This document shows positions 1 to 64,000 of a DNA stretch of 64,000 nt, piece by piece. Every line of letters starts with the position of its first letter. Positions within the stretch are counted from its first letter, which is position 1. The translations under genes and the position numbers were made by a program. The notes beneath the pieces were generated by a model that was not told the DNA's origin, made no database searches, and was given only the letters and a program-made list of their open reading frames with translations. This DNA comes from Desulforapulum autotrophicum (GTDB taxonomy: Bacteria > Desulfobacterota > Desulfobacteria > Desulfobacterales > Desulfolunaceae), in NCBI GenBank assembly GCA_020723285.1, contig DYJE01000019.1:15074-79073 (forward strand). The letters run 5' to 3'.

Positions 1-461
1 GGGACAAGGTGGCCCTGGTGACGTTCAGGAAAGACGGGGCCTGGGTCAACCTGCCGCCCACGTCTTCCGTGGAACTGGCCGCAAGGCTCCTTTCCGACAT
101 GCCCGTGGGCGGCAAGACGCCCCTGGCTGCCGGGCTGGTCAAGGGGTTCGAGCTGGTCAAAAACCACCTGCTTCGGGAGCCCGACGCCCGACCCATGATG
201 ATCGTCATCACCGACGGCAGGGCCAATGTGCCCTTGACGGGCGCTAAACCCTTGGGTGAAGTTCTGGGCATTGCGGAAAAAATCGCCGGGGAACCGCGCC
301 TTTGCTCCATCGTGGTGGACACGGAAAGCCAGGGCCCGGTCCGTTTCGGCCTGGCCCGGAAGCTGGCCGACGCCCTTTCCGCCGCCTGTTTTCGTATCGA
401 CGACCTCAAGGCCGAACGGCTGGTGGAGGTGGTGAAACGGAGGCGGGAGGAATACGCGTGA
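1..461 (+). CDS. VWA-domain protein, C-terminal part of a chelatase D-subunit-like protein (5' partial, runs off the window)
   Basis: The frame is open to the window edge. It has a VWA-type MIVITDGRANVP motif and lies directly upstream of a ChlI-like AAA+ gene. Confidence 0.7.
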   Translation, partial: DKVALVTFRKDGAWVNLPPTSSVELAARLLSDMPVGGKTPLAAGLVKGFELVKNHLLREPDARPMMIVITDGRANVPLTGAKPLGEVLGIAEKIAGEPRLCSIVVDTESQGPVRFGLARKLADALSAACFRIDDLKAERLVEVVKRRREEYA

Positions 462-623
462 TTTGTGATGCCGTGAGTCAAGACAAGGAAATGATAAAAG
501 ATGAACGTCCAACACCCAACGCTCAACGTCCAACATCGAATGGGTTGCAGTGCGGAGGGCGGAGTCGCAATCGGCCGTTCCGACAGTTGAAAACTTGAAT
601 GGGGAAATGTGCGGAAGCCCATC

Positions 624-665
624 GTAGGTCGGCTTCTCGGAACGAAATCCGACAAATGCCCCGAT
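624..665 (+). repeat. Solo or truncated left end of the GTAGGTCGG MITE-like family
   Basis: GTAGGTCGGCTTCTCGGAACGAAATCCGACAAATGCCCC matches the left termini at 14530 and 55837. No matching right end is nearby. Confidence 0.6.
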
Positions 666-737
666 CCATTTTTGTTCGATGTTCATGGATTCGCGCATTC
701 GGAACAGGTCAATGAAAACCTCATAATCGGAGGAACC

Positions 738-1781
738 GTGAAAAAGAAACAACGCTACCCTTTCCTGGCCATCGAAGGCCAGGACGACATGAAACTCGCC
801 CTGATCCTCAATGTGATCAACCCCGGCCTTTCCGGTGTCCTGATCCGGGGTGAAAAAGGCACGGCCAAATCCACGGCGGTCCGGGCCCTGGCCGATATCC
901 TGCCTGAGATTGTTGTGGTGAAAGACTGCCCGTTCCAGCGGAATCCGGACGGCAGTACGGCCGTTTGCGCGGACTGCGGGAAAGCGGCCTGCCGGGACCA
1001 TGTTCTCGCGGGCGGCAAACCCGAAACCCTGTCCCGGGGTGTCCGTGTGGTGGATCTTCCCGTGGGGGCCACCGAAGACCGGGTCGTGGGAACCATGGAC
1101 CTGGAAGAGGCCTTGAAGAAAGGTGAAAAGCGCATCGAACCGGGCCTTCTGGCCGCGGCCCACCGGGGGATTCTCTATGTGGACGAGGTGAACCTCCTGG
1201 ACGACCACGTGGTGGACGTGCTGCTCGATTCGGCGGCCATGGGGGTGAACACCATCGAACGGGAAGGGATCTCTTTTTCCCATCCGGCCCGGTTCACCCT
1301 GGTGGGGACCATGAACCCCGAAGAAGGGGAACTCCGGCCCCAGCTTCTGGACCGCTTCGGACTCTGCGTCACCGTCTCCGGCATCACCGATCCCGAGGCC
1401 CGGGTGAGGATTATGGAACGACGCATCGCCTTTGACGAAGACCCGGACGGATTCGCGGCAGAATGGAAAAAACCGTCGGCTGACCTGGCCGATGCGATTC
1501 GTCAGGCCATGATTCTTTATCCATCCGTGACCTGTCCCCGGCCGCTTCTCTACGACATCGCCGGATACTGCCTGGACGTGGGCGTGGACGGCCACCGTGG
1601 CGACATCATCATCCTGAAGACCGCAAGGACCCTGGCCGCCTATAACGGAAGGGCCGAGGTGACGGCGGGAGACGTCGACCGGGCCGCCGAACTGGTCCTC
1701 CCCCATCGCGTCCGCCGCCAGCCTTTGCAGGATGTTGTGGTGGACATAAAAGGTGTGCGGCAGGGTAAAAACATGGTATAG
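738..1781 (+). CDS. Mg-chelatase subunit I-like AAA+ ATPase
   Basis: Walker A GEKGTAKST, Walker B ILYVDEVNLL and MNPEEGELRPQLLDRF are typical of ChlI/BchI. A GTG start at 738 follows the RBS-like GGAGGA. The track ORF starts earlier, at 609, inside a repeat. Confidence 0.8.
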   Translation: MKKKQRYPFLAIEGQDDMKLALILNVINPGLSGVLIRGEKGTAKSTAVRALADILPEIVVVKDCPFQRNPDGSTAVCADCGKAACRDHVLAGGKPETLSRGVRVVDLPVGATEDRVVGTMDLEEALKKGEKRIEPGLLAAAHRGILYVDEVNLLDDHVVDVLLDSAAMGVNTIEREGISFSHPARFTLVGTMNPEEGELRPQLLDRFGLCVTVSGITDPEARVRIMERRIAFDEDPDGFAAEWKKPSADLADAIRQAMILYPSVTCPRPLLYDIAGYCLDVGVDGHRGDIIILKTARTLAAYNGRAEVTAGDVDRAAELVLPHRVRRQPLQDVVVDIKGVRQGKNMV

Positions 1782-1817
1782 GCGGACGGTTTGATTTTTA
1801 AGCCGGGGAATGGGATC

Positions 1818-2173
1818 TGTGGGAATGACGCAACCCCGTTGGGGTTGATGATTCGCGGCGCATTTACCCAGGGTAGCGGCGATGCCGCAACCCTGGGCTG
1901 TGATATGGAATCCCGTTGGGATTCTGCGTGGTGACGTTTGTGAAAAACACGAAACGGGAAAACGGGCGTTGGTTCAATCCCGACGTGAATGCCATTCCGC
2001 GTTGTGTGATGTTTTGTGAAAAAACATGAAACGGGGAATTGGGCGTTTATAAAATCCCACCGTGCCGGCTCGAATGCCCCAACGGGGCATCGTCGTATAG
2101 CCCAGGGTTGCGGCAACGCCTCTACCCTGGGAATCATGAATAACCATGCATCCAACCCCAACGGGGTTGTGTC
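1818..2173. repeat. REP/BIME-like hairpin cluster, copy A (356 bp)
   Basis: Several short palindromes are present: CCCAGGGTAGCGGCGATGCCGCAACCCTGGG, CAACCCCGTTGGGGTTG, AATCCCGTTGGGATT and ATGCCCCAACGGGGCAT. The block is near-identical to 2636-2991. Confidence 0.85.
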
Positions 2174-2190
2174 GATGACAGGAAAACGAT

Positions 2191-2646
2191 ATGCCCCAAT
2201 CATTATCGTCCGTTCATATCCATCTGGTGTTTTCAACGAAAAACCGCGAACCTTTTTTGCGGGATGAAATCATTCAAAAAGAAATGCACGCCTATCTTGG
2301 CGGTATTTCTAAAAAATTGGATTGCCCGCCTGTCGTTGTCGGAGGAACGGAAGACCATGCCCATCTTTTATGCCGGGTGTCCCGAACCATTTCACAGGCC
2401 GACTGGGTAAAAGAAATCAAGAGGGTGTCCAGCGCGTGGATAAAACAACGGGAACCCTTATTGTCATCGTTTTCATGGCAAGGAGGATACGGCGCGTTTT
2501 CAGTCAGCGCATCGGCCATAGACAAAACGATCCGATACATAAACGGCCAGCGCGAGCATCATAAAAAACAGACATTTCAGGATGAGTACAGGGCGTTTCT
2601 TCGTATGCACACTATGGTTTGGGACGAACGGTATGTGTGGGAATGA
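2191..2646 (+). CDS. REP-associated tyrosine transposase (RAYT, IS200/IS605 TnpA-like Y1 HUH enzyme)
   Basis: N-terminal HIHLVFSTKNREPFL, HUH motif HAHLL and catalytic-Tyr region IRYINGQREHHKK. The gene is flanked by REP blocks. Confidence 0.85.
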   Translation: MPQSLSSVHIHLVFSTKNREPFLRDEIIQKEMHAYLGGISKKLDCPPVVVGGTEDHAHLLCRVSRTISQADWVKEIKRVSSAWIKQREPLLSSFSWQGGYGAFSVSASAIDKTIRYINGQREHHKKQTFQDEYRAFLRMHTMVWDERYVWE

Positions 2647-2991
2647 CGCAACCCCGTTGGGGTTGTTGCCGTGTGCACCGTTTACCCAGGGTAGCGGCGA
2701 TGCCGCAACCCTGGGCTGTGATATTGAATCCCGTTGGGATTCTGTGTGGTGACGTTTGTGAAAAACACGAAACGGGAAAACGGGCGTTGATCCAATCCCG
2801 ACGTGAATGCCATTCCGCGTTGTGTGATGTTTTGTGAAAAAACATAAAACGGGGAATTGGGCGTTTATAAAATCCCACCGTGCCGGCTCGAATGCCCCAA
2901 CGGGGCATCGTCGTATAGCCCAGGGTTGCGGCATAGCCGCTACCCTGGGAATCATAAATAACCATGCATCCAACCCCAACGGGGTTGTGTC
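2636..2991. repeat. REP/BIME-like hairpin cluster, copy B (356 bp)
   Basis: Direct repeat of 1818-2173 with only scattered substitutions. It begins inside the last codons of the RAYT gene (TGTGGGAATGA). Confidence 0.85.
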
Positions 2992-3126
2992 ATGCCAACG
3001 GCACGGTATGAATCCGGAGAAAAACCATGTGAAGGCTTCCTAATCAATTTTAGAGGATGCATAATGTGGGTCCGATCATTAAAAAAATATGATATACGAC
3101 AGGCAGAACGAAACACAAGGACCGCC

Positions 3127-3975
3127 ATGATCAAAATAGAAAACCTGAGCAAATACTACAAATCCTTGAAAGCCGTGGACGGGCTGTCCCTCCATGTGAA
3201 GCCGGGCGAACTGTTCGCGTTCCTCGGGCCCAACGGGGCGGGGAAAACCACCACCATCCGCATCATGACCGGGCTCACCCGCAGGACCGCAGGATCGGTT
3301 TCGCTGAACGGCATCGAGGTGGGGCCGAAAAGCGTGGCGGCGCGGAAACAGTGCGGCCTTGTGCCTCAGGCCATCAACCTGGACCGGGAGCTTTCGGTGT
3401 ATGAAAACCTTACGATCCACGGACGTCTGTTCCGCATGGGCCGGATCGAAAGGAAACAGCGGATCGACGAGCTGCTGGACTACGTGGAAATGGGGGACCG
3501 GAAAGAGAGCCTCATCAAAAACCTGTCCGGCGGCATGAAACGGCGGGTGATGATCGCCCGTGCTCTTTTGCATTCTCCGGCCATTCTTTTTCTGGACGAA
3601 CCCACCGTGGGCCTTGATCCGGCCATCAGGCGGAAGATCTGGGCTTTGATCAAGAAGATCCAGCAACGGGGCACCACGGTGTTTTTAACCACCCACTACA
3701 TCGAGGAGGCCGAGTTTCTGGCAGACCGGGTGGCCTTTATCGACAAGGGCAAAATCATCACCGTGGACACGCCACGGAACCTGATGGAAAGCATCGGAAG
3801 CTGGGCCATCGACCGTTTCGTGGACGACGACATGAAACCCCAGTATTTCGCCAGCCGAAAAGAGGCCAACGATTTCATCGCCACCCAGAGCGAGAGTTTC
3901 ACCTTACGGCGCGTCAACCTGGAAGACGCCTTTCTCTCACTCACCGGAAAAAAAGTCGGAAAGGACCATTCATGA
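3127..3975 (+). CDS. ABC transporter ATP-binding protein (ABC-2/DrrA-like exporter type)
   Basis: Walker A GPNGAGKTT, signature LSGGMKRR and Walker B ILFLDEPT. The ATG at 3127 follows AAGGA. Confidence 0.85.
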   Translation: MIKIENLSKYYKSLKAVDGLSLHVKPGELFAFLGPNGAGKTTTIRIMTGLTRRTAGSVSLNGIEVGPKSVAARKQCGLVPQAINLDRELSVYENLTIHGRLFRMGRIERKQRIDELLDYVEMGDRKESLIKNLSGGMKRRVMIARALLHSPAILFLDEPTVGLDPAIRRKIWALIKKIQQRGTTVFLTTHYIEEAEFLADRVAFIDKGKIITVDTPRNLMESIGSWAIDRFVDDDMKPQYFASRKEANDFIATQSESFTLRRVNLEDAFLSLTGKKVGKDHS

Positions 3976-4709
3976 TTCACGGCATGCTCGCGGTTTATTC
4001 ACGGGAAATGATGATTTTGAGACGGCGCCTGACCCGCCAGATTCCCTCCTGGTCCGTGTCGCCCCTTCTTTACCTGGTGGCCTTCGGCTACGCCATGGGA
4101 CGCCATGTGGCGGTGGACGGCCACACGTACATGGAATTCCTGATTCCCGGTCTCGTGGCCATGGCCAGCATGGTCCAGGCCTACGGCATCTCCAGCGAAA
4201 TCAACATCGCAAGGTTCTACTGGCATATCTTCGAGGAGATCCAGGCGGCCCCGGTGAGCGATACGGCCTACGTGGCCGGCGAAGTGCTGGCCGGCATGAC
4301 ACGGGCTTTTCTCGCCGTGTGCATCATCCTGGTTTTCGGGTTTCTTTTCGGGGTGAAACAGAGTTACCCCCCGCTTTTTTTCGTGGCGATTCTCATGAAC
4401 AGCTTCGTGTTCGCGTCCCTGGCCGTGGCCATGGCCATGCTTGTGAAATCCCACGCGGACCAGAGCCTGGTGAGCAACTTTGTCATCACCCCCATGGCCT
4501 TTCTGGGCGGAACGTTCTTCCCCCTGCATTCCCTTCCGGTGTGGGCCCAGAAGACTCTGTACTTCCTGCCGCTGACCCACGCCTCCAAAGCCATACGGGC
4601 CGCGTCCTACGGCCAGACGCCGGCGGCTGTCTCTTTCGCCGTCCTGGCCGGTGTGGGCCTCACGTTTTTCTCGATGGCGGTTTTTTTCGTGAGCAAGGCC
4701 AAGGATTGA
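3972..4709 (+). CDS. ABC-2 type transporter permease
   Basis: ATGA overlap with the ATPase gene. The product is a 6-TM-like hydrophobic protein of typical ABC-2 length. Confidence 0.75.
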   Translation: MIHGMLAVYSREMMILRRRLTRQIPSWSVSPLLYLVAFGYAMGRHVAVDGHTYMEFLIPGLVAMASMVQAYGISSEINIARFYWHIFEEIQAAPVSDTAYVAGEVLAGMTRAFLAVCIILVFGFLFGVKQSYPPLFFVAILMNSFVFASLAVAMAMLVKSHADQSLVSNFVITPMAFLGGTFFPLHSLPVWAQKTLYFLPLTHASKAIRAASYGQTPAAVSFAVLAGVGLTFFSMAVFFVSKAKD

Positions 4710-4754
4710 CAATGACCCTGTGCACACATATACTGTGTAAAAAGGGGAGCATTC

Positions 4755-4979
4755 ATGAAAAATATAACATTAGCCATCGATGATGACACATTGAAAGTCG
4801 GCCGGGAATACGCAAAAAAACACAACATGTCATTTAACGCCATGGTCAGAAAACTGATCCAGCAGACGGTCAGGTCAGATTCCACCCAATGGCTCGACGA
4901 CACGTATGCTTTAATGGACAGACTGAACGTATCGTCAGCAAATGAAAAATGGACACGAGAGGACCTGCATCGTGCCTAA
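4755..4979 (+). CDS. Type II antitoxin (VapB-like, small DNA-binding protein)
   Basis: A 74-aa ORF that overlaps the downstream PIN gene by 8 nt. Confidence 0.6.
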   Translation: MKNITLAIDDDTLKVGREYAKKHNMSFNAMVRKLIQQTVRSDSTQWLDDTYALMDRLNVSSANEKWTREDLHRA

Positions 4980-5397
4980 GGTCTTCATCGATACAAACAT
5001 TCTTGTTTATACAATGGATAATAAGGACCTTGGAAAGCAGCTTTTAGCAAGACAAACCATCAATACTATCGTCAACAACCATTTCCCCGTCATTTCCACT
5101 CAGGTCATTCAGGAATTTTATGTGGCAACCACGTTGAAATTAAAAGCGAATCCCATGATAATCAAGAGCATTGTTCATAATTTCAGAAACATGGAAGTTG
5201 TGGATAACGATATTGGCTTGACTGAACAGGCAATAGACATCAGTGTCATGTCAAAAATTTCATTCTGGGATTCTCTGATCATCGCCGCTGCTGAAAAAGC
5301 CAGTTGCGAGTTCGTGCTTTCAGAATATTTAAACACCGGCCAGGTATTCCGCGGAATAAAAGTTATCAATCCTTTCGGGGATATCCCTTGGCTATGA
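4972..5397 (+). CDS. vapC: PIN-domain toxin VapC
   Basis: VFIDTNILVY start motif with a conserved acidic residue, and a later FWDSLI segment. GTG at 4972, with an alternative in-frame start at 4942. Confidence 0.75.
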   Translation: MPKVFIDTNILVYTMDNKDLGKQLLARQTINTIVNNHFPVISTQVIQEFYVATTLKLKANPMIIKSIVHNFRNMEVVDNDIGLTEQAIDISVMSKISFWDSLIIAAAEKASCEFVLSEYLNTGQVFRGIKVINPFGDIPWL

Positions 5398-5430
5398 CTG
5401 TGAATCAGCTGGCCGTATCAGGTATTCAGA

Positions 5431-6192
5431 CTAAGACAAATCCGGATTCACCATATCCGCTTTGTCAAACTTCCCGTTTTCAAGGAAATATTCGATCTGA
5501 TGCATGATGGACCGGCTTGAGGCCATGAAGGGATGGCTTTTGGGGATACAGATGAAATCGGTCATCTCGTCGAGCATGGTGCTTTCCACGGACACTTTCC
5601 CGTCGTCCGGGCCGGGGATCAGCAGGGAGCTGATGGGATCCACCGTTCGCGTTCCGGCGATGACCCCGATCTCTTCGTCCACGGGACCCAGCATGTTGAC
5701 GTAACTGTCCTCGGACGTTCCCAGACTTTGCCCGGCGTCACCCATGACCCATCTATAAAGAAAGAAATCCATCAGAAAATCGGCCACCTCACTCCCTTTG
5801 TTCGGGGGGCCCAGCATTACCACCCGGCTTCCGGCTGGAAGACTGTTGTTCTGGAGATATTGCCGGATCACGATGCCGCCCAGGGAATGGGTCACCACAT
5901 GGACTTTGACCGCCCCCTGCTTGATACAGGTTTCGATGGCCTGTTTCACATGGGTGTCGGCGATGACGGGAATGGGCTCGGCGGTGGAGGGATAGCTGAT
6001 GTTCATGGTTTTGTACCCGCGTTCTTCCAGGTATTTGGCCACTTTCCGCATGCTGAACCGGGTGCGGCCCAGGCCGTGGAGAATGAGAACGTACTCTGTC
6101 TTGCCCTGCTCAGGCCGGGCGGCGGCGTCACGACTGTCGGCCATAAAACAGGCCAGAATGAGCATTAGTGTCAGGGGGGTCATCCATTTCAT
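5431..6192 (-). CDS. Secreted alpha/beta hydrolase (lipase/esterase-like)
   Basis: N-terminal signal peptide, GXSXG nucleophile elbow HSLGG, and RBS AAGGAG. Confidence 0.7.
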   Translation of the reverse strand: MKWMTPLTLMLILACFMADSRDAAARPEQGKTEYVLILHGLGRTRFSMRKVAKYLEERGYKTMNISYPSTAEPIPVIADTHVKQAIETCIKQGAVKVHVVTHSLGGIVIRQYLQNNSLPAGSRVVMLGPPNKGSEVADFLMDFFLYRWVMGDAGQSLGTSEDSYVNMLGPVDEEIGVIAGTRTVDPISSLLIPGPDDGKVSVESTMLDEMTDFICIPKSHPFMASSRSIMHQIEYFLENGKFDKADMVNPDLS

Positions 6193-6378
6193 GATGGCTC
6201 CTTTATGTGTTTCATGTCACGCCGGTCGCGTGCCGTGATGCGGTCTTCACCGTTTTGATGGAAGGTTGACCAGGTTTTTTCATTGAAAGGCCTGGATAAT
6301 TGACGACGTCCTTCCGCTTCCTTGAAATCTGTTCAAATCAGAAACACCGTTTTTTGTCAACCCCGGATATGCCGCCCC

Positions 6379-7773
6379 TTACAGCCCATCAAGAGGAATT
6401 TCGAATTTTTTCATATACTTCCATATGGCCGTCCGACTGATCCCCCGTCGCCTCGCCGCCTCGGCCTTGTTCCAGCCCGACTGTTCCAGAAGATGAACCA
6501 GACTTTCCCTGGAAAGGGGCGAACGATCGATGCCGGTTGCACCGTCCTTGCCCGCATGGGGCTGATGGTCCGGAAGTCCATGGGGGGTTCTGAGTTCGAC
6601 GGGCAGGTCCGGCACATCGATAAGGCCTGACGAGCAAAGAACGAACGCATGTTCGACGGCGTTTTCCAGTTCACGGACATTGCCGGGAAAGGGATGGTCC
6701 ATCATCACCCGCAGAGCATGCTCTGTCAGGCCCCGGATGGTCTTTCCCGTTTTCCGGTTCAGTTTTTCGATAAAATGATCAGCCAGAAGCGGGAGATCTT
6801 CTTTCCGTTTCCGCAAGGGCGGAAGTGCGATGGGAAACACCTTGAGGCGGTAGTACAGGTCTTCCCTGAAATACCCGGCCCTGACCTGATCCATCAGATT
6901 CCGGTTGGTGGCGGCAATGACCCGGATGTCGATTTTCCGTTTCTTCGAATCCCCCACCCGTTCGACTTCACGTTCCTGAAGCACCCGCAGAAGCTTCACC
7001 TGGATATAGGGCGGGAGTTCCCCGATTTCATCGAGAAAAACAGTGCCGCCTTCCCCTTCCTCGAACCGCCCGGCACGGTCTTTCAGGGCTCCGGTGTAGG
7101 CCCCCTTCACATGACCGAACAGCTCGCTTTCAAGAAGAAATTCCGACAGTGCGCTGCAATTCACCGTCACCATGGGTCCGCTGGACCGTGAACCGGTGTG
7201 ATGGATGGCCCGGGCGATCAGCTCCTTGCCCGTGCCGCTTTCACCCTGAATCAGGACCGTGGCGTCACTGAGGGCCGCGGCCCGGACTGCGGCAAACACC
7301 AACTGCATGTCGTGGCTCTTGCCGACGATGCTGTCAAGCCGGCTCATTTCCCCCAGGCGAAGGATGGCGGATTCGGCTTTTTTCCGTTCTTCGTAAAGTT
7401 CGGAAAGATCCGTCACCGTCTCCACCACGCCCAGAATTCCGCCTTTTGCATCCCTGATCAGCCGGGCGCTTTTCAACACCGGCACGTCGTGTCCATCCTT
7501 GTGGCGGAGCATGCACTCCCTGCCGTCCACGGCCCCATGCCTGAAAATATCGCACTCGATGACACTGGACGGACACCTTCGGCCCATGCAACTGTTGAAA
7601 CCCAGCATGATGCAGGATTTTCCAAGGGCTTCTCCGGCTGAATAGCCTGAAATCCTTTCCATGGACCGGTTCCAGGAGGTAAACCGCCCGCTGTGGTCCA
7701 GGGTGAACACCCCGTCAGCCAGGGATTCCAGAAGAAGATCGGCCCAGTCGGGCCCAAGATGAATGTTTTCCAT
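6379..7773 (-). CDS. Sigma-54-dependent transcriptional activator with N-terminal PAS domain
   Basis: GESGTGKE Walker A, a GAYTGA (GAFTGA-type) loop and a C-terminal Fis-type HTH. The likely ATG at 7773 follows AAGGAACAAGGA. The track ORF extends to 7857. Confidence 0.85.
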   Translation of the reverse strand: MENIHLGPDWADLLLESLADGVFTLDHSGRFTSWNRSMERISGYSAGEALGKSCIMLGFNSCMGRRCPSSVIECDIFRHGAVDGRECMLRHKDGHDVPVLKSARLIRDAKGGILGVVETVTDLSELYEERKKAESAILRLGEMSRLDSIVGKSHDMQLVFAAVRAAALSDATVLIQGESGTGKELIARAIHHTGSRSSGPMVTVNCSALSEFLLESELFGHVKGAYTGALKDRAGRFEEGEGGTVFLDEIGELPPYIQVKLLRVLQEREVERVGDSKKRKIDIRVIAATNRNLMDQVRAGYFREDLYYRLKVFPIALPPLRKRKEDLPLLADHFIEKLNRKTGKTIRGLTEHALRVMMDHPFPGNVRELENAVEHAFVLCSSGLIDVPDLPVELRTPHGLPDHQPHAGKDGATGIDRSPLSRESLVHLLEQSGWNKAEAARRRGISRTAIWKYMKKFEIPLDGL

Positions 7774-7815
7774 GGGGTCCTTGTTCCTTCGCTGTCCGGC
7801 AATGAATGAGCTCAC

Positions 7816-7829
7816 TGGTAACGTTACCA
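7816..7829. promoter_or_regulatory. Perfect 14-bp palindrome TGGTAACGTTACCA in a divergent intergenic region
   Basis: Read directly. It lies between the activator gene and the 8040 operon. Confidence 0.3.
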
Positions 7830-7954
7830 TAACGCTACCCCATCCTATGTTGCGCAACCCGTAAAATCAAGAATTCTTTCACACGAAGGCACAACCATCA
7901 CCATATGACTGTTATCATTATCCATTTTCATCAATCCACCACCGTTTACAATTC

Positions 7955-7970
7955 TGGTACGCCTTTTGTA
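7955..7970 (+). promoter_or_regulatory. Weak sigma-54-like -24/-12 element TGGTACGCCTTTTGTA
   Basis: GG and TTG are correctly spaced against TGGCACG-N4-TTGCW, but GT replaces GC at -12. It lies about 70 nt upstream of the 8040 ORF, next to a sigma-54 activator gene. Confidence 0.35.
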
Positions 7971-8039
7971 ACATCGCTCCTGATGTTTTTTAAGACCCAT
8001 TGAAACGGAGAGAACAAGACATGACAAACAAGGGGACGT

Positions 8040-8228
8040 ATGGGCCATTGTATCAACCACCCGGACACACCGGGAACATACCGTTGCATGAAACATGAAA
8101 TCGATCTTTGTGAACACTGCCTGGCCTGTCGGGACCCCAAGATCCACTGCCGGCACCGCCCGTCCTGCATGACCTGGTTTCTGATCAGGCGTGGCGGCAG
8201 GGACATGGATGGCAAGGGGCCGGAATAA
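8040..8228 (+). CDS. Small Cys/His-rich protein (B-box-like zinc-finger pattern)
   Basis: 62 aa with C-x2-H-x7-C-x2-H-x5-C-x2-C-x2-C spacing (CINHPDTPGTYRCMKHEIDLCEHCLAC). RBS AAGGGGA. Confidence 0.5.
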   Translation: MGHCINHPDTPGTYRCMKHEIDLCEHCLACRDPKIHCRHRPSCMTWFLIRRGGRDMDGKGPE

Positions 8229-8334
8229 CCTCCCCCAGCCCGGTGGAACGAGAAAATCAAGCGTCAAAACGGGGCCGGATTCACACCCGTCGGCCCCAGA
8301 CACATAACCCGTTAAAACAAAAGAAAGAGGATCC

Positions 8335-10041
8335 ATGAAAAAAAACCGGAAAATCGTCATCATCGGCGGCGTGGCCTGTGGGCCCAAAGCCGCCGCACGC
8401 ATCAAACGGCTCAATCCTTCGGCTGACGTGACCCTCGTTGAAAAAGGAGAGCTCCTCTCCTATGCGGGCTGCGGCCTGCCCTTCTACATCTCCGGCGAAG
8501 TCCACGACCACAACGAACTCATGGCCACCCCCACCGGCGTGGTGCGGGATACCCAGTTTTTCAATATGGTCAAGGACATCAAGGTTTTGAACCACACCCT
8601 GGCCAAATCCGTGGACCGTGAAAACAAAAACGTCTGCGCCGTGAAAATAGACACCGGCGAATGCACCGAACTGCCCTACGATGTGCTTATTCTGGCCATC
8701 GGCGGCCAGACATTCAAACCCAATGTTCCGGGCCTTGACCTCAAAGGCGTCCACTTTCTCCAGACCGTGGAAGACGCCCAGAAAATCAGGAACAAAAGCG
8801 GCGATCTCACAGGAAAACACGCTGTGATCATCGGCGCTGGCCTCATCGGCATCGAAGTCACCGAATCCTTCAAAAAACAGGGCATGACCGTGACAGTGAT
8901 CGAAAAAGCGGACACCGTGCTGCCCGAACTGCTCGACACGGAAATCGCCTTCCATGTTCACCAGGAACTCAAGGCCAACGGAGTGAATCTCAAGCTGAAT
9001 GAAAGTGTTGAGGCCATACTGGGTGACGACCAGGGCAATGCCGTGATGGTGAAAACATCATCCGGCGATGTCCAGGCGGACATGGTGCTGGTGGCCGTGG
9101 GGGTCCGGCCCAACGTGGGCCTGGCCAGAGACATGGGCCTTGAAATCGGCGAAACCGGTGCCATCAAGGTAAATCACTTCATGCAGACCTCAGACCCGTC
9201 CATTTACGCCGGGGGCGACTGCGTGGAAAGCGTCAGTCTGGTTTCCGGCAAACCCGTCTACGCCCCCATGGGGTCCACGGCCAACAAGCACGGCAGGGTC
9301 ATGGCCGACCACATCTGCGGCATCGAGACGCCGTTCAGGGGTGTGGCCGGAACAGCCATCTGCAAGCTGTTCAACCTCAACATCGCCAAAACCGGCCTAT
9401 CTGAAAAACAGGCAAAAAGCCTCGGTTACGACTGCCTCACCGTGCTGAACCCCTCGCCGGACAAAGCCCATTTCCTCAAGGACGCAAAAATGATCATCAT
9501 CAAGATGGTGGTTGAAAAACTGACGGCCCGGCTCCTCGGCGTCCAGATTGTGGGCCCCGGCGATGTGGCGAAACGCATGGACGTCGCCGTCACCACAATC
9601 ACCGCCGGACGGCCTGTCACGGACATCGCCCACCTGGACCTGGCTTACGCTCCGCCCTTTTCTCCGGCCATGGACAACATCATCACAGCGGCGAATATCG
9701 CGGAAAACAAACTCAAGGGCATTGGCCTCGCGTATAACCCCCTTGAAGTCAAAGCGAAAATCGATCGTGGAGAAGATTTCGTATTTCTCGATGTCCGGTC
9801 TCCTCAGGAACTGGAAGCCATGCGGATCGACGACCCGCGAATTCTGAACATTCCTCTGGGAAAACTCCGGTCAAGCCTTGACAAGCTCCCGAAAGACAAG
9901 GAGATCGTCCCCTTCTGCAAAATTTCCCTTCGAGGCTACGAAGCCCAGAGAATCCTTCAGGGCGAAGGGTTCGAGCATGTGAAGTACATGGACGGAGGCC
10001 TTGTGTGCTGGCCCTTTGAAAAAACAGTTAACCCTGCATAA
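8335..10041 (+). CDS. CoA-disulfide reductase / NADH-dependent persulfide reductase family with C-terminal rhodanese domain
   Basis: FAD motif IIGGVACGPKAA, redox Cys in SYAGCGLPF, second dinucleotide fold IIGAGLIGIE, and a C-terminal rhodanese with FCKISLRG. Confidence 0.85.
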   Translation: MKKNRKIVIIGGVACGPKAAARIKRLNPSADVTLVEKGELLSYAGCGLPFYISGEVHDHNELMATPTGVVRDTQFFNMVKDIKVLNHTLAKSVDRENKNVCAVKIDTGECTELPYDVLILAIGGQTFKPNVPGLDLKGVHFLQTVEDAQKIRNKSGDLTGKHAVIIGAGLIGIEVTESFKKQGMTVTVIEKADTVLPELLDTEIAFHVHQELKANGVNLKLNESVEAILGDDQGNAVMVKTSSGDVQADMVLVAVGVRPNVGLARDMGLEIGETGAIKVNHFMQTSDPSIYAGGDCVESVSLVSGKPVYAPMGSTANKHGRVMADHICGIETPFRGVAGTAICKLFNLNIAKTGLSEKQAKSLGYDCLTVLNPSPDKAHFLKDAKMIIIKMVVEKLTARLLGVQIVGPGDVAKRMDVAVTTITAGRPVTDIAHLDLAYAPPFSPAMDNIITAANIAENKLKGIGLAYNPLEVKAKIDRGEDFVFLDVRSPQELEAMRIDDPRILNIPLGKLRSSLDKLPKDKEIVPFCKISLRGYEAQRILQGEGFEHVKYMDGGLVCWPFEKTVNPA

Positions 10042-10149
10042 AAATTATGTTAATGTGAACAATCAAGTCACAACGCATGTCTTGTCAGCCTCCGGAACCC
10101 TCCGGAGGCGGTTCACACCCGTCACATCATCACACATCGGAGGAAAGAT

Positions 10150-11799
10150 ATGAAACGCTCGCTGTTCATGTTCGTTCTGTTTCTCTTGTCATGGATGTTC
10201 GCCGCACATGTCACAGGGCCGCCCCTGGGATTCGCCGATGAAACCGCCCCCGGCAGAGAATCGGCCCGGAAAAAAGTGGAAGACAAGGCTCACTGGAACA
10301 CCACGGACCATTCCAAGCACAAAGTTCTTCAGCAGGCCTTCAAATCCGGGCCGGAGGTGACAAAAGCCTGCCTCACCTGCCACACCGAGGCCTCTCTCCA
10401 GTTTCACAAGACCATTCACTGGACCTGGATGGACCCCAACTCCACGGAAAAAGAAAAACGGGGCAAAGGCGGGTACGCCATCAACAACTTCTGCATCAAC
10501 ATGCTGAGCAACGAACCCCGGTGCACGTCCTGTCACGCCGGATACGGATGGAAGGACAAGACCTTCGATTTCAAGGACCAAAGCAGGGTGGACTGCCTGG
10601 TCTGTCATGAACAGACAGGGACGTACAAAAAATTCCCCGCCGGAGCCGGTTACCCGGTGGACAAACCCACCCTTTTCCCTGAAAACAACGTGACGTTCAT
10701 GCCCCCGGATTACAACAAGGTGGCCCAGAGTGTGGGCCTTCCCGGACGGAAAAACTGCGGAACCTGCCATTTCTTCGGCGGCGGAGGCGACGGCGTAAAG
10801 CACGGAGATCTGGATTCCTCGCTGTTCAAACCGACCAAATCCCTGGATGTCCATATGGGCCTCGACGGCCGGGATTTTCCCTGCGTGCGCTGCCATTCCA
10901 CAAGCCTTCACAACATCGCGGGGCGCGTCTACTCCACACCGGCGGCCCAGGACCGGGAAAGCCTGGTGGAAAACGACCTGGCGTCGAAAATCACCTGCGA
11001 ATCCTGCCACACCAGCACGCCCCACATGGACAACAAGAAGGCCAACGACCATACGGACAAAGTGGCCTGCCAGAGCTGCCATATCCCGACCTTCGCCAGG
11101 GTGAATCCCACCAAGATGCGCTGGGACTGGAGCAAGGGCGGCAAGCTGAAAGACGGAAAACCCTACGAGGAAATCGGTTCGCTGGGTAAACCGGTCTACA
11201 TCTCGAAAAAAGGGGAAATGGTCTGGGAAAAGAACGTGAAACCCCAATATTTCTGGTACAACGGATCCATCAAGCATCTGACGGTCCGAGACACCATCGA
11301 CCCCACCTCCGTGGTGAACGTCAACGAACCCCTGGGCAGCATGGATGACAAACGGTCGCGGATCTTTCCTTTCAAGGTCCACCAGGGCAAACAACCTTAT
11401 GACAAGGTCAACAAAAATCTGCTGGTGGCCCACCTGTTCCCACGGAATCCCGATGACAAAGCCGCGTACTGGAAAGGTTTCGACTGGCCCAAGGCCATTG
11501 AAACGGGCATGGCCTATGCCGGCATTCCCTATTCGGGGGAATACGATTTTGTGGAAACCACTTACGTCTACCCCACCACCCACATGGTGGCCCCCGCGTC
11601 CCAGGTGGTGTCCTGCCGGGAATGCCATACCCGGACCGACGGCCGCCTGATGCACCTTTCCGGATTCTATATGCCGGGACGGGATCACAACCGGCTGATC
11701 GACGTTTTGGGTTGGGGCATTTTGAGTCTCACCCTGGCTGGCGTGCTTCTCCACGCCCTTGGACGTATCGTGACCCGGACCGCCAAAAAGGAGGATTGA
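10150..11799 (+). CDS. Octahaem c-type cytochrome, tetrathionate-reductase (OTR) family, with C-terminal TM helix
   Basis: Signal peptide and eight CXXCH motifs (CLTCH, CTSCH, CLVCH, CGTCH, CVRCH, CESCH, CQSCH, CRECH). CGTCHFFGGGGDGVKHGD is typical of this family. Confidence 0.8.
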   Translation: MKRSLFMFVLFLLSWMFAAHVTGPPLGFADETAPGRESARKKVEDKAHWNTTDHSKHKVLQQAFKSGPEVTKACLTCHTEASLQFHKTIHWTWMDPNSTEKEKRGKGGYAINNFCINMLSNEPRCTSCHAGYGWKDKTFDFKDQSRVDCLVCHEQTGTYKKFPAGAGYPVDKPTLFPENNVTFMPPDYNKVAQSVGLPGRKNCGTCHFFGGGGDGVKHGDLDSSLFKPTKSLDVHMGLDGRDFPCVRCHSTSLHNIAGRVYSTPAAQDRESLVENDLASKITCESCHTSTPHMDNKKANDHTDKVACQSCHIPTFARVNPTKMRWDWSKGGKLKDGKPYEEIGSLGKPVYISKKGEMVWEKNVKPQYFWYNGSIKHLTVRDTIDPTSVVNVNEPLGSMDDKRSRIFPFKVHQGKQPYDKVNKNLLVAHLFPRNPDDKAAYWKGFDWPKAIETGMAYAGIPYSGEYDFVETTYVYPTTHMVAPASQVVSCRECHTRTDGRLMHLSGFYMPGRDHNRLIDVLGWGILSLTLAGVLLHALGRIVTRTAKKED

Positions 11800-11801
11800 C
11801 C

Positions 11802-12473
11802 ATGAACCATGCAGGAGATTCAATGACCACCACGTATCTCTATACCCGCTACGAACGGCTCTGGCACTGGGCCCAGATGCTGATGATCATGATCCTTCTC
11901 TTCACCGGGTTCGAAATCAAAGGCGTGTACAGCGTCCTCGGCTTTCAGACCGCCGTCAAAATCCACAACATCACGGGCCTCACCTGGCTCTGCTCATTTT
12001 TTCTTTTTATATTCTGGGTGTTTACCACCGGCGAGTGGCGGCAGTACATCCCCACCACGCGGAAAATGATTCAGGTGGCCCGGTATTACGCCATCGGAAT
12101 TTTCAAAGGTGAAAGCCATCCGGTTCCCAAGAAGAAAGACGCCAAACACAACCCCCTTCAGCGTCTGACTTACCTTCTCCTTGCAGCCATCCTTCTGCCC
12201 CTCCAGATGGCCACCGGATTTTTTTACTGGTTCTTCAATTCCTGGGACGCCTGGGGCCTGTCCTTCCTGTCTCTGGGGTTTGTAGCCACGCTCCACCTGA
12301 TTTTCGCCTTCGCCATTCTCCAGTTCGTCATCATCCATGTGTACATGACCACCACAGGCCACACGGTCTTCGCCCACATCAAAGCCATGATCACCGGCTG
12401 GGAAGACATCGAAAAAGGCGTGGACGTGGAAGACTGGGAAAAAGCCGGACGGAACAACCCTGCAAAAAACTGA
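11802..12473 (+). CDS. Membrane b-type cytochrome (Ni/Fe-hydrogenase/thiosulfate-reductase cytochrome b family)
   Basis: RYERLWHWAQ motif and 4-5 TM helices with conserved His. The ATG at 11802 lies just after the OTR stop. Confidence 0.75.
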   Translation: MNHAGDSMTTTYLYTRYERLWHWAQMLMIMILLFTGFEIKGVYSVLGFQTAVKIHNITGLTWLCSFFLFIFWVFTTGEWRQYIPTTRKMIQVARYYAIGIFKGESHPVPKKKDAKHNPLQRLTYLLLAAILLPLQMATGFFYWFFNSWDAWGLSFLSLGFVATLHLIFAFAILQFVIIHVYMTTTGHTVFAHIKAMITGWEDIEKGVDVEDWEKAGRNNPAKN

Positions 12474-12611
12474 TACCTACAAACACTGCCTCCGGCCATT
12501 CCGTTCCGCCGGGGGCTTCCCTTCCATAAAATTTTCCACTAAGCCCACATGAAGATTGATCATTGCTGGTCATGCTGATAAAAAAGCTAAAATGATCTGC
12601 GAGGAAACATC

Positions 12612-12824
12612 ATGGACTTGAACGCCCAAATCATCAAGAAGAACGGAAAGAATGAATTTGTCGTTCTGTCTTACGATGAATTCCAGAAAATACAGGAAGA
12701 ACTGGCATCATACGATGACCTTCGATGCCTCAGAGAGGCCAAAGACGCAGAACGTGACGCACCGACCATTGGTCTTGACGCATTGAAGAAAAGAATATCG
12801 GGGCGAGTCAAAACCAAGGGGTGA
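12612..12824 (+). CDS. Phd/YefM-like antitoxin-type small protein (no cognate toxin gene seen)
   Basis: 70 aa with an N-terminal beta-rich segment and an acidic C-terminus. Followed only by a truncated Fic remnant. Confidence 0.45.
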   Translation: MDLNAQIIKKNGKNEFVVLSYDEFQKIQEELASYDDLRCLREAKDAERDAPTIGLDALKKRISGRVKTKG

Positions 12825-12842
12825 TATTCCTGGACAGGGTCT

Positions 12843-13253
12843 ATGCCCGGCCGGGTCTGTCTTAGCCTGATCTACAAACATCAGGCCGAATATTACAAGG
12901 TTTTGCAAACGAGCACGGACAGTGCTGATTCATCCCCTTTCATCTCATTCATGCTGCGGATGTTCCTCGAAGCCGTCAAGGGACCGACCCCGGAAGTCAC
13001 CCCGGAGGCCACCCCGGAAGTCCGACTGCTCGCCGCATGCAGAGGCGAGATGACACGCGGCCAGCTCAAAAATGCCCTGGGCCTGAAAGACGATGAACAT
13101 TTCCGAAAAGCGTATCTGCGGCCTGCCCTTGAAGCCGGAAGGATTGAAATGACCGCCCCGGACAAGCCCACAAGCAGCCGCCAGAAATACCGGCTCACCG
13201 CCAAAGGGCGAATAATACTGGCCAAGGCCGGTTTACTTGAACGGCGGCCATGA
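12843..13253 (+). pseudogene. 3' remnant of a Fic-family protein gene (the Fic motif region is missing)
   Basis: The AEYYKVLQ...SSPFISFML segment and a C-terminal winged-helix-like tail are typical of long Fic proteins. No HPFxxGNGR core and no proper start are present. Confidence 0.55.
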
Positions 13254-13408
13254 AAGGCGCTGTCTTATTATGAATGTGTGATCTTTTCCTCCGGCGGCCC
13301 TTCCGGGGGTTAGATCCTCCTGGCTGGGACAAGCTTTAAAAATCTGGACAAATGGGTTTTGGAGGATGACCCGCCGTTCGTCCTATTCATATTCGTTGCC
13401 CCCGGCAG

Positions 13409-13703
13409 GGCCAATGCTGTTGACTTAAAAGATGGGCACGGCTTTGCCTTTGCCCATCGGGCTACGGGCTAAAGAGAATAATTGCCCCGACGGGGCTGCA
13501 TCATAAAGCCCAGGGTTGCGGCGAAAGCCGCTACCCTGGGACATTTCAGATGATAATTTTCAACCCCAAAGGGGTTGCGTAACATTCCCTTGAATTGCCC
13601 ATATCCAGACACAACCCCTCTGGGGTTGAGGTGGTTCGTCGGTGATCCCAGGGTAGCGGCGTTGCCGCAACCCTGGGCTATGATACGGAATCCCGCTGGG
13701 ATT
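13409..13703. repeat. REP-type hairpin cluster
   Basis: GATGGGCACGGCTTTGCCTTTGCCCATC, two CCCAGGGT...ACCCTGGG palindromes, CAACCCCAAAGGGGTTG and AATCCCGCTGGGATT. These are the same families as at 1818-2991. Confidence 0.8.
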
Positions 13704-13822
13704 CGATGCGGATTGTATACTATTTAAAGCTTTAACCTGACGGCTATGCCCGGCAGGCCTCCGGAGACATAAAGATCCGTTAGTTTCCGGATAACGCCAA
13801 CCCCAAAAGAAAGGATTCAAAC

Positions 13823-14410
13823 ATGGCAACCCCCCTCGAACGTAACGGCATCAAAGCCCTTCCAGTCATGTCCTATGACCAGCTGAGATCCACCCTGAAA
13901 TCCGGAGACCTGATGTTTACCTCGGGCGAACACATCATTTCCAAGGCCATTCAGAAAGTGACGAACAGCCCCTGGAGCCATGTGGGCATCGTTTTCAAAA
14001 TCGAGTCCATCGACCGTCTGTTGCTGCTGGAAAGCGTGGAGGACATGGGCGTCCGTTTCGCGCCCCTGTCCAAATACCTGAACGACTACGACAAGGGCAA
14101 ACCCTACAAGGGGCTCATCGTCCTTGCCCGGTGCAGGGACATGAGCGACGACATCGTAAAAGGGCTTTCGAAATTCGGCATCAGCGAGCTCACCCAGCCC
14201 TACGACAAGGATGAAATCGCAAAAATCCTGGCCCGTGTCACCTTAGGGATCGGCAAAAAGGAAAAAGACCGGGAATACATCTGCTCCGAACTGGTTCACG
14301 AATGCTTCGCCAGCGCGGGACGGCCTTTCACCTACAACCCCAGAGGATTCATCAGTCCCCAGGACATCTGGGCCGATGCGGGAGTGTCTCTGGTGGGGCG
14401 GATTCTGTAA
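13823..14410 (+). CDS. YiiX/permuted papain-like (NlpC/P60 superfamily) hydrolase
   Basis: WSHVGIV His region followed by EYICSELV Cys region, which is the permuted catalytic order. Confidence 0.6.
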   Translation: MATPLERNGIKALPVMSYDQLRSTLKSGDLMFTSGEHIISKAIQKVTNSPWSHVGIVFKIESIDRLLLLESVEDMGVRFAPLSKYLNDYDKGKPYKGLIVLARCRDMSDDIVKGLSKFGISELTQPYDKDEIAKILARVTLGIGKKEKDREYICSELVHECFASAGRPFTYNPRGFISPQDIWADAGVSLVGRIL

Positions 14411-14529
14411 AGGCGTGGACATGCGTTGAACAACAAACGTCGAATGTTTGAAGGATCACCGCCAAGACAAAGCTGGTGGGTGATCCTTTTTGAGGGCTTG
14501 ACGTTCCCCCGCCCCTGGTTCAGCCCATC

Positions 14530-14696
14530 GTAGGTCGGCTTCTCGGCACGAAAGCCGACAAATGACCCCATCCTTATCATGCGACGCTCGTCCATCCGTT
14601 ATTCAACGGTCATGATAACAATACCAACGTTGAAAAACGTCCGCCTGATTAATTTAAGGATCGGATCTTTTGTCGGGTTTGAAGAACCCGACCTAC
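14530..14696. mobile_element. MITE-like element (GTAGGTCGG family), copy 1
   Basis: Imperfect terminal inverted repeats of about 38 bp: GTAGGTCGGCTTCTCGGCACGAAAGCCGACAAATGA and TCTTTTGTCGGGTTTGAAGAACCCGACCTAC. Each arm contains its own hairpin, and there is no coding capacity. Confidence 0.65.
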
Positions 14697-14795
14697 GAGA
14701 GTCATGCCATGAAAAAACCGCTTCAAATATTCCGCCGATCAGAGTAGAATCGCCGGACGTATCTAAAAATATTCAATCCCGGAGGAGATTCCGTT

Positions 14796-17723
14796 ATGCG
14801 CATACTCAAACGTCTGGCCATCACTTTTGCCGTTCTTTTCGTCCTCACCGGCGTCGTGGGTTTTTTCATTTTTCCCTACGCCCTCAAAGCCATCGTCATG
14901 TCCAAGGGGTCCGAAGCCCTGAACCGGAAACTGACCGTTGAAAAAATCGACATCAACCCCTACACCCTGACGGTGAAAATCACCGGATTTTCATTGAGCG
15001 AACCGTCGGGCAAAGAGACCTTCGTGTCTTTCAAGGAGCTGTTCGTCAACATCAACGGCAGCTACTCTCTGGCCAAACGGGCCCTGATTCTCGAAGCCGT
15101 CAGCCTGGACGGCCTCTACGCGGGGATCACCATGAACCCGGACAAAACCTTCAACTTTTCAGACCTGATCAAAGAAAAGAAAGAGCCCGACCCCAACGAG
15201 GAACCGTTCCATTTTTCCGTGAGCAACATCAGCCTGACCCACGGGGCCCTGGATTTCAGAGACGAGACTGTGGGGAAAAAGCATGAAATCAAGAACATCC
15301 TCCTTTCCGTTCCCTTCGTGTCCAACATCGACCACGACGTGCAGAGCTACGTGCAGCCCGCCTTTTCCGCCACGGTGAACGGCCATGATTTCGCCCTGGA
15401 AGGCAAGACCAAACCCTTTGCCAACTCCAAAACCACGTCGCTCGCCGTCAGTTTGAAAGACGTGGACATCCCCTCGTACATGAAATACGTCCCCGTAAAG
15501 CTGAACGGCGAACTGGCGTCGGCCCGGCTGGATCTTCAGCTCAAACTGGACTTTGTCATGGAAAACGACAAATCCCCGGCGTTGACTCTTTCGGGTGATG
15601 TGGGCCTCCGTGACACGGTGATCAAGGACAGCCGGAAAAACACCGTGTTCGCCCTGCCCTCCCTCAGCGTGGCCCTGGCCGAAAGCGAACCCCTGAAATC
15701 CGATCTCCACTTTTCGAAAATCGCCCTCTCCCGCCCCGTGGTGGTGGTGGACCGCACCAAAAAAGGGGAGCTGAACCTCCTGGGTCTTCTTCCCAAACAG
15801 ACCGGAAATAAATCGCCGGAAAAGAAAGCCGACGAAAAACCGTCCGGCAAAGACAAACAGCCCCTGAACCTTAAAATCGATGAATGCATCCTCGAAGATG
15901 CGGATATCGCTTTCACCGACGCCGTGCCCAGGGAAAAAGCCAGCCTCAGGGTCTCACCCCTCACGGTGAAAGTCACCGGTTTCTCCAACCAAAAAGAGTC
16001 CAGAGCCGAGGTGGCTGTGGACATCACCCTGAACAAGAAAGGCCGGGTCAGCGTCAAAGGCCCCGTGGGTCTTGACCCGCTCAAGGCCAATCTGGACCTC
16101 GATGTGAAAGACATCGCCATCCGGGCGTTCCAGCCCTATTTCACCGACCAGATCAAAATCGACGTGACCAAGGGAGCCGTGGGGACCCAAGGATCGTTCA
16201 GCCTTGCCATGGACAAGGCCGGAAAGCCCACGGTCACCTACGACGGCCAGATCGCCGTGTCCAACCTCGCCACCATCGACAAGGCCCGGTCCAACGATTT
16301 CATCAAATGGCGGCAACTGTTCTTCGACCGCATAAGAACCGGTTTCAATCCCTTTTTCCTCGACATCAAGGGCATTTCCCTCACCGACTACTACGCCAAG
16401 CTGGTGGTGAACAACGACGGCAGCATGAACGTGTCGGATATTTTCGGCGATCCCAAAGGCAGCGGTAAAAAGAAACCCGCGCCGAAACCGGACCCCGCAC
16501 CGAAAAAGAAAGGCACCTCGCCCGACGCCCTGAAAGACATCCGCATCGGCAAGGTCAGTTTCCAGGGCGGCACGGTGGATTTCGCCGACAACAAAATCGA
16601 ACCGCACTACTCGGTGACCCTGAAAAAACTCACCGGCAGCGTCACCGGGCTTTCCTCCCAGGAAATCTCACGGGCGAAAGTGGATCTGCGGGGCAACCTG
16701 GGGTATGGATCACCGGTGCTCATCGCCGGGCGAATCAACCCCCTCACCACCGACCTGTTCCTGGATTTGATGGTGAAATTCAAGGATATCGAGCTGAGCC
16801 CGGCCACACCCTACACCAGCACCTTCATCGGCTATCCCGTTTCCAAAGGGAAGCTGGACCTCAACGTCAGCTACCTCATCGACAAGCGCAACCTCAAGGC
16901 TGAAAACAAAATCCAGTTCAACCAGCTGACCTTCGGCGACAAGGTGGAAAGCGAAAAAGCCATCAACGCCCCGGTGAAGCTGGCGGTGGCCCTTCTGACG
17001 GACCGGAACGGCCAGATCAACCTGGACGTGCCCATCACCGGAAGCCTGGACGATCCGAAATTCAAGATCTGGCCTGTGGTGTGGCAGGTTCTTAAAAACC
17101 TCATCATGAAAGCCGTGACCGCGCCCTTCGCCCTCCTCGCCTCCCTGGGGGCCGATGAGGAAACCTCGTTCGTGGAATTCGATTACGGCAGCGCCACCGC
17201 TCCCGAATCGGCCCTCAAAAAGGTCGAAGCCGTATCCAAAGCCCTGTACGACAGGCCCAACCTCAACATGGACATCGAGCCCCATGTGGATCTGGAAAAA
17301 GACAAGGAAGGCCTGAAAGACGTTGAAATGCTCAACCGGGTCAAAGCCCGGAAACTGAAAGCGACCCTCGCCAAAGGCGGTCCCGCCCTTTCCCTGGATC
17401 AGGTGTCGGTCTCCGACGAGGAATACCTGGGCTTCCTCACCCAGGCCTACAACGCCGAAAACTTCCCCAAACCCCGGACAGCCGACGGCAAAGTGAAAAT
17501 CCTGACCCGGGAAGAAATGGAAAAACTGATGCTGGCAAACATCGACGTGGGTGAAAGCGACCTCCGCCAGCTGGCCGCCCGGAGAGCCGAAGCGGTGAAG
17601 GAACTGTTCCTCAAATCCGGGCAGGTGGACGGAGGACGTCTTTTCGTGGTGGAACCCCAGACCCTGGCTCCTGAAAAAAATGAAAAACTCAAAGACAGCC
17701 GGGTGAATTTCATTCTCAAATAA
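14796..17723 (+). CDS. DUF748-domain (AsmA-like) large membrane-anchored protein
   Basis: N-terminal TM helix and a 975-aa repetitive beta-rich sequence that I recognise as typical of DUF748 proteins. Confidence 0.65.
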   Translation: MRILKRLAITFAVLFVLTGVVGFFIFPYALKAIVMSKGSEALNRKLTVEKIDINPYTLTVKITGFSLSEPSGKETFVSFKELFVNINGSYSLAKRALILEAVSLDGLYAGITMNPDKTFNFSDLIKEKKEPDPNEEPFHFSVSNISLTHGALDFRDETVGKKHEIKNILLSVPFVSNIDHDVQSYVQPAFSATVNGHDFALEGKTKPFANSKTTSLAVSLKDVDIPSYMKYVPVKLNGELASARLDLQLKLDFVMENDKSPALTLSGDVGLRDTVIKDSRKNTVFALPSLSVALAESEPLKSDLHFSKIALSRPVVVVDRTKKGELNLLGLLPKQTGNKSPEKKADEKPSGKDKQPLNLKIDECILEDADIAFTDAVPREKASLRVSPLTVKVTGFSNQKESRAEVAVDITLNKKGRVSVKGPVGLDPLKANLDLDVKDIAIRAFQPYFTDQIKIDVTKGAVGTQGSFSLAMDKAGKPTVTYDGQIAVSNLATIDKARSNDFIKWRQLFFDRIRTGFNPFFLDIKGISLTDYYAKLVVNNDGSMNVSDIFGDPKGSGKKKPAPKPDPAPKKKGTSPDALKDIRIGKVSFQGGTVDFADNKIEPHYSVTLKKLTGSVTGLSSQEISRAKVDLRGNLGYGSPVLIAGRINPLTTDLFLDLMVKFKDIELSPATPYTSTFIGYPVSKGKLDLNVSYLIDKRNLKAENKIQFNQLTFGDKVESEKAINAPVKLAVALLTDRNGQINLDVPITGSLDDPKFKIWPVVWQVLKNLIMKAVTAPFALLASLGADEETSFVEFDYGSATAPESALKKVEAVSKALYDRPNLNMDIEPHVDLEKDKEGLKDVEMLNRVKARKLKATLAKGGPALSLDQVSVSDEEYLGFLTQAYNAENFPKPRTADGKVKILTREEMEKLMLANIDVGESDLRQLAARRAEAVKELFLKSGQVDGGRLFVVEPQTLAPEKNEKLKDSRVNFILK

Positions 17724-17732
17724 GGCGATTCC

Positions 17733-19127
17733 ATGACCTGTATCCATGATGACAAGACCGTTTCGGAAAGCCTTCGCTCACCCACCCTTCCCGAAGATTT
17801 CTTCCGAAGGTGGTTTTCATCCCTGCCCAAGCCGGTGATGATTTTTGAAGAGAAAAGCATGGCCGTCATCGACGTCAATGACGCGGCCCTCAAACTCTAC
17901 GGGTACAGCCGTGAGGAAATGCTCAACTTGACGGCCCTTGACATCTCCATTGAAGGGGACGCCACTCGCCGATGCTTCCGCCAGACGGTGGCCGGTGATC
18001 TTGACGAGATTCCCTTTCGCTACCATAAAAAAAAGGATGGCACGGTTTTCCCGGTGGAAGTCATTCCCACGGCCATTCCTTATCAGAACCGGACAATCGT
18101 GTGTGGGCTGGTCAAAGACATCTCGGAACGTATGAAGATGGAGGACATTCGTTTCCGCAGTTCCATCCTGAAAACGTCTCGTTTCGGAGACATCATCGGC
18201 CAAAGTCAGGCCATGCTCGATGTTTACGCGACCCTCCTTAAAGCATCCATGTCGGATGTCAGCGTGATTCTCTACGGGGAATCGGGGACGGGAAAAGAAC
18301 TGGCGGCCCGGGCCATTCATGATTTGAGCGACCGGAAGGACAAGCCCTTCATCACCGTGAACTGCGGGGCCATTCCCCAGGATCTGATCGAGAGCGAATT
18401 TTTCGGTCACCGCAAAGGGGCGTTCACCGGAGCTTTTGCCGATAAAATGGGATATCTCGACTGCGCGGACGGAGGCACCCTGTTTCTCGACGAAATCGGC
18501 GACATTTCCCAAAACATGCAGGTCAAGCTTCTTCGCGCCCTGGATGAAGGCGGATACACTCCGATCGGCGGAAAAGACATCAAACGCCCGGACCTTCGGA
18601 TCATTTCAGCCACAAACAAGGATTTGAGGCAAAAAATCCGGCAAGGACTTTTCCGTGAGGATTTTTTTTACAGAATTCACATTCTCTCCATCCAGATGCC
18701 CCCCTTGAGAAAACGTGAGGGGGATGTAGGGCTTCTGGCCCGGCATTTTCTACACCATTTTACCCATGGAGATTCCATCGCCATTCCAGCCCATGTGCTG
18801 AAAGCCATGGAAACTCACAGCTGGCCCGGCAACGTCCGGGAGTTGAAAAATGTGGTCCAGCGGTTTGTGGCCCTTGCGAACAAGACCCCGGAAGGACAGA
18901 TGATCCCCCTTCTTGAACTGTCCGACAACACGGACTCCGGTGTGAGTGAATCCTCGCCCCTGCCACAAAAAACCCAGGCCCTGAACGGAGTCCTTGAACA
19001 ACATGAAATGGACCACATCCGGCAGGTTCTTGAAAAAGAGCACTGGCATCAGGGAAATGCGGCGGGTGTTCTGGGCATTCACCCCAAAACCCTGGCCCGG
19101 AAGATGCGGCGGTTCGGTCTGGCCTGA
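17733..19127 (+). CDS. Sigma-54-dependent transcriptional activator with PAS domain
   Basis: GESGTGKE, GAFTGA, ESELFGH-like EFFGHRKGAFTGA and a C-terminal Fis HTH. Confidence 0.85.
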   Translation: MTCIHDDKTVSESLRSPTLPEDFFRRWFSSLPKPVMIFEEKSMAVIDVNDAALKLYGYSREEMLNLTALDISIEGDATRRCFRQTVAGDLDEIPFRYHKKKDGTVFPVEVIPTAIPYQNRTIVCGLVKDISERMKMEDIRFRSSILKTSRFGDIIGQSQAMLDVYATLLKASMSDVSVILYGESGTGKELAARAIHDLSDRKDKPFITVNCGAIPQDLIESEFFGHRKGAFTGAFADKMGYLDCADGGTLFLDEIGDISQNMQVKLLRALDEGGYTPIGGKDIKRPDLRIISATNKDLRQKIRQGLFREDFFYRIHILSIQMPPLRKREGDVGLLARHFLHHFTHGDSIAIPAHVLKAMETHSWPGNVRELKNVVQRFVALANKTPEGQMIPLLELSDNTDSGVSESSPLPQKTQALNGVLEQHEMDHIRQVLEKEHWHQGNAAGVLGIHPKTLARKMRRFGLA

Positions 19128-19192
19128 GCCCCAATGTTGTTGGTTTAAGGGTGTTTGTTTCTGATGGGTACGTTGATTGATGGGCGCTGATT

Positions 19193-19267
19193 GATGGGCA
19201 CGCTGACGCTTTGCCCATCCTACAGGGCTGTTGCCGTAGGATGGGCAAAGGCAAAGCCGTGCCCATC
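19193..19267. repeat. Nested REP-type hairpin (GATGGGCA family), possible terminator of the activator gene
   Basis: Outer stem GATGGGCACG/CGTGCCCATC and inner 15-bp perfect stem CTTTGCCCATCCTAC/GTAGGATGGGCAAAG. The flank is an inverted copy of 13409-13458. Confidence 0.7.
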
Positions 19268-19485
19268 GCTTAAGCCGACAGCATTGGGCCTGCGCCCCTG
19301 AGCCCTTCTTGCCGAGGGAATCCGAACGCTCCCAAAAAGGACATTTGGATTCCGGGCATTATTTGATATTATTTCAGAATATTATAAAAAATCATCGCTG
19401 CTTTTTATGGTATCATGGGACAAAACGGTTCCGCCTGATCCAGGCCGTCCCGCCACGAGCCCTGATCAGCGTCAAACACCGTGAC

Positions 19486-19501
19486 TGGCTCACAACTTGC
19501 A
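19486..19501 (+). promoter_or_regulatory. Sigma-54 promoter TGGCTCACAACTTGCA
   Basis: Matches TGGCAC-N5-TTGCA at 10 of the 11 fixed positions. It lies 62 nt upstream of the 19563 start and directly downstream of a sigma-54 activator gene. Confidence 0.7.
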
Positions 19502-19562
19502 CTCATCATGACCGGACAGCTCACTGACCCATACCTTACACATCACCACAACAGGCGCAACC

Positions 19563-19928
19563 GTGAACATCCTTATGGTACAAAACGACATCGTCGAGGC
19601 GGAAGGCGTAGCGGACATGATCCGTCTGTGGGGGCATGACGTTGATGTGGTTCAGCCCGGCAGCCAGATGCACGGCCTGATGCAGAAAACCGATTACGCC
19701 GTGGTTCTGATGGACATTGAATTTCCGGTTTTTCTGTCGTGCCATACGGTCTCCGAACTGAAGCACCTCAGGCCGGAGGTCAAAATCATCACCCTCACGG
19801 CCCTTACTTCCCCCGAATCCGAAACCCTGATACGAAGTTTAGGCATCATCTACTATCTGTCGAAACCGTTTGAGCCGGACGAGCTGAAAACCGTCCTGAG
19901 TCATATCGCCGATCCGGACAAACCTTAG
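19563..19928 (+). CDS. Single-domain response-regulator receiver (partly degenerate acidic pocket)
   Basis: LMDIEFP Asp, TLTA Thr and SKPF Lys are conserved. The N-terminal DD pair is replaced by ND. GTG start. Confidence 0.6.
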   Translation: MNILMVQNDIVEAEGVADMIRLWGHDVDVVQPGSQMHGLMQKTDYAVVLMDIEFPVFLSCHTVSELKHLRPEVKIITLTALTSPESETLIRSLGIIYYLSKPFEPDELKTVLSHIADPDKP

Positions 19929-20030
19929 TCCGGAACCCTGTTGCAGCGCAAACATAAACCGGGCGTCATCGCATAAACCCGGTCTGATTCACCGTTTATT
20001 CGATATCATCATTCACCTGGAGGACAATTT

Positions 20031-22172
20031 ATGGCATGGAAGGATCTTTCATTCAGAGTCAAACTGATGGCGGGTTTCGGTTTGCTTGTTGTTTTAATGG
20101 TCATCAGCTCCCTGGTGACCGTAACCGGGCTTTCAAACCTCAACAGCACCAGAAAAGCCCTGGCGCGTTCGGTCAGCGTGGAAAAGGAACTGACCCAAAA
20201 AATTGCCGATCACCACATCTGGGTCAACGCGGTGTATTCAGCCCTGATGGATACCACGAAAACACAGCTGGATGTTGAAACCGACGACCACCGCTGCAGG
20301 CTGGGGCAATGGTTGTACGGCAAAGAGCATGAGAAACTGGAGGCCGAGTTGCCAAACGAGGCGGAAGCCTTGAAATCCCTTGAAACCTCCCACCTCGCGC
20401 TCCATGAATCGGCGATAAAAATCAACGCCCTGATCGGCGGAAGAACACCGGAAACAAACGCCGACATCATGACCCAGGTCAACCCGGTCATCACGTCCGA
20501 AACGGTCCCGGCCCTCCGTCAGGTCGAGAGCACCATGGACGCCCTCCTTGCAAAAATCGAGGGCAGGCAGAAGCTGGCCAACGAAACCATCGACCGAATC
20601 CTTCAAAGCACACGAAGAACCGTGATCGCCGTATCATGTGCCGTGTTGTTCGCCGTGATCCTCATCAGCATTTTCATGTCCCGTTATATCCTTTCCCGGA
20701 TCATCTTGCTGAAGGACTACGCAAAAAAAATGTCCGGCGGGGATTTCACCCACACCCTCACATGGGGCCAAAAGGATGAATTCGGTGAACTGGCAGATTC
20801 ACTGAACGTCACGTCGGACAAACTGGGCCGGATGTTTTCCGTCATCACGTCCGAAGTCATCAGCCTTTCTTCATCGTCCAACACCATGTTCACCATTTCC
20901 GGCCAGCTTGAAAAAGGGGTGGTCGAGATGACCGACCGGTCTTTCACCGTGGCCGCCGCCGCCGAGGAAATGAGCAGCAACATGAACACCGTGGCCGCCG
21001 CCAGCGAGGAATCCTCCACCAGCATCACCCTGGTGGCAGCGGCCACGGAGGAAATGTCCTCGTCGGTCACCGACATCGCGGAACACCTGGCCAGGGCACG
21101 GTCCGTGGCCCTGAAAGCGGTGTCCAAATCGGGAACAGCCTCGGAAAAAGTCAACGATCTCGGCGGAGCCGCCGCCGAGATCAGCAAGGTCACGGAAGTC
21201 ATCACGGAAATTTCCGAACAGACCAACCTTCTGGCCCTGAACGCCACCATCGAGGCGGCCAGGGCCGGTGAGGCCGGAAAAGGTTTCGCGGTGGTGGCCA
21301 ATGAAATCAAGGAACTGGCCCGGCAGACCTCCCTGGCCACCCAGGACATCAAGGACAAGGTCAAGGGCATCCAGGACAACACGGCCCAGACCTCCGATGA
21401 AATCAAGGAAATCACCCAGGTCATCCACGATGTGAACGATATCGTGGCCACCATCGCCACCTCGGTGGATGAACAGGCCAAAGCCACCCGTGAAATCGCG
21501 GGCAACGTGTCCCAGGCCGCCACGGGCATTCAGGAAGTCAATGAAAACGTAAGCCAGTGCTCCCTGGTGGCTTCTGAAATCGCGAGGGATATCGCCCATG
21601 TCAACGGCATCGCCAACACCATCAAATCCGGAAGCCGGAATGTCAAGGAAAACGCAGGGGAACTGTCCGACTTTGCACGGAAAGTCAAGGACATGGTGGG
21701 TATCATCAAGCTTCCTGATCCTGGGACCGCCGTGTCCGGCGGCGACCAGGACCTGAAGGACGTCCCGCCGCTGATCGTTTTTGACAGCAGCATCCGGCTG
21801 GGCCTTGGCGACATCGACAAACAGCATGAAAAACTTGTGAACCTCATCAACCAGCTTCACCGGATCATGAAACTGAAGATGGGACACACACGGGCCGCCG
21901 CCATCCTGGAAGAACTGGCCAATTACACCACCACCCATTTCGCCTTCGAAGAAAAAATCATGCAGGAACACCAGTACGAGGGCCTTGCGGACCACCGTCA
22001 CAAACACAAGGACCTGCTTGAAAAGGTCGTGGATTTCAAGACCCGTTTCGACAGCGGCAATGCCATGCTGACCATGGATCTCATGGATTTTCTCAAAGAC
22101 TGGCTTGTGAACCACATCCAGGGAACGGACCGGAAATACGCCCCTTTTTTTAAAAGTAAAGGGATATCCTAA
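20031..22172 (+). CDS. Methyl-accepting chemotaxis protein with N-terminal CZB-like zinc-binding domain and C-terminal hemerythrin domain
   Basis: Two TM helices, HAMP, and the MCP signalling hairpin ([28 protein letters not shown]). CZB signature DHHIW...[11 protein letters not shown]...SHLALHES lies between the TMs. C-terminal hemerythrin motifs HFAFEE...HRHKHKDLL...[14 protein letters not shown]. Confidence 0.85.
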
Positions 22173-22238
22173 ACTCTGACGACGCGGGATCGACATCGTT
22201 CCCGATGGGCGAAAACGAAAATGATCGAGGAAAAAAAC

Positions 22239-22655
22239 ATGAGAATTCTTGTCGTTGACGATGACGTGACCAGCCAGACCGTCATGATGAAAACACTGTG
22301 TGAATTTGGCGAGTGCGTGGCCGCCAGCTCCGGCGAAGAAGCCATGGCGGAATTCAACCATGCCTACGATATCGGTTCACCCTTTGATCTGATCTCCCTG
22401 GATATCAGTCTGCCCGACGCATCCGGCATCGACGTGCTCAAAACCATCCGGGCCGTTGAAAAAGCCAGGACGGTCAGCCGGGATCGCGGTTCCAGGGTCA
22501 TCATGGTCAGCTCGTTTTCGGACCACAACCGCGTCATCGGAAGTGTTCAGGCGGGATGCGATCATTTTATCGTCAAGCCGTTTGACCGGGCTTCGCTGCT
22601 TGAAAAAATCAGCCAGATCTGCGGGTTGCCCCTTAAAATAAAAAAAACGATATAG
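22239..22655 (+). CDS. CheY-like single-domain response regulator
   Basis: ILVVDDD, SLDISLPD and KPF. RBS GAGGA precedes the ATG at 22239. The track ORF starts at 22221. Confidence 0.8.
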   Translation: MRILVVDDDVTSQTVMMKTLCEFGECVAASSGEEAMAEFNHAYDIGSPFDLISLDISLPDASGIDVLKTIRAVEKARTVSRDRGSRVIMVSSFSDHNRVIGSVQAGCDHFIVKPFDRASLLEKISQICGLPLKIKKTI

Positions 22656-22681
22656 TACGTTCGTGAAGCCCCAAAGGAGTT

Positions 22682-23077
22682 ATGTTACCGATGTTCATCC
22701 TGATTGTTGACGATTCATTACCTATGCGGAAAGTCATTAAAAAAACAACCGTGGCCGCAGGATTTTCAAGTGCAACCTTTGCTGAGGCTGCCAACGGTTC
22801 AGAAGCTATGAACATCCTCAAGACCCAAAAGATTGACATGCTGATAACCGGTCACAACATGCCCAGGATGAAGGGCCTTGAACTGGTGACCTGGATGAAA
22901 GCTGATTCATCGTTAAATGCCATTCCCGTTATCGTTGTCACGGCCGAAGGAAGCCGCGAAAGACTAAAGGAATTCATGAACCTGGCTATAGAGGGTTATC
23001 TACTTAAACCGTTCACCCCGGAAAAACTCTGCCAGGCCATCATTCCATGTTGCAATCAAAAGGTAAATTTATCATGA
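22682..23077 (+). CDS. CheY-like receiver with Gly at the phospho-acceptor position
   Basis: IVDDS, VVTAEG and LLKPF are conserved, but the DWNMP-type motif reads TGHNMP (residue 57 is Gly, codon 22850-22852). Confidence 0.75.
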   Translation: MLPMFILIVDDSLPMRKVIKKTTVAAGFSSATFAEAANGSEAMNILKTQKIDMLITGHNMPRMKGLELVTWMKADSSLNAIPVIVVTAEGSRERLKEFMNLAIEGYLLKPFTPEKLCQAIIPCCNQKVNLS

Positions 23078-24444
23078 ACATGGATTATAAACTGCTATCC
23101 GATCAATTTGAATCCATCCTGGATCATCTGCCTGCCCTTGTTTTCTACAAAGACAGGGAAAACCGGTTTATCCATGTCAACCAATATGTTGCCGATGCAT
23201 ACAATCGGCCGAAGCATGATCTCAAAGGCGTCAGCCTCTTTGATCTCACATCCCGGGAAGAAGCGGAAAAATACCATAGGGATGATCTGGAGGTCATGGA
23301 AAAGGGTATTGCAAAACTGAACATCGAAGAACCCTGGAATACCCGGAACGGATTGCGCTGGGTTTGCACCAGTAAAATCCCTTTTGTTGATGATCACGGA
23401 AAAATTATTGGTGTGATAGGCATTTCCACGGACATTACCGAGCGGAAAAGGGCCGATGAGCGGATCAAGGAATTGATCCACAAGCTTGCCGTGGATAAGG
23501 ATTTCGCCGAAAAAAATTCCTTAACAGACAGCCTGACCCGCATTCCGAACCGCCGACATTTCGACGAGCGGCTGGCCCGGGAATTTTTCAGGATCAAGCG
23601 AACCGGCGGTTTGCTGTCGCTGATCATCATCGACATCGACCATTTTAAAAAATACAACGATTTTTACGGACACCTTGCGGGAGACGAGTGCCTGTTCCGT
23701 GTGGCCACAGCCATCAAATCCGCCGTGTTCAGGCCCTCGGATTTTTCCGCCCGATACGGCGGAGAAGAATTTGTGGCGCTCCTGCCGGATACGGACGGTG
23801 AAGGCGCCCAAGTCATCGCAGACCGTATCCTCAAGGATGTCGTGGCTCTGAACATTCCCCATGAACATTCGGATCACGCGGCATGCGTCACGGTGAGCCT
23901 TGGAATCGCCACTGCCCGTCCGGATCACTTATCGACTCCGGAAAGCCTGGTCCTCCGCGCGGACAAGGCCCTGTACGAAGCGAAAAAAAACGGGCGAAAC
24001 CGCTACGCCGTGGGGGGTTATGAAACTAACGCGTCCTCTGAAGACCAGGGCTTCATGAACCTTGTGTGGCACAACAGCAACAAGTGCGGAAACCCCATCA
24101 TCGACAGCCAGCATGAAAACCTCTATAAACTGTCCAACAGACTGATCTATTTCATCAGCAACGGAAAAGAAAAAACCCAGTGCTCCACGCTGTTGAAAAA
24201 CCTGCTGCACGATATCCAGCGTCATTTCCAGGACGAAGAAACCCTTCTCGACAGCGTCCGCTATCCCCTTACGGAAGAGCACCGGCATATTCATGGAAAA
24301 CTTCTGACCGGAGCTCATCGCCTGATTGACGCATTCAACAGCGATGAACTGAAAATCGAAGACCTGATCAAATACATCGCAGTGGACGTGATTCTCGAAC
24401 ATCTGATCATCGAGGATAAAAAATATTTTCACTTTCTGGAATGA
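23074..24444 (+). CDS. PAS-GGDEF diguanylate cyclase with C-terminal hemerythrin-like domain
   Basis: GGEEF active site with the RPSD I-site 5 residues upstream. The C-terminus has QHENL...HFQDEE...EHRHIHGKL...EHLIIEDKKY. ATGA overlap with the preceding gene. Confidence 0.85.
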   Translation: MNMDYKLLSDQFESILDHLPALVFYKDRENRFIHVNQYVADAYNRPKHDLKGVSLFDLTSREEAEKYHRDDLEVMEKGIAKLNIEEPWNTRNGLRWVCTSKIPFVDDHGKIIGVIGISTDITERKRADERIKELIHKLAVDKDFAEKNSLTDSLTRIPNRRHFDERLAREFFRIKRTGGLLSLIIIDIDHFKKYNDFYGHLAGDECLFRVATAIKSAVFRPSDFSARYGGEEFVALLPDTDGEGAQVIADRILKDVVALNIPHEHSDHAACVTVSLGIATARPDHLSTPESLVLRADKALYEAKKNGRNRYAVGGYETNASSEDQGFMNLVWHNSNKCGNPIIDSQHENLYKLSNRLIYFISNGKEKTQCSTLLKNLLHDIQRHFQDEETLLDSVRYPLTEEHRHIHGKLLTGAHRLIDAFNSDELKIEDLIKYIAVDVILEHLIIEDKKYFHFLE

Positions 24445-24456
24445 GGTGAAACCGCC

Positions 24457-25497
24457 ATGAAAAAAGGAACCTTGACCTTATCCGATTTCAGACCTTTTTT
24501 GATGCTCGTTGCCGGATGGGCGGGTTTGTGTGTTGCCGGGTGTTCAGGAAACGTGGAACAGCGGGCTCCCGCAGACCGGGTCGTTCTCCAGCTCAAATGG
24601 AGCCATCAGGCCCAGTTCGCCGGTTTTTACACAGCCAGCGCCAAAGGGTTTTACCGCGAGGAGGGCATCGACCCTGTTTTCCTGGAAGGCGGGGCCGGTG
24701 TGGACAGCACAGCAGCGCTTCAGTCCGGCAAGGCTCAGTTCGCGGTGCTTGCCCCCGAGCAGATCCTGATCGGACACACGGAAAACATCTCACTTACCGC
24801 CATTTCGGTGATCTTCCGGAAAAGCGCGGTGGTGTACGTGGCCCATGCCGGTTCAGGCATCGTCCGGCCTTCGGATTTCCTTGGGAAAACCGTGGCGTGC
24901 CGGGATGTGGCGGGATCGGTGAAAGATTTCGAATTCCAGTTTTTTGCCATGATGAACATCCTTAAACTGCCCCTCAACACAGTGCGCATGGTTCCTTTTG
25001 AATACGATCACCAGGGATTTATCGACACGTCTGTCGACGTGACCCCAACGTATTCCATCAACGGTGCCATCAAACTGAAACGCAAGGGACTGAAGCTTCA
25101 GATGATCTGGCCCGACGACTACGGGGTTCACTGTTTTTCCGACACTCTGGCCGCCATGCCGGACGTTCTTGAAAAAAACCCCGACCTGGTCTACCGCTTC
25201 CTGAAAGCGTCGTTAAGGGGCTGGCGATACGCCCTGGGCAACCCCGATGAAGCGGTGGATATCACCATGGCCTATGTCAGAAACAAGGACCGGTCGTTCC
25301 AGGCCGAGATGATGGAGGCCTTAGCCCCCCTGGTGCACACCGGAGAAGACCACATCGGCTGGATGCGTGAAAAAGACTGGACCGACTTTATCCGCTTGCT
25401 TGAAAAACAGAAGGTTCTTAAAAAAGCCATCGCCGATCCGAAACAGGTGTACACCCTGCGTTTCCTGGAACAGATATACAAAGGAACAAAACCATGA
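24457..25497 (+). CDS. Periplasmic substrate-binding lipoprotein (NMT1/THI5-like, NitT/TauT-type SBP)
   Basis: Lipobox LCVAGCSG and SBP-like sequence. ATGA overlap with the downstream kinase gene. Confidence 0.65.
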   Translation: MKKGTLTLSDFRPFLMLVAGWAGLCVAGCSGNVEQRAPADRVVLQLKWSHQAQFAGFYTASAKGFYREEGIDPVFLEGGAGVDSTAALQSGKAQFAVLAPEQILIGHTENISLTAISVIFRKSAVVYVAHAGSGIVRPSDFLGKTVACRDVAGSVKDFEFQFFAMMNILKLPLNTVRMVPFEYDHQGFIDTSVDVTPTYSINGAIKLKRKGLKLQMIWPDDYGVHCFSDTLAAMPDVLEKNPDLVYRFLKASLRGWRYALGNPDEAVDITMAYVRNKDRSFQAEMMEALAPLVHTGEDHIGWMREKDWTDFIRLLEKQKVLKKAIADPKQVYTLRFLEQIYKGTKP

Positions 25498-27377
25498 GCC
25501 TCATGAGCAAATTCCTGACCGTTCTCATGGCCGTGTCCCTTGTCCCGGTCCTGGCCTTGGCTTATCTGGCGTACCGCAACAGCCGGGCCGCCATGGAATT
25601 TTCCAGCATCAGCCATCTCACTGCCGTGAACCAGATGAAAAAAACAGCCATCGAAACCTGGATCGACGAAAACAGAAACACCCTTGAAATTCTGGCGAAC
25701 AACCCCTACTTCAAAACACATTTCACACACATGATGGACCATCATAGCTGCGGCGGTTCAATCCATGCCCGACAGCACGCCTGCATCTGCACCGGGTATT
25801 TCAACCCTGTGCTTCAAAACAAGATCTTCACGGAACTGTTCGTCATCCGTGTCCCTGACGGCCTGGTCCTCGTGGCCAGCGACCCGTCGCAGCTGGGGAA
25901 GTATTTTGAGAACAGGCCGTTTTTCATCGAAGGCATGAAAGGAACATTCATCCAGAATATCCACTACTCCCTAACTCTGCAACAGTCCACCATGGTGGTC
26001 AGCACACCCCTCAAAGATCAGCAGGAAAAACCTGCGGCCGTTCTTGCAGGCCGGGTCAACCTGGACCGCTTGTGCACCATCATGGAAAAAACCACAGGCC
26101 TCATCCGCAGCGAGGACACCTATCTCGTCAATTCCTTCAATTACTTCGTCACCGAGCCCCGGTTCAAAAAAGGATACGCCCTTCGTAAATCCACCTACAC
26201 ACTGGGTGTAACCCGCGCCCTTTCCGGACAGTCGGGCACCGCTTTCTATCCGAATTACAGAGGGGTTCCGGTCATCGGGGTGTACACATGGCTCCCTGAA
26301 CGGCAGCTGGCCCTGATCACGGAAATGGACCAGCATGAAGCGTTCGAACCCATCAGAGCCCTTCAGGCAAGCATGGCTTCGGTCTGCCTTGCGGTGATGG
26401 CGGCGGTCATCGGCATCAGCTGGCTGGCCTCCAGATCCCTCACACGGCCCCTTGAACGTCTCAGCCGGTCCATCCAGCGCATGGGCCAGGGTCACCTTGA
26501 CATCCCTGTGGAACAAACCACGAAAGACGAAATCGGAAAACTGGCACGGGCTTTTGCCCGGATGGCCTTTGACCTGAAAACCATCATGGTGTCCAAAGAA
26601 TCCCTTGAGCAGGAAATCGTTGAACGGAAAAAAACAGAACAAAAACTGAACGCCGTGCGAACCGACCTGGAACGTTCCAACAGGGACCTGGAACAATTCG
26701 CCCATGTGGCGTCCCACGATCTCAAGGAGCCGTTACGCATGGTGAAAAGCTATCTGGAACTCCTCCGGGAAACCCTTTCACCGCCCCTTGACGAACCCCT
26801 TGAAACCTGTATCCGTTTTGCCATGGACGGAGCGGTGCGCATGGAACAAATGATCGGAGATCTGTTAAGCTTTTCAAAAGTGGGGTCACACGGCGTGGAC
26901 CTGCCATGGGTTTCCGCTGAAGAAGCCCTTGAAACGGCAAAAATGAACCTTCAGATCGCCATCCTGGAATCTTCGGCCCGGATCACCAGCGATCCCATGC
27001 CCAAGGTCTATGCGGACAGCATACAGCTTGTCCAGATTTTCCAGAATCTTCTGGCCAACGCCATCACGTTTTCAGAAGGTCCGCCCCGCATTCACGTCTC
27101 CGCCGTAACACAAGAAAACCTGTGCCGGTTTTCCGTGAAAGACAACGGCATCGGCATCGATCCCAGACACAGGGACCGCATCTTCAATATTTTCCACCGG
27201 CTCCACAGCCGGGATAAATACCCTGGAACGGGCATCGGCCTGGCCCTGTGCCGCCGTATCGTCGAGCGGCATGGGGGACACATCTGGTTCGAATCCAAAC
27301 CGGGTGAAGGGACCGAGTTTTTTTTCACGCTTAGAATCTGCGCAAAGGGATTTGAAGGACAAGGAGGCCCGAAATGA
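25494..27377 (+). CDS. Sensor histidine kinase (periplasmic Cache-like domain, HAMP, HisKA, HATPase)
   Basis: Two TMs, HAMP, H-box FAHVASHDLKEPLR, and N/G boxes (QNLLANAITF, GTGIGLALC). Confidence 0.85.
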   Translation: MSLMSKFLTVLMAVSLVPVLALAYLAYRNSRAAMEFSSISHLTAVNQMKKTAIETWIDENRNTLEILANNPYFKTHFTHMMDHHSCGGSIHARQHACICTGYFNPVLQNKIFTELFVIRVPDGLVLVASDPSQLGKYFENRPFFIEGMKGTFIQNIHYSLTLQQSTMVVSTPLKDQQEKPAAVLAGRVNLDRLCTIMEKTTGLIRSEDTYLVNSFNYFVTEPRFKKGYALRKSTYTLGVTRALSGQSGTAFYPNYRGVPVIGVYTWLPERQLALITEMDQHEAFEPIRALQASMASVCLAVMAAVIGISWLASRSLTRPLERLSRSIQRMGQGHLDIPVEQTTKDEIGKLARAFARMAFDLKTIMVSKESLEQEIVERKKTEQKLNAVRTDLERSNRDLEQFAHVASHDLKEPLRMVKSYLELLRETLSPPLDEPLETCIRFAMDGAVRMEQMIGDLLSFSKVGSHGVDLPWVSAEEALETAKMNLQIAILESSARITSDPMPKVYADSIQLVQIFQNLLANAITFSEGPPRIHVSAVTQENLCRFSVKDNGIGIDPRHRDRIFNIFHRLHSRDKYPGTGIGLALCRRIVERHGGHIWFESKPGEGTEFFFTLRICAKGFEGQGGPK

Positions 27378-29689
27378 GCGACAATATAAAAACCATCCTG
27401 ATGGTGGAGGACAACCCGGGGGATGTCTACCTGTTCAAGGAAATCATCCATCGATACAGGCCCGGTAGCTTTCGGCTTGTGTCGTCGGAACGTCTCGACG
27501 ACGGCCTTTTCCTTCTTGAAAAAGAAATGGTGGACCTGATCATCCTGGACATGAACCTGCCGGACAGCCAGGGCATGGAAACCGTTCACGCCGTCAAGGA
27601 AAAAGCGCCGGATGTCGCCCTGGTGGTGGTTACAGGGGACGAGGACGAGCAGCTGGGTATCGATGCCGTCAAACACGGGGCTCAGGATTTTCTGGTGAAA
27701 GGCAGGGTCCCCGGTTTTGTCCTGATCCGAGTCATCGATTACGCCATGGAGCGGCAGGCCTCCGAGCGGCGTTTGAAGGAATCGGAGATGTTCCTCCGTT
27801 CCACCCTGGACGCTCTGACCTCCCATATCGCCATCATCGACGACCGGGGAACCATTCTGGCCGTGAACAAAGCCTGGGAAAACTTCGCACGGGACAACCA
27901 GGCGGACCTGTCCAAAGTCTGTGCGGGAGCCAACTATTTCGCCGCCTGTTCCGAAATCCATGGCGATGAATCCATGCGGGTCGCCGAATTCCTTGAAGGG
28001 ATGCGGTCGGTGCTGGCAGGAGAGACCGAGAGTTTTTCCCTTGAATACCCCTGCCACAGCCCTTTCGAAAAACGCTGGTTTTTCTGCCGCATCACCCCGT
28101 TTCCCAAACCGGGTCCGCCCTGTGTGGTGGTGTCCCATGCCAACATCACCGAACGGAAACTGGCGGAAGAAGCGCTCAAGAATTCGGAACTCAAACTGCG
28201 GACCATACTGGACGCCCTGACCCTTCAGATCGTGTTCATCGGCCTTGACCACCGGATCATCTGGGCCAATCAGGCCTTTTGCGATTTCACCCGCCATACC
28301 CGCGACGTCCTCACAGAGCGGAACTGTTTCGATTTCTGGGAGGGTCAGAGCGAACGCTGCGACGAATGCGCCGTGAACCAGGCCCTTGCCGAGGGACGGG
28401 CGGTGATGAAAACCAAAAAAACCGACGACGGTCGGATCTGGAACGTCATCGGATGCCCGGTGCGTGACCAGGACGGTCGCATCACCAGCATGGTGGAAGT
28501 CCGTGAAGACATCACGGAAAAAATCTCCATCGAGGAACAGCTCCACCATTCCCAGAAAATGGATGCCGTGGGACGTCTGGCCGGTGGCGTGGCCCACGAT
28601 TTCAACAACATGCTCAGCATCATCATCGGTTTCGCCGAACTGTCCCGGGGCTGCATGGATACCGGAAATCCCCTGACGGAAAACATCAACGAAATCCTTT
28701 ACGCTGCCCGGCGTTCCGCGGATCTCACCCGTCATCTCCTGGCCTTCGCGCGCAAGCAGCCTGTGGCACCCAAAATTCTCGACCTGAACCTGGTCATCGA
28801 GAACAGCCGGAAAATGCTTCAGCGTCTGGTGGGGGAGGATATCGACATCCGTTTCGTTCCCTCCGACACCGTGTGGACCGTTTTCATGGACCCCTCCCAG
28901 GTGGACCAGATTCTCACCAACCTGGCTGTAAACGCCCGGGATGCCATCACCGGCCCAGGAACGATCGTCATCGAAACCCGGAATATCCTCATCGATGGAG
29001 CTTACTGCAAAACCCATGTCTATGCCAAACCCGGACTGTATGTGATGATCCGGTTCAGCGACAACGGAAAGGGCATGGATGAAGAAACACGGTCCCGTGT
29101 TTTCGAGCCTTTTTTCACCACCAAACCCCTGGGCGAAGGCACAGGACTGGGCCTGTCCACCGTTTTCGGGATCATCAAGCAGAACCACGGCATGATCAAC
29201 GTGTACAGCGAACCGGGCCATGGAACCACCTTCCGTCTGTACCTTCCGCAGCACAGGGATTCCCTGAAGGACGACACGGAAGATGAAATCACCAGCCTTT
29301 ATCCCCGGGGGCATGAGACGCTCCTGGTGGTGGAGGATGAAAAAAAGATCCTGAAGCTCTGCAAACACCTTCTCCGTGATCTGGGCTACCGTGTCTTCTG
29401 TTTTTCATCCCCCGGCAAAGCGGTGCGTTACCTTGAAAACCACCCCGTACCTTTTGCCCTTCTCCTCAGCGACGTGGTGATGCCCGGCATGAACGGCGAT
29501 GAACTCCGAATCCATGTGGAACGGAAACGGCCCGGCATCCGGACCGTGTTCATGTCCGGTTACACCCACAACGTCATCGCTCAGCGCGGGGTGCTCCCCC
29601 ATGAAGCCGATTTCATTGAAAAACCGTTCACGACATTTGAACTTGCAACAAAAATCAGGACAGTTCTCGACACGGACGAATCCCCCTGA
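27374..29689 (+). CDS. Hybrid sensor kinase: receiver - 2x PAS - HisKA - HATPase - receiver
   Basis: N-terminal LMVEDNPGD...ILDMNLPD, H-box GGVAHDFNNML, GTGLGLS, and C-terminal LLSDVVMPGMNG receiver. Confidence 0.85.
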   Translation: MSDNIKTILMVEDNPGDVYLFKEIIHRYRPGSFRLVSSERLDDGLFLLEKEMVDLIILDMNLPDSQGMETVHAVKEKAPDVALVVVTGDEDEQLGIDAVKHGAQDFLVKGRVPGFVLIRVIDYAMERQASERRLKESEMFLRSTLDALTSHIAIIDDRGTILAVNKAWENFARDNQADLSKVCAGANYFAACSEIHGDESMRVAEFLEGMRSVLAGETESFSLEYPCHSPFEKRWFFCRITPFPKPGPPCVVVSHANITERKLAEEALKNSELKLRTILDALTLQIVFIGLDHRIIWANQAFCDFTRHTRDVLTERNCFDFWEGQSERCDECAVNQALAEGRAVMKTKKTDDGRIWNVIGCPVRDQDGRITSMVEVREDITEKISIEEQLHHSQKMDAVGRLAGGVAHDFNNMLSIIIGFAELSRGCMDTGNPLTENINEILYAARRSADLTRHLLAFARKQPVAPKILDLNLVIENSRKMLQRLVGEDIDIRFVPSDTVWTVFMDPSQVDQILTNLAVNARDAITGPGTIVIETRNILIDGAYCKTHVYAKPGLYVMIRFSDNGKGMDEETRSRVFEPFFTTKPLGEGTGLGLSTVFGIIKQNHGMINVYSEPGHGTTFRLYLPQHRDSLKDDTEDEITSLYPRGHETLLVVEDEKKILKLCKHLLRDLGYRVFCFSSPGKAVRYLENHPVPFALLLSDVVMPGMNGDELRIHVERKRPGIRTVFMSGYTHNVIAQRGVLPHEADFIEKPFTTFELATKIRTVLDTDESP

Positions 29690-29763
29690 AATCAGGGGAA
29701 AAAACAGGCCCGAAATCCTCGGGGTTGACGACGAAAAAACCATAACCTCAGCGGTAAAAAGCC

Positions 29764-31005
29764 ATGAATACGATAAAAATCGTTTTTGCAGATGACGACA
29801 GCAGCGCACGAAAACTGGTTTTGAAATTATTATCCGATCTGGATTTCAATGTTCTCATCGCTGAAAACGGTGTTGAAGCATGGAAGCTCCTCAAGGCCTC
29901 GGGTGCCCGGATTCTGGTGACCGACTGGGAAATGCCCGGCCTTTCAGGCCTGGATCTGTGCCGGAAAATCCGATCGGAATCTGTGGATTCCTATGTTTAC
30001 ATCATTCTCGTGGCTGCCAAAGCCAAGACAGAGGCCAGTATCGAAGGGCTGAAAGCCGGGGCCGACGACTTTCTCGTCAAGCCTCTGGATGTGGGAGAGC
30101 TGAAGGCCCGGTTGCGGACGGGAATGCGAATCATCAAACTGGAAGACCAGTACAAGAAGGCCAGCGTCCAGCTTCTCCATGCTGAAAAAATGGCGTCCGT
30201 GGGGCAGCTTGCTGCGGGCGTTGCCCATGAAATCAACAACCCCGCCGGATTTGTGAGCAGCAATCTGAAAACCCTTTCCGGATATCAGAAAGACTTCATG
30301 GCTTTGATCCGTATATACAAACAATTTTCTGAACAGGTCAAGCCCAGGCTTCAAATGGAAAAAAACGACCCGGCGTGGGACGCTTATCTGGAGATCACCA
30401 CGTTTGAAAAAGACATCGACCTGGACTACCTGATAACCGATACCGAAGATCTGATGAAGGAATCCAGCGAGGGGCTTGAACGGATCAAAAAGATCGTCTC
30501 GGACCTGAAAGACTTCGCCCATCCCGGTGAAGACACCATGCAGGAGGCGGATGTCAACGCCTGTATCGAATCCACGCTGAATGTGATCAAAAATGAAATC
30601 AAGTACAAGGCTGTCGTCATCAAAAACTTTGGAGAACTCCCCCCCCTGGTCTGTTATCCCCAGCAGCTTAACCAGGTGTTCCTGAACATGGTCATCAATT
30701 CGGTCCATGCTATGACGGTTCCTATGGGTGAAATCGTCATCACCACGGATGTCGTCCCCCAAGGCATCCGCATCCGCATCAAAGACAACGGAAGCGGTAT
30801 TGAAAAAAAGAACCAGTCAAGAATTTTCGATCCGTTTTTTACAACCAAGCCCGTGGGTAAGGGAACCGGGCTTGGAATGAATGTGGTTTACAACATCATT
30901 AAAAAACATCATGGAAGCATTGATCTCTGGAGTGAAGCGGGCTTAGGAACCGAATTCACCATCATCCTTCCCGTTTCCCGAGACAACGGAAAAGCGGATT
31001 TTTAA
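29764..31005 (+). CDS. Response-regulator receiver fused to histidine kinase
   Basis: VTDWEMPGLSG receiver, H-box GVAHEINNP, and GTGLGMNVV G-box. Confidence 0.85.
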   Translation: MNTIKIVFADDDSSARKLVLKLLSDLDFNVLIAENGVEAWKLLKASGARILVTDWEMPGLSGLDLCRKIRSESVDSYVYIILVAAKAKTEASIEGLKAGADDFLVKPLDVGELKARLRTGMRIIKLEDQYKKASVQLLHAEKMASVGQLAAGVAHEINNPAGFVSSNLKTLSGYQKDFMALIRIYKQFSEQVKPRLQMEKNDPAWDAYLEITTFEKDIDLDYLITDTEDLMKESSEGLERIKKIVSDLKDFAHPGEDTMQEADVNACIESTLNVIKNEIKYKAVVIKNFGELPPLVCYPQQLNQVFLNMVINSVHAMTVPMGEIVITTDVVPQGIRIRIKDNGSGIEKKNQSRIFDPFFTTKPVGKGTGLGMNVVYNIIKKHHGSIDLWSEAGLGTEFTIILPVSRDNGKADF

Positions 31006-31047
31006 TGCCAGGTGGCTACCCTGAATCAAGCGCAAAGAGAGGTTTCT

Positions 31048-31935
31048 ATGTACGACATGGACGCAGATAACATGATGCACACCCTTACATCGTTCAAGGA
31101 TCTTCCCACCCTTCCGGTCATCGCCCTCGAAATCAACAGACTGCTGGCCAGCGACACGACAAGCGTAAACAACCTGAGCCGGATCATCGCAAAAGATCAG
31201 GCCATTGTATCGAAACTTCTCAAACTGGTGAACTCGTCGTTTTTCGGAGTGAGGTCCAAGGTTTCATCGGTAGAGGAAGCGGTGGTCCGGCTTGGATTCA
31301 ACTCCGTGAGGAACGTGGTGGTGTCCGTCAGCATTTTCGAATCCCTGACCCTTGCCCACCCCGAAGACCTGGGTTTCAGCCTGGTGGAATTCTGGGAGCA
31401 TTCCATCGCTGTGGCCGTCACCAGCCGGTATCTTTCAGAAAAAACAGGTTTACAAGACCCCGACGACTGTTTCGTGGCAGGCCTTCTCCATGATATCGGC
31501 CTCATCGTCATTGCCCGGTGTTTTCCTGAAAGCCTGGTGAATATCCTGCGAAAAATCAAAGAGCGGAACGTTTCCCTGTATGACATTGAAAAAGAAGTTC
31601 TCCCCATCCGCCACAACAAAATCGGCGAAATTCTTGCCAAAAAATGGCAGCTGCCTTCTTCGGTCTGCGACGCCCTGAAATATCACCACGCGCCCAACCG
31701 AAGTGCTGCAAACCCCGAGCTGCTCACGCTGATCCATCTTGGCGATGTGATCACCCGGCGCTTTTTCATCACAACCATCAATCCTGAAACGAACAGCGCA
31801 TCCCCTGTTCTATCAAGCATCGGCGCATCCGCGGAAAAAAAACTGGATCTGATGTATCAAAATGTGAATCTCTGGTTTCCCGGTGTGCGGGAAACCATCC
31901 GGGAGGCCTGCGAATTCTTCATCAGACACGAATGA
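31048..31935 (+). CDS. HDOD-domain signalling protein
   Basis: LPTLPVIALEI...DQAIVSKLLKLVNSSFFG...AGLLHDIG is typical of HDOD. The ATG at 31048 follows AGAGAGG. Confidence 0.8.
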   Translation: MYDMDADNMMHTLTSFKDLPTLPVIALEINRLLASDTTSVNNLSRIIAKDQAIVSKLLKLVNSSFFGVRSKVSSVEEAVVRLGFNSVRNVVVSVSIFESLTLAHPEDLGFSLVEFWEHSIAVAVTSRYLSEKTGLQDPDDCFVAGLLHDIGLIVIARCFPESLVNILRKIKERNVSLYDIEKEVLPIRHNKIGEILAKKWQLPSSVCDALKYHHAPNRSAANPELLTLIHLGDVITRRFFITTINPETNSASPVLSSIGASAEKKLDLMYQNVNLWFPGVRETIREACEFFIRHE

Positions 31936-32003
31936 CGAAATACTTGAAAAGAATGGTGAATGCCCACGAAAACAGCGTCCGTCATCGCAGGCATGACCGT
32001 CCT

Positions 32004-32102
32004 TTACGGGGTCAGTTTTTCAATCCTCACCGCACAGGCCTTGAATTCCGGGGTCATGGTGTAGGGGTCCACCGCCGGATGGGTCAGCCAGTTGGCGTTA
32101 CC
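32004..32102 (-). pseudogene. fdhA: Displaced 3' end (last 32 codons) of the fdhA gene at 48240-50864
   Basis: The minus strand reads GNANWLTHPAVDPYTMTPEFKACAVRIEKLTP-stop, the canonical C-terminus of molybdopterin oxidoreductases. An in-frame TAG and AT-rich DNA lie immediately upstream. It joins onto ...MAFHFREGN of the truncated fdhA. Confidence 0.8.
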
Positions 32103-32426
32103 TATATTTTACACTTCCAAACACTTAATGTGGCCCATTACATCAAGGAGCGTATCAATGGAATTATTTCAATGTACCTGTTAATGAAGAAGGAGAAAAA
32201 TTTTTAAAGTCAATAACCAACATTGGCTGATGAGTTCAAAATCAATAATTATAAGTTATTTATCACCCCTGATTGTAATTTATACTTTATATTATACTGA
32301 AACTACAATATAATTGTATGGTTGCTAATGGTTATAGCAACGACAAACTTCTTCTGCGTTTCGCTTGATAGGTTCAGCAAAAAAAATAACCGCATTTGTG
32401 ATATTTTTAATTAATTTTTACGTTTT

Positions 32427-32440
32427 TTGATTTACGTCAA
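32427..32440 (+). promoter_or_regulatory. CRP/FNR-family (HcpR-like) box TTGATTTACGTCAA upstream of hcp
   Basis: TTGAT-N4-GTCAA palindrome, followed after exactly 22 nt by TATGTA (32463-32468), which is class-II geometry. Confidence 0.6.
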
Positions 32441-32580
32441 AGTATTTATTTGACCGGGTTTATATGTATAAAATTAAAATTTTTGATAAACTCGTTTCCG
32501 ATTTAGATATTGATGTAAATTTATCCAACACCAAAGCAGAAGATAACGGCATTCAACCCTATTAAACAAGGAGGCACGAC

Positions 32581-34242
32581 ATGTTTTGTTTTCAATGTCA
32601 GGAAACCATGAAAAACACCGGTTGCACATCTAAAGGTATGTGTGGAAAACCGGAAGAAACCGCCAATCTTCAGGATCTGCTGATTTTTGTCATGAAAGGC
32701 ATCGCGGTTTATTCCGAGAAATTGAACGAACTGGGGGCAGCAGATCGCAGCAACGACTTGTTCGTTGCCCAGGGCCTGTTTGCCACCATCACCAACGCCA
32801 ACTGGGCTGACGCACGGTTCGTCGAACTGATCGAAGAGGGTTTGAATCGCCGGGACAAGGCCAGAGCCGATTTTTTCGCGGCGCATAAAGCCAAAAACGG
32901 CAAGGATTTTGACGGGGCGCTTCCGGAAGCGGCCGTCTGGACCGGGGATGCGGCGGCGTTCGCGGAAAAGGCGAAACAGGTGGGAATCCTGGCCACGGAA
33001 AACGACGATGTGCGTTCATTACGTGAACTTTTAACCATCGGACTCAAAGGCGTTGCCGCTTATGCGGAACATGCCGCTGTTCTGGGTTATCAGAAACCGG
33101 AAATCAATGATTTCATCATGCAGGCACTGGCATCCACCACCAAAGACCTCTCCGTGGATGACATGATTTCCCTGGTGATGAAATGCGGCGAAACAGCCGT
33201 AACCACCATGGCTCTGCTGGATGAGGCAAACACCAGCACCTACGGCCATCCCGAAATCACCGAGGTCAACATCGGGGTGAGAAAAAACCCGGGCATCCTG
33301 ATCTCCGGCCATGATCTCAAGGATATGGACGAGCTGCTCCGGCAGACCCAAGGGACGGGTGTGGACGTGTACACCCACGGAGAAATGCTTCCGGCCAACT
33401 ATTATCCGGCGTTCAAAGCATACGATCATTTTGTGGGCAATTACGGAGGGTCTTGGTGGCATCAGAACGAGGAATTTGAATCGTTCAACGGGCCGATTCT
33501 CCTGACCACCAACTGTCTTATTCCCTTGAAAAAAACAAACACCTATCTGGACCGTCTGTATACCACCGGTATTGTGGGTTACGACGGAGCCGCCCATGTG
33601 GCTGACCGCCCGGCCGGAGGGACCAAAGATTTTTCAGCTCTGATCAGCAAAGCCAAAAGCTGTGCAGCTCCCACAGAGCTTGAAACAGGAAGCATCACCG
33701 GCGGTTTTGCCCACAACCAGGTGCTGGCCCTGGCCGACAAGGTGGTTGACGCGGTCAAATCCGGTGCCATCAAACGATTCGTGGTTATGGCCGGATGTGA
33801 CGGACGACACAAAACCCGGAGTTATTTTACGGAAGTCGCGGAAAACCTTCCCAAAGACACAGTGATCCTCACCGCAGGCTGCGCCAAATACCGTTACAAC
33901 AAACTGGCCCTGGGTGACATTGGCGGAATTCCCCGTGTTCTGGATGCCGGGCAGTGCAACGACAGCTATTCCCTGGCCGTGATCGCCCTGAAACTCAAGG
34001 AAGTGTTCGGTCTCGCCGACATCAACGAACTGCCGATTTCCTTTGATATTGCCTGGTACGAACAGAAAGCCGTGGCGGTCCTTCTGGCCCTTCTGTTTCT
34101 CGGGGTGAAAGGCATCCGGCTGGGTCCCACACTTCCGGCTTTCCTGTCTCCCACGGTGGCTGGTGTTCTTGTGGAAAAGTTCAACATCAAACCCATCGGA
34201 ACCGTGGAAGAAGATATCGCGGCCATGATGGCGGGAAAATAA
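32581..34242 (+). CDS. hcp: Hybrid-cluster protein (hydroxylamine reductase)
   Basis: N-terminal MFCFQCQET...GCT..GMCGK cluster motif, 553 aa, strong RBS AAGGAGG. Confidence 0.95.
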
Positions 34243-34266
34243 CCCAAACATATTGAAATAAAATAG

Positions 34267-34306
34267 TCCGCAGGTGAAACCAGGATTATGACCCTTCACC
34301 TGCGGA
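34267..34306 (+). terminator. 12-bp-stem hairpin after hcp
   Basis: TCCGCAGGTGAA ... TTCACCTGCGGA. No clear T-tract follows. Confidence 0.4.
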
Positions 34307-34456
34307 TCACACAGTGAAAAAAGTTTGTTTAGCCAACACGTGGCGAAAACATCACCCTCCGGATCAACCGACCCGCTCTTCCTGAGTTTTTTTACGGTCA
34401 TCGATGACCCTTAAAACGATCTATAAAAACGCCACATTTTCAAGGAGGTATTTGCC

Positions 34457-36697
34457 ATGGCAAATCCACGTTTCAGGGCTTTTTTTCTTTTTGTCCTCGT
34501 TCTGACCTTCGGGGTCTTGATTTTCGGAGGTTATCTGATCAACAAGGAAAAACCCCCCATTCCCCAAACGGTGGTATCGTCTGACGGCACGGTGCTGTTT
34601 ACAGGCGAAGACATCATCAACGGACAGAACTATTATTTCAGCCGGGGCGGTCAGCATATCGGGACCATCTGGGGCCACGGTTCCTATCTGGCTCCTGACT
34701 GGTCCGCGGACTTTCTCCACCGGATGGGAATTTTTCTGGCGGGTCGTTATCACGGTCTATCACCTGAACAGGCCGGAACATTTTCCCAGTCTGATTTTGA
34801 AGCCCTTGATCCGGTTGAACAGGCGCGGCTCAAGGCTCAGGTGATATCCGAAATCAAGACCAATCGTTATGACGGGCAAAAAGAGGTCCTGACCTTCACG
34901 CCGTTTCAGGCGGAAGCCATGAATGCGCTGACAGCTTACTACACAGCGCTGTTCCGTGAAGGAAACGAGCGAATGGGCCTGCAACCGGGCATCGTCCGCA
35001 GCGATGAAGAGGGACGGCGCGTGTCTTCTTTCTTTGCCTGGCTGGCCTGGGCCGCCGGAACCCTCAGACAAGGGACGGACCATACCTATACCACCAACTG
35101 GCCCTATGATCCCCTGGTGGGCAACGAACCCCTTCCGGACTTCGTAATCTGGTCCATCGTGAGCGTTGTCCTTTTGATTCTAGGCATTGCGGCTTCGCTT
35201 TTCGTCTATGTCCGTTACATCGGAAGGGACGATGAAAAAACCGTCCTGGTCAGGGATTTTCCTGAACCCACACCCACACCCAGCCAGAAAGCCACCCTTT
35301 TCTACTTTATCACCGCCATCGCCCTTTTCCTTCTTCAGATCGGACTGGGTGCCGCAACTGCCCATTACACAGTGGAAGGCACCCATTTTTACGGGATTCC
35401 CCTTGGCGGTATTCTGCCCTATGCGGCGGTAAGGACCTGGCATCTGCAACTGGGGCTTTTCTTCATCGCCACCTGTTTTCTGGCCGCAGGCCTTTTTATC
35501 GGGCCGTTTGTAGGCAAAGAGCCCAAGGGGCAGGGAACCTGGGTGGTGATCCTTTTTGCCGCCGTTGTCGTGGTGGTTTTGGGGACTCTGGGCGGGACCT
35601 GGTTGTCGGTTACCGGATCATTCGGAGACCAGGGATTTTATCTTGGTCATCAAGGTTATGAATTCATCGAATTGGGGAGGGTCTGGCAGTTGCTCCTCAT
35701 CGTGGGCATGATCATCTGGCTGATTCTGGTGTTCAGGGCCATCCGACCGGCCATTGCCGGGGAAGCGGACAGCGGCGGGCTCACACACATGCTGCTTTAC
35801 AGTTCCGTCACTATCCCGCTTTTCTACATGGCCGGATTATTGTACGGCAAAGGGAGTCACCTGTCAGATGCGGAATACTGGCGCTGGTGGGTGGTTCATC
35901 TGTGGGTGGAAGGTTTTTTTGAAGTGTTCGCCACCGTAATCATGGCGTTCCTCCTGTCCCACATCGGAGCGGTCAGTAAAAAATTCGCACTGACCACCAT
36001 TTATTTTACTGTGTTCCTTTATCTTGGAAGCGGCGTTCTCGGCACGTTCCATCATCTTTACTGGACCGGCGCACCCACAGCCATCATCGCCCTGGGCGCG
36101 GTGTTTTCCGCTCTCGAAGTGGTCCCGCTTTCCCTTCTGGGGTTCGAGGCTGCCCACAACCTTCGGGTGATCCAAGAGGGTGGGAAAGGCTACGCTTATA
36201 AATGGCCCATCTACTTTTTTGTGTCCGTGTCGTTCTGGAACCTTTTGGGGGCCGGGGTTTTCGGTTTTCTCATCAACCCGCCCGTGGTTCTGTACTATGC
36301 CCAGGGCATCAACACCACGCCCATCCATTCCCATGCCGCCCTGTTCGGAGTATACGGTCTTTTGGCCATTTCCCTGCTTCTTTTTTCCGTCCGCCATATC
36401 GTAACCAGGGCCTCCTGGTCGGACACACTTCTCAAATGGAGTTTCTGGGGCTTGAACGGCGGACTGGCCTGTATGCTGGTTTTCAGTCTGATTCCATCAG
36501 GATTCTATCAGCTTTATTACGCCGTCAAATACGGCCTGTGGTTTGCTCGCAGTCCTGAAATCGCTTCAGGCCCGGTGATCCGGACCTTAAGCTGGTGCCG
36601 CATGGTTCCGGACATGATTTTTGCTGCGGGGGCATTTTTGCTTTTCGCGTTTCTTGCCCGGGCTGTCTGGTTTAGTTTTTTCAGAAAACAGATATGA
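34457..36697 (+). CDS. norZ: Quinol-dependent nitric-oxide reductase large subunit (qNOR, NorZ/NorB-type)
   Basis: 746 aa with an N-terminal TM plus periplasmic extension, then a 12-TM haem-copper-oxidase core containing HLWVEGFFEVF and HHLYW motifs. Confidence 0.85.
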   Translation: MANPRFRAFFLFVLVLTFGVLIFGGYLINKEKPPIPQTVVSSDGTVLFTGEDIINGQNYYFSRGGQHIGTIWGHGSYLAPDWSADFLHRMGIFLAGRYHGLSPEQAGTFSQSDFEALDPVEQARLKAQVISEIKTNRYDGQKEVLTFTPFQAEAMNALTAYYTALFREGNERMGLQPGIVRSDEEGRRVSSFFAWLAWAAGTLRQGTDHTYTTNWPYDPLVGNEPLPDFVIWSIVSVVLLILGIAASLFVYVRYIGRDDEKTVLVRDFPEPTPTPSQKATLFYFITAIALFLLQIGLGAATAHYTVEGTHFYGIPLGGILPYAAVRTWHLQLGLFFIATCFLAAGLFIGPFVGKEPKGQGTWVVILFAAVVVVVLGTLGGTWLSVTGSFGDQGFYLGHQGYEFIELGRVWQLLLIVGMIIWLILVFRAIRPAIAGEADSGGLTHMLLYSSVTIPLFYMAGLLYGKGSHLSDAEYWRWWVVHLWVEGFFEVFATVIMAFLLSHIGAVSKKFALTTIYFTVFLYLGSGVLGTFHHLYWTGAPTAIIALGAVFSALEVVPLSLLGFEAAHNLRVIQEGGKGYAYKWPIYFFVSVSFWNLLGAGVFGFLINPPVVLYYAQGINTTPIHSHAALFGVYGLLAISLLLFSVRHIVTRASWSDTLLKWSFWGLNGGLACMLVFSLIPSGFYQLYYAVKYGLWFARSPEIASGPVIRTLSWCRMVPDMIFAAGAFLLFAFLARAVWFSFFRKQI

Positions 36698-36736
36698 TCG
36701 AAGAGTTCTAAAGGGTTGGAAGATTGTAATACAAAG

Positions 36737-36769
36737 CCATGGGAGGCCACTTTACAGGACCTTCCATGG
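36737..36769. terminator. Hairpin between convergent norZ and nrfA
   Basis: CCATGGGAGG ... CCTTCCATGG, a 10-bp stem with one G-U pair. Confidence 0.35.
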
Positions 36770-36779
36770 CATGCCGCAA

Positions 36780-38402
36780 CTAATGAGTCTGCGTGTTTAT
36801 GGGTGTTGCGGATTTGGACGCTGTTTCATGACCGTCCGGCACTGATTTGACAGAGGCCTTTCCGATCTTCTTGTTCAGATCCCACATCAAAGGTGTCTTG
36901 GGCGATAGCGGAATATACTTGAACCAGGGATGTGTCGTCATGTGTTTCGGATCCATCTGGAGTTCCCGGCTGTGTTTCAGAATCGGGGGCACCCGGGTTT
37001 TGATATCTTCACTGATGGACTTGGCTATGGTGAACGATGTGGCTTTAACCGCCGTGTCCACGGCATTCTGGCTGAAACGCTGCGATGAGGCCAGGGTATC
37101 AAGTGCTTTTGAGGGATTGTGGAACCCCACACTGTTTTCAGCGGATACAAGATCCCAGAAAAATTGGCCTTTACGGCACCATTTTCTCGCATTTGTCATC
37201 AACTCGTTGTAATTATCAGGCCTTGGTCCTTTGTATTCTGATGCCATGCGAATGGCTTCATGGGCTTTGACAGAAATCTCCTGGGCCGCCAGAAGTTGAT
37301 TCCATACCTTGTTCTGGGTATAGAGTACACGTTGTTTCAAAAATTCAGGGGTTTTGTCCGTATGACACTGACGGCATGCGTTCATTTCAGGATCTTTCAA
37401 TGGAGACGTCCAGTGGTGATTGGATATTTTCTTTTTTCCGTCAAGGCGTGTGTAGCTCATATGACAATCGGCGCAGGTTACACCTGCTGAGCCATGAACA
37501 CCGTTAGACCACGTTTCGTATTCCGGGTGCTGGGCTTTCAGCATGGGAGTCTGTGACACCGGATGTACCCAATCGACGAAGTACCCTTCAAATCCCGGTG
37601 TTTTATTGTCTCCCTTATCAGAATAGTAGTTATACATGTCTTCAGGGTCCATTCCGTCTTTCCACGGGAACACAACCTTTTTGTACGGTCCGAAACTCTT
37701 GTCCTGAAAATAGTATTCCACATGGCACTGACCACAAACCAAGGCCCGTTGTTCATTTCTTGGGAGTTTTTCAAATTCCTTGTTCTGGCTTTTCAAATAA
37801 TCCTTCAACGGCACACTGTACAGATTAAGGGCCATGGTCTTTGGATCATGACAGTTGGCGCAACCGATGGTGTCGTCGTCCAGATCGACTTTTTCCCGGA
37901 ACTGATTGAAATCTTTCGCCCAGAAATCATCGCCCTCTTCTTTGAGAAAAGTGTTCATTTTGGCGGTCTTGCAGTTCATGCACGTAGCCGGAAGGCCCGC
38001 TTTTTCGCTATATCTATTGACCCGGTCAATGCTTAAAATATCTTTCATGGCATGGGTGTGGCCTCGCGCTTCACGGTATTCATAACTGAACGGATACCCA
38101 AGCCAGAGGTTTTTTAAATAAGGCTGAGCGTGTTTATACCCTTCGGGGAGAGGATTGACATTGTCATGTTTGTTGTATGGAACCGAACCCTTATACTCGG
38201 TCATGATCTCTGATTCGTTATTCCTTAGATACGTTTCATACTGAAAAGGGAAAAGGGCCTGAAAGGCTGAATTTCTGATTTCATCTGTATTCAAATTGGT
38301 GCTGTAGGTTGGGGGAATGGGTTCATTGGCTTTTGAACAACCTCCCAGGGTCGCCATCAGCAAAACACATAAGAACAAAACGATCATTCGAAGATTACAC
38401 AT
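36780..38402 (-). CDS. nrfA: Pentahaem cytochrome c nitrite reductase NrfA
   Basis: CMNCK (the Lys-ligated catalytic haem signature) plus CANCH, CGQCH, CADCH and CRQCH. Lipobox-like LGGCS. The start at 38402 or 38387 is ambiguous, and the track ORF extends to 38450. Confidence 0.9.
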   Translation of the reverse strand: MCNLRMIVLFLCVLLMATLGGCSKANEPIPPTYSTNLNTDEIRNSAFQALFPFQYETYLRNNESEIMTEYKGSVPYNKHDNVNPLPEGYKHAQPYLKNLWLGYPFSYEYREARGHTHAMKDILSIDRVNRYSEKAGLPATCMNCKTAKMNTFLKEEGDDFWAKDFNQFREKVDLDDDTIGCANCHDPKTMALNLYSVPLKDYLKSQNKEFEKLPRNEQRALVCGQCHVEYYFQDKSFGPYKKVVFPWKDGMDPEDMYNYYSDKGDNKTPGFEGYFVDWVHPVSQTPMLKAQHPEYETWSNGVHGSAGVTCADCHMSYTRLDGKKKISNHHWTSPLKDPEMNACRQCHTDKTPEFLKQRVLYTQNKVWNQLLAAQEISVKAHEAIRMASEYKGPRPDNYNELMTNARKWCRKGQFFWDLVSAENSVGFHNPSKALDTLASSQRFSQNAVDTAVKATSFTIAKSISEDIKTRVPPILKHSRELQMDPKHMTTHPWFKYIPLSPKTPLMWDLNKKIGKASVKSVPDGHETASKSATPINTQTH

Positions 38403-38874
38403 CAGCAGCGCTCCTTTTCGCAATGGGGATTTTAGGACTGTGTGGAACATGACGGTGGCAATCCGTACAATGTGCTTTAGACTGCATATTCACTTCTTTG
38501 ACCACGGTGGAATGGCACCGGAGGCAGTTTTCCTGAACAACCTCCATCGTGTTTTTTCCGGGATGAATGTAATCGGGAACCTGTTTTGTGGCTGTCACAA
38601 ACATGTCCCTTGCACCTTCTTTGGTTTTAAAAGGGATTTTCCGGATTATATCATGTGGCGCATGACATTCGTTGCAGGCCTGTTTACTGTGAACAGATTT
38701 GCTGTGGGACAATGCGGCTTCCGCCATGGAGTGGCATCCGCCGCAGAATGCCGCCTGGTCCGTTGCTGTCATGGCGCGGGCTGAACACAAGGTGATCACA
38801 GCACCTGCCGCAAACGGCAACAGAATCAAAAGCCAGGCCTTTTCTCCCTTCATTTTCTTCCATGATAATGCCAT
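38395..38874 (-). CDS. nrfH: NapC/NirT-family tetrahaem quinol dehydrogenase NrfH
   Basis: One TM helix and four CXXCH motifs (CGGCH, CNECH, CLRCH, CTDCH). The ATG at 38874 is preceded by AGGAGG. Confidence 0.9.
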   Translation of the reverse strand: MALSWKKMKGEKAWLLILLPFAAGAVITLCSARAMTATDQAAFCGGCHSMAEAALSHSKSVHSKQACNECHAPHDIIRKIPFKTKEGARDMFVTATKQVPDYIHPGKNTMEVVQENCLRCHSTVVKEVNMQSKAHCTDCHRHVPHSPKIPIAKRSAADV

Positions 38875-38959
38875 GGAGCCTCCTTTGTTTTGTTTGAAAC
38901 AATCAGGATTCCTACGAAATACAACCAAACAACCACCAACTGCTATAACACCTTGAATC

Positions 38960-39655
38960 TTAGTGCGGGAGCATAAGCCCGCAAAGAACATCGTGCATCA
39001 CCCGGTTGATACGTTCAAACCGTTCAGGCTCTGAAAGTATTTCATGTTCAGCCTGGACAAAATAACTCCCATCCAGATCGGACCCGCAATGGTTTATCAA
39101 AGCCCTTGCCGATTCCATGGTCGTTTCCAGATGAAACTGTAACCCCACAATTCGGTTATCTTTGATAAACCCCTGATGGTCACAGGCCATGCTCGACGCA
39201 AGCGGCGTGGCTCCTTGGGGGATTTCAAACCGGTCTCCATGCCAGTGAAACACATTGAGCTTTTCAGGAAAGCATCCCGCCAGTACCGTATTGGAGATCC
39301 TGGGATCGATGGATAGTGGAAACCATCCAATTTCCCGGTGTTTGTTTTTAGTGACGGATGCGCCCATCACCTCTGCGATCAACTGGGCTCCAAGACAGAT
39401 GCCCAGAATCATTTTCCCGCGAGCAATGGCGTGTTTGATGAAGATTTTTTCATCATGCAAAAAGGGGTATTCTTTTTCGTCGTATACCCCCATGGGGCCA
39501 CCCATGATGATGAGAAAATCAAACGCATCCATATCCGGCAGGCGGTCGCCTCGGTACATATGGCTCGATGTCATCTCATGGTGGCCTGATAAAAAAAATG
39601 GTTCCATACTCCCAAGGTCTTCAAAGGGAACGTGTTGCAGATGATGGACACGCAT
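38960..39655 (-). CDS. Class I glutamine amidotransferase-like protein
   Basis: Nucleophile elbow GICLGAQL and a later FHLE His/Glu region. Confidence 0.7.
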   Translation of the reverse strand: MRVHHLQHVPFEDLGSMEPFFLSGHHEMTSSHMYRGDRLPDMDAFDFLIIMGGPMGVYDEKEYPFLHDEKIFIKHAIARGKMILGICLGAQLIAEVMGASVTKNKHREIGWFPLSIDPRISNTVLAGCFPEKLNVFHWHGDRFEIPQGATPLASSMACDHQGFIKDNRIVGLQFHLETTMESARALINHCGSDLDGSYFVQAEHEILSEPERFERINRVMHDVLCGLMLPH

Positions 39656-39739
39656 ATCGAATTCCTTTCATATGTTTTAATGGTTTGGCTGAATATGTTC
39701 ATGAGTCCACCGAAGCTTTCGTGCCCATGTATATCATAT

Positions 39740-40303
39740 TTACACTTTTTTTCGGTATAAATCAGGGTAAAGTTTCATCGCACACTCGCGACAAAGCCCA
39801 TGGCTAAAATCGGCTTCGGAGTGTTTTTTAATATACCCTTCCATTCGGCTCCAATGCCCCTCTTCATCCTTTATGCGTTTGCATGATGAGCAAATCGATA
39901 ATAGCCCGCTCAAAATTTTGATATCTTCCAGGGCCTTTTCCCTCTGAAGAACTTCTATCTCCCTTTTTTGTTCAATCGTTTTTCTATGAAGTCCTATGGA
40001 GGCCGTTACCCATATTGCCAATAAAGAAATGGCCCTGTTGAAAATGACTTTCCACATGTCTGAGACCTGGGGTTTGTAAAAACACATGCCAATGGTAAAA
40101 AGGGATGAAATTACAGTAACAAAAATTGTAAACTCTTTTCGGGGTGCCCACAGAGAAAACAAGACAGCCACAATATAGAGTACTCCAACAGCAACACCAA
40201 GAGGAATGATGGCATCAAGAGACATAATAAAAATGATATAAAAAAAGCATATAAAATAAATTGAATAGTCGTTAAGGATTTTTTTGAGTCTCTGGACTGG
40301 CAT
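39740..40303 (-). CDS. 4-TM membrane protein with coiled coil and C-terminal CxxC...H...CxxC module
   Basis: Four hydrophobic helices, then ICSSCKRIKDEEGHWSRMEGYIKKHSEADFSHGLCRECAMKLY. Confidence 0.6.
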   Translation of the reverse strand: MPVQRLKKILNDYSIYFICFFYIIFIMSLDAIIPLGVAVGVLYIVAVLFSLWAPRKEFTIFVTVISSLFTIGMCFYKPQVSDMWKVIFNRAISLLAIWVTASIGLHRKTIEQKREIEVLQREKALEDIKILSGLLSICSSCKRIKDEEGHWSRMEGYIKKHSEADFSHGLCRECAMKLYPDLYRKKV

Positions 40304-40370
40304 GGATACCCCACCCTGTTTGAAATTTGATGTTCTTCACACTTTTTCAGATTAAGCACGCGCCACTTTT

Positions 40371-41423
40371 TTAACGGTTCTTTCCCATATGGGCAATAAA
40401 CATCCGGTATTGCTGGTCGGGAACGCTGCTTTTCCAATGCCCGGTAATGATGGCGGTATAGACCAGGATCAGGTATAAAGCGATAATCATAAGCCCCAGT
40501 TTTTTTTCCGTCCACCTCATTTTCAACCCGGTTGTTTTCAACATTAACGTTCCGTCAACCGGGCAACTGTCCACACAATCCATACAGCCGGTGCATTCCG
40601 GTGTTCTAACTTTTGGGATTTGCCCCACAAGGATATGATTCGGGCAGATGGCCGTACATTTACCGCATGCGATACATGATCCGTTATCCCTTGAAATATG
40701 TGTCGGGCCGGCATATGAAACAATCCCGGCCAGTGCCCCATAGGGGCAAAGATATCGGCACCAGAAATTCCGAACAAACAGGGAGAAACAGACGAGAAGG
40801 CTAAGGCAGATGAGAGTTGTTCCCGACATGTGGGTAAAAAACAACAGCATTCGCACATCGGACGTTTTATAGTAAAAACTATTGAGAAACGCATTGGTTT
40901 CAACAGTATTCATTTGTACAATAATCCATAGAAAAAACCCCAGAAAAATATATTTGACGCTTCTTAACGGCAGATCTACCCACCGTGGAAAAATGAAAGA
41001 GGGCATACCCCAATGATGGCCAAGCCTGAATATCCATTCCGACAAGGTGCCTACAGGGCAGAACCATCCGCAAAACGATTTGCTGAGCAGAAAAGAAGCC
41101 ACCAATGCGAATCCGAATATTACCATTGCCGCCGGATGAATACTGTCCCACTGAGCGGTGGTGATAAAATATTTCCAGCCCAGCAACGCACCAATGGGCA
41201 GGAAACCCTCAACGCCATGGGGTTTTGGAATGGTGATGGGCACTGCTTGCGCGGCTTGATGGACATACAAGGCGAATTGAACGCCTGTTGCAAGAGTCGC
41301 GATAAAAACACCCGTCTGGACCCATGACCGGACGCGGTGTCGATGAAACAATAGACTTAAGGTCTTTATCCGGCCACGATTCAAAGGTTGATTTTTTTTA
41401 TCGGAGATACCCATGACGTCCAT
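40371..41423 (-). CDS. NapH/MauN-type membrane polyferredoxin (quinol dehydrogenase-like)
   Basis: Two CX3CP motifs (CGWFCPVG, CRYLCPYG) in the membrane part, and two 4Fe-4S motifs (CIACGKCTAICP, CTGCMDCVDSCP). Confidence 0.75.
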   Translation of the reverse strand: MDVMGISDKKNQPLNRGRIKTLSLLFHRHRVRSWVQTGVFIATLATGVQFALYVHQAAQAVPITIPKPHGVEGFLPIGALLGWKYFITTAQWDSIHPAAMVIFGFALVASFLLSKSFCGWFCPVGTLSEWIFRLGHHWGMPSFIFPRWVDLPLRSVKYIFLGFFLWIIVQMNTVETNAFLNSFYYKTSDVRMLLFFTHMSGTTLICLSLLVCFSLFVRNFWCRYLCPYGALAGIVSYAGPTHISRDNGSCIACGKCTAICPNHILVGQIPKVRTPECTGCMDCVDSCPVDGTLMLKTTGLKMRWTEKKLGLMIIALYLILVYTAIITGHWKSSVPDQQYRMFIAHMGKNR

Positions 41424-41472
41424 GTCAATATCCTTTTGACCGTTATTTCATTCGTTCCATAGATTTTAACCG

Positions 41473-42009
41473 TTAAAGCCAGAACTCCGGATACCGCCTG
41501 CTTTTCGGCAGATTGTTCACCAGAAGGGCCACGAGAACCATAATGACCGCACCCATCCCCACGGGAACCACGGCGTAGAGATACCCCAGTGCGTGAATTT
41601 TTGAACTTCCGGTGACGGCGATCAGCGCTGTTGCACCACCCGGCGGATGGAGGGTTTTTGTGGCATGCATAAACGCGATGGCCGTTGCCACGGCAAGGGG
41701 AGAGGCAAACCACAGGTGGTTATGAAACAATTTGAATGCGGTGACTCCGACTATCGCGGAAATAATATGGCCGCCGATAACGTTTCTCGGCTGGGCCAGG
41801 GGGCTTCGAATCGCACCATAGACAAGCACGGCACTTGCCCCGAACGATCCGATGATCATAACAAGGTCACTTGTGTAGAACAGTTTGTCATCCAGATACG
41901 CCATGGGGATGATTCCCAAAAAAGCGCCGATCCATGACCAGAATATTTCAGAGACTTTAACACCCGGCGGGCTTTGGGTCGTTCCCTTCATTTTCGAGAA
42001 GTACTGCAT
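41473..42009 (-). CDS. HPP-family membrane protein (candidate nitrite channel/transporter)
   Basis: HPPGGATAL signature and 4-5 TM helices. Confidence 0.75.
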   Translation of the reverse strand: MQYFSKMKGTTQSPPGVKVSEIFWSWIGAFLGIIPMAYLDDKLFYTSDLVMIIGSFGASAVLVYGAIRSPLAQPRNVIGGHIISAIVGVTAFKLFHNHLWFASPLAVATAIAFMHATKTLHPPGGATALIAVTGSSKIHALGYLYAVVPVGMGAVIMVLVALLVNNLPKSRRYPEFWL

Positions 42010-42021
42010 GGCTGATTCCTT

Positions 42022-42630
42022 TCAAACATTATCTAGGCCGAAGGATTGCACGATATCCGAACGGGTTACGATGCCGCAGAGGTCTGAATTTTTATCAAGG
42101 ACCGGAACACGGTTGATTTTCTGGCAGTTAAAAATGGCCGCTATTTCGGAAAGCGGGGTGTTTTCATTTACCGTGATGGCTGGAGTTGTCATGATATCGC
42201 CGACCTTGCGGGTGTTTAACGAAGAGATCATGCAGCCGCTGTGATTCATGCACCGGGATAAGATGGCCATGAACGACTGGTTAACAGAGATACCGGCTTC
42301 GCGTAAAATATCTTTCTCAGAAAGAACCCCCACCACCTTGGAAAAAACATCCATCACCGGCAGACCGGTGATATTGTTTTCAGCCATGGTTCCCGCCGCG
42401 TCGCCAAGAAGGGCATCGATCCGGGTGTAAATCACCGGCCGACTCATGACATCTTTGGCTGTGCGTTTATTTGCCAAACGATTCAGCGCATGATGATAGG
42501 ATACTTTGTATATTTCGATGAAGTCTGCTGGTGTAATATCAATATATCCGTCAATCGCGGACATGGCTTCAAGAATATCCGCCTCTGAAATATCAATAGA
42601 GGATTGTTTGAACGTTTTTTCTGAATCCAT
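42022..42630 (-). CDS. CBS-pair domain protein
   Basis: Two CBS repeats (VMSRPVIY...ITGLPVMD and IMTTPAITV...INRVPVLD). The ATG at 42630 follows AAGGA. The track start at 42717 lies inside the predicted -10 hexamer. Confidence 0.75.
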   Translation of the reverse strand: MDSEKTFKQSSIDISEADILEAMSAIDGYIDITPADFIEIYKVSYHHALNRLANKRTAKDVMSRPVIYTRIDALLGDAAGTMAENNITGLPVMDVFSKVVGVLSEKDILREAGISVNQSFMAILSRCMNHSGCMISSLNTRKVGDIMTTPAITVNENTPLSEIAAIFNCQKINRVPVLDKNSDLCGIVTRSDIVQSFGLDNV

Positions 42631-42740
42631 GTTTATCCTTTTTAAGTTTTTTCCAATTTGGAGTTTGGTTTTTTTAGTAGAAGCGTCATAATTCAACAAT
42701 AATGCACGGTAGATCATAGTCGCATTAGCTTGTATTGTAT

Positions 42741-42754
42741 TTGACTTAAATCAA
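42741..42754 (-). promoter_or_regulatory. CRP/FNR-family box (minus-strand reading TTGATTTAAGTCAA), promoter-proximal copy
   Basis: Differs from the hcp box at one central base. It is followed after exactly 22 nt by TATGAT (42718-42713). Confidence 0.6.
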
Positions 42755-42793
42755 TTTGGGGAAGAATCAGTGTCGCATTAGCTTGTATTGTAT

Positions 42794-42807
42794 TTGACTT
42801 AAATCAA
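42794..42807 (-). promoter_or_regulatory. Second, duplicated copy of the CRP/FNR-family box
   Basis: An identical 14-mer in the second 53-bp unit. The downstream hexamer there is ACTGAT. Confidence 0.5.
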
Positions 42808-42905
42808 TTTGGGGAAGAATCAGTCAGGGAACACTCTGAAGCTGAATACAGTTATTGCAAATAGAATGCGAGTTTAAATAGGTCTTGGTTCATAATGGCT
42901 AAAAA

Positions 42906-43598
42906 CTAATGATGGTTGAATATTATTTTCAATACCTTTGGAATAAAAAAAGAACCGATAAAAAGAAATACCGATAAGAAGACGTTCCAGTTCAAAAGGC
43001 CGCTCAGGTCACCGCTGGCTAAAACGTTTTTAACCGTCCCCACGAAAAAAGTGAACACAAAAGTCCCCACGATAATCCCCAGAGCCGTTCCCGCAGTGTA
43101 ATCCCTGAAACGGACTTTTGTGAGGCCCATGCCGAAGTTCATGGGCGTGAAAGGGAAATACACCAGACGAAGGTAAAGAACCGTGGCAAAACCGTTGCGT
43201 TCAATGGCGTCGTCGTACTGTTTCAGTTTTCCGCCGATGAGGCTTTCCGCGAAATCCCGGCCCAGGTAACGCCCGATGAAAAAGGCGAGGCTTGCGCCGA
43301 TCATGGCCCCGGTCCAGACCCAGAGGAACCCCCAATAAGGGCCGAACACGGCAGCCCCGATGGCGGCGAGCAGGGTGCCCGGAAGAAAAAGGCAGACCCC
43401 CGCCGCATAAATCAGGACATAAACAAGGGGAGCCCACAACCCGGCAGAGTCAAGAAGAAGGGCGAGCCGTTCTGCCGTCACATGGTTTTTAAGGGGTGAA
43501 AAACGGAGCAGCGTCACCGCCGCGATCATAAAGCAAACGAGAAGCGCCGCTTTGATCCATGGCCGTTTGGCCCTTTGTTTCACATTGAGATCAGGCAT
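42906..43598 (-). CDS. TVP38/TMEM64 (DedA-related) family membrane protein
   Basis: Multi-TM protein whose sequence (FLPGTLL, GRYLGRDF) I recognise as typical of the family. Confidence 0.7.
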   Translation of the reverse strand: MPDLNVKQRAKRPWIKAALLVCFMIAAVTLLRFSPLKNHVTAERLALLLDSAGLWAPLVYVLIYAAGVCLFLPGTLLAAIGAAVFGPYWGFLWVWTGAMIGASLAFFIGRYLGRDFAESLIGGKLKQYDDAIERNGFATVLYLRLVYFPFTPMNFGMGLTKVRFRDYTAGTALGIIVGTFVFTFFVGTVKNVLASGDLSGLLNWNVFLSVFLFIGSFFIPKVLKIIFNHH

Positions 43599-43610
43599 TA
43601 TGGGCCGCCT

Positions 43611-43928
43611 TTATTTTCCAAGAATTCGGTTCAAAAGCCCTTTTTTTTCGAGATGGGGTTCGGGAAGCCCGAGATGTCGGCAGATGCAGACTTCGACCTC
43701 GTGTTCGGAGATGTCGGCCCCTTCGACAACGACTTCGTCCCCCACCATGACCGCCGGGGCTACCGGAAGATCCAGATCGAAGTATTCGTCAGTCTGGTAC
43801 TCATCCTTGGGTTTGGATGTCACGGTGATGTCAACGTCATACTTTCCGCCCAGCCTGGGCATCATCTTTTTGAAGTTCTTTCAAGGTCTTCCGTTGGGTT
43901 CATTCAGAAAAAAACGGATATTCAGCAT
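43611..43928 (-). CDS. Candidate small thioredoxin-fold selenoprotein (in-frame TGA at 43881-43883)
   Basis: Strong RBS AAGGAGAACACC-ATG at 43928. Reads MLNIRFFLNEPNGRP-U-KNFKKMMPRL... in frame with the track ORF 43611-43865, which itself has no RBS. The C-terminal LPVAPAVMVGDEVVVEG resembles the cis-Pro/beta3-beta4 region of small thioredoxin-like proteins. Confidence 0.6.
43848..43860 (-). other. SECIS-like hairpin GCCCA-GGC-UGGGC, 20 nt after the UGA
   Basis: Read directly from the minus strand. Confidence 0.4.
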
Positions 43929-43940
43929 GGTGTTCTCCTT

Positions 43941-45704
43941 TTATGGTTTTGTGCTTTCTTTCGAAATGCGGTTCATGTGGACCAGGAATTTTTCAGGGGG
44001 TAAATAATCCACCAGCCTCAGATCATTTCGTTCCTCACCGGCAGAATCGAGGAACACCAGGGTGGGGACGCCCTTGATGCCGTACTGTTTAAGCAACTGT
44101 TCGTGATTCGGATCGCCACCCTGGGTTACATCAACTTTGACCATGGTGAACGTGTCTTTTGTTTTTCTGACCACGTCGGGGTGGTGGAACGTCACCGTGT
44201 CAAGTTCGCGGCACGGGGTGCACCAGTCGGCGTAAAAATCAATGATGACAGGGCGTTTTTCTGCTGCGGCTTTTTGAAGAACAGCCTCGGAGTATGGCTG
44301 CCAGGCTACACCTGGTCCTTTCATCATCCATGCGGTGATCCACATCGAAGCGGTGATAAGACACACACAACCAGTGGCGGCTTTGACAATTGAGAACACC
44401 TTCGACCCTGTTTCTGTTTTTTCCAGCCAGCCCAGGTGAATGCCAGCGGATAATGCGAGGGCCGCAGGCAGAAGAACTTTCAGCCCTTCGGGGAGGACTG
44501 GTCGGATGAAATGGGCCGCCATGCCCACAAGAACCCAGCCCATGAGTTTTCGGACCCAGATCATCCAGCCGCCTGCGCGGGGAAGTCGTTGAAGCTGACC
44601 GGAGAAGAGGGCAAGGATGAAAAGGGGAAGCCCTAGTCCAAGGCTCAATGTGAAAAATACAAGAAAACCCATGAAGGCGCTGCCCATACCTGCCACCCAG
44701 GTCAGAAGTCCCAGCACAAAGGGACCGATGCAGGGGGCGGCAACAACGCCGATGGTCAGCCCCATGAACAGGCTTCCGAAATAGCCGCTGTACGAGCGAC
44801 CGGCCATCCGGGTCATGGCTCCGGGCAGGCGAAGTTCCCAGAATCCGAAAAGACTGGTGGAGAACAGGATGAGAAAACCAGCGACAAAAGAAAGCACCAG
44901 GGGATTCTGGAGCATTGACCCCATCAGGCCGCCGGTCAGGGCCGCAGCCACCCCAAGGATGGAATTGGTGAGGGCGAGGCCCAAAAGGTAGCAGAGGCCG
45001 TGGAGAACAAGGACAAACTGACCTGGCCTGCTGTCGGCTGTTTTGCCTCCAAAAAACGACACAGTGATGGGGATCATGGGATAGACACACGGGGTTAAAT
45101 TCAGGGCGAGACCGCCGAAAAAGATGCCCAGAAGCGTGAGAAAAAGGCCCCAGCCTTTGACAGACCTTCCGGAATACGATCCCGATGCATCTTTCGGTGA
45201 CAGGGCAAGATCCACGGGGGTTGTTCCATAGGGCATGCCACGCTGCTGCCATTCTGGGAAACCATAGGGATCGCGGTAAACGTGACGGTAACCGAGTTTA
45301 ACGGCCACACGGGCCGCCGAGTCGCTGCGGACTCATGTAAGGCCCGCTCAGTAGAACACAATGCCCCGGTTTTTGTCCGGACCCAGAAATTTCCCGAGGG
45401 ATTCAGACTTACGCCACCTGGCCCACCCGGTGGGTTCCATGGGGAAATTCACCGCGCCCTTCATGTGGCCGGTCCGGAATTCCCATTCCTGGCGAGTGTC
45501 CACCAGAAGCAAACCGGACGGATTCTCCCGGTATTTTTGAATGAGTTCGTCGGTTTTAAGGATCGTGTAGCCGCCCCTTGCCGCCTCGGCGAGCACATCG
45601 TCCCATGTGGCCTGTTTCGGTGTGGCCGGGCGCTGGATAGACCAGACGGAAGCCACCGCAACGGCCACTGCGAGTAACGTCAGTAAAAAGGATGTTTTTT
45701 TCAT
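43941..45704 (-). CDS. Candidate selenoprotein: signal peptide - rhodanese (Y-U-AGLT-U-VRS) - DsbD/CcdA membrane domain - thioredoxin fusion, with two in-frame TGA codons (45348-45350 and 45333-45335)
   Basis: Track ORFs 45348-45704 and 43941-45308 are in the same frame, separated only by TGA-GCG-GGC-CTT-ACA-TGA. The rhodanese fold continues across both TGAs (IVFY|U|AGLT|U|VRSDSAARVAVKLGYRHVYRDPYGFPEWQQRGMPY). The DsbD-beta motifs TPCVYPMIP and AAPCIGPF and the C-terminal WCTPC thioredoxin motif are present. Confidence 0.65.
45302..45316 (-). other. SECIS-like hairpin after the second rhodanese UGA
   Basis: CGGCC-CGUGU-GGCCG starting 16 nt after the UGA. It overlaps the lower stem of the previous structure, so the two are alternative folds. 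Confidence 0.35.
45311..45345 (-). other. SECIS-like stem-loop after the first rhodanese UGA
   Basis: GGGCC-UUACAU-GAGUC-CGCAGC-GACUC-GGC-GGCCC. The upper stem starts 13 nt after the UGA. Confidence 0.4.
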
Positions 45705-45730
45705 TTCATTCGGCCTCCGGATTGTTTTTT

Positions 45731-46060
45731 TTAGTGAGTCCAGTCCATGATCTTGAAATCTTCACCCAGTTTTTTTTGAACAGCATCCCGGATCATTGAA
45801 AAATGTGGGCAAGGCATACCGATTGGGTTTCCCTTTGAAATGCATGATGCAAAAACAATAGCTTCGGCCCCACGATCAACCATGAGTTTTGCCCTTTGAA
45901 TGGATCGTTTGCCTGGACATCCGCCACAACTGACAAAACCTATGATTTCAACCGGTCCGGTGGCTTCAAACGCCATTTTCCCAGTGGAAGCGACTTTAAA
46001 ATCCGTCGTACCGGGGCACATATCCTCGGTCTGTTGACACCTGATAATTCCAACTTTCAT
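45731..46060 (-). CDS. CGGC-domain protein
   Basis: VSCGGCPGKR signature plus additional conserved Cys residues. RBS AGGAGA. Confidence 0.7.
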   Translation of the reverse strand: MKVGIIRCQQTEDMCPGTTDFKVASTGKMAFEATGPVEIIGFVSCGGCPGKRSIQRAKLMVDRGAEAIVFASCISKGNPIGMPCPHFSMIRDAVQKKLGEDFKIMDWTH

Positions 46061-46063
46061 CGA

Positions 46064-46726
46064 TCATCTCCTAAGTGTATTTTCAAACAAAAGAGTCACA
46101 AAACCTTCGTCCAGCGATTCTTTTCCAAGTTCATTCATGCCTTCTGGGGGCGGTAGAATGCTGGATTGTTCCTTTCTGAACAAGAAACCGGCTTCCTCTG
46201 CCATGGCTTTGACCTCATCCCTTTGATAGAATCTGGCGTGTCTGTAAATAACATGCCCTTTCTTGCCTCTTGCGGAATGGTACAGCCCCCAGGCGCTGTT
46301 TGACGGAACAAAGCCGATGATAAGGCGTCCCCGCCTTTTGAGCACACGGCTGCATTCACGAAGCACCCGTAAAGGATCATGGAGAAAGCAGAGGGTGCAC
46401 ACCATCAGCAGTCCGTCAAAAGAAGTATCTTTGAACGGCAGGTGTTCTCCCATGGCCTGGCAGGTCATAATGCCCCTACTGGACGCGATCATTGCCATGG
46501 ATCGCGAAGGCTCCACACTATGGCCGATGCCGAATGCCTGAGCGAAACGTCCTGAACCCGAACCCACCTCCAGCCATTTTCCCGTCGGGACCCCGAGGAT
46601 CTGATTCAGGGCTTCACGTTCCTGTGAAAAAATGAAAGACCCTTTTTCAGAGTCAAACCAGTGGTCGTATTCTTCCGCAAAATCGTCAAAAGGGTTGTTC
46701 CAAATCGACATGCCGCACGATTCCAC
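46064..46726 (-). CDS. Class I SAM-dependent methyltransferase
   Basis: Motif I LEVGSGSGRF and a Methyltransf_11-like layout. The start may instead be the ATG at 46711. Confidence 0.75.
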   Translation of the reverse strand: MESCGMSIWNNPFDDFAEEYDHWFDSEKGSFIFSQEREALNQILGVPTGKWLEVGSGSGRFAQAFGIGHSVEPSRSMAMIASSRGIMTCQAMGEHLPFKDTSFDGLLMVCTLCFLHDPLRVLRECSRVLKRRGRLIIGFVPSNSAWGLYHSARGKKGHVIYRHARFYQRDEVKAMAEEAGFLFRKEQSSILPPPEGMNELGKESLDEGFVTLLFENTLRR

Positions 46727-46728
46727 GA

Positions 46729-47037
46729 TTACCCCCGTCCCCAGAGCGGATCGTCACCGAACCGTTCTTGCCAAAGTTCTTCGGGAGTCAGGTTTTCACC
46801 CACGGACACTTCGGAAAAAGAAAAACGATAATTGGCGCAGTACTCCGTGATGGTCTTGTACGCGGCCACGATCTTTCTGGTCATGTCCGCACAAGTTTCC
46901 GGGTTGTCCCGACATCGGTCCGGATGCCATTTCGCCAGCATGGCCCGGTACGCCGATTTGACGGTTTTCAGGCTGGCTGTTTCAGGAAGACCAAGGATCG
47001 TCCGCGCTTCCGTGATCTCCTGGTATTTTTTCAGCAT
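46729..47037 (-). CDS. J-domain (DnaJ-like) protein
   Basis: LGLPETASLKTVKSAYRAMLAKWHPDR, including the HPD tripeptide. Confidence 0.75.
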   Translation of the reverse strand: MLKKYQEITEARTILGLPETASLKTVKSAYRAMLAKWHPDRCRDNPETCADMTRKIVAAYKTITEYCANYRFSFSEVSVGENLTPEELWQERFGDDPLWGRG

Positions 47038-47492
47038 GATTCGTCCCGTCGTCCTTCCCGCTCAAGCTTCGATATCATAAACGTCGCGCCTCTTTGGGAC
47101 AGCCCCAGGGTTTCGGCCAGGGTTTTCACATCCAGCGAACCCTTCTCTCGCCTGAGCGAAAGGACTTCGTCCTCAAGTTCCTCGAACCAGTCCTCGAACA
47201 GGACAAGCAGGTCCGGGTCGGTTATGGCCGACAACTGCCTGGATTGGGCCACTTTGTCCACCAGACTCTGGCACATCTTTGTTGGGTCGATACCTTCGCC
47301 CATGCATTCAGCGATTCAGAGGTGGACCATTCCGGACATCTTGTCATCGCCAGAATCGTCCAGAAGATTCATGAAAAACCGAGTTGCCGCGTCTTTGTCC
47401 ATCACTGAGAAAAGCTTTTTCAGCGTACTTCCGATGTCCTTCAGCGCCTGTTCCGGGTCCATGTTTTCGACGATGTTCAGAATATTTTTCAT
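47031..47492 (-). CDS. Candidate selenoprotein with a U-x3-C motif (in-frame TGA at 47316-47318) and a winged-helix-like C-terminus
   Basis: RBS AAGGAAG precedes the ATG at 47492. 58 codons are followed by TGA and then IAEC-MGEG..., in frame with track ORF 47031-47303, which has no RBS. The gene starts 19 nt after the arsR stop. Confidence 0.6.
47284..47301 (-). other. SECIS-like hairpin GGGCGA-AGGUA-UCG(A)CCC, 14 nt after the UGA
   Basis: Read directly. It has a GGU-containing apical loop and a single bulged A. Confidence 0.4.
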
Positions 47493-47511
47493 TTTTGTTT
47501 GACTTCCTTGT

Positions 47512-47847
47512 TTAAAACGTCTTCCGTGCTTTCAACAGATCTTCCGCCACGGTGTTCAGCGACCGGATCACGTCCAGTATTTTTTTGTCTGCCAGCTCGT
47601 AAAAAACAAAAGGGCCGCTTCGTTCTACATTTAATAGAATCGACCGTTTCAATTCCTTGAGATGATGCGACACAAGAGGCTGTGAAATACCAATTTCTTC
47701 CACGATCTGACCCACGGATTTCTTGCCTTGGCCAACGTAAAGCAAAATACGTAGTCGGTTTGGATCGGAAAGGGATTTAGCCAACAGAGAAACGCATTGA
47801 AGATAATCGTCATTTAGCATTTTTGCTTTCTTGATCAAAAAAATCAT
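47512..47847 (-). CDS. ArsR/SmtB-family transcriptional regulator
   Basis: DPNRLRILLYV...VGQIVEEIGISQPLVSHHLKELK winged-HTH signature. The canonical ELCVCDL metal-binding site is absent. Confidence 0.85.
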   Translation of the reverse strand: MIFLIKKAKMLNDDYLQCVSLLAKSLSDPNRLRILLYVGQGKKSVGQIVEEIGISQPLVSHHLKELKRSILLNVERSGPFVFYELADKKILDVIRSLNTVAEDLLKARKTF

Positions 47848-47873
47848 AAGGTTGATATCAGCTTGATATAAAC

Positions 47874-47893
47874 ATATAAATATTCATTTATAT
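47874..47893. promoter_or_regulatory. Operator-like palindrome ATATAAAT-ATTC-ATTTATAT upstream of arsR
   Basis: 8-bp perfect arms, 27 nt upstream of the arsR ORF start. An adjacent TTGATAT direct repeat lies at 47852-47869. Confidence 0.35.
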
Positions 47894-48074
47894 TATTAAA
47901 CAAGCCAAGTCAATATCCTGTGGAGTTCTTCACTCCATAGAGTGATTTTGCCCTAAATTTTTAATGGAACCCAATTGAAAGATGTAAATATGCGCCGTAT
48001 AAGCAAATACTCAGGGGTTTCTCGTGAAGAGGAGTTGGTTCTGGTTCGCTAAATTTATTGTATTTCAAATGAAC

Positions 48075-48249
48075 TTTTCACACAAAGCGTGATTCGGGAT
48101 AGGAGTTTTCACGATTCCGGTGGTAAATTTCACACAAAGCGTGATTCGAAAATTAAGCTTTTACGATCACAGATTTTTTTGATAATCGGATTTGCACGAT
48201 CCGGGAAAGAGCAGTTTGCACGGCTACAACGAAAAGTTTTCACGATTCC
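48075..48249 (+). repeat. Array of seven same-orientation TTT(T/G)CAC(G/A)-type repeats at the right edge of the insert
   Basis: Copies start at 48075, 48106, 48128, 48159, 48191, 48215 and 48237, spaced 22-32 bp apart. 48075-48127 and 48128-48180 form an imperfect 53-bp tandem. The last copy supplies the new fdhA stop codon. Confidence 0.7.
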
Positions 48250-50864
48250 CAGCAGTTACCTTCCCTGAAATGAAACGCCATCCACACCATGCCGGCCGGA
48301 ACTTCGTCGGTGATCCGGGCTTTGACCGAAACAGCGCCGCGCCGTGAGGAAACCCTGATGACCTCCCCGTCGGCGATGCCCATGCGACGGGCATCATCGG
48401 CCGAGATGTCGGCGGTCTCCTCACCGAGAAGCTCGTTCAGCCCTTGGGTTCTGCCGGTCTGGGTCCGGGTGTGGTAATGGTACAGGCGTCGGCCTGTGGA
48501 GAGAACCAAGGGGTATTCCGTGTCCGGCACTTCCGCAGGCGGGGTCCACACTGCCGGGGTGATGTTGCCTTTGCCGCAGGTGAAATTCCCGTTCAGGTGG
48601 AGAATGGCCGTACCGGGGTGTTCTTTGGTCGGACAGGGCCACTGGAGGCCGTCTCCCTCGATCCGCCCAAACGTGATTCCGGCGAAAATCGGGCAGAGCG
48701 CGGCGATCTCCCTGTCCCAGATGTCCTTGGAACTGGCGGAGGTCCAGGTGTGGCCCATGCGTCTTGCAATCTCCCGGAATATCCACCAGTTGGGCCGAGC
48801 CTGGCCCGGCGCGGGACAGGCTGCCCTAACGCGGCTCACCCTGCGCTCGCAGTTGGTGAACGTGCCGTCATCCTCGCTCCAGGCCGCAGACGGAAACACC
48901 ACATGGGCGAACCGTGTGGTTTCCGTTTCGAAGATATCCTGGCAAACCAGGAATTCCGCGCTGGAGAGTTCATGTTCCACCTTGGCGATATGGGGTTCCG
49001 CGCTGGCCAGGTTTTCGCCGAAAATGTACAGCGCCCGGATCTTCTTCGTCACCAGCCCTTCGAGCATCTGGGGGATCATCAGGCCGTTTTTATCCGGAAG
49101 GTCCTGAACGTTCCATGCGTCTTCGAATTTTTTCCGGGCTGCTGCGTCGGTCACGCTCTGGTATCCGGGAAACACGTTGGGCAGCGCCCCCATGTCACAG
49201 GCTCCCTGCACGTTGTTCTGCCCGCGTAAGGGATTCACCCCGCCGCATTCCACGCCCAGGTTCCCCAGAAGCATCTGGAGATTGGCCACCGACGCCACGT
49301 TGTCGCGGCCGCAGGTGTGTTCGGTGAGGCCCAGGGTGTACATCAGCATCATGGGTTTCACCGATGCGGCCATACGGGCTGTCCTGACAATCAGATCGCT
49401 GGGAATGCCACAGATTTCAGCCGCTTTTTCCGGCGTGTAATCCATGACGGTTTCCCTGAGTTTTTCAAAGTTCACCGTGTGGTTTTCGATGAATGCCTTG
49501 TCGTACAGGTTTTCCGTGATGAGGACGCGCATCACGCCGTTCAGAAACGCGATGTCCGTGCCCACTTTGATCTGGACGAACAGGTCGGCAAACCGGGCCA
49601 GGGTGTGTTTTCTCGGATCGACCACAATCAGTTTCGCACCCTGACGCACAGCGTTCTTGACAAACGTCGACGCCACGGGATGGGCCTCGGTCATGTTGGC
49701 TCCGATGACAAAGAACATCTTGGCGTTTTTCACTTCCTTCAGGCTGTTGGTCATGGCCCCGGATCCGAAGGTGGTGGCGAGCCCGGCCACGGTGGGCGCG
49801 TGGCAGACCCTGGCGCAGTGGTCGATGTTGTTGGTCTTGAACACGGCCCTGAACAGCTTCTGCATCTGGTAGGAATCTTCGTTGATGCTCCGGGCGCAGC
49901 TGACCCCGGCCACGGCATCCGGCCCATGCTCGGCAATGATCCGTGAGAAGGTGGACGCCACAAGATCAAGGGCCTCGTCCCAGGACGCGGGTTCAAGCAC
50001 GCCGTTTGTCCGGATCAGCGGGGTTTTCAGGCGGTCTGGGGAACTGATGAAATCATAGCCGAAACGCCCTTTGACACACAGGCGGCCCTGGTTGGGTTCG
50101 GCATTTTCCACGGCTGAAATATGAACGATTTTTCCATTCTTCACATGAAGCATCTGCTGGCAGCCCACCCCGCAGTACGGGCAGGTGGTTCTGACGCTTT
50201 GGGTCTCGCACAGCCGGGGCTTCTGAAAAGCGTCTTTCGGGACCAGAGCGCCGACGGGACAGGCCTGGATGCACTGGCCGCAGAACACACAGTCCGAATC
50301 CTTGAGGGCCATGTCGCCCTTGGCGATGATTTTCGTTTTCGCCCCACGGTATCCGAAGTCGATGGCGTCGTTCACCTGGATTCCCCGGCAGGCCTGGACA
50401 CACCGGCCGCAGAGAATGCATTTGGCGAAATTGCGAACGATCAGGGGGTTTACCGCTTCCATGGGGTAGGACGTGCGGGTGTCCGGGTATCTTCCGCCCT
50501 TGACCTGATAGCGGTAAGCCAGCTCCTGAAGCCGGCAGCCTCCGGACGCCGGGCAGACGAGACAGTCGTCGTGTCTGCCTGATGAAAGCATCAGTTCGAC
50601 GATGGTCTTTCGGGACTGGATGACCACCGGGGAGTCGGTACGGACCACCATACCTTTGGCCGCCGGAACAGTGCAGGCCGTCATCAGACTTCGCGCGCCC
50701 TCGACCTCCACCACGCAGATCCGGCAGGCCCCCGTGGGTGTGGTGTCTTTCAGGTGGCAAACCGTAGGGATGTCTATACCCGCGTTGCGGGCGGCTTCAA
50801 GTATGGTCTGACCCGGACTGAACACCACGTCCCGGCCGTTGATCACCAACAGGTTTTCGCTCAT
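48240..50864 (-). CDS. fdhA: Formate dehydrogenase alpha subunit (NuoG-like Fe-S N-terminus plus molybdopterin domains), Cys-type, 3'-truncated by insertion
   Basis: 2Fe-2S and 4Fe-4S motifs at the N-terminus. The active-site region HCARVCHAPTVAGL has Cys where Sec-type enzymes have U. The protein ends ...MAFHFREGN-CWES-stop and lacks the conserved NxLT...PEFK.CAV..EK tail, which is found at 32004-32102. Confidence 0.85.
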   Translation of the reverse strand: MSENLLVINGRDVVFSPGQTILEAARNAGIDIPTVCHLKDTTPTGACRICVVEVEGARSLMTACTVPAAKGMVVRTDSPVVIQSRKTIVELMLSSGRHDDCLVCPASGGCRLQELAYRYQVKGGRYPDTRTSYPMEAVNPLIVRNFAKCILCGRCVQACRGIQVNDAIDFGYRGAKTKIIAKGDMALKDSDCVFCGQCIQACPVGALVPKDAFQKPRLCETQSVRTTCPYCGVGCQQMLHVKNGKIVHISAVENAEPNQGRLCVKGRFGYDFISSPDRLKTPLIRTNGVLEPASWDEALDLVASTFSRIIAEHGPDAVAGVSCARSINEDSYQMQKLFRAVFKTNNIDHCARVCHAPTVAGLATTFGSGAMTNSLKEVKNAKMFFVIGANMTEAHPVASTFVKNAVRQGAKLIVVDPRKHTLARFADLFVQIKVGTDIAFLNGVMRVLITENLYDKAFIENHTVNFEKLRETVMDYTPEKAAEICGIPSDLIVRTARMAASVKPMMLMYTLGLTEHTCGRDNVASVANLQMLLGNLGVECGGVNPLRGQNNVQGACDMGALPNVFPGYQSVTDAAARKKFEDAWNVQDLPDKNGLMIPQMLEGLVTKKIRALYIFGENLASAEPHIAKVEHELSSAEFLVCQDIFETETTRFAHVVFPSAAWSEDDGTFTNCERRVSRVRAACPAPGQARPNWWIFREIARRMGHTWTSASSKDIWDREIAALCPIFAGITFGRIEGDGLQWPCPTKEHPGTAILHLNGNFTCGKGNITPAVWTPPAEVPDTEYPLVLSTGRRLYHYHTRTQTGRTQGLNELLGEETADISADDARRMGIADGEVIRVSSRRGAVSVKARITDEVPAGMVWMAFHFREGNCWES

Positions 50865-50897
50865 GGATCGGTTCTCCTGCTCAACGAATATTGGGGT

Positions 50898-52832
50898 TTA
50901 TGTGTGACAAACCTCCGCAAGAATCCGTAAATCCCCGTTCCGTACCGTGAATCCCACAGAATCCAGGTATTCGAAAACAGGGACGGACGTGCTGCGGCTG
51001 TTTCCCGTAATCTCTTGACAATCGGCCAGGCAGACACTCCCGTGATTCAGGATGTGGCCTTTAACCCGTGTTTTGATGCGTTCCATCGTCCTTACGCTGA
51101 TGAACCGGTTGTTGTTCAGCTTGACCAGCAGATTCAGGCTGTGGAGAAAATAGCTCATCCGCCTGACCTTGTCTTCGTTCCAGGGTCCCTCGGTCTCCCG
51201 GCAGAACCGGCTGACACTGAACGGAACGGAACCCGACTGTTCCGCATAACCCAGAAGCCGCGCCTTCAGGCGTTCTTCGTCATCGGTGAGGGTGATGGAA
51301 AACCCCGGAACAGTATACCCGCCCTGGCTGCGGATCAGGCGGCCTTTTCCGCAGAGCGCCCGGACCGCCTCCTGAATCAGGTCCATGGAAACGGGGCGGT
51401 CCAGCGCGTCGCGGATCTCGTTTGAATTCACCTGACTTTTCAGGGATCCCTGCTCCACTGTCCGCCGTGCGGCGTGATACACCCGCTCCACGAGCTCCGG
51501 GACATAATCGGACAGGTACACGCCACCATCGCCGGTTTTCATGACCGTTCTGTCCGCCTGTTTTCTGTTGAACGCTTCGCGGATCCGTTCAAGGGAAAAA
51601 CCGGACCGCGCCGCAAGGTCCTGTGCGAAAACCGGTGCGTTCACCGACTGAACAAGAACGGCGTCGACAAAACCTTCGGCATCATCGGACTGAAGTGCAT
51701 CGAGAACGGGGAGTATCCGCCCGGCGCGGTTTTCCGTGTATTTTTCCACCGGAATTTCAAGAATGACACCGCCTCCGATGATCCGGTTCCGGTTCATCAG
51801 GGCCACGACAAAGCGGTCTCGGGGATCAATGCTCACAGGCTCGGAAAACCGGAACTGAACAAACGCGCGGTTTCCGGGGTGTATCCCCTGCTGTTTCATC
51901 ACCACAGCCACAGCGTTCACACACAGGGTTCCGATGTACAGTTTGACCCGCATCCGGTTGTTCAGCGGGGTTCCGGCCGAAGCAAGAACACGCACATCGG
52001 CGTTGGCCAGCGAGGATACGACCCCGGTGCCGGGTTGCCTGAGACTCATGCCCCGGCATACATCCGTGAGGGTGGTTTTGTTGAGATTGATCCCTATGCG
52101 CTGCCCCGCTGCGGCATGATCCACCCGGACGCCATGGGATTCAAGAAACCGCGCCCGTGTTTTCAGGCCCGAAGGCATGATCTCCACCTGCTCGTCCCGG
52201 TTCAGCGTTCCTGACAGCACCGTTCCGCTGACCACCGTTCCAAATCCACTGATTCCGGTGATCCGGTCGATCCACAGACGGAACGGCCGGAGATGGCTCC
52301 GGCATGCCATGCGGCAGGCCTCTTTCATGATGCTGTCCCGGATCTGAGCGGACCCTGAAAGGTCCATGGCGGAAAAGGCCACGACCTCCTTTCCCTCAAG
52401 AAAACTACCATGGATCAGCTCACGGATTTCCAGTTCAGCCAGCTCCAGCGTTTCATCGTCCACAAGATCGGATTTGGTCAGGACCACCAGTCCGCCTTTG
52501 GCGCTGAAAAATTTCAGTATTTCAAGATGTTCCACGGTCTGAGGCATCACCCCGTCGTCCGCGGCCACGATCAGCAGGGCCAGATCCACGCCGCTCAGTC
52601 CGCGCACCGTATTCCGAAGAAAATCCGTATGGCCGGGGACATCCACCAGGGCCAGACTGATCCCGTTTTCGGAAAGCCAGGATGCGATGCCCGACTCCAT
52701 GGACATGCCGCGCCGCTGTTCTTCTTTCATCCGGTCTGTGTCAACGCCGGTAAGGCACCGGACCAGGGTGGTTTTCCCATGATCCACATGCCCGGCGACA
52801 CCGATGGTGATATATTGCGTCATATCGTTCAA
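50898..52832 (-). CDS. selB: Selenocysteine-specific translation elongation factor SelB
   Basis: GTPase motifs AGHVDHGKTTL and DVPGH, the TKSD box, and a long C-terminal winged-helix extension. It is adjacent to tRNA-Sec. Confidence 0.9.
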   Translation of the reverse strand: MNDMTQYITIGVAGHVDHGKTTLVRCLTGVDTDRMKEEQRRGMSMESGIASWLSENGISLALVDVPGHTDFLRNTVRGLSGVDLALLIVAADDGVMPQTVEHLEILKFFSAKGGLVVLTKSDLVDDETLELAELEIRELIHGSFLEGKEVVAFSAMDLSGSAQIRDSIMKEACRMACRSHLRPFRLWIDRITGISGFGTVVSGTVLSGTLNRDEQVEIMPSGLKTRARFLESHGVRVDHAAAGQRIGINLNKTTLTDVCRGMSLRQPGTGVVSSLANADVRVLASAGTPLNNRMRVKLYIGTLCVNAVAVVMKQQGIHPGNRAFVQFRFSEPVSIDPRDRFVVALMNRNRIIGGGVILEIPVEKYTENRAGRILPVLDALQSDDAEGFVDAVLVQSVNAPVFAQDLAARSGFSLERIREAFNRKQADRTVMKTGDGGVYLSDYVPELVERVYHAARRTVEQGSLKSQVNSNEIRDALDRPVSMDLIQEAVRALCGKGRLIRSQGGYTVPGFSITLTDDEERLKARLLGYAEQSGSVPFSVSRFCRETEGPWNEDKVRRMSYFLHSLNLLVKLNNNRFISVRTMERIKTRVKGHILNHGSVCLADCQEITGNSRSTSVPVFEYLDSVGFTVRNGDLRILAEVCHT

Positions 52833-52857
52833 TAACCATCCGTTATAGTGGCATCAA

Positions 52858-52949
52858 TGGAAGGGGCAAGGGGAATCGAACCTCCTCTTTGCGTTTCAGG
52901 CAAAGCCGACGGTTTTGAAGACCGCGGGGCGCCCAGCACCATTGCCCCT
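52858..52949 (-). tRNA. selC: tRNA-Sec (anticodon UCA)
   Basis: 92 nt with anticodon loop CUUCAAA, a long variable arm (CGGCUUUGCCUGAAACGCAAAGAGG), T-loop GGTTCGATTCC, an 8-bp acceptor stem AGGGGCAA/TTGCCCCT and an encoded CCA. Folded by eye only. Confidence 0.8.
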
Positions 52950-53301
52950 GAGAAAAATATGATTTTACTTTTGAGTGATCAGGGCGTGAGACATGAAAAA
53001 ACAGCCTGATCCCTCCGGGCAGATTCCTTCTCCGTCAAGCCTGACGGATGACAGGAATTTGCTCAGTGTCTTCGTGAGAAGATCGTCATGCTGCTTTCCT
53101 TTTGTGAGGGTTGATGGGTTGATATTGCAACGTTGATGTAAAATCACCTATTAAAATAACTTGGCATTGTCAATAGAATTTATCTATCGCACAATCATCC
53201 ACACCGTCATCCATAAAGGGATACCGCTTGACCGGCTGTTGCCCGATGACGTACCATTTGCAATGACGTGACCATCGAAAACAATGCACATAAGGATCGG
53301 A

Positions 53302-54525
53302 ATGAACATACTGTACCTTCTGAGCCAGCTCCCGGAACGCACGGGAAGCGGGATTTACACACGGGAAATTATCGCAAGGGCCGCCAAGGCGGGTCACCGC
53401 TGCGCTCTGGTGGCGGCGTGTTCGGCGAAAAACCCGCCGGACATCCAGGGCATCCGGGCGCACCCTGTGCGGCTGGTGAATTTTGATGCGGCCCCCCTTT
53501 CGTATCCCATCCCCGGCATGAGCGATGAGATGCCTTATCCCAGCAGCCGGTTCATGGACCTTGACCCGCAGCAGCTTGCAGCTTATGAAAAAGCCTTCGA
53601 AACGGCGGTGACGGATACGGTATCCGCCGTGAAACCCGATATCATCCACAGCAACCATCTGTGGATCATGAGCGCCCTGATCCGGAAACATTTTCCGAAG
53701 ATCCCCATGGCCGTGAGCTGCCACGGCACGGACCTCCGGCAGTTCAAAAACTGCCCCCATTTACGGAAAAACCTCCTCGAACACCTGCCGCATGTGGACA
53801 GGGTTTTCGCCCTGAGCCAGAGCCAGAAGGCAGAAATACAGGCGATCTACGGCGTGGATGCCGAAAAGATCCACACCGTTTCCAACGGCTTTGATCCGGA
53901 GCATTTTCATCCCGGCGTTGAACGGTCTCAAAAGCCCCCTGTAAACATCCTTTATGCCGGAAAACTGTCCCGGTCCAAGGGCGTTCACCTCCTTCTCGAA
54001 ACCCTGTCCGATGAACGCCTGAAGCGCCTGCCCATCCATCTTTACCTGGCCGGGTCCGGCGTGGGCAAAGATGCCGAAATCTGCCGGGATCTTGCCAGAC
54101 ATCACGACGGCAGGGTCACATTCTGCGGCAGCCTGACACCGGGAGATCTGGGAACCATGATGAGAAAAGCCCATGTGTTCGTGCTGCCGTCCTATTTCGA
54201 AGGGGTCCCCCTGGTGCTCATCGAAGCCCTGGCCTCGGGCTGCCGTATCGTGGCCTCGGACCTTCCGGGAATCCGGGAACTGGTCGCAGGCCTCACCGGC
54301 CACTTTGGGCGGCTTTTCCATCTGCCCGACCTTGAAACCGTGGATGCCCCTTACCCCGAAGATCTCCCCCGGATTCGCGCGAACCTGGCCGAAGCCCTTG
54401 AAGGCGAGATTGTGAATGTTCTTGAAAACAGACAGGTTACACCTATTTCCTATGGGTCTCTCTCGGAACATTTCAGCTGGGACTCCGTTTTCCGCAACGT
54501 GGAAGCGGTTTATTCCGAATTATAA
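53302..54525 (+). CDS. Glycosyltransferase family 4 (GT-B, group 1)
   Basis: N-terminal MNILYLLSQLPERTGSGIY and the C-terminal EGVPLVLIEALASG motif. RBS AAGGA precedes the ATG at 53302. The track ORF starts at 53284. Confidence 0.8.
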   Translation: MNILYLLSQLPERTGSGIYTREIIARAAKAGHRCALVAACSAKNPPDIQGIRAHPVRLVNFDAAPLSYPIPGMSDEMPYPSSRFMDLDPQQLAAYEKAFETAVTDTVSAVKPDIIHSNHLWIMSALIRKHFPKIPMAVSCHGTDLRQFKNCPHLRKNLLEHLPHVDRVFALSQSQKAEIQAIYGVDAEKIHTVSNGFDPEHFHPGVERSQKPPVNILYAGKLSRSKGVHLLLETLSDERLKRLPIHLYLAGSGVGKDAEICRDLARHHDGRVTFCGSLTPGDLGTMMRKAHVFVLPSYFEGVPLVLIEALASGCRIVASDLPGIRELVAGLTGHFGRLFHLPDLETVDAPYPEDLPRIRANLAEALEGEIVNVLENRQVTPISYGSLSEHFSWDSVFRNVEAVYSEL

Positions 54526-54593
54526 GCCGGATGATGCCAAAACCCTGCAAACAGCCATCGTGAAAAAGAACTGGAATACATCGTCCCGTTTTT

Positions 54594-54766
54594 GTCATTC
54601 CGGGCGGCGGGTGTTGGTGAGACGATGTTTGCGTCGTGAATGGCTCAATCGTACTTTTCAGGTCGAGAAGCAAGCCGACCCGGAATCCATGGTGTTATGA
54701 AGACAGAGGTTGCACAAAAAACAGACATGGATTCCGGGTCGGGAAAAAGCCCCCGCCCGGAATGAC
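54594..54766. repeat. Nested inverted repeats built on an ATTCCGGG(C/T)(C)GG motif
   Basis: Outer arms GTCATTCCGGGCGG (54594-54607) / CCGCCCGGAATGAC (54753-54766). Inner arms CCGACCCGGAATCCATG (54675-54691) / CATGGATTCCGGGTCGG (54726-54742). Confidence 0.7.
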
Positions 54767-54904
54767 AAGCTGACGGGTGAAACAGGGAAAGGAGGGGGAA
54801 GAAGGGCGAGTAAACGCGCCATGGATTTTTTCGATGAACCCCATTCCATCTATCTGAACAAACAATTTGACCGCCCTTACGACCACGATTAAATTCAAGG
54901 CCTT

Positions 54905-55744
54905 ATGATGAACGATTCAGGGGCGGTTTTAGGTATGAAAACAGACGTGATCCATGAAAAAGGGTCGGGCCGGATCAACGAAGACGCGGTTTCACTGAAC
55001 GGAACCCTTTTCGGCGTTTTCGACGGTGCCACGAGCCTGACCCGGGCTGTCTACGAGGACGGCAAAACGGGAGGGTACCTGGCCTCAAGACTCGCCCGTG
55101 ACACTTTCCTGAAAAACGACGCCCCCCTTGCCGGTCTCGCCCGGATGGCGAACAATGCGATTTTCGACAAGATGCTGGAGCACGGGGTCAACGTGACGGA
55201 CAAGGCCTCGTTGTGGAGCACCAGCTGCGCCGTGGTCCGGATCGGTGAAGACCATATCGAATGGGTCCAGACCGGCGACTCTCTCCTGCTTCTGATCTAT
55301 GACGACGGAACCTACCACATCCCCGTCACCGATTACGACCATGACCGGGAAACCCTATCCATGTGGAAAAACCTGGCGCAATCGGCCGGAGAGAAAAAAA
55401 TCTACGAAATTCTGAAAGACAAGATCCTTGAAACCAGGGTCGGAATGAATGTAAACTACGGTGTTTTAAACGGCGAAGACGCATTCGAGCGGTTTCTGAA
55501 CACCGGGAAAACCGAAAAAAGAGGGATCAAACACATCCTTCTTTTCACCGACGGCCTTTTTCTGCCCTCCGACGATCCCGAAAGGGAGCCGGATTTCGAC
55601 ACCTTTGTGGACCTTTTCCTTGAAGGCGGCCTTAAATCCTTGAGGGACCATGTCCGGGGCATGGAACTGAGCGATCCGGACTGCAAAACCTTCCCCCGCT
55701 TCAAACCCCACGATGATATCGCCGCCGTGGCCATTTCATTTTAG
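54905..55744 (+). CDS. PP2C-family (PPM) protein phosphatase-like protein
   Basis: INEDAV...GVFDGATS metal-binding motif, a later LFTDGL motif and DDIAAV at the C-terminus. Confidence 0.65.
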   Translation: MMNDSGAVLGMKTDVIHEKGSGRINEDAVSLNGTLFGVFDGATSLTRAVYEDGKTGGYLASRLARDTFLKNDAPLAGLARMANNAIFDKMLEHGVNVTDKASLWSTSCAVVRIGEDHIEWVQTGDSLLLLIYDDGTYHIPVTDYDHDRETLSMWKNLAQSAGEKKIYEILKDKILETRVGMNVNYGVLNGEDAFERFLNTGKTEKRGIKHILLFTDGLFLPSDDPEREPDFDTFVDLFLEGGLKSLRDHVRGMELSDPDCKTFPRFKPHDDIAAVAISF

Positions 55745-55836
55745 AATGATCAGTACGATTTTATCGTCATCCAATCAGAGGTTTTGGACAGCTTCGCACC
55801 TGTTTTCAATTTTCTTGATTGTGTCAGAACGTTCCC

Positions 55837-56009
55837 GTAGGTCGGCTTGAGGCACGAAAGCCGACACATGGCCCCATCCTTGTGATGGGGAGCTCTCACA
55901 TATGAGCCAGGCAGACCAACCGCCATCTCATGGTGAGCATCTCCGTAAAACGGCAGTTCGAATATTCTGATGATCGGGTCATTTGTCGGGTTTGAAGAAC
56001 CCGACCTAC
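55837..56009. mobile_element. MITE-like element (GTAGGTCGG family), copy 2, bracketed by an 18-bp direct repeat
   Basis: Termini GTAGGTCGGCTTGAGGCACGAAAGCCGACACATGGCCCC and GGGTCATTTGTCGGGTTTGAAGAACCCGACCTAC. The direct repeat CTTGATTGTGTCAGAACG lies at 55814-55831 and 56013-56030. Confidence 0.7.
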
Positions 56010-56056
56010 TGACTTGATTGTGTCAGAACGATATTTAACAACCTTCACAGAGGCCT

Positions 56057-57220
56057 ATGACGATCATGATGAACTCTGAAAACACCGGCTCTTACAAAGG
56101 GATAGTGATCCCCCCGCCGCTGCTGGTGGTGGTCGAGGACGTGGGCTGGTGGAGCGGTTTTAACGGAGCAGCATCAGGAGAGCCGTTCCGGACAGGAATG
56201 GCAAGAAATCATGGGCCGGAAGACTACGAAGCCCTGGTGCGACTTGCCCGAAAACTCGGAACCCAGATCGTGACGGGCCTGGTACTTTGCGAATGGGACC
56301 GGCAGGGCTTTCTGGCCGGAATTCCGTCATCCACCTGGATGGGCAAGAATTGGAAAGGCTGCCGCACGGGCATGGAATACCAGGAAAGGGTCGTGGCCAT
56401 TCTCAATGAGAACATAGAATTCATATGCCCGGCCGTTCACGGGGTGGGTCATGAATACTGGCTGAACGGAAAAGCGGACCGGACCGAGTTTCACACGGCC
56501 GAAGGCATGATGCGCTGCAAAACCGAGGCGGTAAGCCATCTTCAGGCTTTTTTCAGTATTTACGAATCCACGGGCCTTTGCCTGGAACCCATCCGGATTT
56601 TCATCCCGCCGGCCCTGAAGCACAGCTACGGAAACGGGGAGCAAGGATTTCAGAAGATTCTCGGTCAATTCGACATCCGGTTCGTTATCACCGTATTCGA
56701 AAAAGCCAGGGCATACAGAGCCCCGATGTTCCCCACCGTGACCGAAGACAGCGGCGTGGTTCTGGTCGAACGGGGCGTCGCCCCTGTTTCATGGGACACC
56801 GTCGCCGCAGATCCGGTGTTCCCTTTCGATCACCCGGTGCTTCCCCTTCACTGGGCCAACATCCTTTCAAGGGACCCTCTGCAAAACATCGGCGTGGTCG
56901 ACCGATGGGCCGATTTCCTGATAAAAGGCGCGGAGGCGGGTGGTTTTGTGTTTCTGCCGGACGCCCTGAGATCGCTCCGCCAGATCGTCGTCAGTCAATT
57001 AGCCGTTATCCGAAAGGACAATGAAGGAACGACCCTCGATCTTTGCCAGGTGAACCAGGTGATGCCGAACGTTCTTACGGAAACCGGGTTTTACACTTCG
57101 CTGCCCCAGGGGTTGGCGCTGAATGAAAACGACGGACGGATTGAACCGGCAGATCATATCCGCTGCGATCTTGTCCGGATTCTGCCCTTTAAAGGTGTCG
57201 AAACCCTTCGATTCTCCTGA
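56057..57220 (+). CDS. Hypothetical protein (no motif I can name)
   Basis: 387-aa ORF with RBS AGAGG and coding-like composition. Confidence 0.5.
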   Translation: MTIMMNSENTGSYKGIVIPPPLLVVVEDVGWWSGFNGAASGEPFRTGMARNHGPEDYEALVRLARKLGTQIVTGLVLCEWDRQGFLAGIPSSTWMGKNWKGCRTGMEYQERVVAILNENIEFICPAVHGVGHEYWLNGKADRTEFHTAEGMMRCKTEAVSHLQAFFSIYESTGLCLEPIRIFIPPALKHSYGNGEQGFQKILGQFDIRFVITVFEKARAYRAPMFPTVTEDSGVVLVERGVAPVSWDTVAADPVFPFDHPVLPLHWANILSRDPLQNIGVVDRWADFLIKGAEAGGFVFLPDALRSLRQIVVSQLAVIRKDNEGTTLDLCQVNQVMPNVLTETGFYTSLPQGLALNENDGRIEPADHIRCDLVRILPFKGVETLRFS

Positions 57221-57283
57221 TTCACTTTCACGAGGCCAATTCTTCCGTCACTGCTTCATCGGAATGACCAGGGCCTCTCCAGC

Positions 57284-59374
57284 TTAAAAGCACCATTTTT
57301 CAAGCATCTCAAACACTTTTTCCCGTCTGATTGGCTTTGAGATGTAATCGTTCATCCCCGCTTCCAGGCATTTTTCCCGGTCGCCTTTCACGGCATTGGC
57401 GGTCATGGCGATGATGGGTAGCCCGGCAAACCCTCTGTCACGAATCATCCGGGACGCCTTGAGGCCGTCCATGACCGGCATCTGCACATCCATAAAGACC
57501 ACATCGTACATCGTAGGATCGGCGCTGATCATGTCCACAGCCTCCTGGCCTGTTCCGGCGACATCCACGTGATATCCGGCCTTGCCAAGAAGGATCACCG
57601 TCATTTTCTGGTTGACCGGGTTGTCTTCGGCCAGAAGAATGCGGATGGAGCGTTTAAGGTCTTCACGGATGGAATACTGGGTGACGATTTTGTTCTTGTC
57701 TGAAGACTCCTCCCTGTGGTGATCGGAACATTCTCCCAGAAGGCCTTCGATCATCCTGCAAAGTTTCCGCCGATTGACCGGCTTGTTGAGGAACCCGTCA
57801 AAACCCGCTTTCCGGCAGGCGGCCGCATCACGTTCCAACAGCGATGAAAAGGCCAGAAGGGGAAGAGGCGCTCCACCCTCTTCCGCTGCACGGATGCTCT
57901 CGGCCACCTGATAGCCGCTCATTCCCGGCATCTGGATGTCGATAACGGCAAGATCATATGGGTTTCCCTGGTTCCGGGCGTCAAGAACGGCGGCCATGAC
58001 CGAGGCTCCGTCGTTCAGACTGGTCACGGCCATGCCTTCCCGTTCAAGGATATACCGCACGATGACCAGGTTTGTTTCGTTGTCGTCCACCACAAGCACA
58101 CGTTTGTTCCGGATGGACACAAAACGCGGCTTCCTGATGGTCGTGTCTTTCGCATGTGTGAGGGGCAGGGTCAGATGGAACACGGTGCCCACGCCCAATG
58201 CGCTTTCCACCCGGATGTCCCCGCCCATGAGAGTGGCCAGTTTCCGGCAAATGGAGAGCCCGAGCCCCGTTCCCCCGTATTTCCGCGTGGTGGAACCGTC
58301 CGCCTGCCGGAACGGTTCGAAGATGATGGGGAGCTGTTCCGCGCTCATGCCGATCCCGGTGTCCCGGACACGGAAATGCACGGCAAGGGCACGCTCATCC
58401 ATGGATGTTATGTCCACCGACACCTCGATCTCCCCCTGAAACGTGAACTTGGAGGCGTTGCCCACCAGATTGGTCAGAATCTGCCGCAGCCGGCCGGGGT
58501 CGCCGTTGACCCGCGCCGGAAGATCGTCGTCGATGCGGCAAAGCAGCTCGATGGGCTTGCTGCCGATCCTGGGCCGAACCGCGTCGAACACATCGTAGAC
58601 CACCAGTTCGGGATCGAAATCGATATGCTCGAATTCCAGTTCACCGGACTCGATTTTTGAAAAATCGAGGATGTCGTTGATCAGAACCAGAAGGGCATCG
58701 CCGTTTTTACGGATGGCATCGGCGTAATCCGCCTGTTCCTCGGTGAGCGAAGTGTCTAAAAGGATGTCGCAGAAACCGATCACCGCGTTCATGGGAGTTC
58801 GGATCTCGTGGCTCATGTTGGCCAGAAATTCGCTTTTGGCCACGCTGGCCGCTTCGGCCTTGATCTTGGCCTGGGTCAGTTCCTCTTCGGCCAGTTTTCT
58901 CTGGGTGATGTCCCGCATGATGCCCCGGAACCCGCAACGTTTTCCGTCCCGGTTCCGCATGAGCGACACGCTGATTTCAACATAACAGAGTTTCCCGTCT
59001 TTCCGCCTGAGGGGCCAGTCCATGGCCGTGGTGGAAATGCCGGTATTGAACACATGATGGAAGATGTCGTGAAGGCGCTTTGCCGTGTCCTCACTCACGT
59101 AATTCCGGTAATGCATCCCCATCAGCTCCTCTTCGGAATAACCCACGAGGCGTGAGTAGGATTTGTTGAAAAACGTGGCGTTGCCCTTGAAATCCACTTC
59201 GTAGTAACCGTCCTCGATGCCTTCGAGAATGGCTTTGTAACGTTCTTCCCGTTCTTTATGAAAATCCCGCTCGCATTCCAGCGCACGAATCTTTTCAAGC
59301 AGGTCCTTGACTGAACGTTCGTTGGATTGCGTCGGGCCGTTATCCGTCATAAAGCATCCTTGCCTTCCAGGCAT
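57284..59374 (-). CDS. Hybrid sensor kinase: PAS - HisKA - HATPase - two receiver domains
   Basis: H-box [22 protein letters not shown], and receivers [11 protein letters not shown] and [11 protein letters not shown]. The start may instead be the ATG at 59350. Confidence 0.85.
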
Positions 59375-59416
59375 TAAAAAAAGAAAGATACCCGCCGAAC
59401 GTGAAACACGGCGGTA
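59375..59416 (-). terminator. Intrinsic-terminator-like hairpin plus T-tract after the 59547 gene
   Basis: The minus strand reads ACCGCCG-loop-CGGCGGGT followed by ATCTTTCTTTTTTT. It lies only about 25 nt before the next gene start, so it may act as an attenuator. Confidence 0.45.
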
Positions 59417-59546
59417 TGATCGATTGTTGCGGTGGTTTGTCGTTTTTTAGTGAAGGCGTCCGGTATTGTTAACTGATGAATGCCAGTATAATTTTCAGGA
59501 TGGAAAATGTCAAACAACCGGTTAAGATCGCTGAAAAATATCCCGT

Positions 59547-60854
59547 CTACACGTCATCCGCCATTTCTGTTTCTACGTTGGCGATACGCACGACGATTTC
59601 CGTGCCATGATCGGGCGTGGACGTCAGCTCGAACGCCCCGTTGATCAGGTTGACCCGTTCCTCGATGCCCTTGAGGCCCATGCGCCTTTCCTGGATGGCG
59701 TTTTGGAGCCTGCTGGCGGCGTTGAACCCCACCCCGTCGTCACGAATGGACAGGGTGGTGTGGTCTTCCGTGGCCACCAGGCTCACCATTACGTTTTTGG
59801 GCGCGGCGTGATTCCTTATGTTGTTCATGGCTTCCTGAAAAATCCGGTAAAGGTTGATTTCCGTGGTGTAGTCGAACCGTTTGTTCTTCATGCCCGAGGA
59901 AAAAAAGGACACATGAATGCCGTCGTCCATGAAAAAATTCTCGCAAAGGCGGCTCATGGCGTGGACCATGCCGAATTCGTTCAGACTGGGCGGTCTCAGG
60001 TTGTAGGATATGTTCCTGATGTTCTGGATGGTGGACCGGAGAATGCGGATGGACGTTTCCACCTCGTCCGCCGCCTCGGTGACGGAGCCTGCCGCAAGGT
60101 GTTCGAGGACCAGTTCCTGTTTGATGAGAAGGGCCGCCAGATCCTGGGCCACGCTGTCGTGGAGATCGCAGGCGATCCTCTGCCGTTCTTTTTCCTGGAT
60201 GCGGATGTTTTCCTGGGTGAGAATCTTGATGCTGTCCTCAGCCCGCCTTCGTTCAGCGATTTCCTGTTCCAGGGCCTTGTTCACCTGGGTCAGGGTTTCG
60301 GTCCGTTTTTCGATGAGGCGGTTCAGTTCTTCCTTTCTCCGCCTGCTTTGCCGGGCAAGAATCCATTTTTCCGACAGGGTGCTGGCCAGCTGCTCCACCT
60401 CGCAGGTGTCGAAAGGTTTTTTGAGAATCAGAAAATTGGACGTGACGCCGATGGATTTCTGGATTTCGGAAAACGAATAATCGGAATAGGCCGTGCACAG
60501 CACGATCTGGATGTACGGGTCTCTTTGGATGATCTCCTTGATGGTTTCGATGCCGTTCATGCCCGGCGGAATGCGCATATCCACAAAGACAACCATGTAC
60601 GGGTCTTGTTCAGCCAGGGCGGTTTCCACCTTGATCACCCCCTCGCGTCCCTGCACGGCGAAATCGATCCGGTACGGATGACGCACCGAAGCTGCCGGCC
60701 CGGAAGGCGTGTTGTCGAAATAGTCGCTGGCCAGCCGATCCACCGCCCGGTATGCGTTGGGGTCATGTTTCAGTATCCGTCTGAAATCCTCGTGGATATT
60801 GGGGTTGTCGTCGATGACGAGGATTCGCCGTGGTCCTGGTTTTTTTCGTGTCAT
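59547..60854 (-). CDS. Receiver domain fused to a HisKA_3-type histidine kinase
   Basis: VIDDNPNIHED...VFVDMRIPPGMNG receiver, H-box CDLHDSVAQDL and a C-terminal HATPase (DDGVGF). Confidence 0.8.
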   Translation of the reverse strand: MTRKKPGPRRILVIDDNPNIHEDFRRILKHDPNAYRAVDRLASDYFDNTPSGPAASVRHPYRIDFAVQGREGVIKVETALAEQDPYMVVFVDMRIPPGMNGIETIKEIIQRDPYIQIVLCTAYSDYSFSEIQKSIGVTSNFLILKKPFDTCEVEQLASTLSEKWILARQSRRRKEELNRLIEKRTETLTQVNKALEQEIAERRRAEDSIKILTQENIRIQEKERQRIACDLHDSVAQDLAALLIKQELVLEHLAAGSVTEAADEVETSIRILRSTIQNIRNISYNLRPPSLNEFGMVHAMSRLCENFFMDDGIHVSFFSSGMKNKRFDYTTEINLYRIFQEAMNNIRNHAAPKNVMVSLVATEDHTTLSIRDDGVGFNAASRLQNAIQERRMGLKGIEERVNLINGAFELTSTPDHGTEIVVRIANVETEMADDV

Positions 60855-62464
60855 GTGTGCTCTATCCTGGTTTCAACCGGCAGAATCAGCTCGAACAAAG
60901 CACCCTGATTCATGCCTGAACTGTAAACATTCAAACGGCCTTTCATTTCCTGGGCGAAAAGGGCGCAACTGTGAAGCCCGAACCCGTGCCCCCCTTTTTT
61001 TGTGGTAAACCCATGGTGGAAAATCCGGACAAGGTTTTCCTCCGGAATGCCGTTCCCGTTGTCTCTGACCCGAACCACAAGCCCCCCGTCCGAGCATCGC
61101 CCCGCCGAGATGTCGATGGTCCGTTCATCCTCTTCTACCGTGAGCACGGCGTCGATGGCGTTGGTGATAAGGTTGTTGAGAATCTGGATGATTTTATGAC
61201 GGTTCAGCACCATGGCGGGGAATTCCGAATCTTCGAACTCAAGCCGGATGCCGTATTTTAAAAGGGTGCTTCCTGAGATCTGGATGGCCATGCGGATCAG
61301 TTCGTCGATGCACACCGGTTCCATGACACCGCCGGATTTGCTGTACAGCTGCTGGCATTTCACGATGTTCGTGATGTAGCTGACATGACGGTCCATGTCT
61401 TCCATATCCCTTGTCATGGCACTGTTTTCGTTTTCGAGATGATGAGCGAGTCCCGATAAAAAGGGAATCATCTTGTCCGCCCGCCCATGCTCCCCGATAT
61501 AATCGGCCAGACGATGTCTGTTCGCTTCAAGATCATCCGCCAGACGGCCGACGTTGTAAACCCGGGATTCCTTCAGCCGCCTGCTGATGTCCGATGAAAT
61601 CACATGGATGCTGTTCAGACCATTGCCCACGTTGTGAAGCACATCGATGGCCACTTCGGCCATGCCCGCCCGATGGGCGATATCGAGGAGCGTCTCATGT
61701 TTCCTTTTCACCTCATCTCTGGAATTCTGGAGGGCGGTGACCATCTGATCGATGGCCATGCTCAGGACTTCGATTTCATCGCCGGTGCGGATCTCGGACC
61801 GTACCGAAAGATCGCCAGCGCCGATGCGGCTGGTGGTTGCCGCCAGCTGCTTGATGGGCAGGGTCAACCGTTTGGCCAGAAAAAAGGAGGCGATGAGACT
61901 CACCAGCACCGAAAAGAAAGCGGTCATGAATGTCCTGGAATACAAGGTTCGAAGTTCCCTGTGGTATTCGTCGGTGGAAAGGCCGATGTAGATATGGCCC
62001 CAGTCGATTCCTGCGTAGTTGACCGGGAAAGCGGCGTTGAAGACCTCCTCTGCTACCAGCCCGCTTTGAATGATCCGGTGGTTTTGAAAACTCAGCCGGG
62101 GAATGGCCGCATCCACAGCCTGATACCATTTCTTCCGCAGATTGACGATGGAAAGCCCGTCATTTCTTCCCAGCACCACATACCTTACCATGGGGTTGTC
62201 GCCAATGACCGCCAGACTGTTTTCGATGGCCTCTCCGTAATCTTCGAGAAACACCGAAGAGGAAACCACGGGATAAAGGCCCGAATAGATCACCTTGGCA
62301 TAGCTTTTAAGCCCGGAGATGATTTTCCTTTCCTGATCAGGGATGATGGAAAAACCGAACAGGGTCACCGTCGCAATGGAGATCAGGCAGTTCAGCATGA
62401 AAAAACGGAAAAAAATCGTTTTCCCGGCCTGGGGAAACAGGGAGCCGCCACATTTTTTGCCCAT
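60851..62464 (-). CDS. Membrane sensor histidine kinase (TM - HAMP - kinase core)
   Basis: Two TMs, HAMP, H-region VLHNVGNGLNS, HATPase NLITNAIDA and GHGFGLH. It overlaps the next gene by 4 nt. Confidence 0.8.
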   Translation of the reverse strand: MGKKCGGSLFPQAGKTIFFRFFMLNCLISIATVTLFGFSIIPDQERKIISGLKSYAKVIYSGLYPVVSSSVFLEDYGEAIENSLAVIGDNPMVRYVVLGRNDGLSIVNLRKKWYQAVDAAIPRLSFQNHRIIQSGLVAEEVFNAAFPVNYAGIDWGHIYIGLSTDEYHRELRTLYSRTFMTAFFSVLVSLIASFFLAKRLTLPIKQLAATTSRIGAGDLSVRSEIRTGDEIEVLSMAIDQMVTALQNSRDEVKRKHETLLDIAHRAGMAEVAIDVLHNVGNGLNSIHVISSDISRRLKESRVYNVGRLADDLEANRHRLADYIGEHGRADKMIPFLSGLAHHLENENSAMTRDMEDMDRHVSYITNIVKCQQLYSKSGGVMEPVCIDELIRMAIQISGSTLLKYGIRLEFEDSEFPAMVLNRHKIIQILNNLITNAIDAVLTVEEDERTIDISAGRCSDGGLVVRVRDNGNGIPEENLVRIFHHGFTTKKGGHGFGLHSCALFAQEMKGRLNVYSSGMNQGALFELILPVETRIEHT

Positions 62465-62470
62465 GGCGTC

Positions 62471-63427
62471 CTATCTCCCTCCATGTTTCAGCCTGAGATA
62501 CGTTCTGTAAAGATTCTCAAGGGATTCGATGCTCTCCGGGCTGTACTCCGAAATGCCGTTGGCCCTGAACATGGAAAGGATTCTGTCGCCCTCCCGGTCC
62601 TGAGAAAGACCGTCGGCATAATCCAGAAGGACCCTTTTCGTATCTTCGTCAATATCCTTCACCACGGCGAAAAGGCCCATCATGTAGTCCGGGGACTCAA
62701 ACAGGACCTGAAGCTTTTCTCCGATCTGGGGGTTCAGCTCGTTCATGACGAGATAGGTGCTTTTCTGGATCACACAGACGTCGGCTTTCCTGAAAAACAC
62801 TTTCATGGCAGCCTGGGATTCTTTATCCATGGTTTCAACGGTTTTGAAAAACTTTCGGCTTTCCGGCAGCTTTCGCTCAAAAAGCAGGGTGTCCAGCCAC
62901 ATGGACGCCACATGCCCCTGGCCCGAGGCTTCAATCAAAAGAGTCGTGTTTCGCAGGGCGGGAAGACCTCCGGCCGGGTCTTTTCTGGTCAAAACAACAA
63001 ACCGGGTTCGCGCGCTGTTTCCCCTGGTTGCTTTCCGAACCGGAACCAGGTTGTTCACATCCCGTGTTTTCAGATAATCCAGAGTGGAAAGCCCCAGGCC
63101 GTTGATCTGTTTCTTCCGTATGGCGTCAACGGCGCTGCGCATGTCGGGGAAAAGGGTCACTTCTCCCCGGTGTTGGGGATACCGGTGCTTAAACCGGGCT
63201 CCGTAAAGCAAGCGGACGGCGATCCGGGCGTCTTCCAGGGAAACGCCGGAAAAGGAATCGAGAACGTACCCCACCCGGAGCGTGACCGGGGCGCTGGAGG
63301 GCGGGGTCTCAACAGCATCGCACACGGCGGACCCTGCCAGACACAAAACGGCAAAGCACAAGACCGGAATAAACCGGAGGCCGGAGGGTTTCTGACCGTT
63401 TGTTCGCCTGGGAGCTGACAGCGTCAT
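62471..63427 (-). CDS. Periplasmic substrate-binding protein (PhnD/transferrin-like SBP)
   Basis: Signal peptide and SBP-like sequence, immediately upstream of the sensor kinase gene. Confidence 0.6.
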   Translation of the reverse strand: MTLSAPRRTNGQKPSGLRFIPVLCFAVLCLAGSAVCDAVETPPSSAPVTLRVGYVLDSFSGVSLEDARIAVRLLYGARFKHRYPQHRGEVTLFPDMRSAVDAIRKKQINGLGLSTLDYLKTRDVNNLVPVRKATRGNSARTRFVVLTRKDPAGGLPALRNTTLLIEASGQGHVASMWLDTLLFERKLPESRKFFKTVETMDKESQAAMKVFFRKADVCVIQKSTYLVMNELNPQIGEKLQVLFESPDYMMGLFAVVKDIDEDTKRVLLDYADGLSQDREGDRILSMFRANGISEYSPESIESLENLYRTYLRLKHGGR

Positions 63428-63443
63428 GCGTTCATCCTTTCCG

Positions 63444-64000
63444 TCACGGTTCGAGGATCTGGTGGAGTTCCCTGCCCACTATCCACTCCAGCCGGGCCAG
63501 GGTTTCAAGGTGACGATATCGTGCCGTCTCATAGTGCATTTTAAAAAAGGTCTCCAGAATCAGGGCTTCGGTGACGTTCTTCAATTCGGTGAGGCCGTGG
63601 TCGTAGGCTTTGACGTTGAGCTGCCTGTTCTCTTCAGCGGTGTCCGCAGCCTTCTTGCCGGAATCCACCTCTCGGCCGTAACGGGAAAGCTCGATAAAGG
63701 CATGTTTGACCTGGATGGCCAGCCCGTCTTTGAGAAGGATTTTTTGTTCTTCCCCCGCCTTGAGCCGGGTCCGCGCCTCCTTGATCCTGTTCTTGGTGAG
63801 AAAGCCGCTGAACACAGGAAGCTGCATGTAAAGGCCCAGGGTATATCCGTTCTGGTTGGTGTCGGTCATCAGCCCGCTGTCCTCGGACGAGCCCATGGCG
63901 TACAGTTTGCCGGCGAAGGTCAATGTCGGCAGGTAACCGCTTTTCCGGTCCTCGATGGACAGCTCCAGGGCTTCGAGTGCCGCGTCGGCTTTCCGGTAAT
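63444..64000 (-). CDS. TolC-family outer-membrane efflux protein (5' part lies beyond the window)
   Basis: The frame stays open to the window edge. The sequence is a coiled-coil-rich C-terminal repeat typical of outer-membrane factor (OMF) proteins. Confidence 0.65.
   Translation of the reverse strand, partial: YRKADAALEALELSIEDRKSGYLPTLTFAGKLYAMGSSEDSGLMTDTNQNGYTLGLYMQLPVFSGFLTKNRIKEARTRLKAGEEQKILLKDGLAIQVKHAFIELSRYGREVDSGKKAADTAEENRQLNVKAYDHGLTELKNVTEALILETFFKMHYETARYRHLETLARLEWIVGRELHQILEP

What the first reader, a model, noticed from the sequence alone, without database searches (positions are those of the whole stretch)
47031..47492. U-x3-C protein with a winged-helix-like tail directly downstream of arsR
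Seen: RBS plus the ATG at 47492, then 58 codons (MKNILNIVENMDPEQ...KMSGMVHL), then TGA, then IAE-C-MGEGIDPTKMC..., in frame with track ORF 47031-47303. A bulged hairpin with a GGU loop begins 14 nt after the UGA. The C-terminal part (LDVKTLAETLGLSQRGATFMISKLEREG) resembles a wHTH. Inference: this may be a Sec/Cys redox- or metalloid-sensing small DNA-binding protein or chaperone. I cannot assign it to any known selenoprotein family.
Basis: partly seen in the sequence, partly recalled or inferred. Interest (0 to 1): 0.75.

Follow-up and report, generated by a model that had tools for sequence, protein, structure and literature searches.

The report
TsoA selenoprotein gene, already catalogued
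The interrupted reading frame is a real selenocysteine-containing protein, but it belongs to the TsoA family that NCBI curators described in 2025, so it is a correct call of a known gene whose biochemical function is still untested.

Summary
On the minus strand, 47492..47031 is one 153-codon frame with a single in-frame TGA at 47318-47316. A bulged hairpin with a GGU loop follows 13 nt later, and SelB and tRNA-Sec lie in the same window.

With U written as C, the protein scores 218 bits (cut-off 170) on NCBIfam NF045695, "LULAXC motif selenoprotein TsoA". The arsR upstream is TsoR. Downstream lie TsoB (two Sec) and TsoC (one Sec), which makes this the published "three selenoprotein operon" (Haft & Tolstoy 2025, cited in PMC13188914).

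Of 80 homologous loci from Desulfobacterota genomes, 79 keep the TGA. Codons between the TGA and the next ATG change only synonymously. The hairpin codons show almost no synonymous change and carry compensatory base-pair substitutions. No Cys-for-Sec orthologue was found.

The C-terminus is a helix-turn-helix without a clear wing, and it stays below Pfam thresholds.

Function is inferred only. Sec59, Cys63 and Cys74 (plus His57) probably form a soft metal(loid) or chalcogen-binding site that works with TsoR, which has no conserved Cys. Distant Met-rich relatives are also paired with ArsR-type genes, and one sits next to ArsM.

Novelty: already known. Interest is low to moderate.

The parts
47031..47492 (-). 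tsoA: 153-codon gene (58 codons, UGA = Sec59, 94 codons, stop). Central motif VHL-U-IAEC-MGEGIDPTKMC.
   Evidence: Translation. NF045695 seleno_TsoA, E 5.9e-65, 218 bits against cut-off 170, model positions 1-144 of 144.
47316..47318 (-). In-frame TGA read as selenocysteine (Sec59).
   Evidence: TGA sits at the aligned codon in 79 of 80 homologous loci. The four codons between it and the next ATG (L/I-A-E-C) change only synonymously.
47283..47302 (-). Bacterial SECIS-type hairpin: 7 pairs, bulged A, loop AGGUA. It occupies nt 17-36 counted from the U of UGA.
   Evidence: Fold. Near-zero synonymous variation in its codons. Compensatory changes G20:C33 to A:U (L073, L079, L083) and U17:A36 to C:G (L036); 97.4% of cells paired; 0 of 500 shuffles as high. 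The distant Sec homologue in L083 has a hairpin at the same position with a different stem sequence and GGU in the loop.
47512..47847 (-). tsoR: ArsR/SmtB-type regulator immediately upstream. The start is probably the ATG at 47820. It has no conserved Cys.
   Evidence: NF045707, 151 bits against cut-off 115. Directly upstream of tsoA in 79 of 80 loci. No conserved Cys column across 80 TsoR sequences.
47874..47893 (-). Palindrome ATATAAATGAATATTTATAT upstream of tsoR. Candidate operator, lying just downstream of a TTGACT at 47913-47908.
   Evidence: Inverted repeat I3. The pattern ATATAA-N8-TTATAT occurs within 300 nt upstream of tsoR in 24 of 80 loci, against 43 of 2801 background windows. Its function is inferred.
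46729..47037 (-). J-domain (DnaJ-like) small protein. Its ATG overlaps the end of tsoA (ATGCTGA).
   Evidence: Pfam DnaJ, E 5.5e-11. Follows tsoA directly in 13 of 80 loci.
46064..46726 (-). SAM-dependent methyltransferase. Accessory gene inserted between tsoA and tsoB.
   Evidence: Pfam Methyltransf_11, E 3.1e-16. Weak hit to the DVU_1556 family.
45731..46060 (-). CGGC-domain protein. Accessory gene inserted between tsoA and tsoB.
   Evidence: Pfam CGGC, E 5.1e-29.
43941..45704 (-). tsoB: signal peptide, rhodanese, DsbD membrane domain and thioredoxin domain. Two Sec codons (TGA 45350-45348 and 45335-45333) give Y-U-AGLT-U-VRS.
   Evidence: Translation. Both codons are TGA. NF045694, 950.8 bits against cut-off 805 once read through.
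43611..43928 (-). tsoC: small NEPxGxxU selenoprotein. Sec codon TGA at 43883-43881.
   Evidence: Motif scan. Translation. NF045708, 148.8 bits against cut-off 45.
42906..43598 (-). Membrane protein after tsoC, probably DedA/SNARE-associated type judging by its sequence. It recurs after tsoC.
   Evidence: tblastn finds a relative downstream of tsoC in 19 of 80 loci. No NCBIfam hit. The family name is my reading of the sequence and was not tested.
50898..52832 (-). selB: selenocysteine-specific elongation factor.
   Evidence: TIGR00475, 277.6 bits against cut-off 242.25.
52858..52949 (-). tRNA-Sec (anticodon UCA).
   Evidence: ARAGORN. Rfam RF01852, 51.1 bits against gathering score 47.

Best explanation
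Identity (shown; about 0.95). This is tsoA, the first structural gene of the tsoR-tsoA-...-tsoB-tsoC 'three selenoprotein operon' of a Desulfobacterota genome. The UGA at 47318-47316 is decoded as selenocysteine by SelB and tRNA-Sec, both encoded 3.5-5.5 kb upstream. Decoding is directed by a short hairpin 13 nt downstream that carries GGU in its loop and a bulged A. The product is a 153-residue, all-helical protein. Its N-terminus is hydrophilic and shows no signal-peptide-like stretch, so it is probably cytoplasmic.

Function (inferred; about 0.4). The only three Cys-type residues of the family are Sec59, Cys63 and Cys74, and they are invariant. Invariant His57 and Met73, and near-invariant Met64, sit beside them. 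Together they probably form a soft-ligand site for a metal(loid) or a reactive chalcogen species. Three chalcogenolate ligands is the geometry used for As(III) by ArsR, ArsD and ArsM (established knowledge). TsoR has no conserved Cys and so has no canonical sensing site of its own. TsoA would therefore act as the ligand-sensing or ligand-handling partner of TsoR, with its conserved C-terminal HTH contacting either DNA or TsoR. The pair would control, or feed, whatever selenoprotein cargo follows it: TsoB and TsoC here, and DsrE-like selenoproteins, TsoX or Sec-containing ArsM elsewhere.
For: Identity:
- NF045695, 218 bits against cut-off 170, full length.
- TsoR, TsoB and TsoC all score above their cut-offs.
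- The family and operon are named in review PMC13188914.
- SelB and tRNA-Sec lie in the window.
- TGA is kept in 79 of 80 species loci.
- The codons between the TGA and the next ATG change only synonymously, and the hairpin codons show almost no synonymous change.
- The hairpin shows covariation, and a hairpin sits at the same position in a homologue that is 26% identical.

Function:
- 78 of 80 sequences have exactly three Cys-type residues, and V56-H57-L58-U59-L60-A61-E62-C63 together with M73-C74 are kept in at least 95% of the 80 sequences.
- TsoR has no conserved Cys.
- tsoR is adjacent to tsoA in 79 of 80 loci, whatever follows.
- The cargo varies but is nearly always a selenoprotein, and ArsM-like genes occur in several loci.
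- Four distant relatives were looked up. The three Met-rich ones each sit beside an ArsR-type gene, and one is followed by ArsM at 361 bits.
- The C-terminal HTH is modelled at pLDDT 75-90, with local Foldseek matches to the wHTH domains of Lrp/AsnC, MntR and FeoC.
- The FeoC Pfam model is passed by two distant relatives.
Against: - No experiment on any TsoA was found in the held literature. The primary paper could not be read.
- The structure model is of a 60%-identical homologue with Trp in place of Sec. Its motif region (residues 47-71) has pLDDT below 50, so the proposed site geometry is not modelled.
- Foldseek E-values are all above 0.1, and the HTH Pfam hits on this protein are below threshold.
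- The Met-rich relatives keep only Cys74. That fits thioether-type ligation such as Cu(I) or Ag(I) better than As(III), so the ligand may differ across the superfamily.
- No TsoR-TsoA contact has been tested.
Confidence: 0.8

Rival explanations
1. Cytoplasmic redox relay. Sec59 and Cys63 form a selenenylsulfide redox pair, and TsoA passes electrons (or sulfane sulfur or selenium) to the DsbD-like membrane domain of TsoB and to TsoC. This would mirror thioredoxin feeding DsbD.
For: - TsoB carries a DsbD transmembrane domain plus a thioredoxin domain, and it follows tsoA in 59 of 80 loci.
- All the alternative cargo proteins (DsrE-like, TsoX, TsoC) are thiol or selenol proteins.
- Sec is typical of redox sites (established knowledge).
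Against: - The TsoR-TsoA pair persists where TsoB and TsoC are absent.
- Distant relatives lack the U/C pair altogether but keep the ArsR partner and the HTH.
- There is no thioredoxin-like fold. The model is all-helical, and U-x3-C is not a known oxidoreductase motif.
- A conserved HTH has no obvious role in an electron carrier.
Confidence: 0.2
2. Selenium-supply checkpoint. TsoA mainly reports whether UGA can be decoded. When selenium is scarce, translation stops at codon 59, no HTH-bearing protein is made, and the downstream selenoprotein genes stay off or suffer polarity. Costly genes with several UGA codons would then be expressed only when Sec insertion works.
For: - At least 69 of 73 TsoR-TsoA modules with enough downstream sequence are followed by further selenoprotein genes of unrelated families.
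- No Cys-for-Sec orthologue was seen in 80 species loci or among the database hits examined. Obligate use of UGA is unusual.
- The UGA lies upstream of the whole HTH domain.
- tsoA overlaps the next gene's start codon.
Against: - Cys63, Cys74 and His57 around the Sec are also invariant. That points to chemistry at the site rather than mere decoding.
- The Met-rich relatives have no UGA at the aligned site, and those looked up keep the same ArsR pairing.
- Desulfobacterota encode many selenoproteins anyway, so Sec-rich neighbours are partly expected.
- No precedent is known to me.
Confidence: 0.12
3. Not one protein. The TGA is a true stop or a pseudogene lesion, giving a 58-residue peptide and a separate 90-residue HTH protein that starts at the ATG at 47303.
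For: Automatic gene callers split it this way. Most database entries are 86-residue C-terminal or 58-residue N-terminal fragments. The hairpin in this one sequence folds no better than shuffles.
Against: - The two halves are in frame with a TGA, never TAA or TAG, in 79 of 80 species. The one exception has Arg.
- L-A-E-C between the TGA and the ATG stays constant while its third codon positions vary.
- The hairpin shows covariation.
- The read-through product matches a curated full-length model above its cut-off.
- SelB and tRNA-Sec are next door.
Confidence: 0.02

Closest known systems
TsoA, 'LULAXC motif selenoprotein' (NCBIfam NF045695; Haft & Tolstoy 2025, mSystems 10:e0141724, as listed in review PMC13188914)
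   Same: - Full-length match above the curated cut-off.
- Sec in the L-U-[L/I]-A-x-C motif.
- TsoR immediately upstream, with TsoB (UxxxxU) and TsoC (NEPxGxxU) downstream.
- Desulfobacterota host.
   Different: - Ile instead of Leu after the Sec (LUIAEC), unique among the 81 sequences compared.
- An extra C-terminal Cys153.
- Three accessory genes (J-domain, methyltransferase, CGGC) inserted between tsoA and tsoB. In most loci tsoB follows tsoA directly.
Small winged-helix proteins of the FeoC / MarR / HTH_24 type
   Same: The C-terminal 40-45 residues are modelled as a three-helix HTH and superpose locally on the wHTH domains of Lrp/AsnC, MntR, Zalpha and FeoC. Two distant relatives pass the FeoC Pfam threshold.
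   Different: This protein is below every Pfam HTH gathering score. The chain ends a few residues after the recognition helix, so no beta wing is modelled. DNA binding is untested.
ArsR-ArsD pair of ars operons (repressor followed by a three-Cys As(III) metallochaperone and weak repressor)
   Same: The gene order is an ArsR-type regulator followed by a small protein with three soft ligands. ArsM genes are linked in some loci. This is a working analogy from established knowledge of ArsD.
   Different: There is no sequence or fold relation. ArsD has a thioredoxin-like fold, TsoA is all-helical, and no ArsD hit appeared in Pfam or NCBIfam. TsoA uses Sec and carries an HTH. TsoR lacks the As-binding cysteines.
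E. coli fdhF-type bacterial SECIS
   Same: A hairpin shortly after the UGA with GGU in the apical loop and one bulged base. The UGA-to-loop distance is about 20 nt, inside the 16-37 nt range used by bacterial SECIS searches (from my own knowledge of that literature).
   Different: The stem is very short at 7 pairs. The bulge is an A on the 3' side, not a U on the 5' side. The longer lower stem drawn in some homologues is not supported by covariation and is absent here.

Membership tests
TsoA (NCBIfam NF045695) | Whole-protein HMM score at or above the curated cut-off (170 bits), matched end to end | tested here: met
   218 bits, E 5.9e-65, protein residues 4-147 on model positions 1-144 of 144, with U written as C.
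TsoA (NCBIfam NF045695) | LULAxC motif with the U encoded by an in-frame UGA | tested here: met
   The window reads L-U-I-A-E-C with TGA at 47318-47316. 79 of 80 relatives read [LRF]-U-L-A-E-C. The Leu-to-Ile change is conservative.
TsoA (NCBIfam NF045695) | Operon context: TsoR upstream, TsoB and TsoC selenoproteins downstream | tested here: met
   TsoR 151 bits against 115. TsoB 950.8 against 805. TsoC 148.8 against 45. Three accessory genes are intercalated.
TsoA (NCBIfam NF045695) | Sec-decoding capacity: SECIS after the UGA, plus SelB and tRNA-Sec in the genome | tested here: met
   Hairpin with covariation. SelB. tRNA-Sec. SelA and SelD were not looked for.
TsoA (NCBIfam NF045695) | Selenocysteine actually present in the protein | not testable with these tools
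   This needs 75Se labelling or mass spectrometry.
Winged helix-turn-helix DNA-binding domains (Pfam HTH_24, MarR, Fe_dep_repress, FeoC) | Score at or above the Pfam gathering threshold | tested here: not met
   15.6-16.8 bits against cut-offs of 21.9-26. Some close homologues carry a precomputed PF13412 hit. Two distant relatives pass FeoC.
Winged helix-turn-helix DNA-binding domains (Pfam HTH_24, MarR, Fe_dep_repress, FeoC) | Three-helix bundle followed by a beta-hairpin wing | tested here: inconclusive
   Helices 93-117, 122-129 and 133-145 are modelled at pLDDT 75-90. The chain ends at residue 149 with no strand (model of homologue P0001). Foldseek gives local matches only, all with E above 0.1.
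ArsR/SmtB metal-sensing repressors (for the upstream TsoR) | Conserved Cys or His ligand sites (alpha3, alpha3N or alpha5) for direct metal sensing | tested here: not met
   Across 80 TsoR sequences no Cys column is conserved; one position has Cys in 35 of 80. Only the HH of the recognition helix is invariant. The HTH_5 fold itself is met.
ArsD metallochaperone | Sequence or fold similarity to ArsD (thioredoxin-like fold) | tested here: not met
   No ArsD family among Pfam or NCBIfam hits at E up to 1. The model is all-helical.

The most novel reading that the evidence does not exclude
TsoA may be the selenocysteine-based sensory subunit of a two-protein metalloid or chalcogen sensor. Its partner, the ArsR-type repressor TsoR, has lost its own ligand cysteines. 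The pair would belong to a wider ArsR-partner superfamily that I did not find described in the literature I could search or read. That superfamily includes Met-rich, Sec-free forms, one of which lies next to arsenite methyltransferase. The TsoR-TsoA module would then be a portable switch placed in front of different selenoprotein cassettes. I could not read the primary 2025 paper, so part of this may already be stated there.
Probability: 0.3. Interest if true: 0.6.

Novelty: already known. Interest (0 to 1): 0.25.

Why it matters
This gene shows how standard gene callers mis-annotate selenoproteins. Here they would report a 58-residue and a 90-residue fragment for tsoA, a rhodanese and a DsbD for tsoB, and would miss or truncate tsoC. 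One operon thus hides four Sec codons, so the first-stage read was a correct de novo detection.

The family is already curated, so this adds no new kind of system. What stays open is the chemistry. The protein is apparently an obligate Sec protein with no Cys orthologue found, it carries exactly three chalcogen ligands and an HTH, and it is almost always paired with a Cys-less ArsR-type regulator in front of other selenoprotein genes. If that pair senses arsenic, selenium or reactive sulfur, it would be a new sensing arrangement for the ArsR family.

Tried and rejected
1. None were found. The 12 full-length database hits all carry Trp at the site. Alignment with the TGA of the genomic loci and a direct check on the contig of the distant Trp-carrying homologue P0139 indicate that this is TGA read as Trp.

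2. Structure prediction of the window's own protein. I modelled the 60%-identical homologue P0001 instead. Mean pLDDT was only 65, and the motif region was below 50.

3. Foldseek against the PDB. No match reached E of 0.001 or better; only local HTH matches appeared. A PDB sequence-profile search gave nothing meaningful.

4. The primary paper (Haft & Tolstoy 2025). It is not held under its PMC id, DOI or PubMed id. Everything about it comes from the review PMC13188914.

5. Literature searches for locus tags or TsoR, and for ArsM plus methionine-rich proteins. Both returned nothing relevant.

6. A longer lower SECIS stem (nt 4-8 with 47-51), drawn by single-sequence folds of several homologues. 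It is not supported by covariation and is absent in the window.

7. An exact operator pattern with fixed 6-nt spacing. It matched no locus. A looser palindrome did.

8. The GAATCGTGAAAA repeats upstream of tsoR. Window-wide enrichment is marginal: 19 matches against 9.7 expected, and 1 of 100 shuffles did as well. I dropped them as an explanation.

9. I corrected it to 47318-47316 and repeated the alignment.

Full report
**Observation**

On the minus strand, the stretch 47492..47031 is one reading frame. It has 58 codons (MKNILNIVENMDPEQ...KMSGMVHL), a single TGA at 47318-47316, then 94 codons (IAECMGEGIDPTKMC...EREGRRDESC) ending at the stop of the listed ORF 47031-47303. An AGGAAG lies 10 nt before the ATG. 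A hairpin lies 13 nt after the UGA, at 47302..47283: U-GGG-CGA [AGGUA] UCG-(A)-CCC-A. It has a bulged A and GGU in the loop. The 64-nt segment does not fold better than shuffled sequence (z = -0.03), so the hairpin in this one sequence proves nothing. The same window holds tRNA-Sec (52858-52949) and SelB (50898-52832; TIGR00475, 277.6 bits against 242.25). The organism can therefore decode UGA as selenocysteine.

**What it is**

With U written as C, the 153-residue protein matches NCBIfam NF045695, "LULAXC motif selenoprotein TsoA". The match is end to end: E 5.9e-65 and 218 bits against a curated cut-off of 170. The neighbours fit the same system:
- The arsR-like gene upstream (47847..47512) is NF045707, "ArsR/SmtB-type metalloregulator TsoR", at 151 bits against 115.
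- The rhodanese ORF and the DsbD-like ORF downstream are one gene, 45704..43941, interrupted by two TGA codons to give Y-U-AGLT-U-VRS. Read through, it scores 950.8 bits against 805 for NF045694, TsoB.
- A small gene at 43928..43611 reads MLNIRFFLNEPNGRP-U-KNF and is NF045708, TsoC, at 148.8 bits against 45.

A 2026 review lists TsoA, TsoB, TsoC, TsoX and TsoY. [quoted passage not shown] I could not obtain that primary paper.

**Independent test of read-through**

- A protein search returned 702 relatives. Most are 86-residue C-terminal fragments that start at the Met after the TGA. The 12 full-length entries all show Trp at the Sec position.
- That Trp is TGA translated as Trp by the gene caller. 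I checked this directly on one contig.
- A scan of one genome per species found relatives in 298 genomes. The 80 loci kept carry Desulfobacterota or deltaproteobacterial labels, apart from two MAGs labelled only Pseudomonadota, and each match spans the TGA.
- The aligned codon is TGA in 79 of 80 loci. One MAG has Arg there.
- The four codons between the TGA and the next ATG encode an invariant L-A-E-C while their third positions vary: GCC/GCG/GCA/GCT, GAG/GAA and TGC/TGT. That is the signature of a translated segment.
- No Cys-for-Sec orthologue appeared here or in an exhaustive profile search of 1.84 billion representative proteins.

**The SECIS**

- Codons +6 to +10 (GGC GAA GGT GTC GAC) form the hairpin. 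Their synonymous entropy is 0-0.17 across 80 distinct sequences. Other invariant residues in the same gene show about 0.6-2.1.
- On 27 distinct sequences, the 7-pair hairpin is paired in 97.4% of cells, and 4 pairs show changes on both sides. G20:C33 becomes A:U in L073, L079 and L083. U17:A36 becomes C:G in L036. None of 500 shuffles reached these values, and the versions with slid partners fall far below the observed values.
- A distant Sec-containing homologue (26% identity; motif EH-U-IQTC) has a hairpin at exactly the same distance. Its stem sequence differs (AGGAUUC-CGGUGU-GAAUCCU), and GGU is again in the loop.
- A longer lower stem seen in some single-sequence folds is not supported.

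**Anatomy of the protein**

- Across 80 sequences, 78 contain exactly three Cys-type residues: Sec59, Cys63 and Cys74. The stretch V56-H57-L58-U59-L60-A61-E62-C63 is kept in at least 95% of sequences, as are G65-E66-G67, D69-P70-T71 and M73-C74.
- The window's copy is unusual in having Ile60 and an extra C-terminal Cys153.
- An AlphaFold2 model of the 60%-identical homologue P0001 is all-helical.
- The motif region is poorly modelled (pLDDT below 50). The C-terminal 50 residues are modelled well (pLDDT 75-90) as a long helix followed by a helix-turn-helix. The chain ends four residues after the last helix, so no wing is present.
- Foldseek gave only local matches of 40-45 residues, all with E above 0.1, to the wHTH domains of Lrp/AsnC, Zalpha, MntR and FeoC.
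- Pfam HTH hits on this protein are below threshold. No solved structure is related by sequence.
- "HTH-like tail" is therefore supported. "Winged" and "DNA-binding" are not shown.

**Context across genomes**

- tsoR lies directly upstream of tsoA in 79 of 80 loci. tsoB follows in 59 and tsoC in 50, usually with no gene between tsoA and tsoB.
- The window is atypical because three genes sit between tsoA and tsoB: a J-domain protein whose ATG overlaps the tsoA stop, a methyltransferase and a CGGC-domain protein.
- Where TsoB is absent, the pair is followed by other selenoprotein genes. These are DsrE-like proteins with ...VDL-U-GTC or ...Y[CS]-U-G[TS]C, TsoX (128.8 bits against 52), and ArsM-like methyltransferases with an in-frame TGA.
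- In all, at least 69 of 73 loci with enough downstream sequence carry further Sec genes.
- TsoR has no conserved cysteine.
- A palindrome of the form ATATAA-N8-TTATAT occurs upstream of tsoR in 24 of 80 loci, against 43 of 2801 background windows. The window's copy is at 47893-47874.

**A wider family**

The profile search also found Met-rich proteins of 115-250 residues, such as P0158, P0173 and P0177, at 20-31% identity. They lack the U-x3-C but keep the "P-x-E-M-C" cysteine, the LFEEW helix and the C-terminal HTH, here with a longer tail. They score 65-72 bits on the TsoA model, well below its cut-off. The three I looked up are each preceded by an ArsR-type gene; two of those regulators were scanned and score 90-94 bits on the TsoR model, below its cut-off. 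One is followed by an arsenite methyltransferase at 361 bits against 263.

**Mechanism**

- Shown: the gene is a single Sec-containing ORF of the TsoA family with a conserved SECIS.
- Inferred, at about 0.4: Sec59, Cys63 and Cys74, with His57 and the flanking Met residues, bind a soft metal(loid) or reactive chalcogen species. TsoA then acts with the Cys-less TsoR as the sensing or handling partner that governs or feeds the downstream selenoprotein cargo.
- Rival 1, about 0.2: a selenenylsulfide redox relay toward TsoB and TsoC.
- Rival 2, about 0.12: a selenium-supply checkpoint that works through UGA decoding.
- Rival 3, about 0.02: two separate peptides.
- The Met-rich, Sec-free relatives with the same ArsR pairing argue against the checkpoint and the pure redox models.
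- The invariance of the ligand set argues for site chemistry. No experiment exists in the literature I could search.

**Verdict**

Novelty is "already known". Interest is low to moderate (0.25) because the biochemical role of this apparently obligate Sec protein and its ArsR partner is still open.

Noticed in passing
window 43941-45704 (-): tsoB is a double selenoprotein. A periplasmic rhodanese domain with Y-U-AGLT-U-VRS (TGA at 45350-45348 and 45335-45333) is fused to a DsbD membrane domain and a thioredoxin domain. A standard gene caller would report a separate rhodanese and DsbD.
   Followed up: yes
window 43611-43928 (-): tsoC is a small NEPxGxxU selenoprotein (TGA at 43883-43881). It is followed at 43598-42906 by a membrane protein that recurs after tsoC in 19 of 80 loci and looks DedA-like. 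That family name was not tested.
   Followed up: partly
window 45731-47037 (-): Three genes are inserted between tsoA and tsoB: a J-domain protein with several Cys whose ATG overlaps the tsoA stop, a SAM methyltransferase and a CGGC-domain protein. Most other loci have tsoB directly after tsoA. The J-domain gene follows tsoA in 13 of 80 loci.
   Followed up: partly
window 47874-47893 (-), and upstream of tsoR in L001, L003, L008, L012, L026 and others: The palindrome ATATAAAT-N4-ATTTATAT lies just downstream of a TTGACT. The pattern ATATAA-N8-TTATAT occurs upstream of tsoR in 24 of 80 loci against 1.5% of background windows. It is a likely TsoR operator.
   Followed up: partly
window 48076-48249: The fdhA-tsoR intergenic region holds two 40-nt direct repeats (TTTCACACAAAGCGTGATTCG..., 80% identical, 52 nt apart) and two exact copies of AGTTTTCACGATTCC 131 nt apart. 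Their function is unknown. Window-wide enrichment of the core motif is marginal.
   Followed up: partly
window 48240-50864 (-): The formate dehydrogenase alpha subunit next to selB is the Cys type (…HCARVCHAPT…) rather than the Sec type, although it lies beside the Sec-decoding genes.
   Followed up: partly
L084-L089, L081-L082 (proteins P0158, P0173, P0177): Met-rich, Sec-free distant relatives of TsoA keep the 'MC' cysteine and the C-terminal HTH. Each lies directly after an ArsR-type gene, and in L084 the next gene is an arsenite methyltransferase (361 bits). This looks like a wider ArsR-partner superfamily.
   Followed up: partly
L005, L016, L018, L021, L027, L056, L065, L080 (downstream of tsoA): In loci without tsoB and tsoC, the tsoR-tsoA pair is followed by other selenoprotein genes. 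These are DsrE-like proteins with U-G-T-C motifs, TsoX, and ArsM-like methyltransferases with an in-frame TGA (SWAG-U). L018 (and, by sequence, L005 and L016) also carries a dihydrolipoyl-dehydrogenase/MerA-like flavoprotein.
   Followed up: partly
L023:2446-2892: One Desulfocapsaceae MAG has Arg (VHLRLAEC) where all the others have TGA. This could be a one-base change from TGA, a sequencing error or an inactivated copy.
   Followed up: no
window 36780-38991 (-): NrfH-like and NrfA-like cytochrome c nitrite reductase genes, with sub-threshold scores, lie about 5 kb beyond the operon. A NapH-like ferredoxin-type membrane protein lies at 40371-41423.
   Followed up: no
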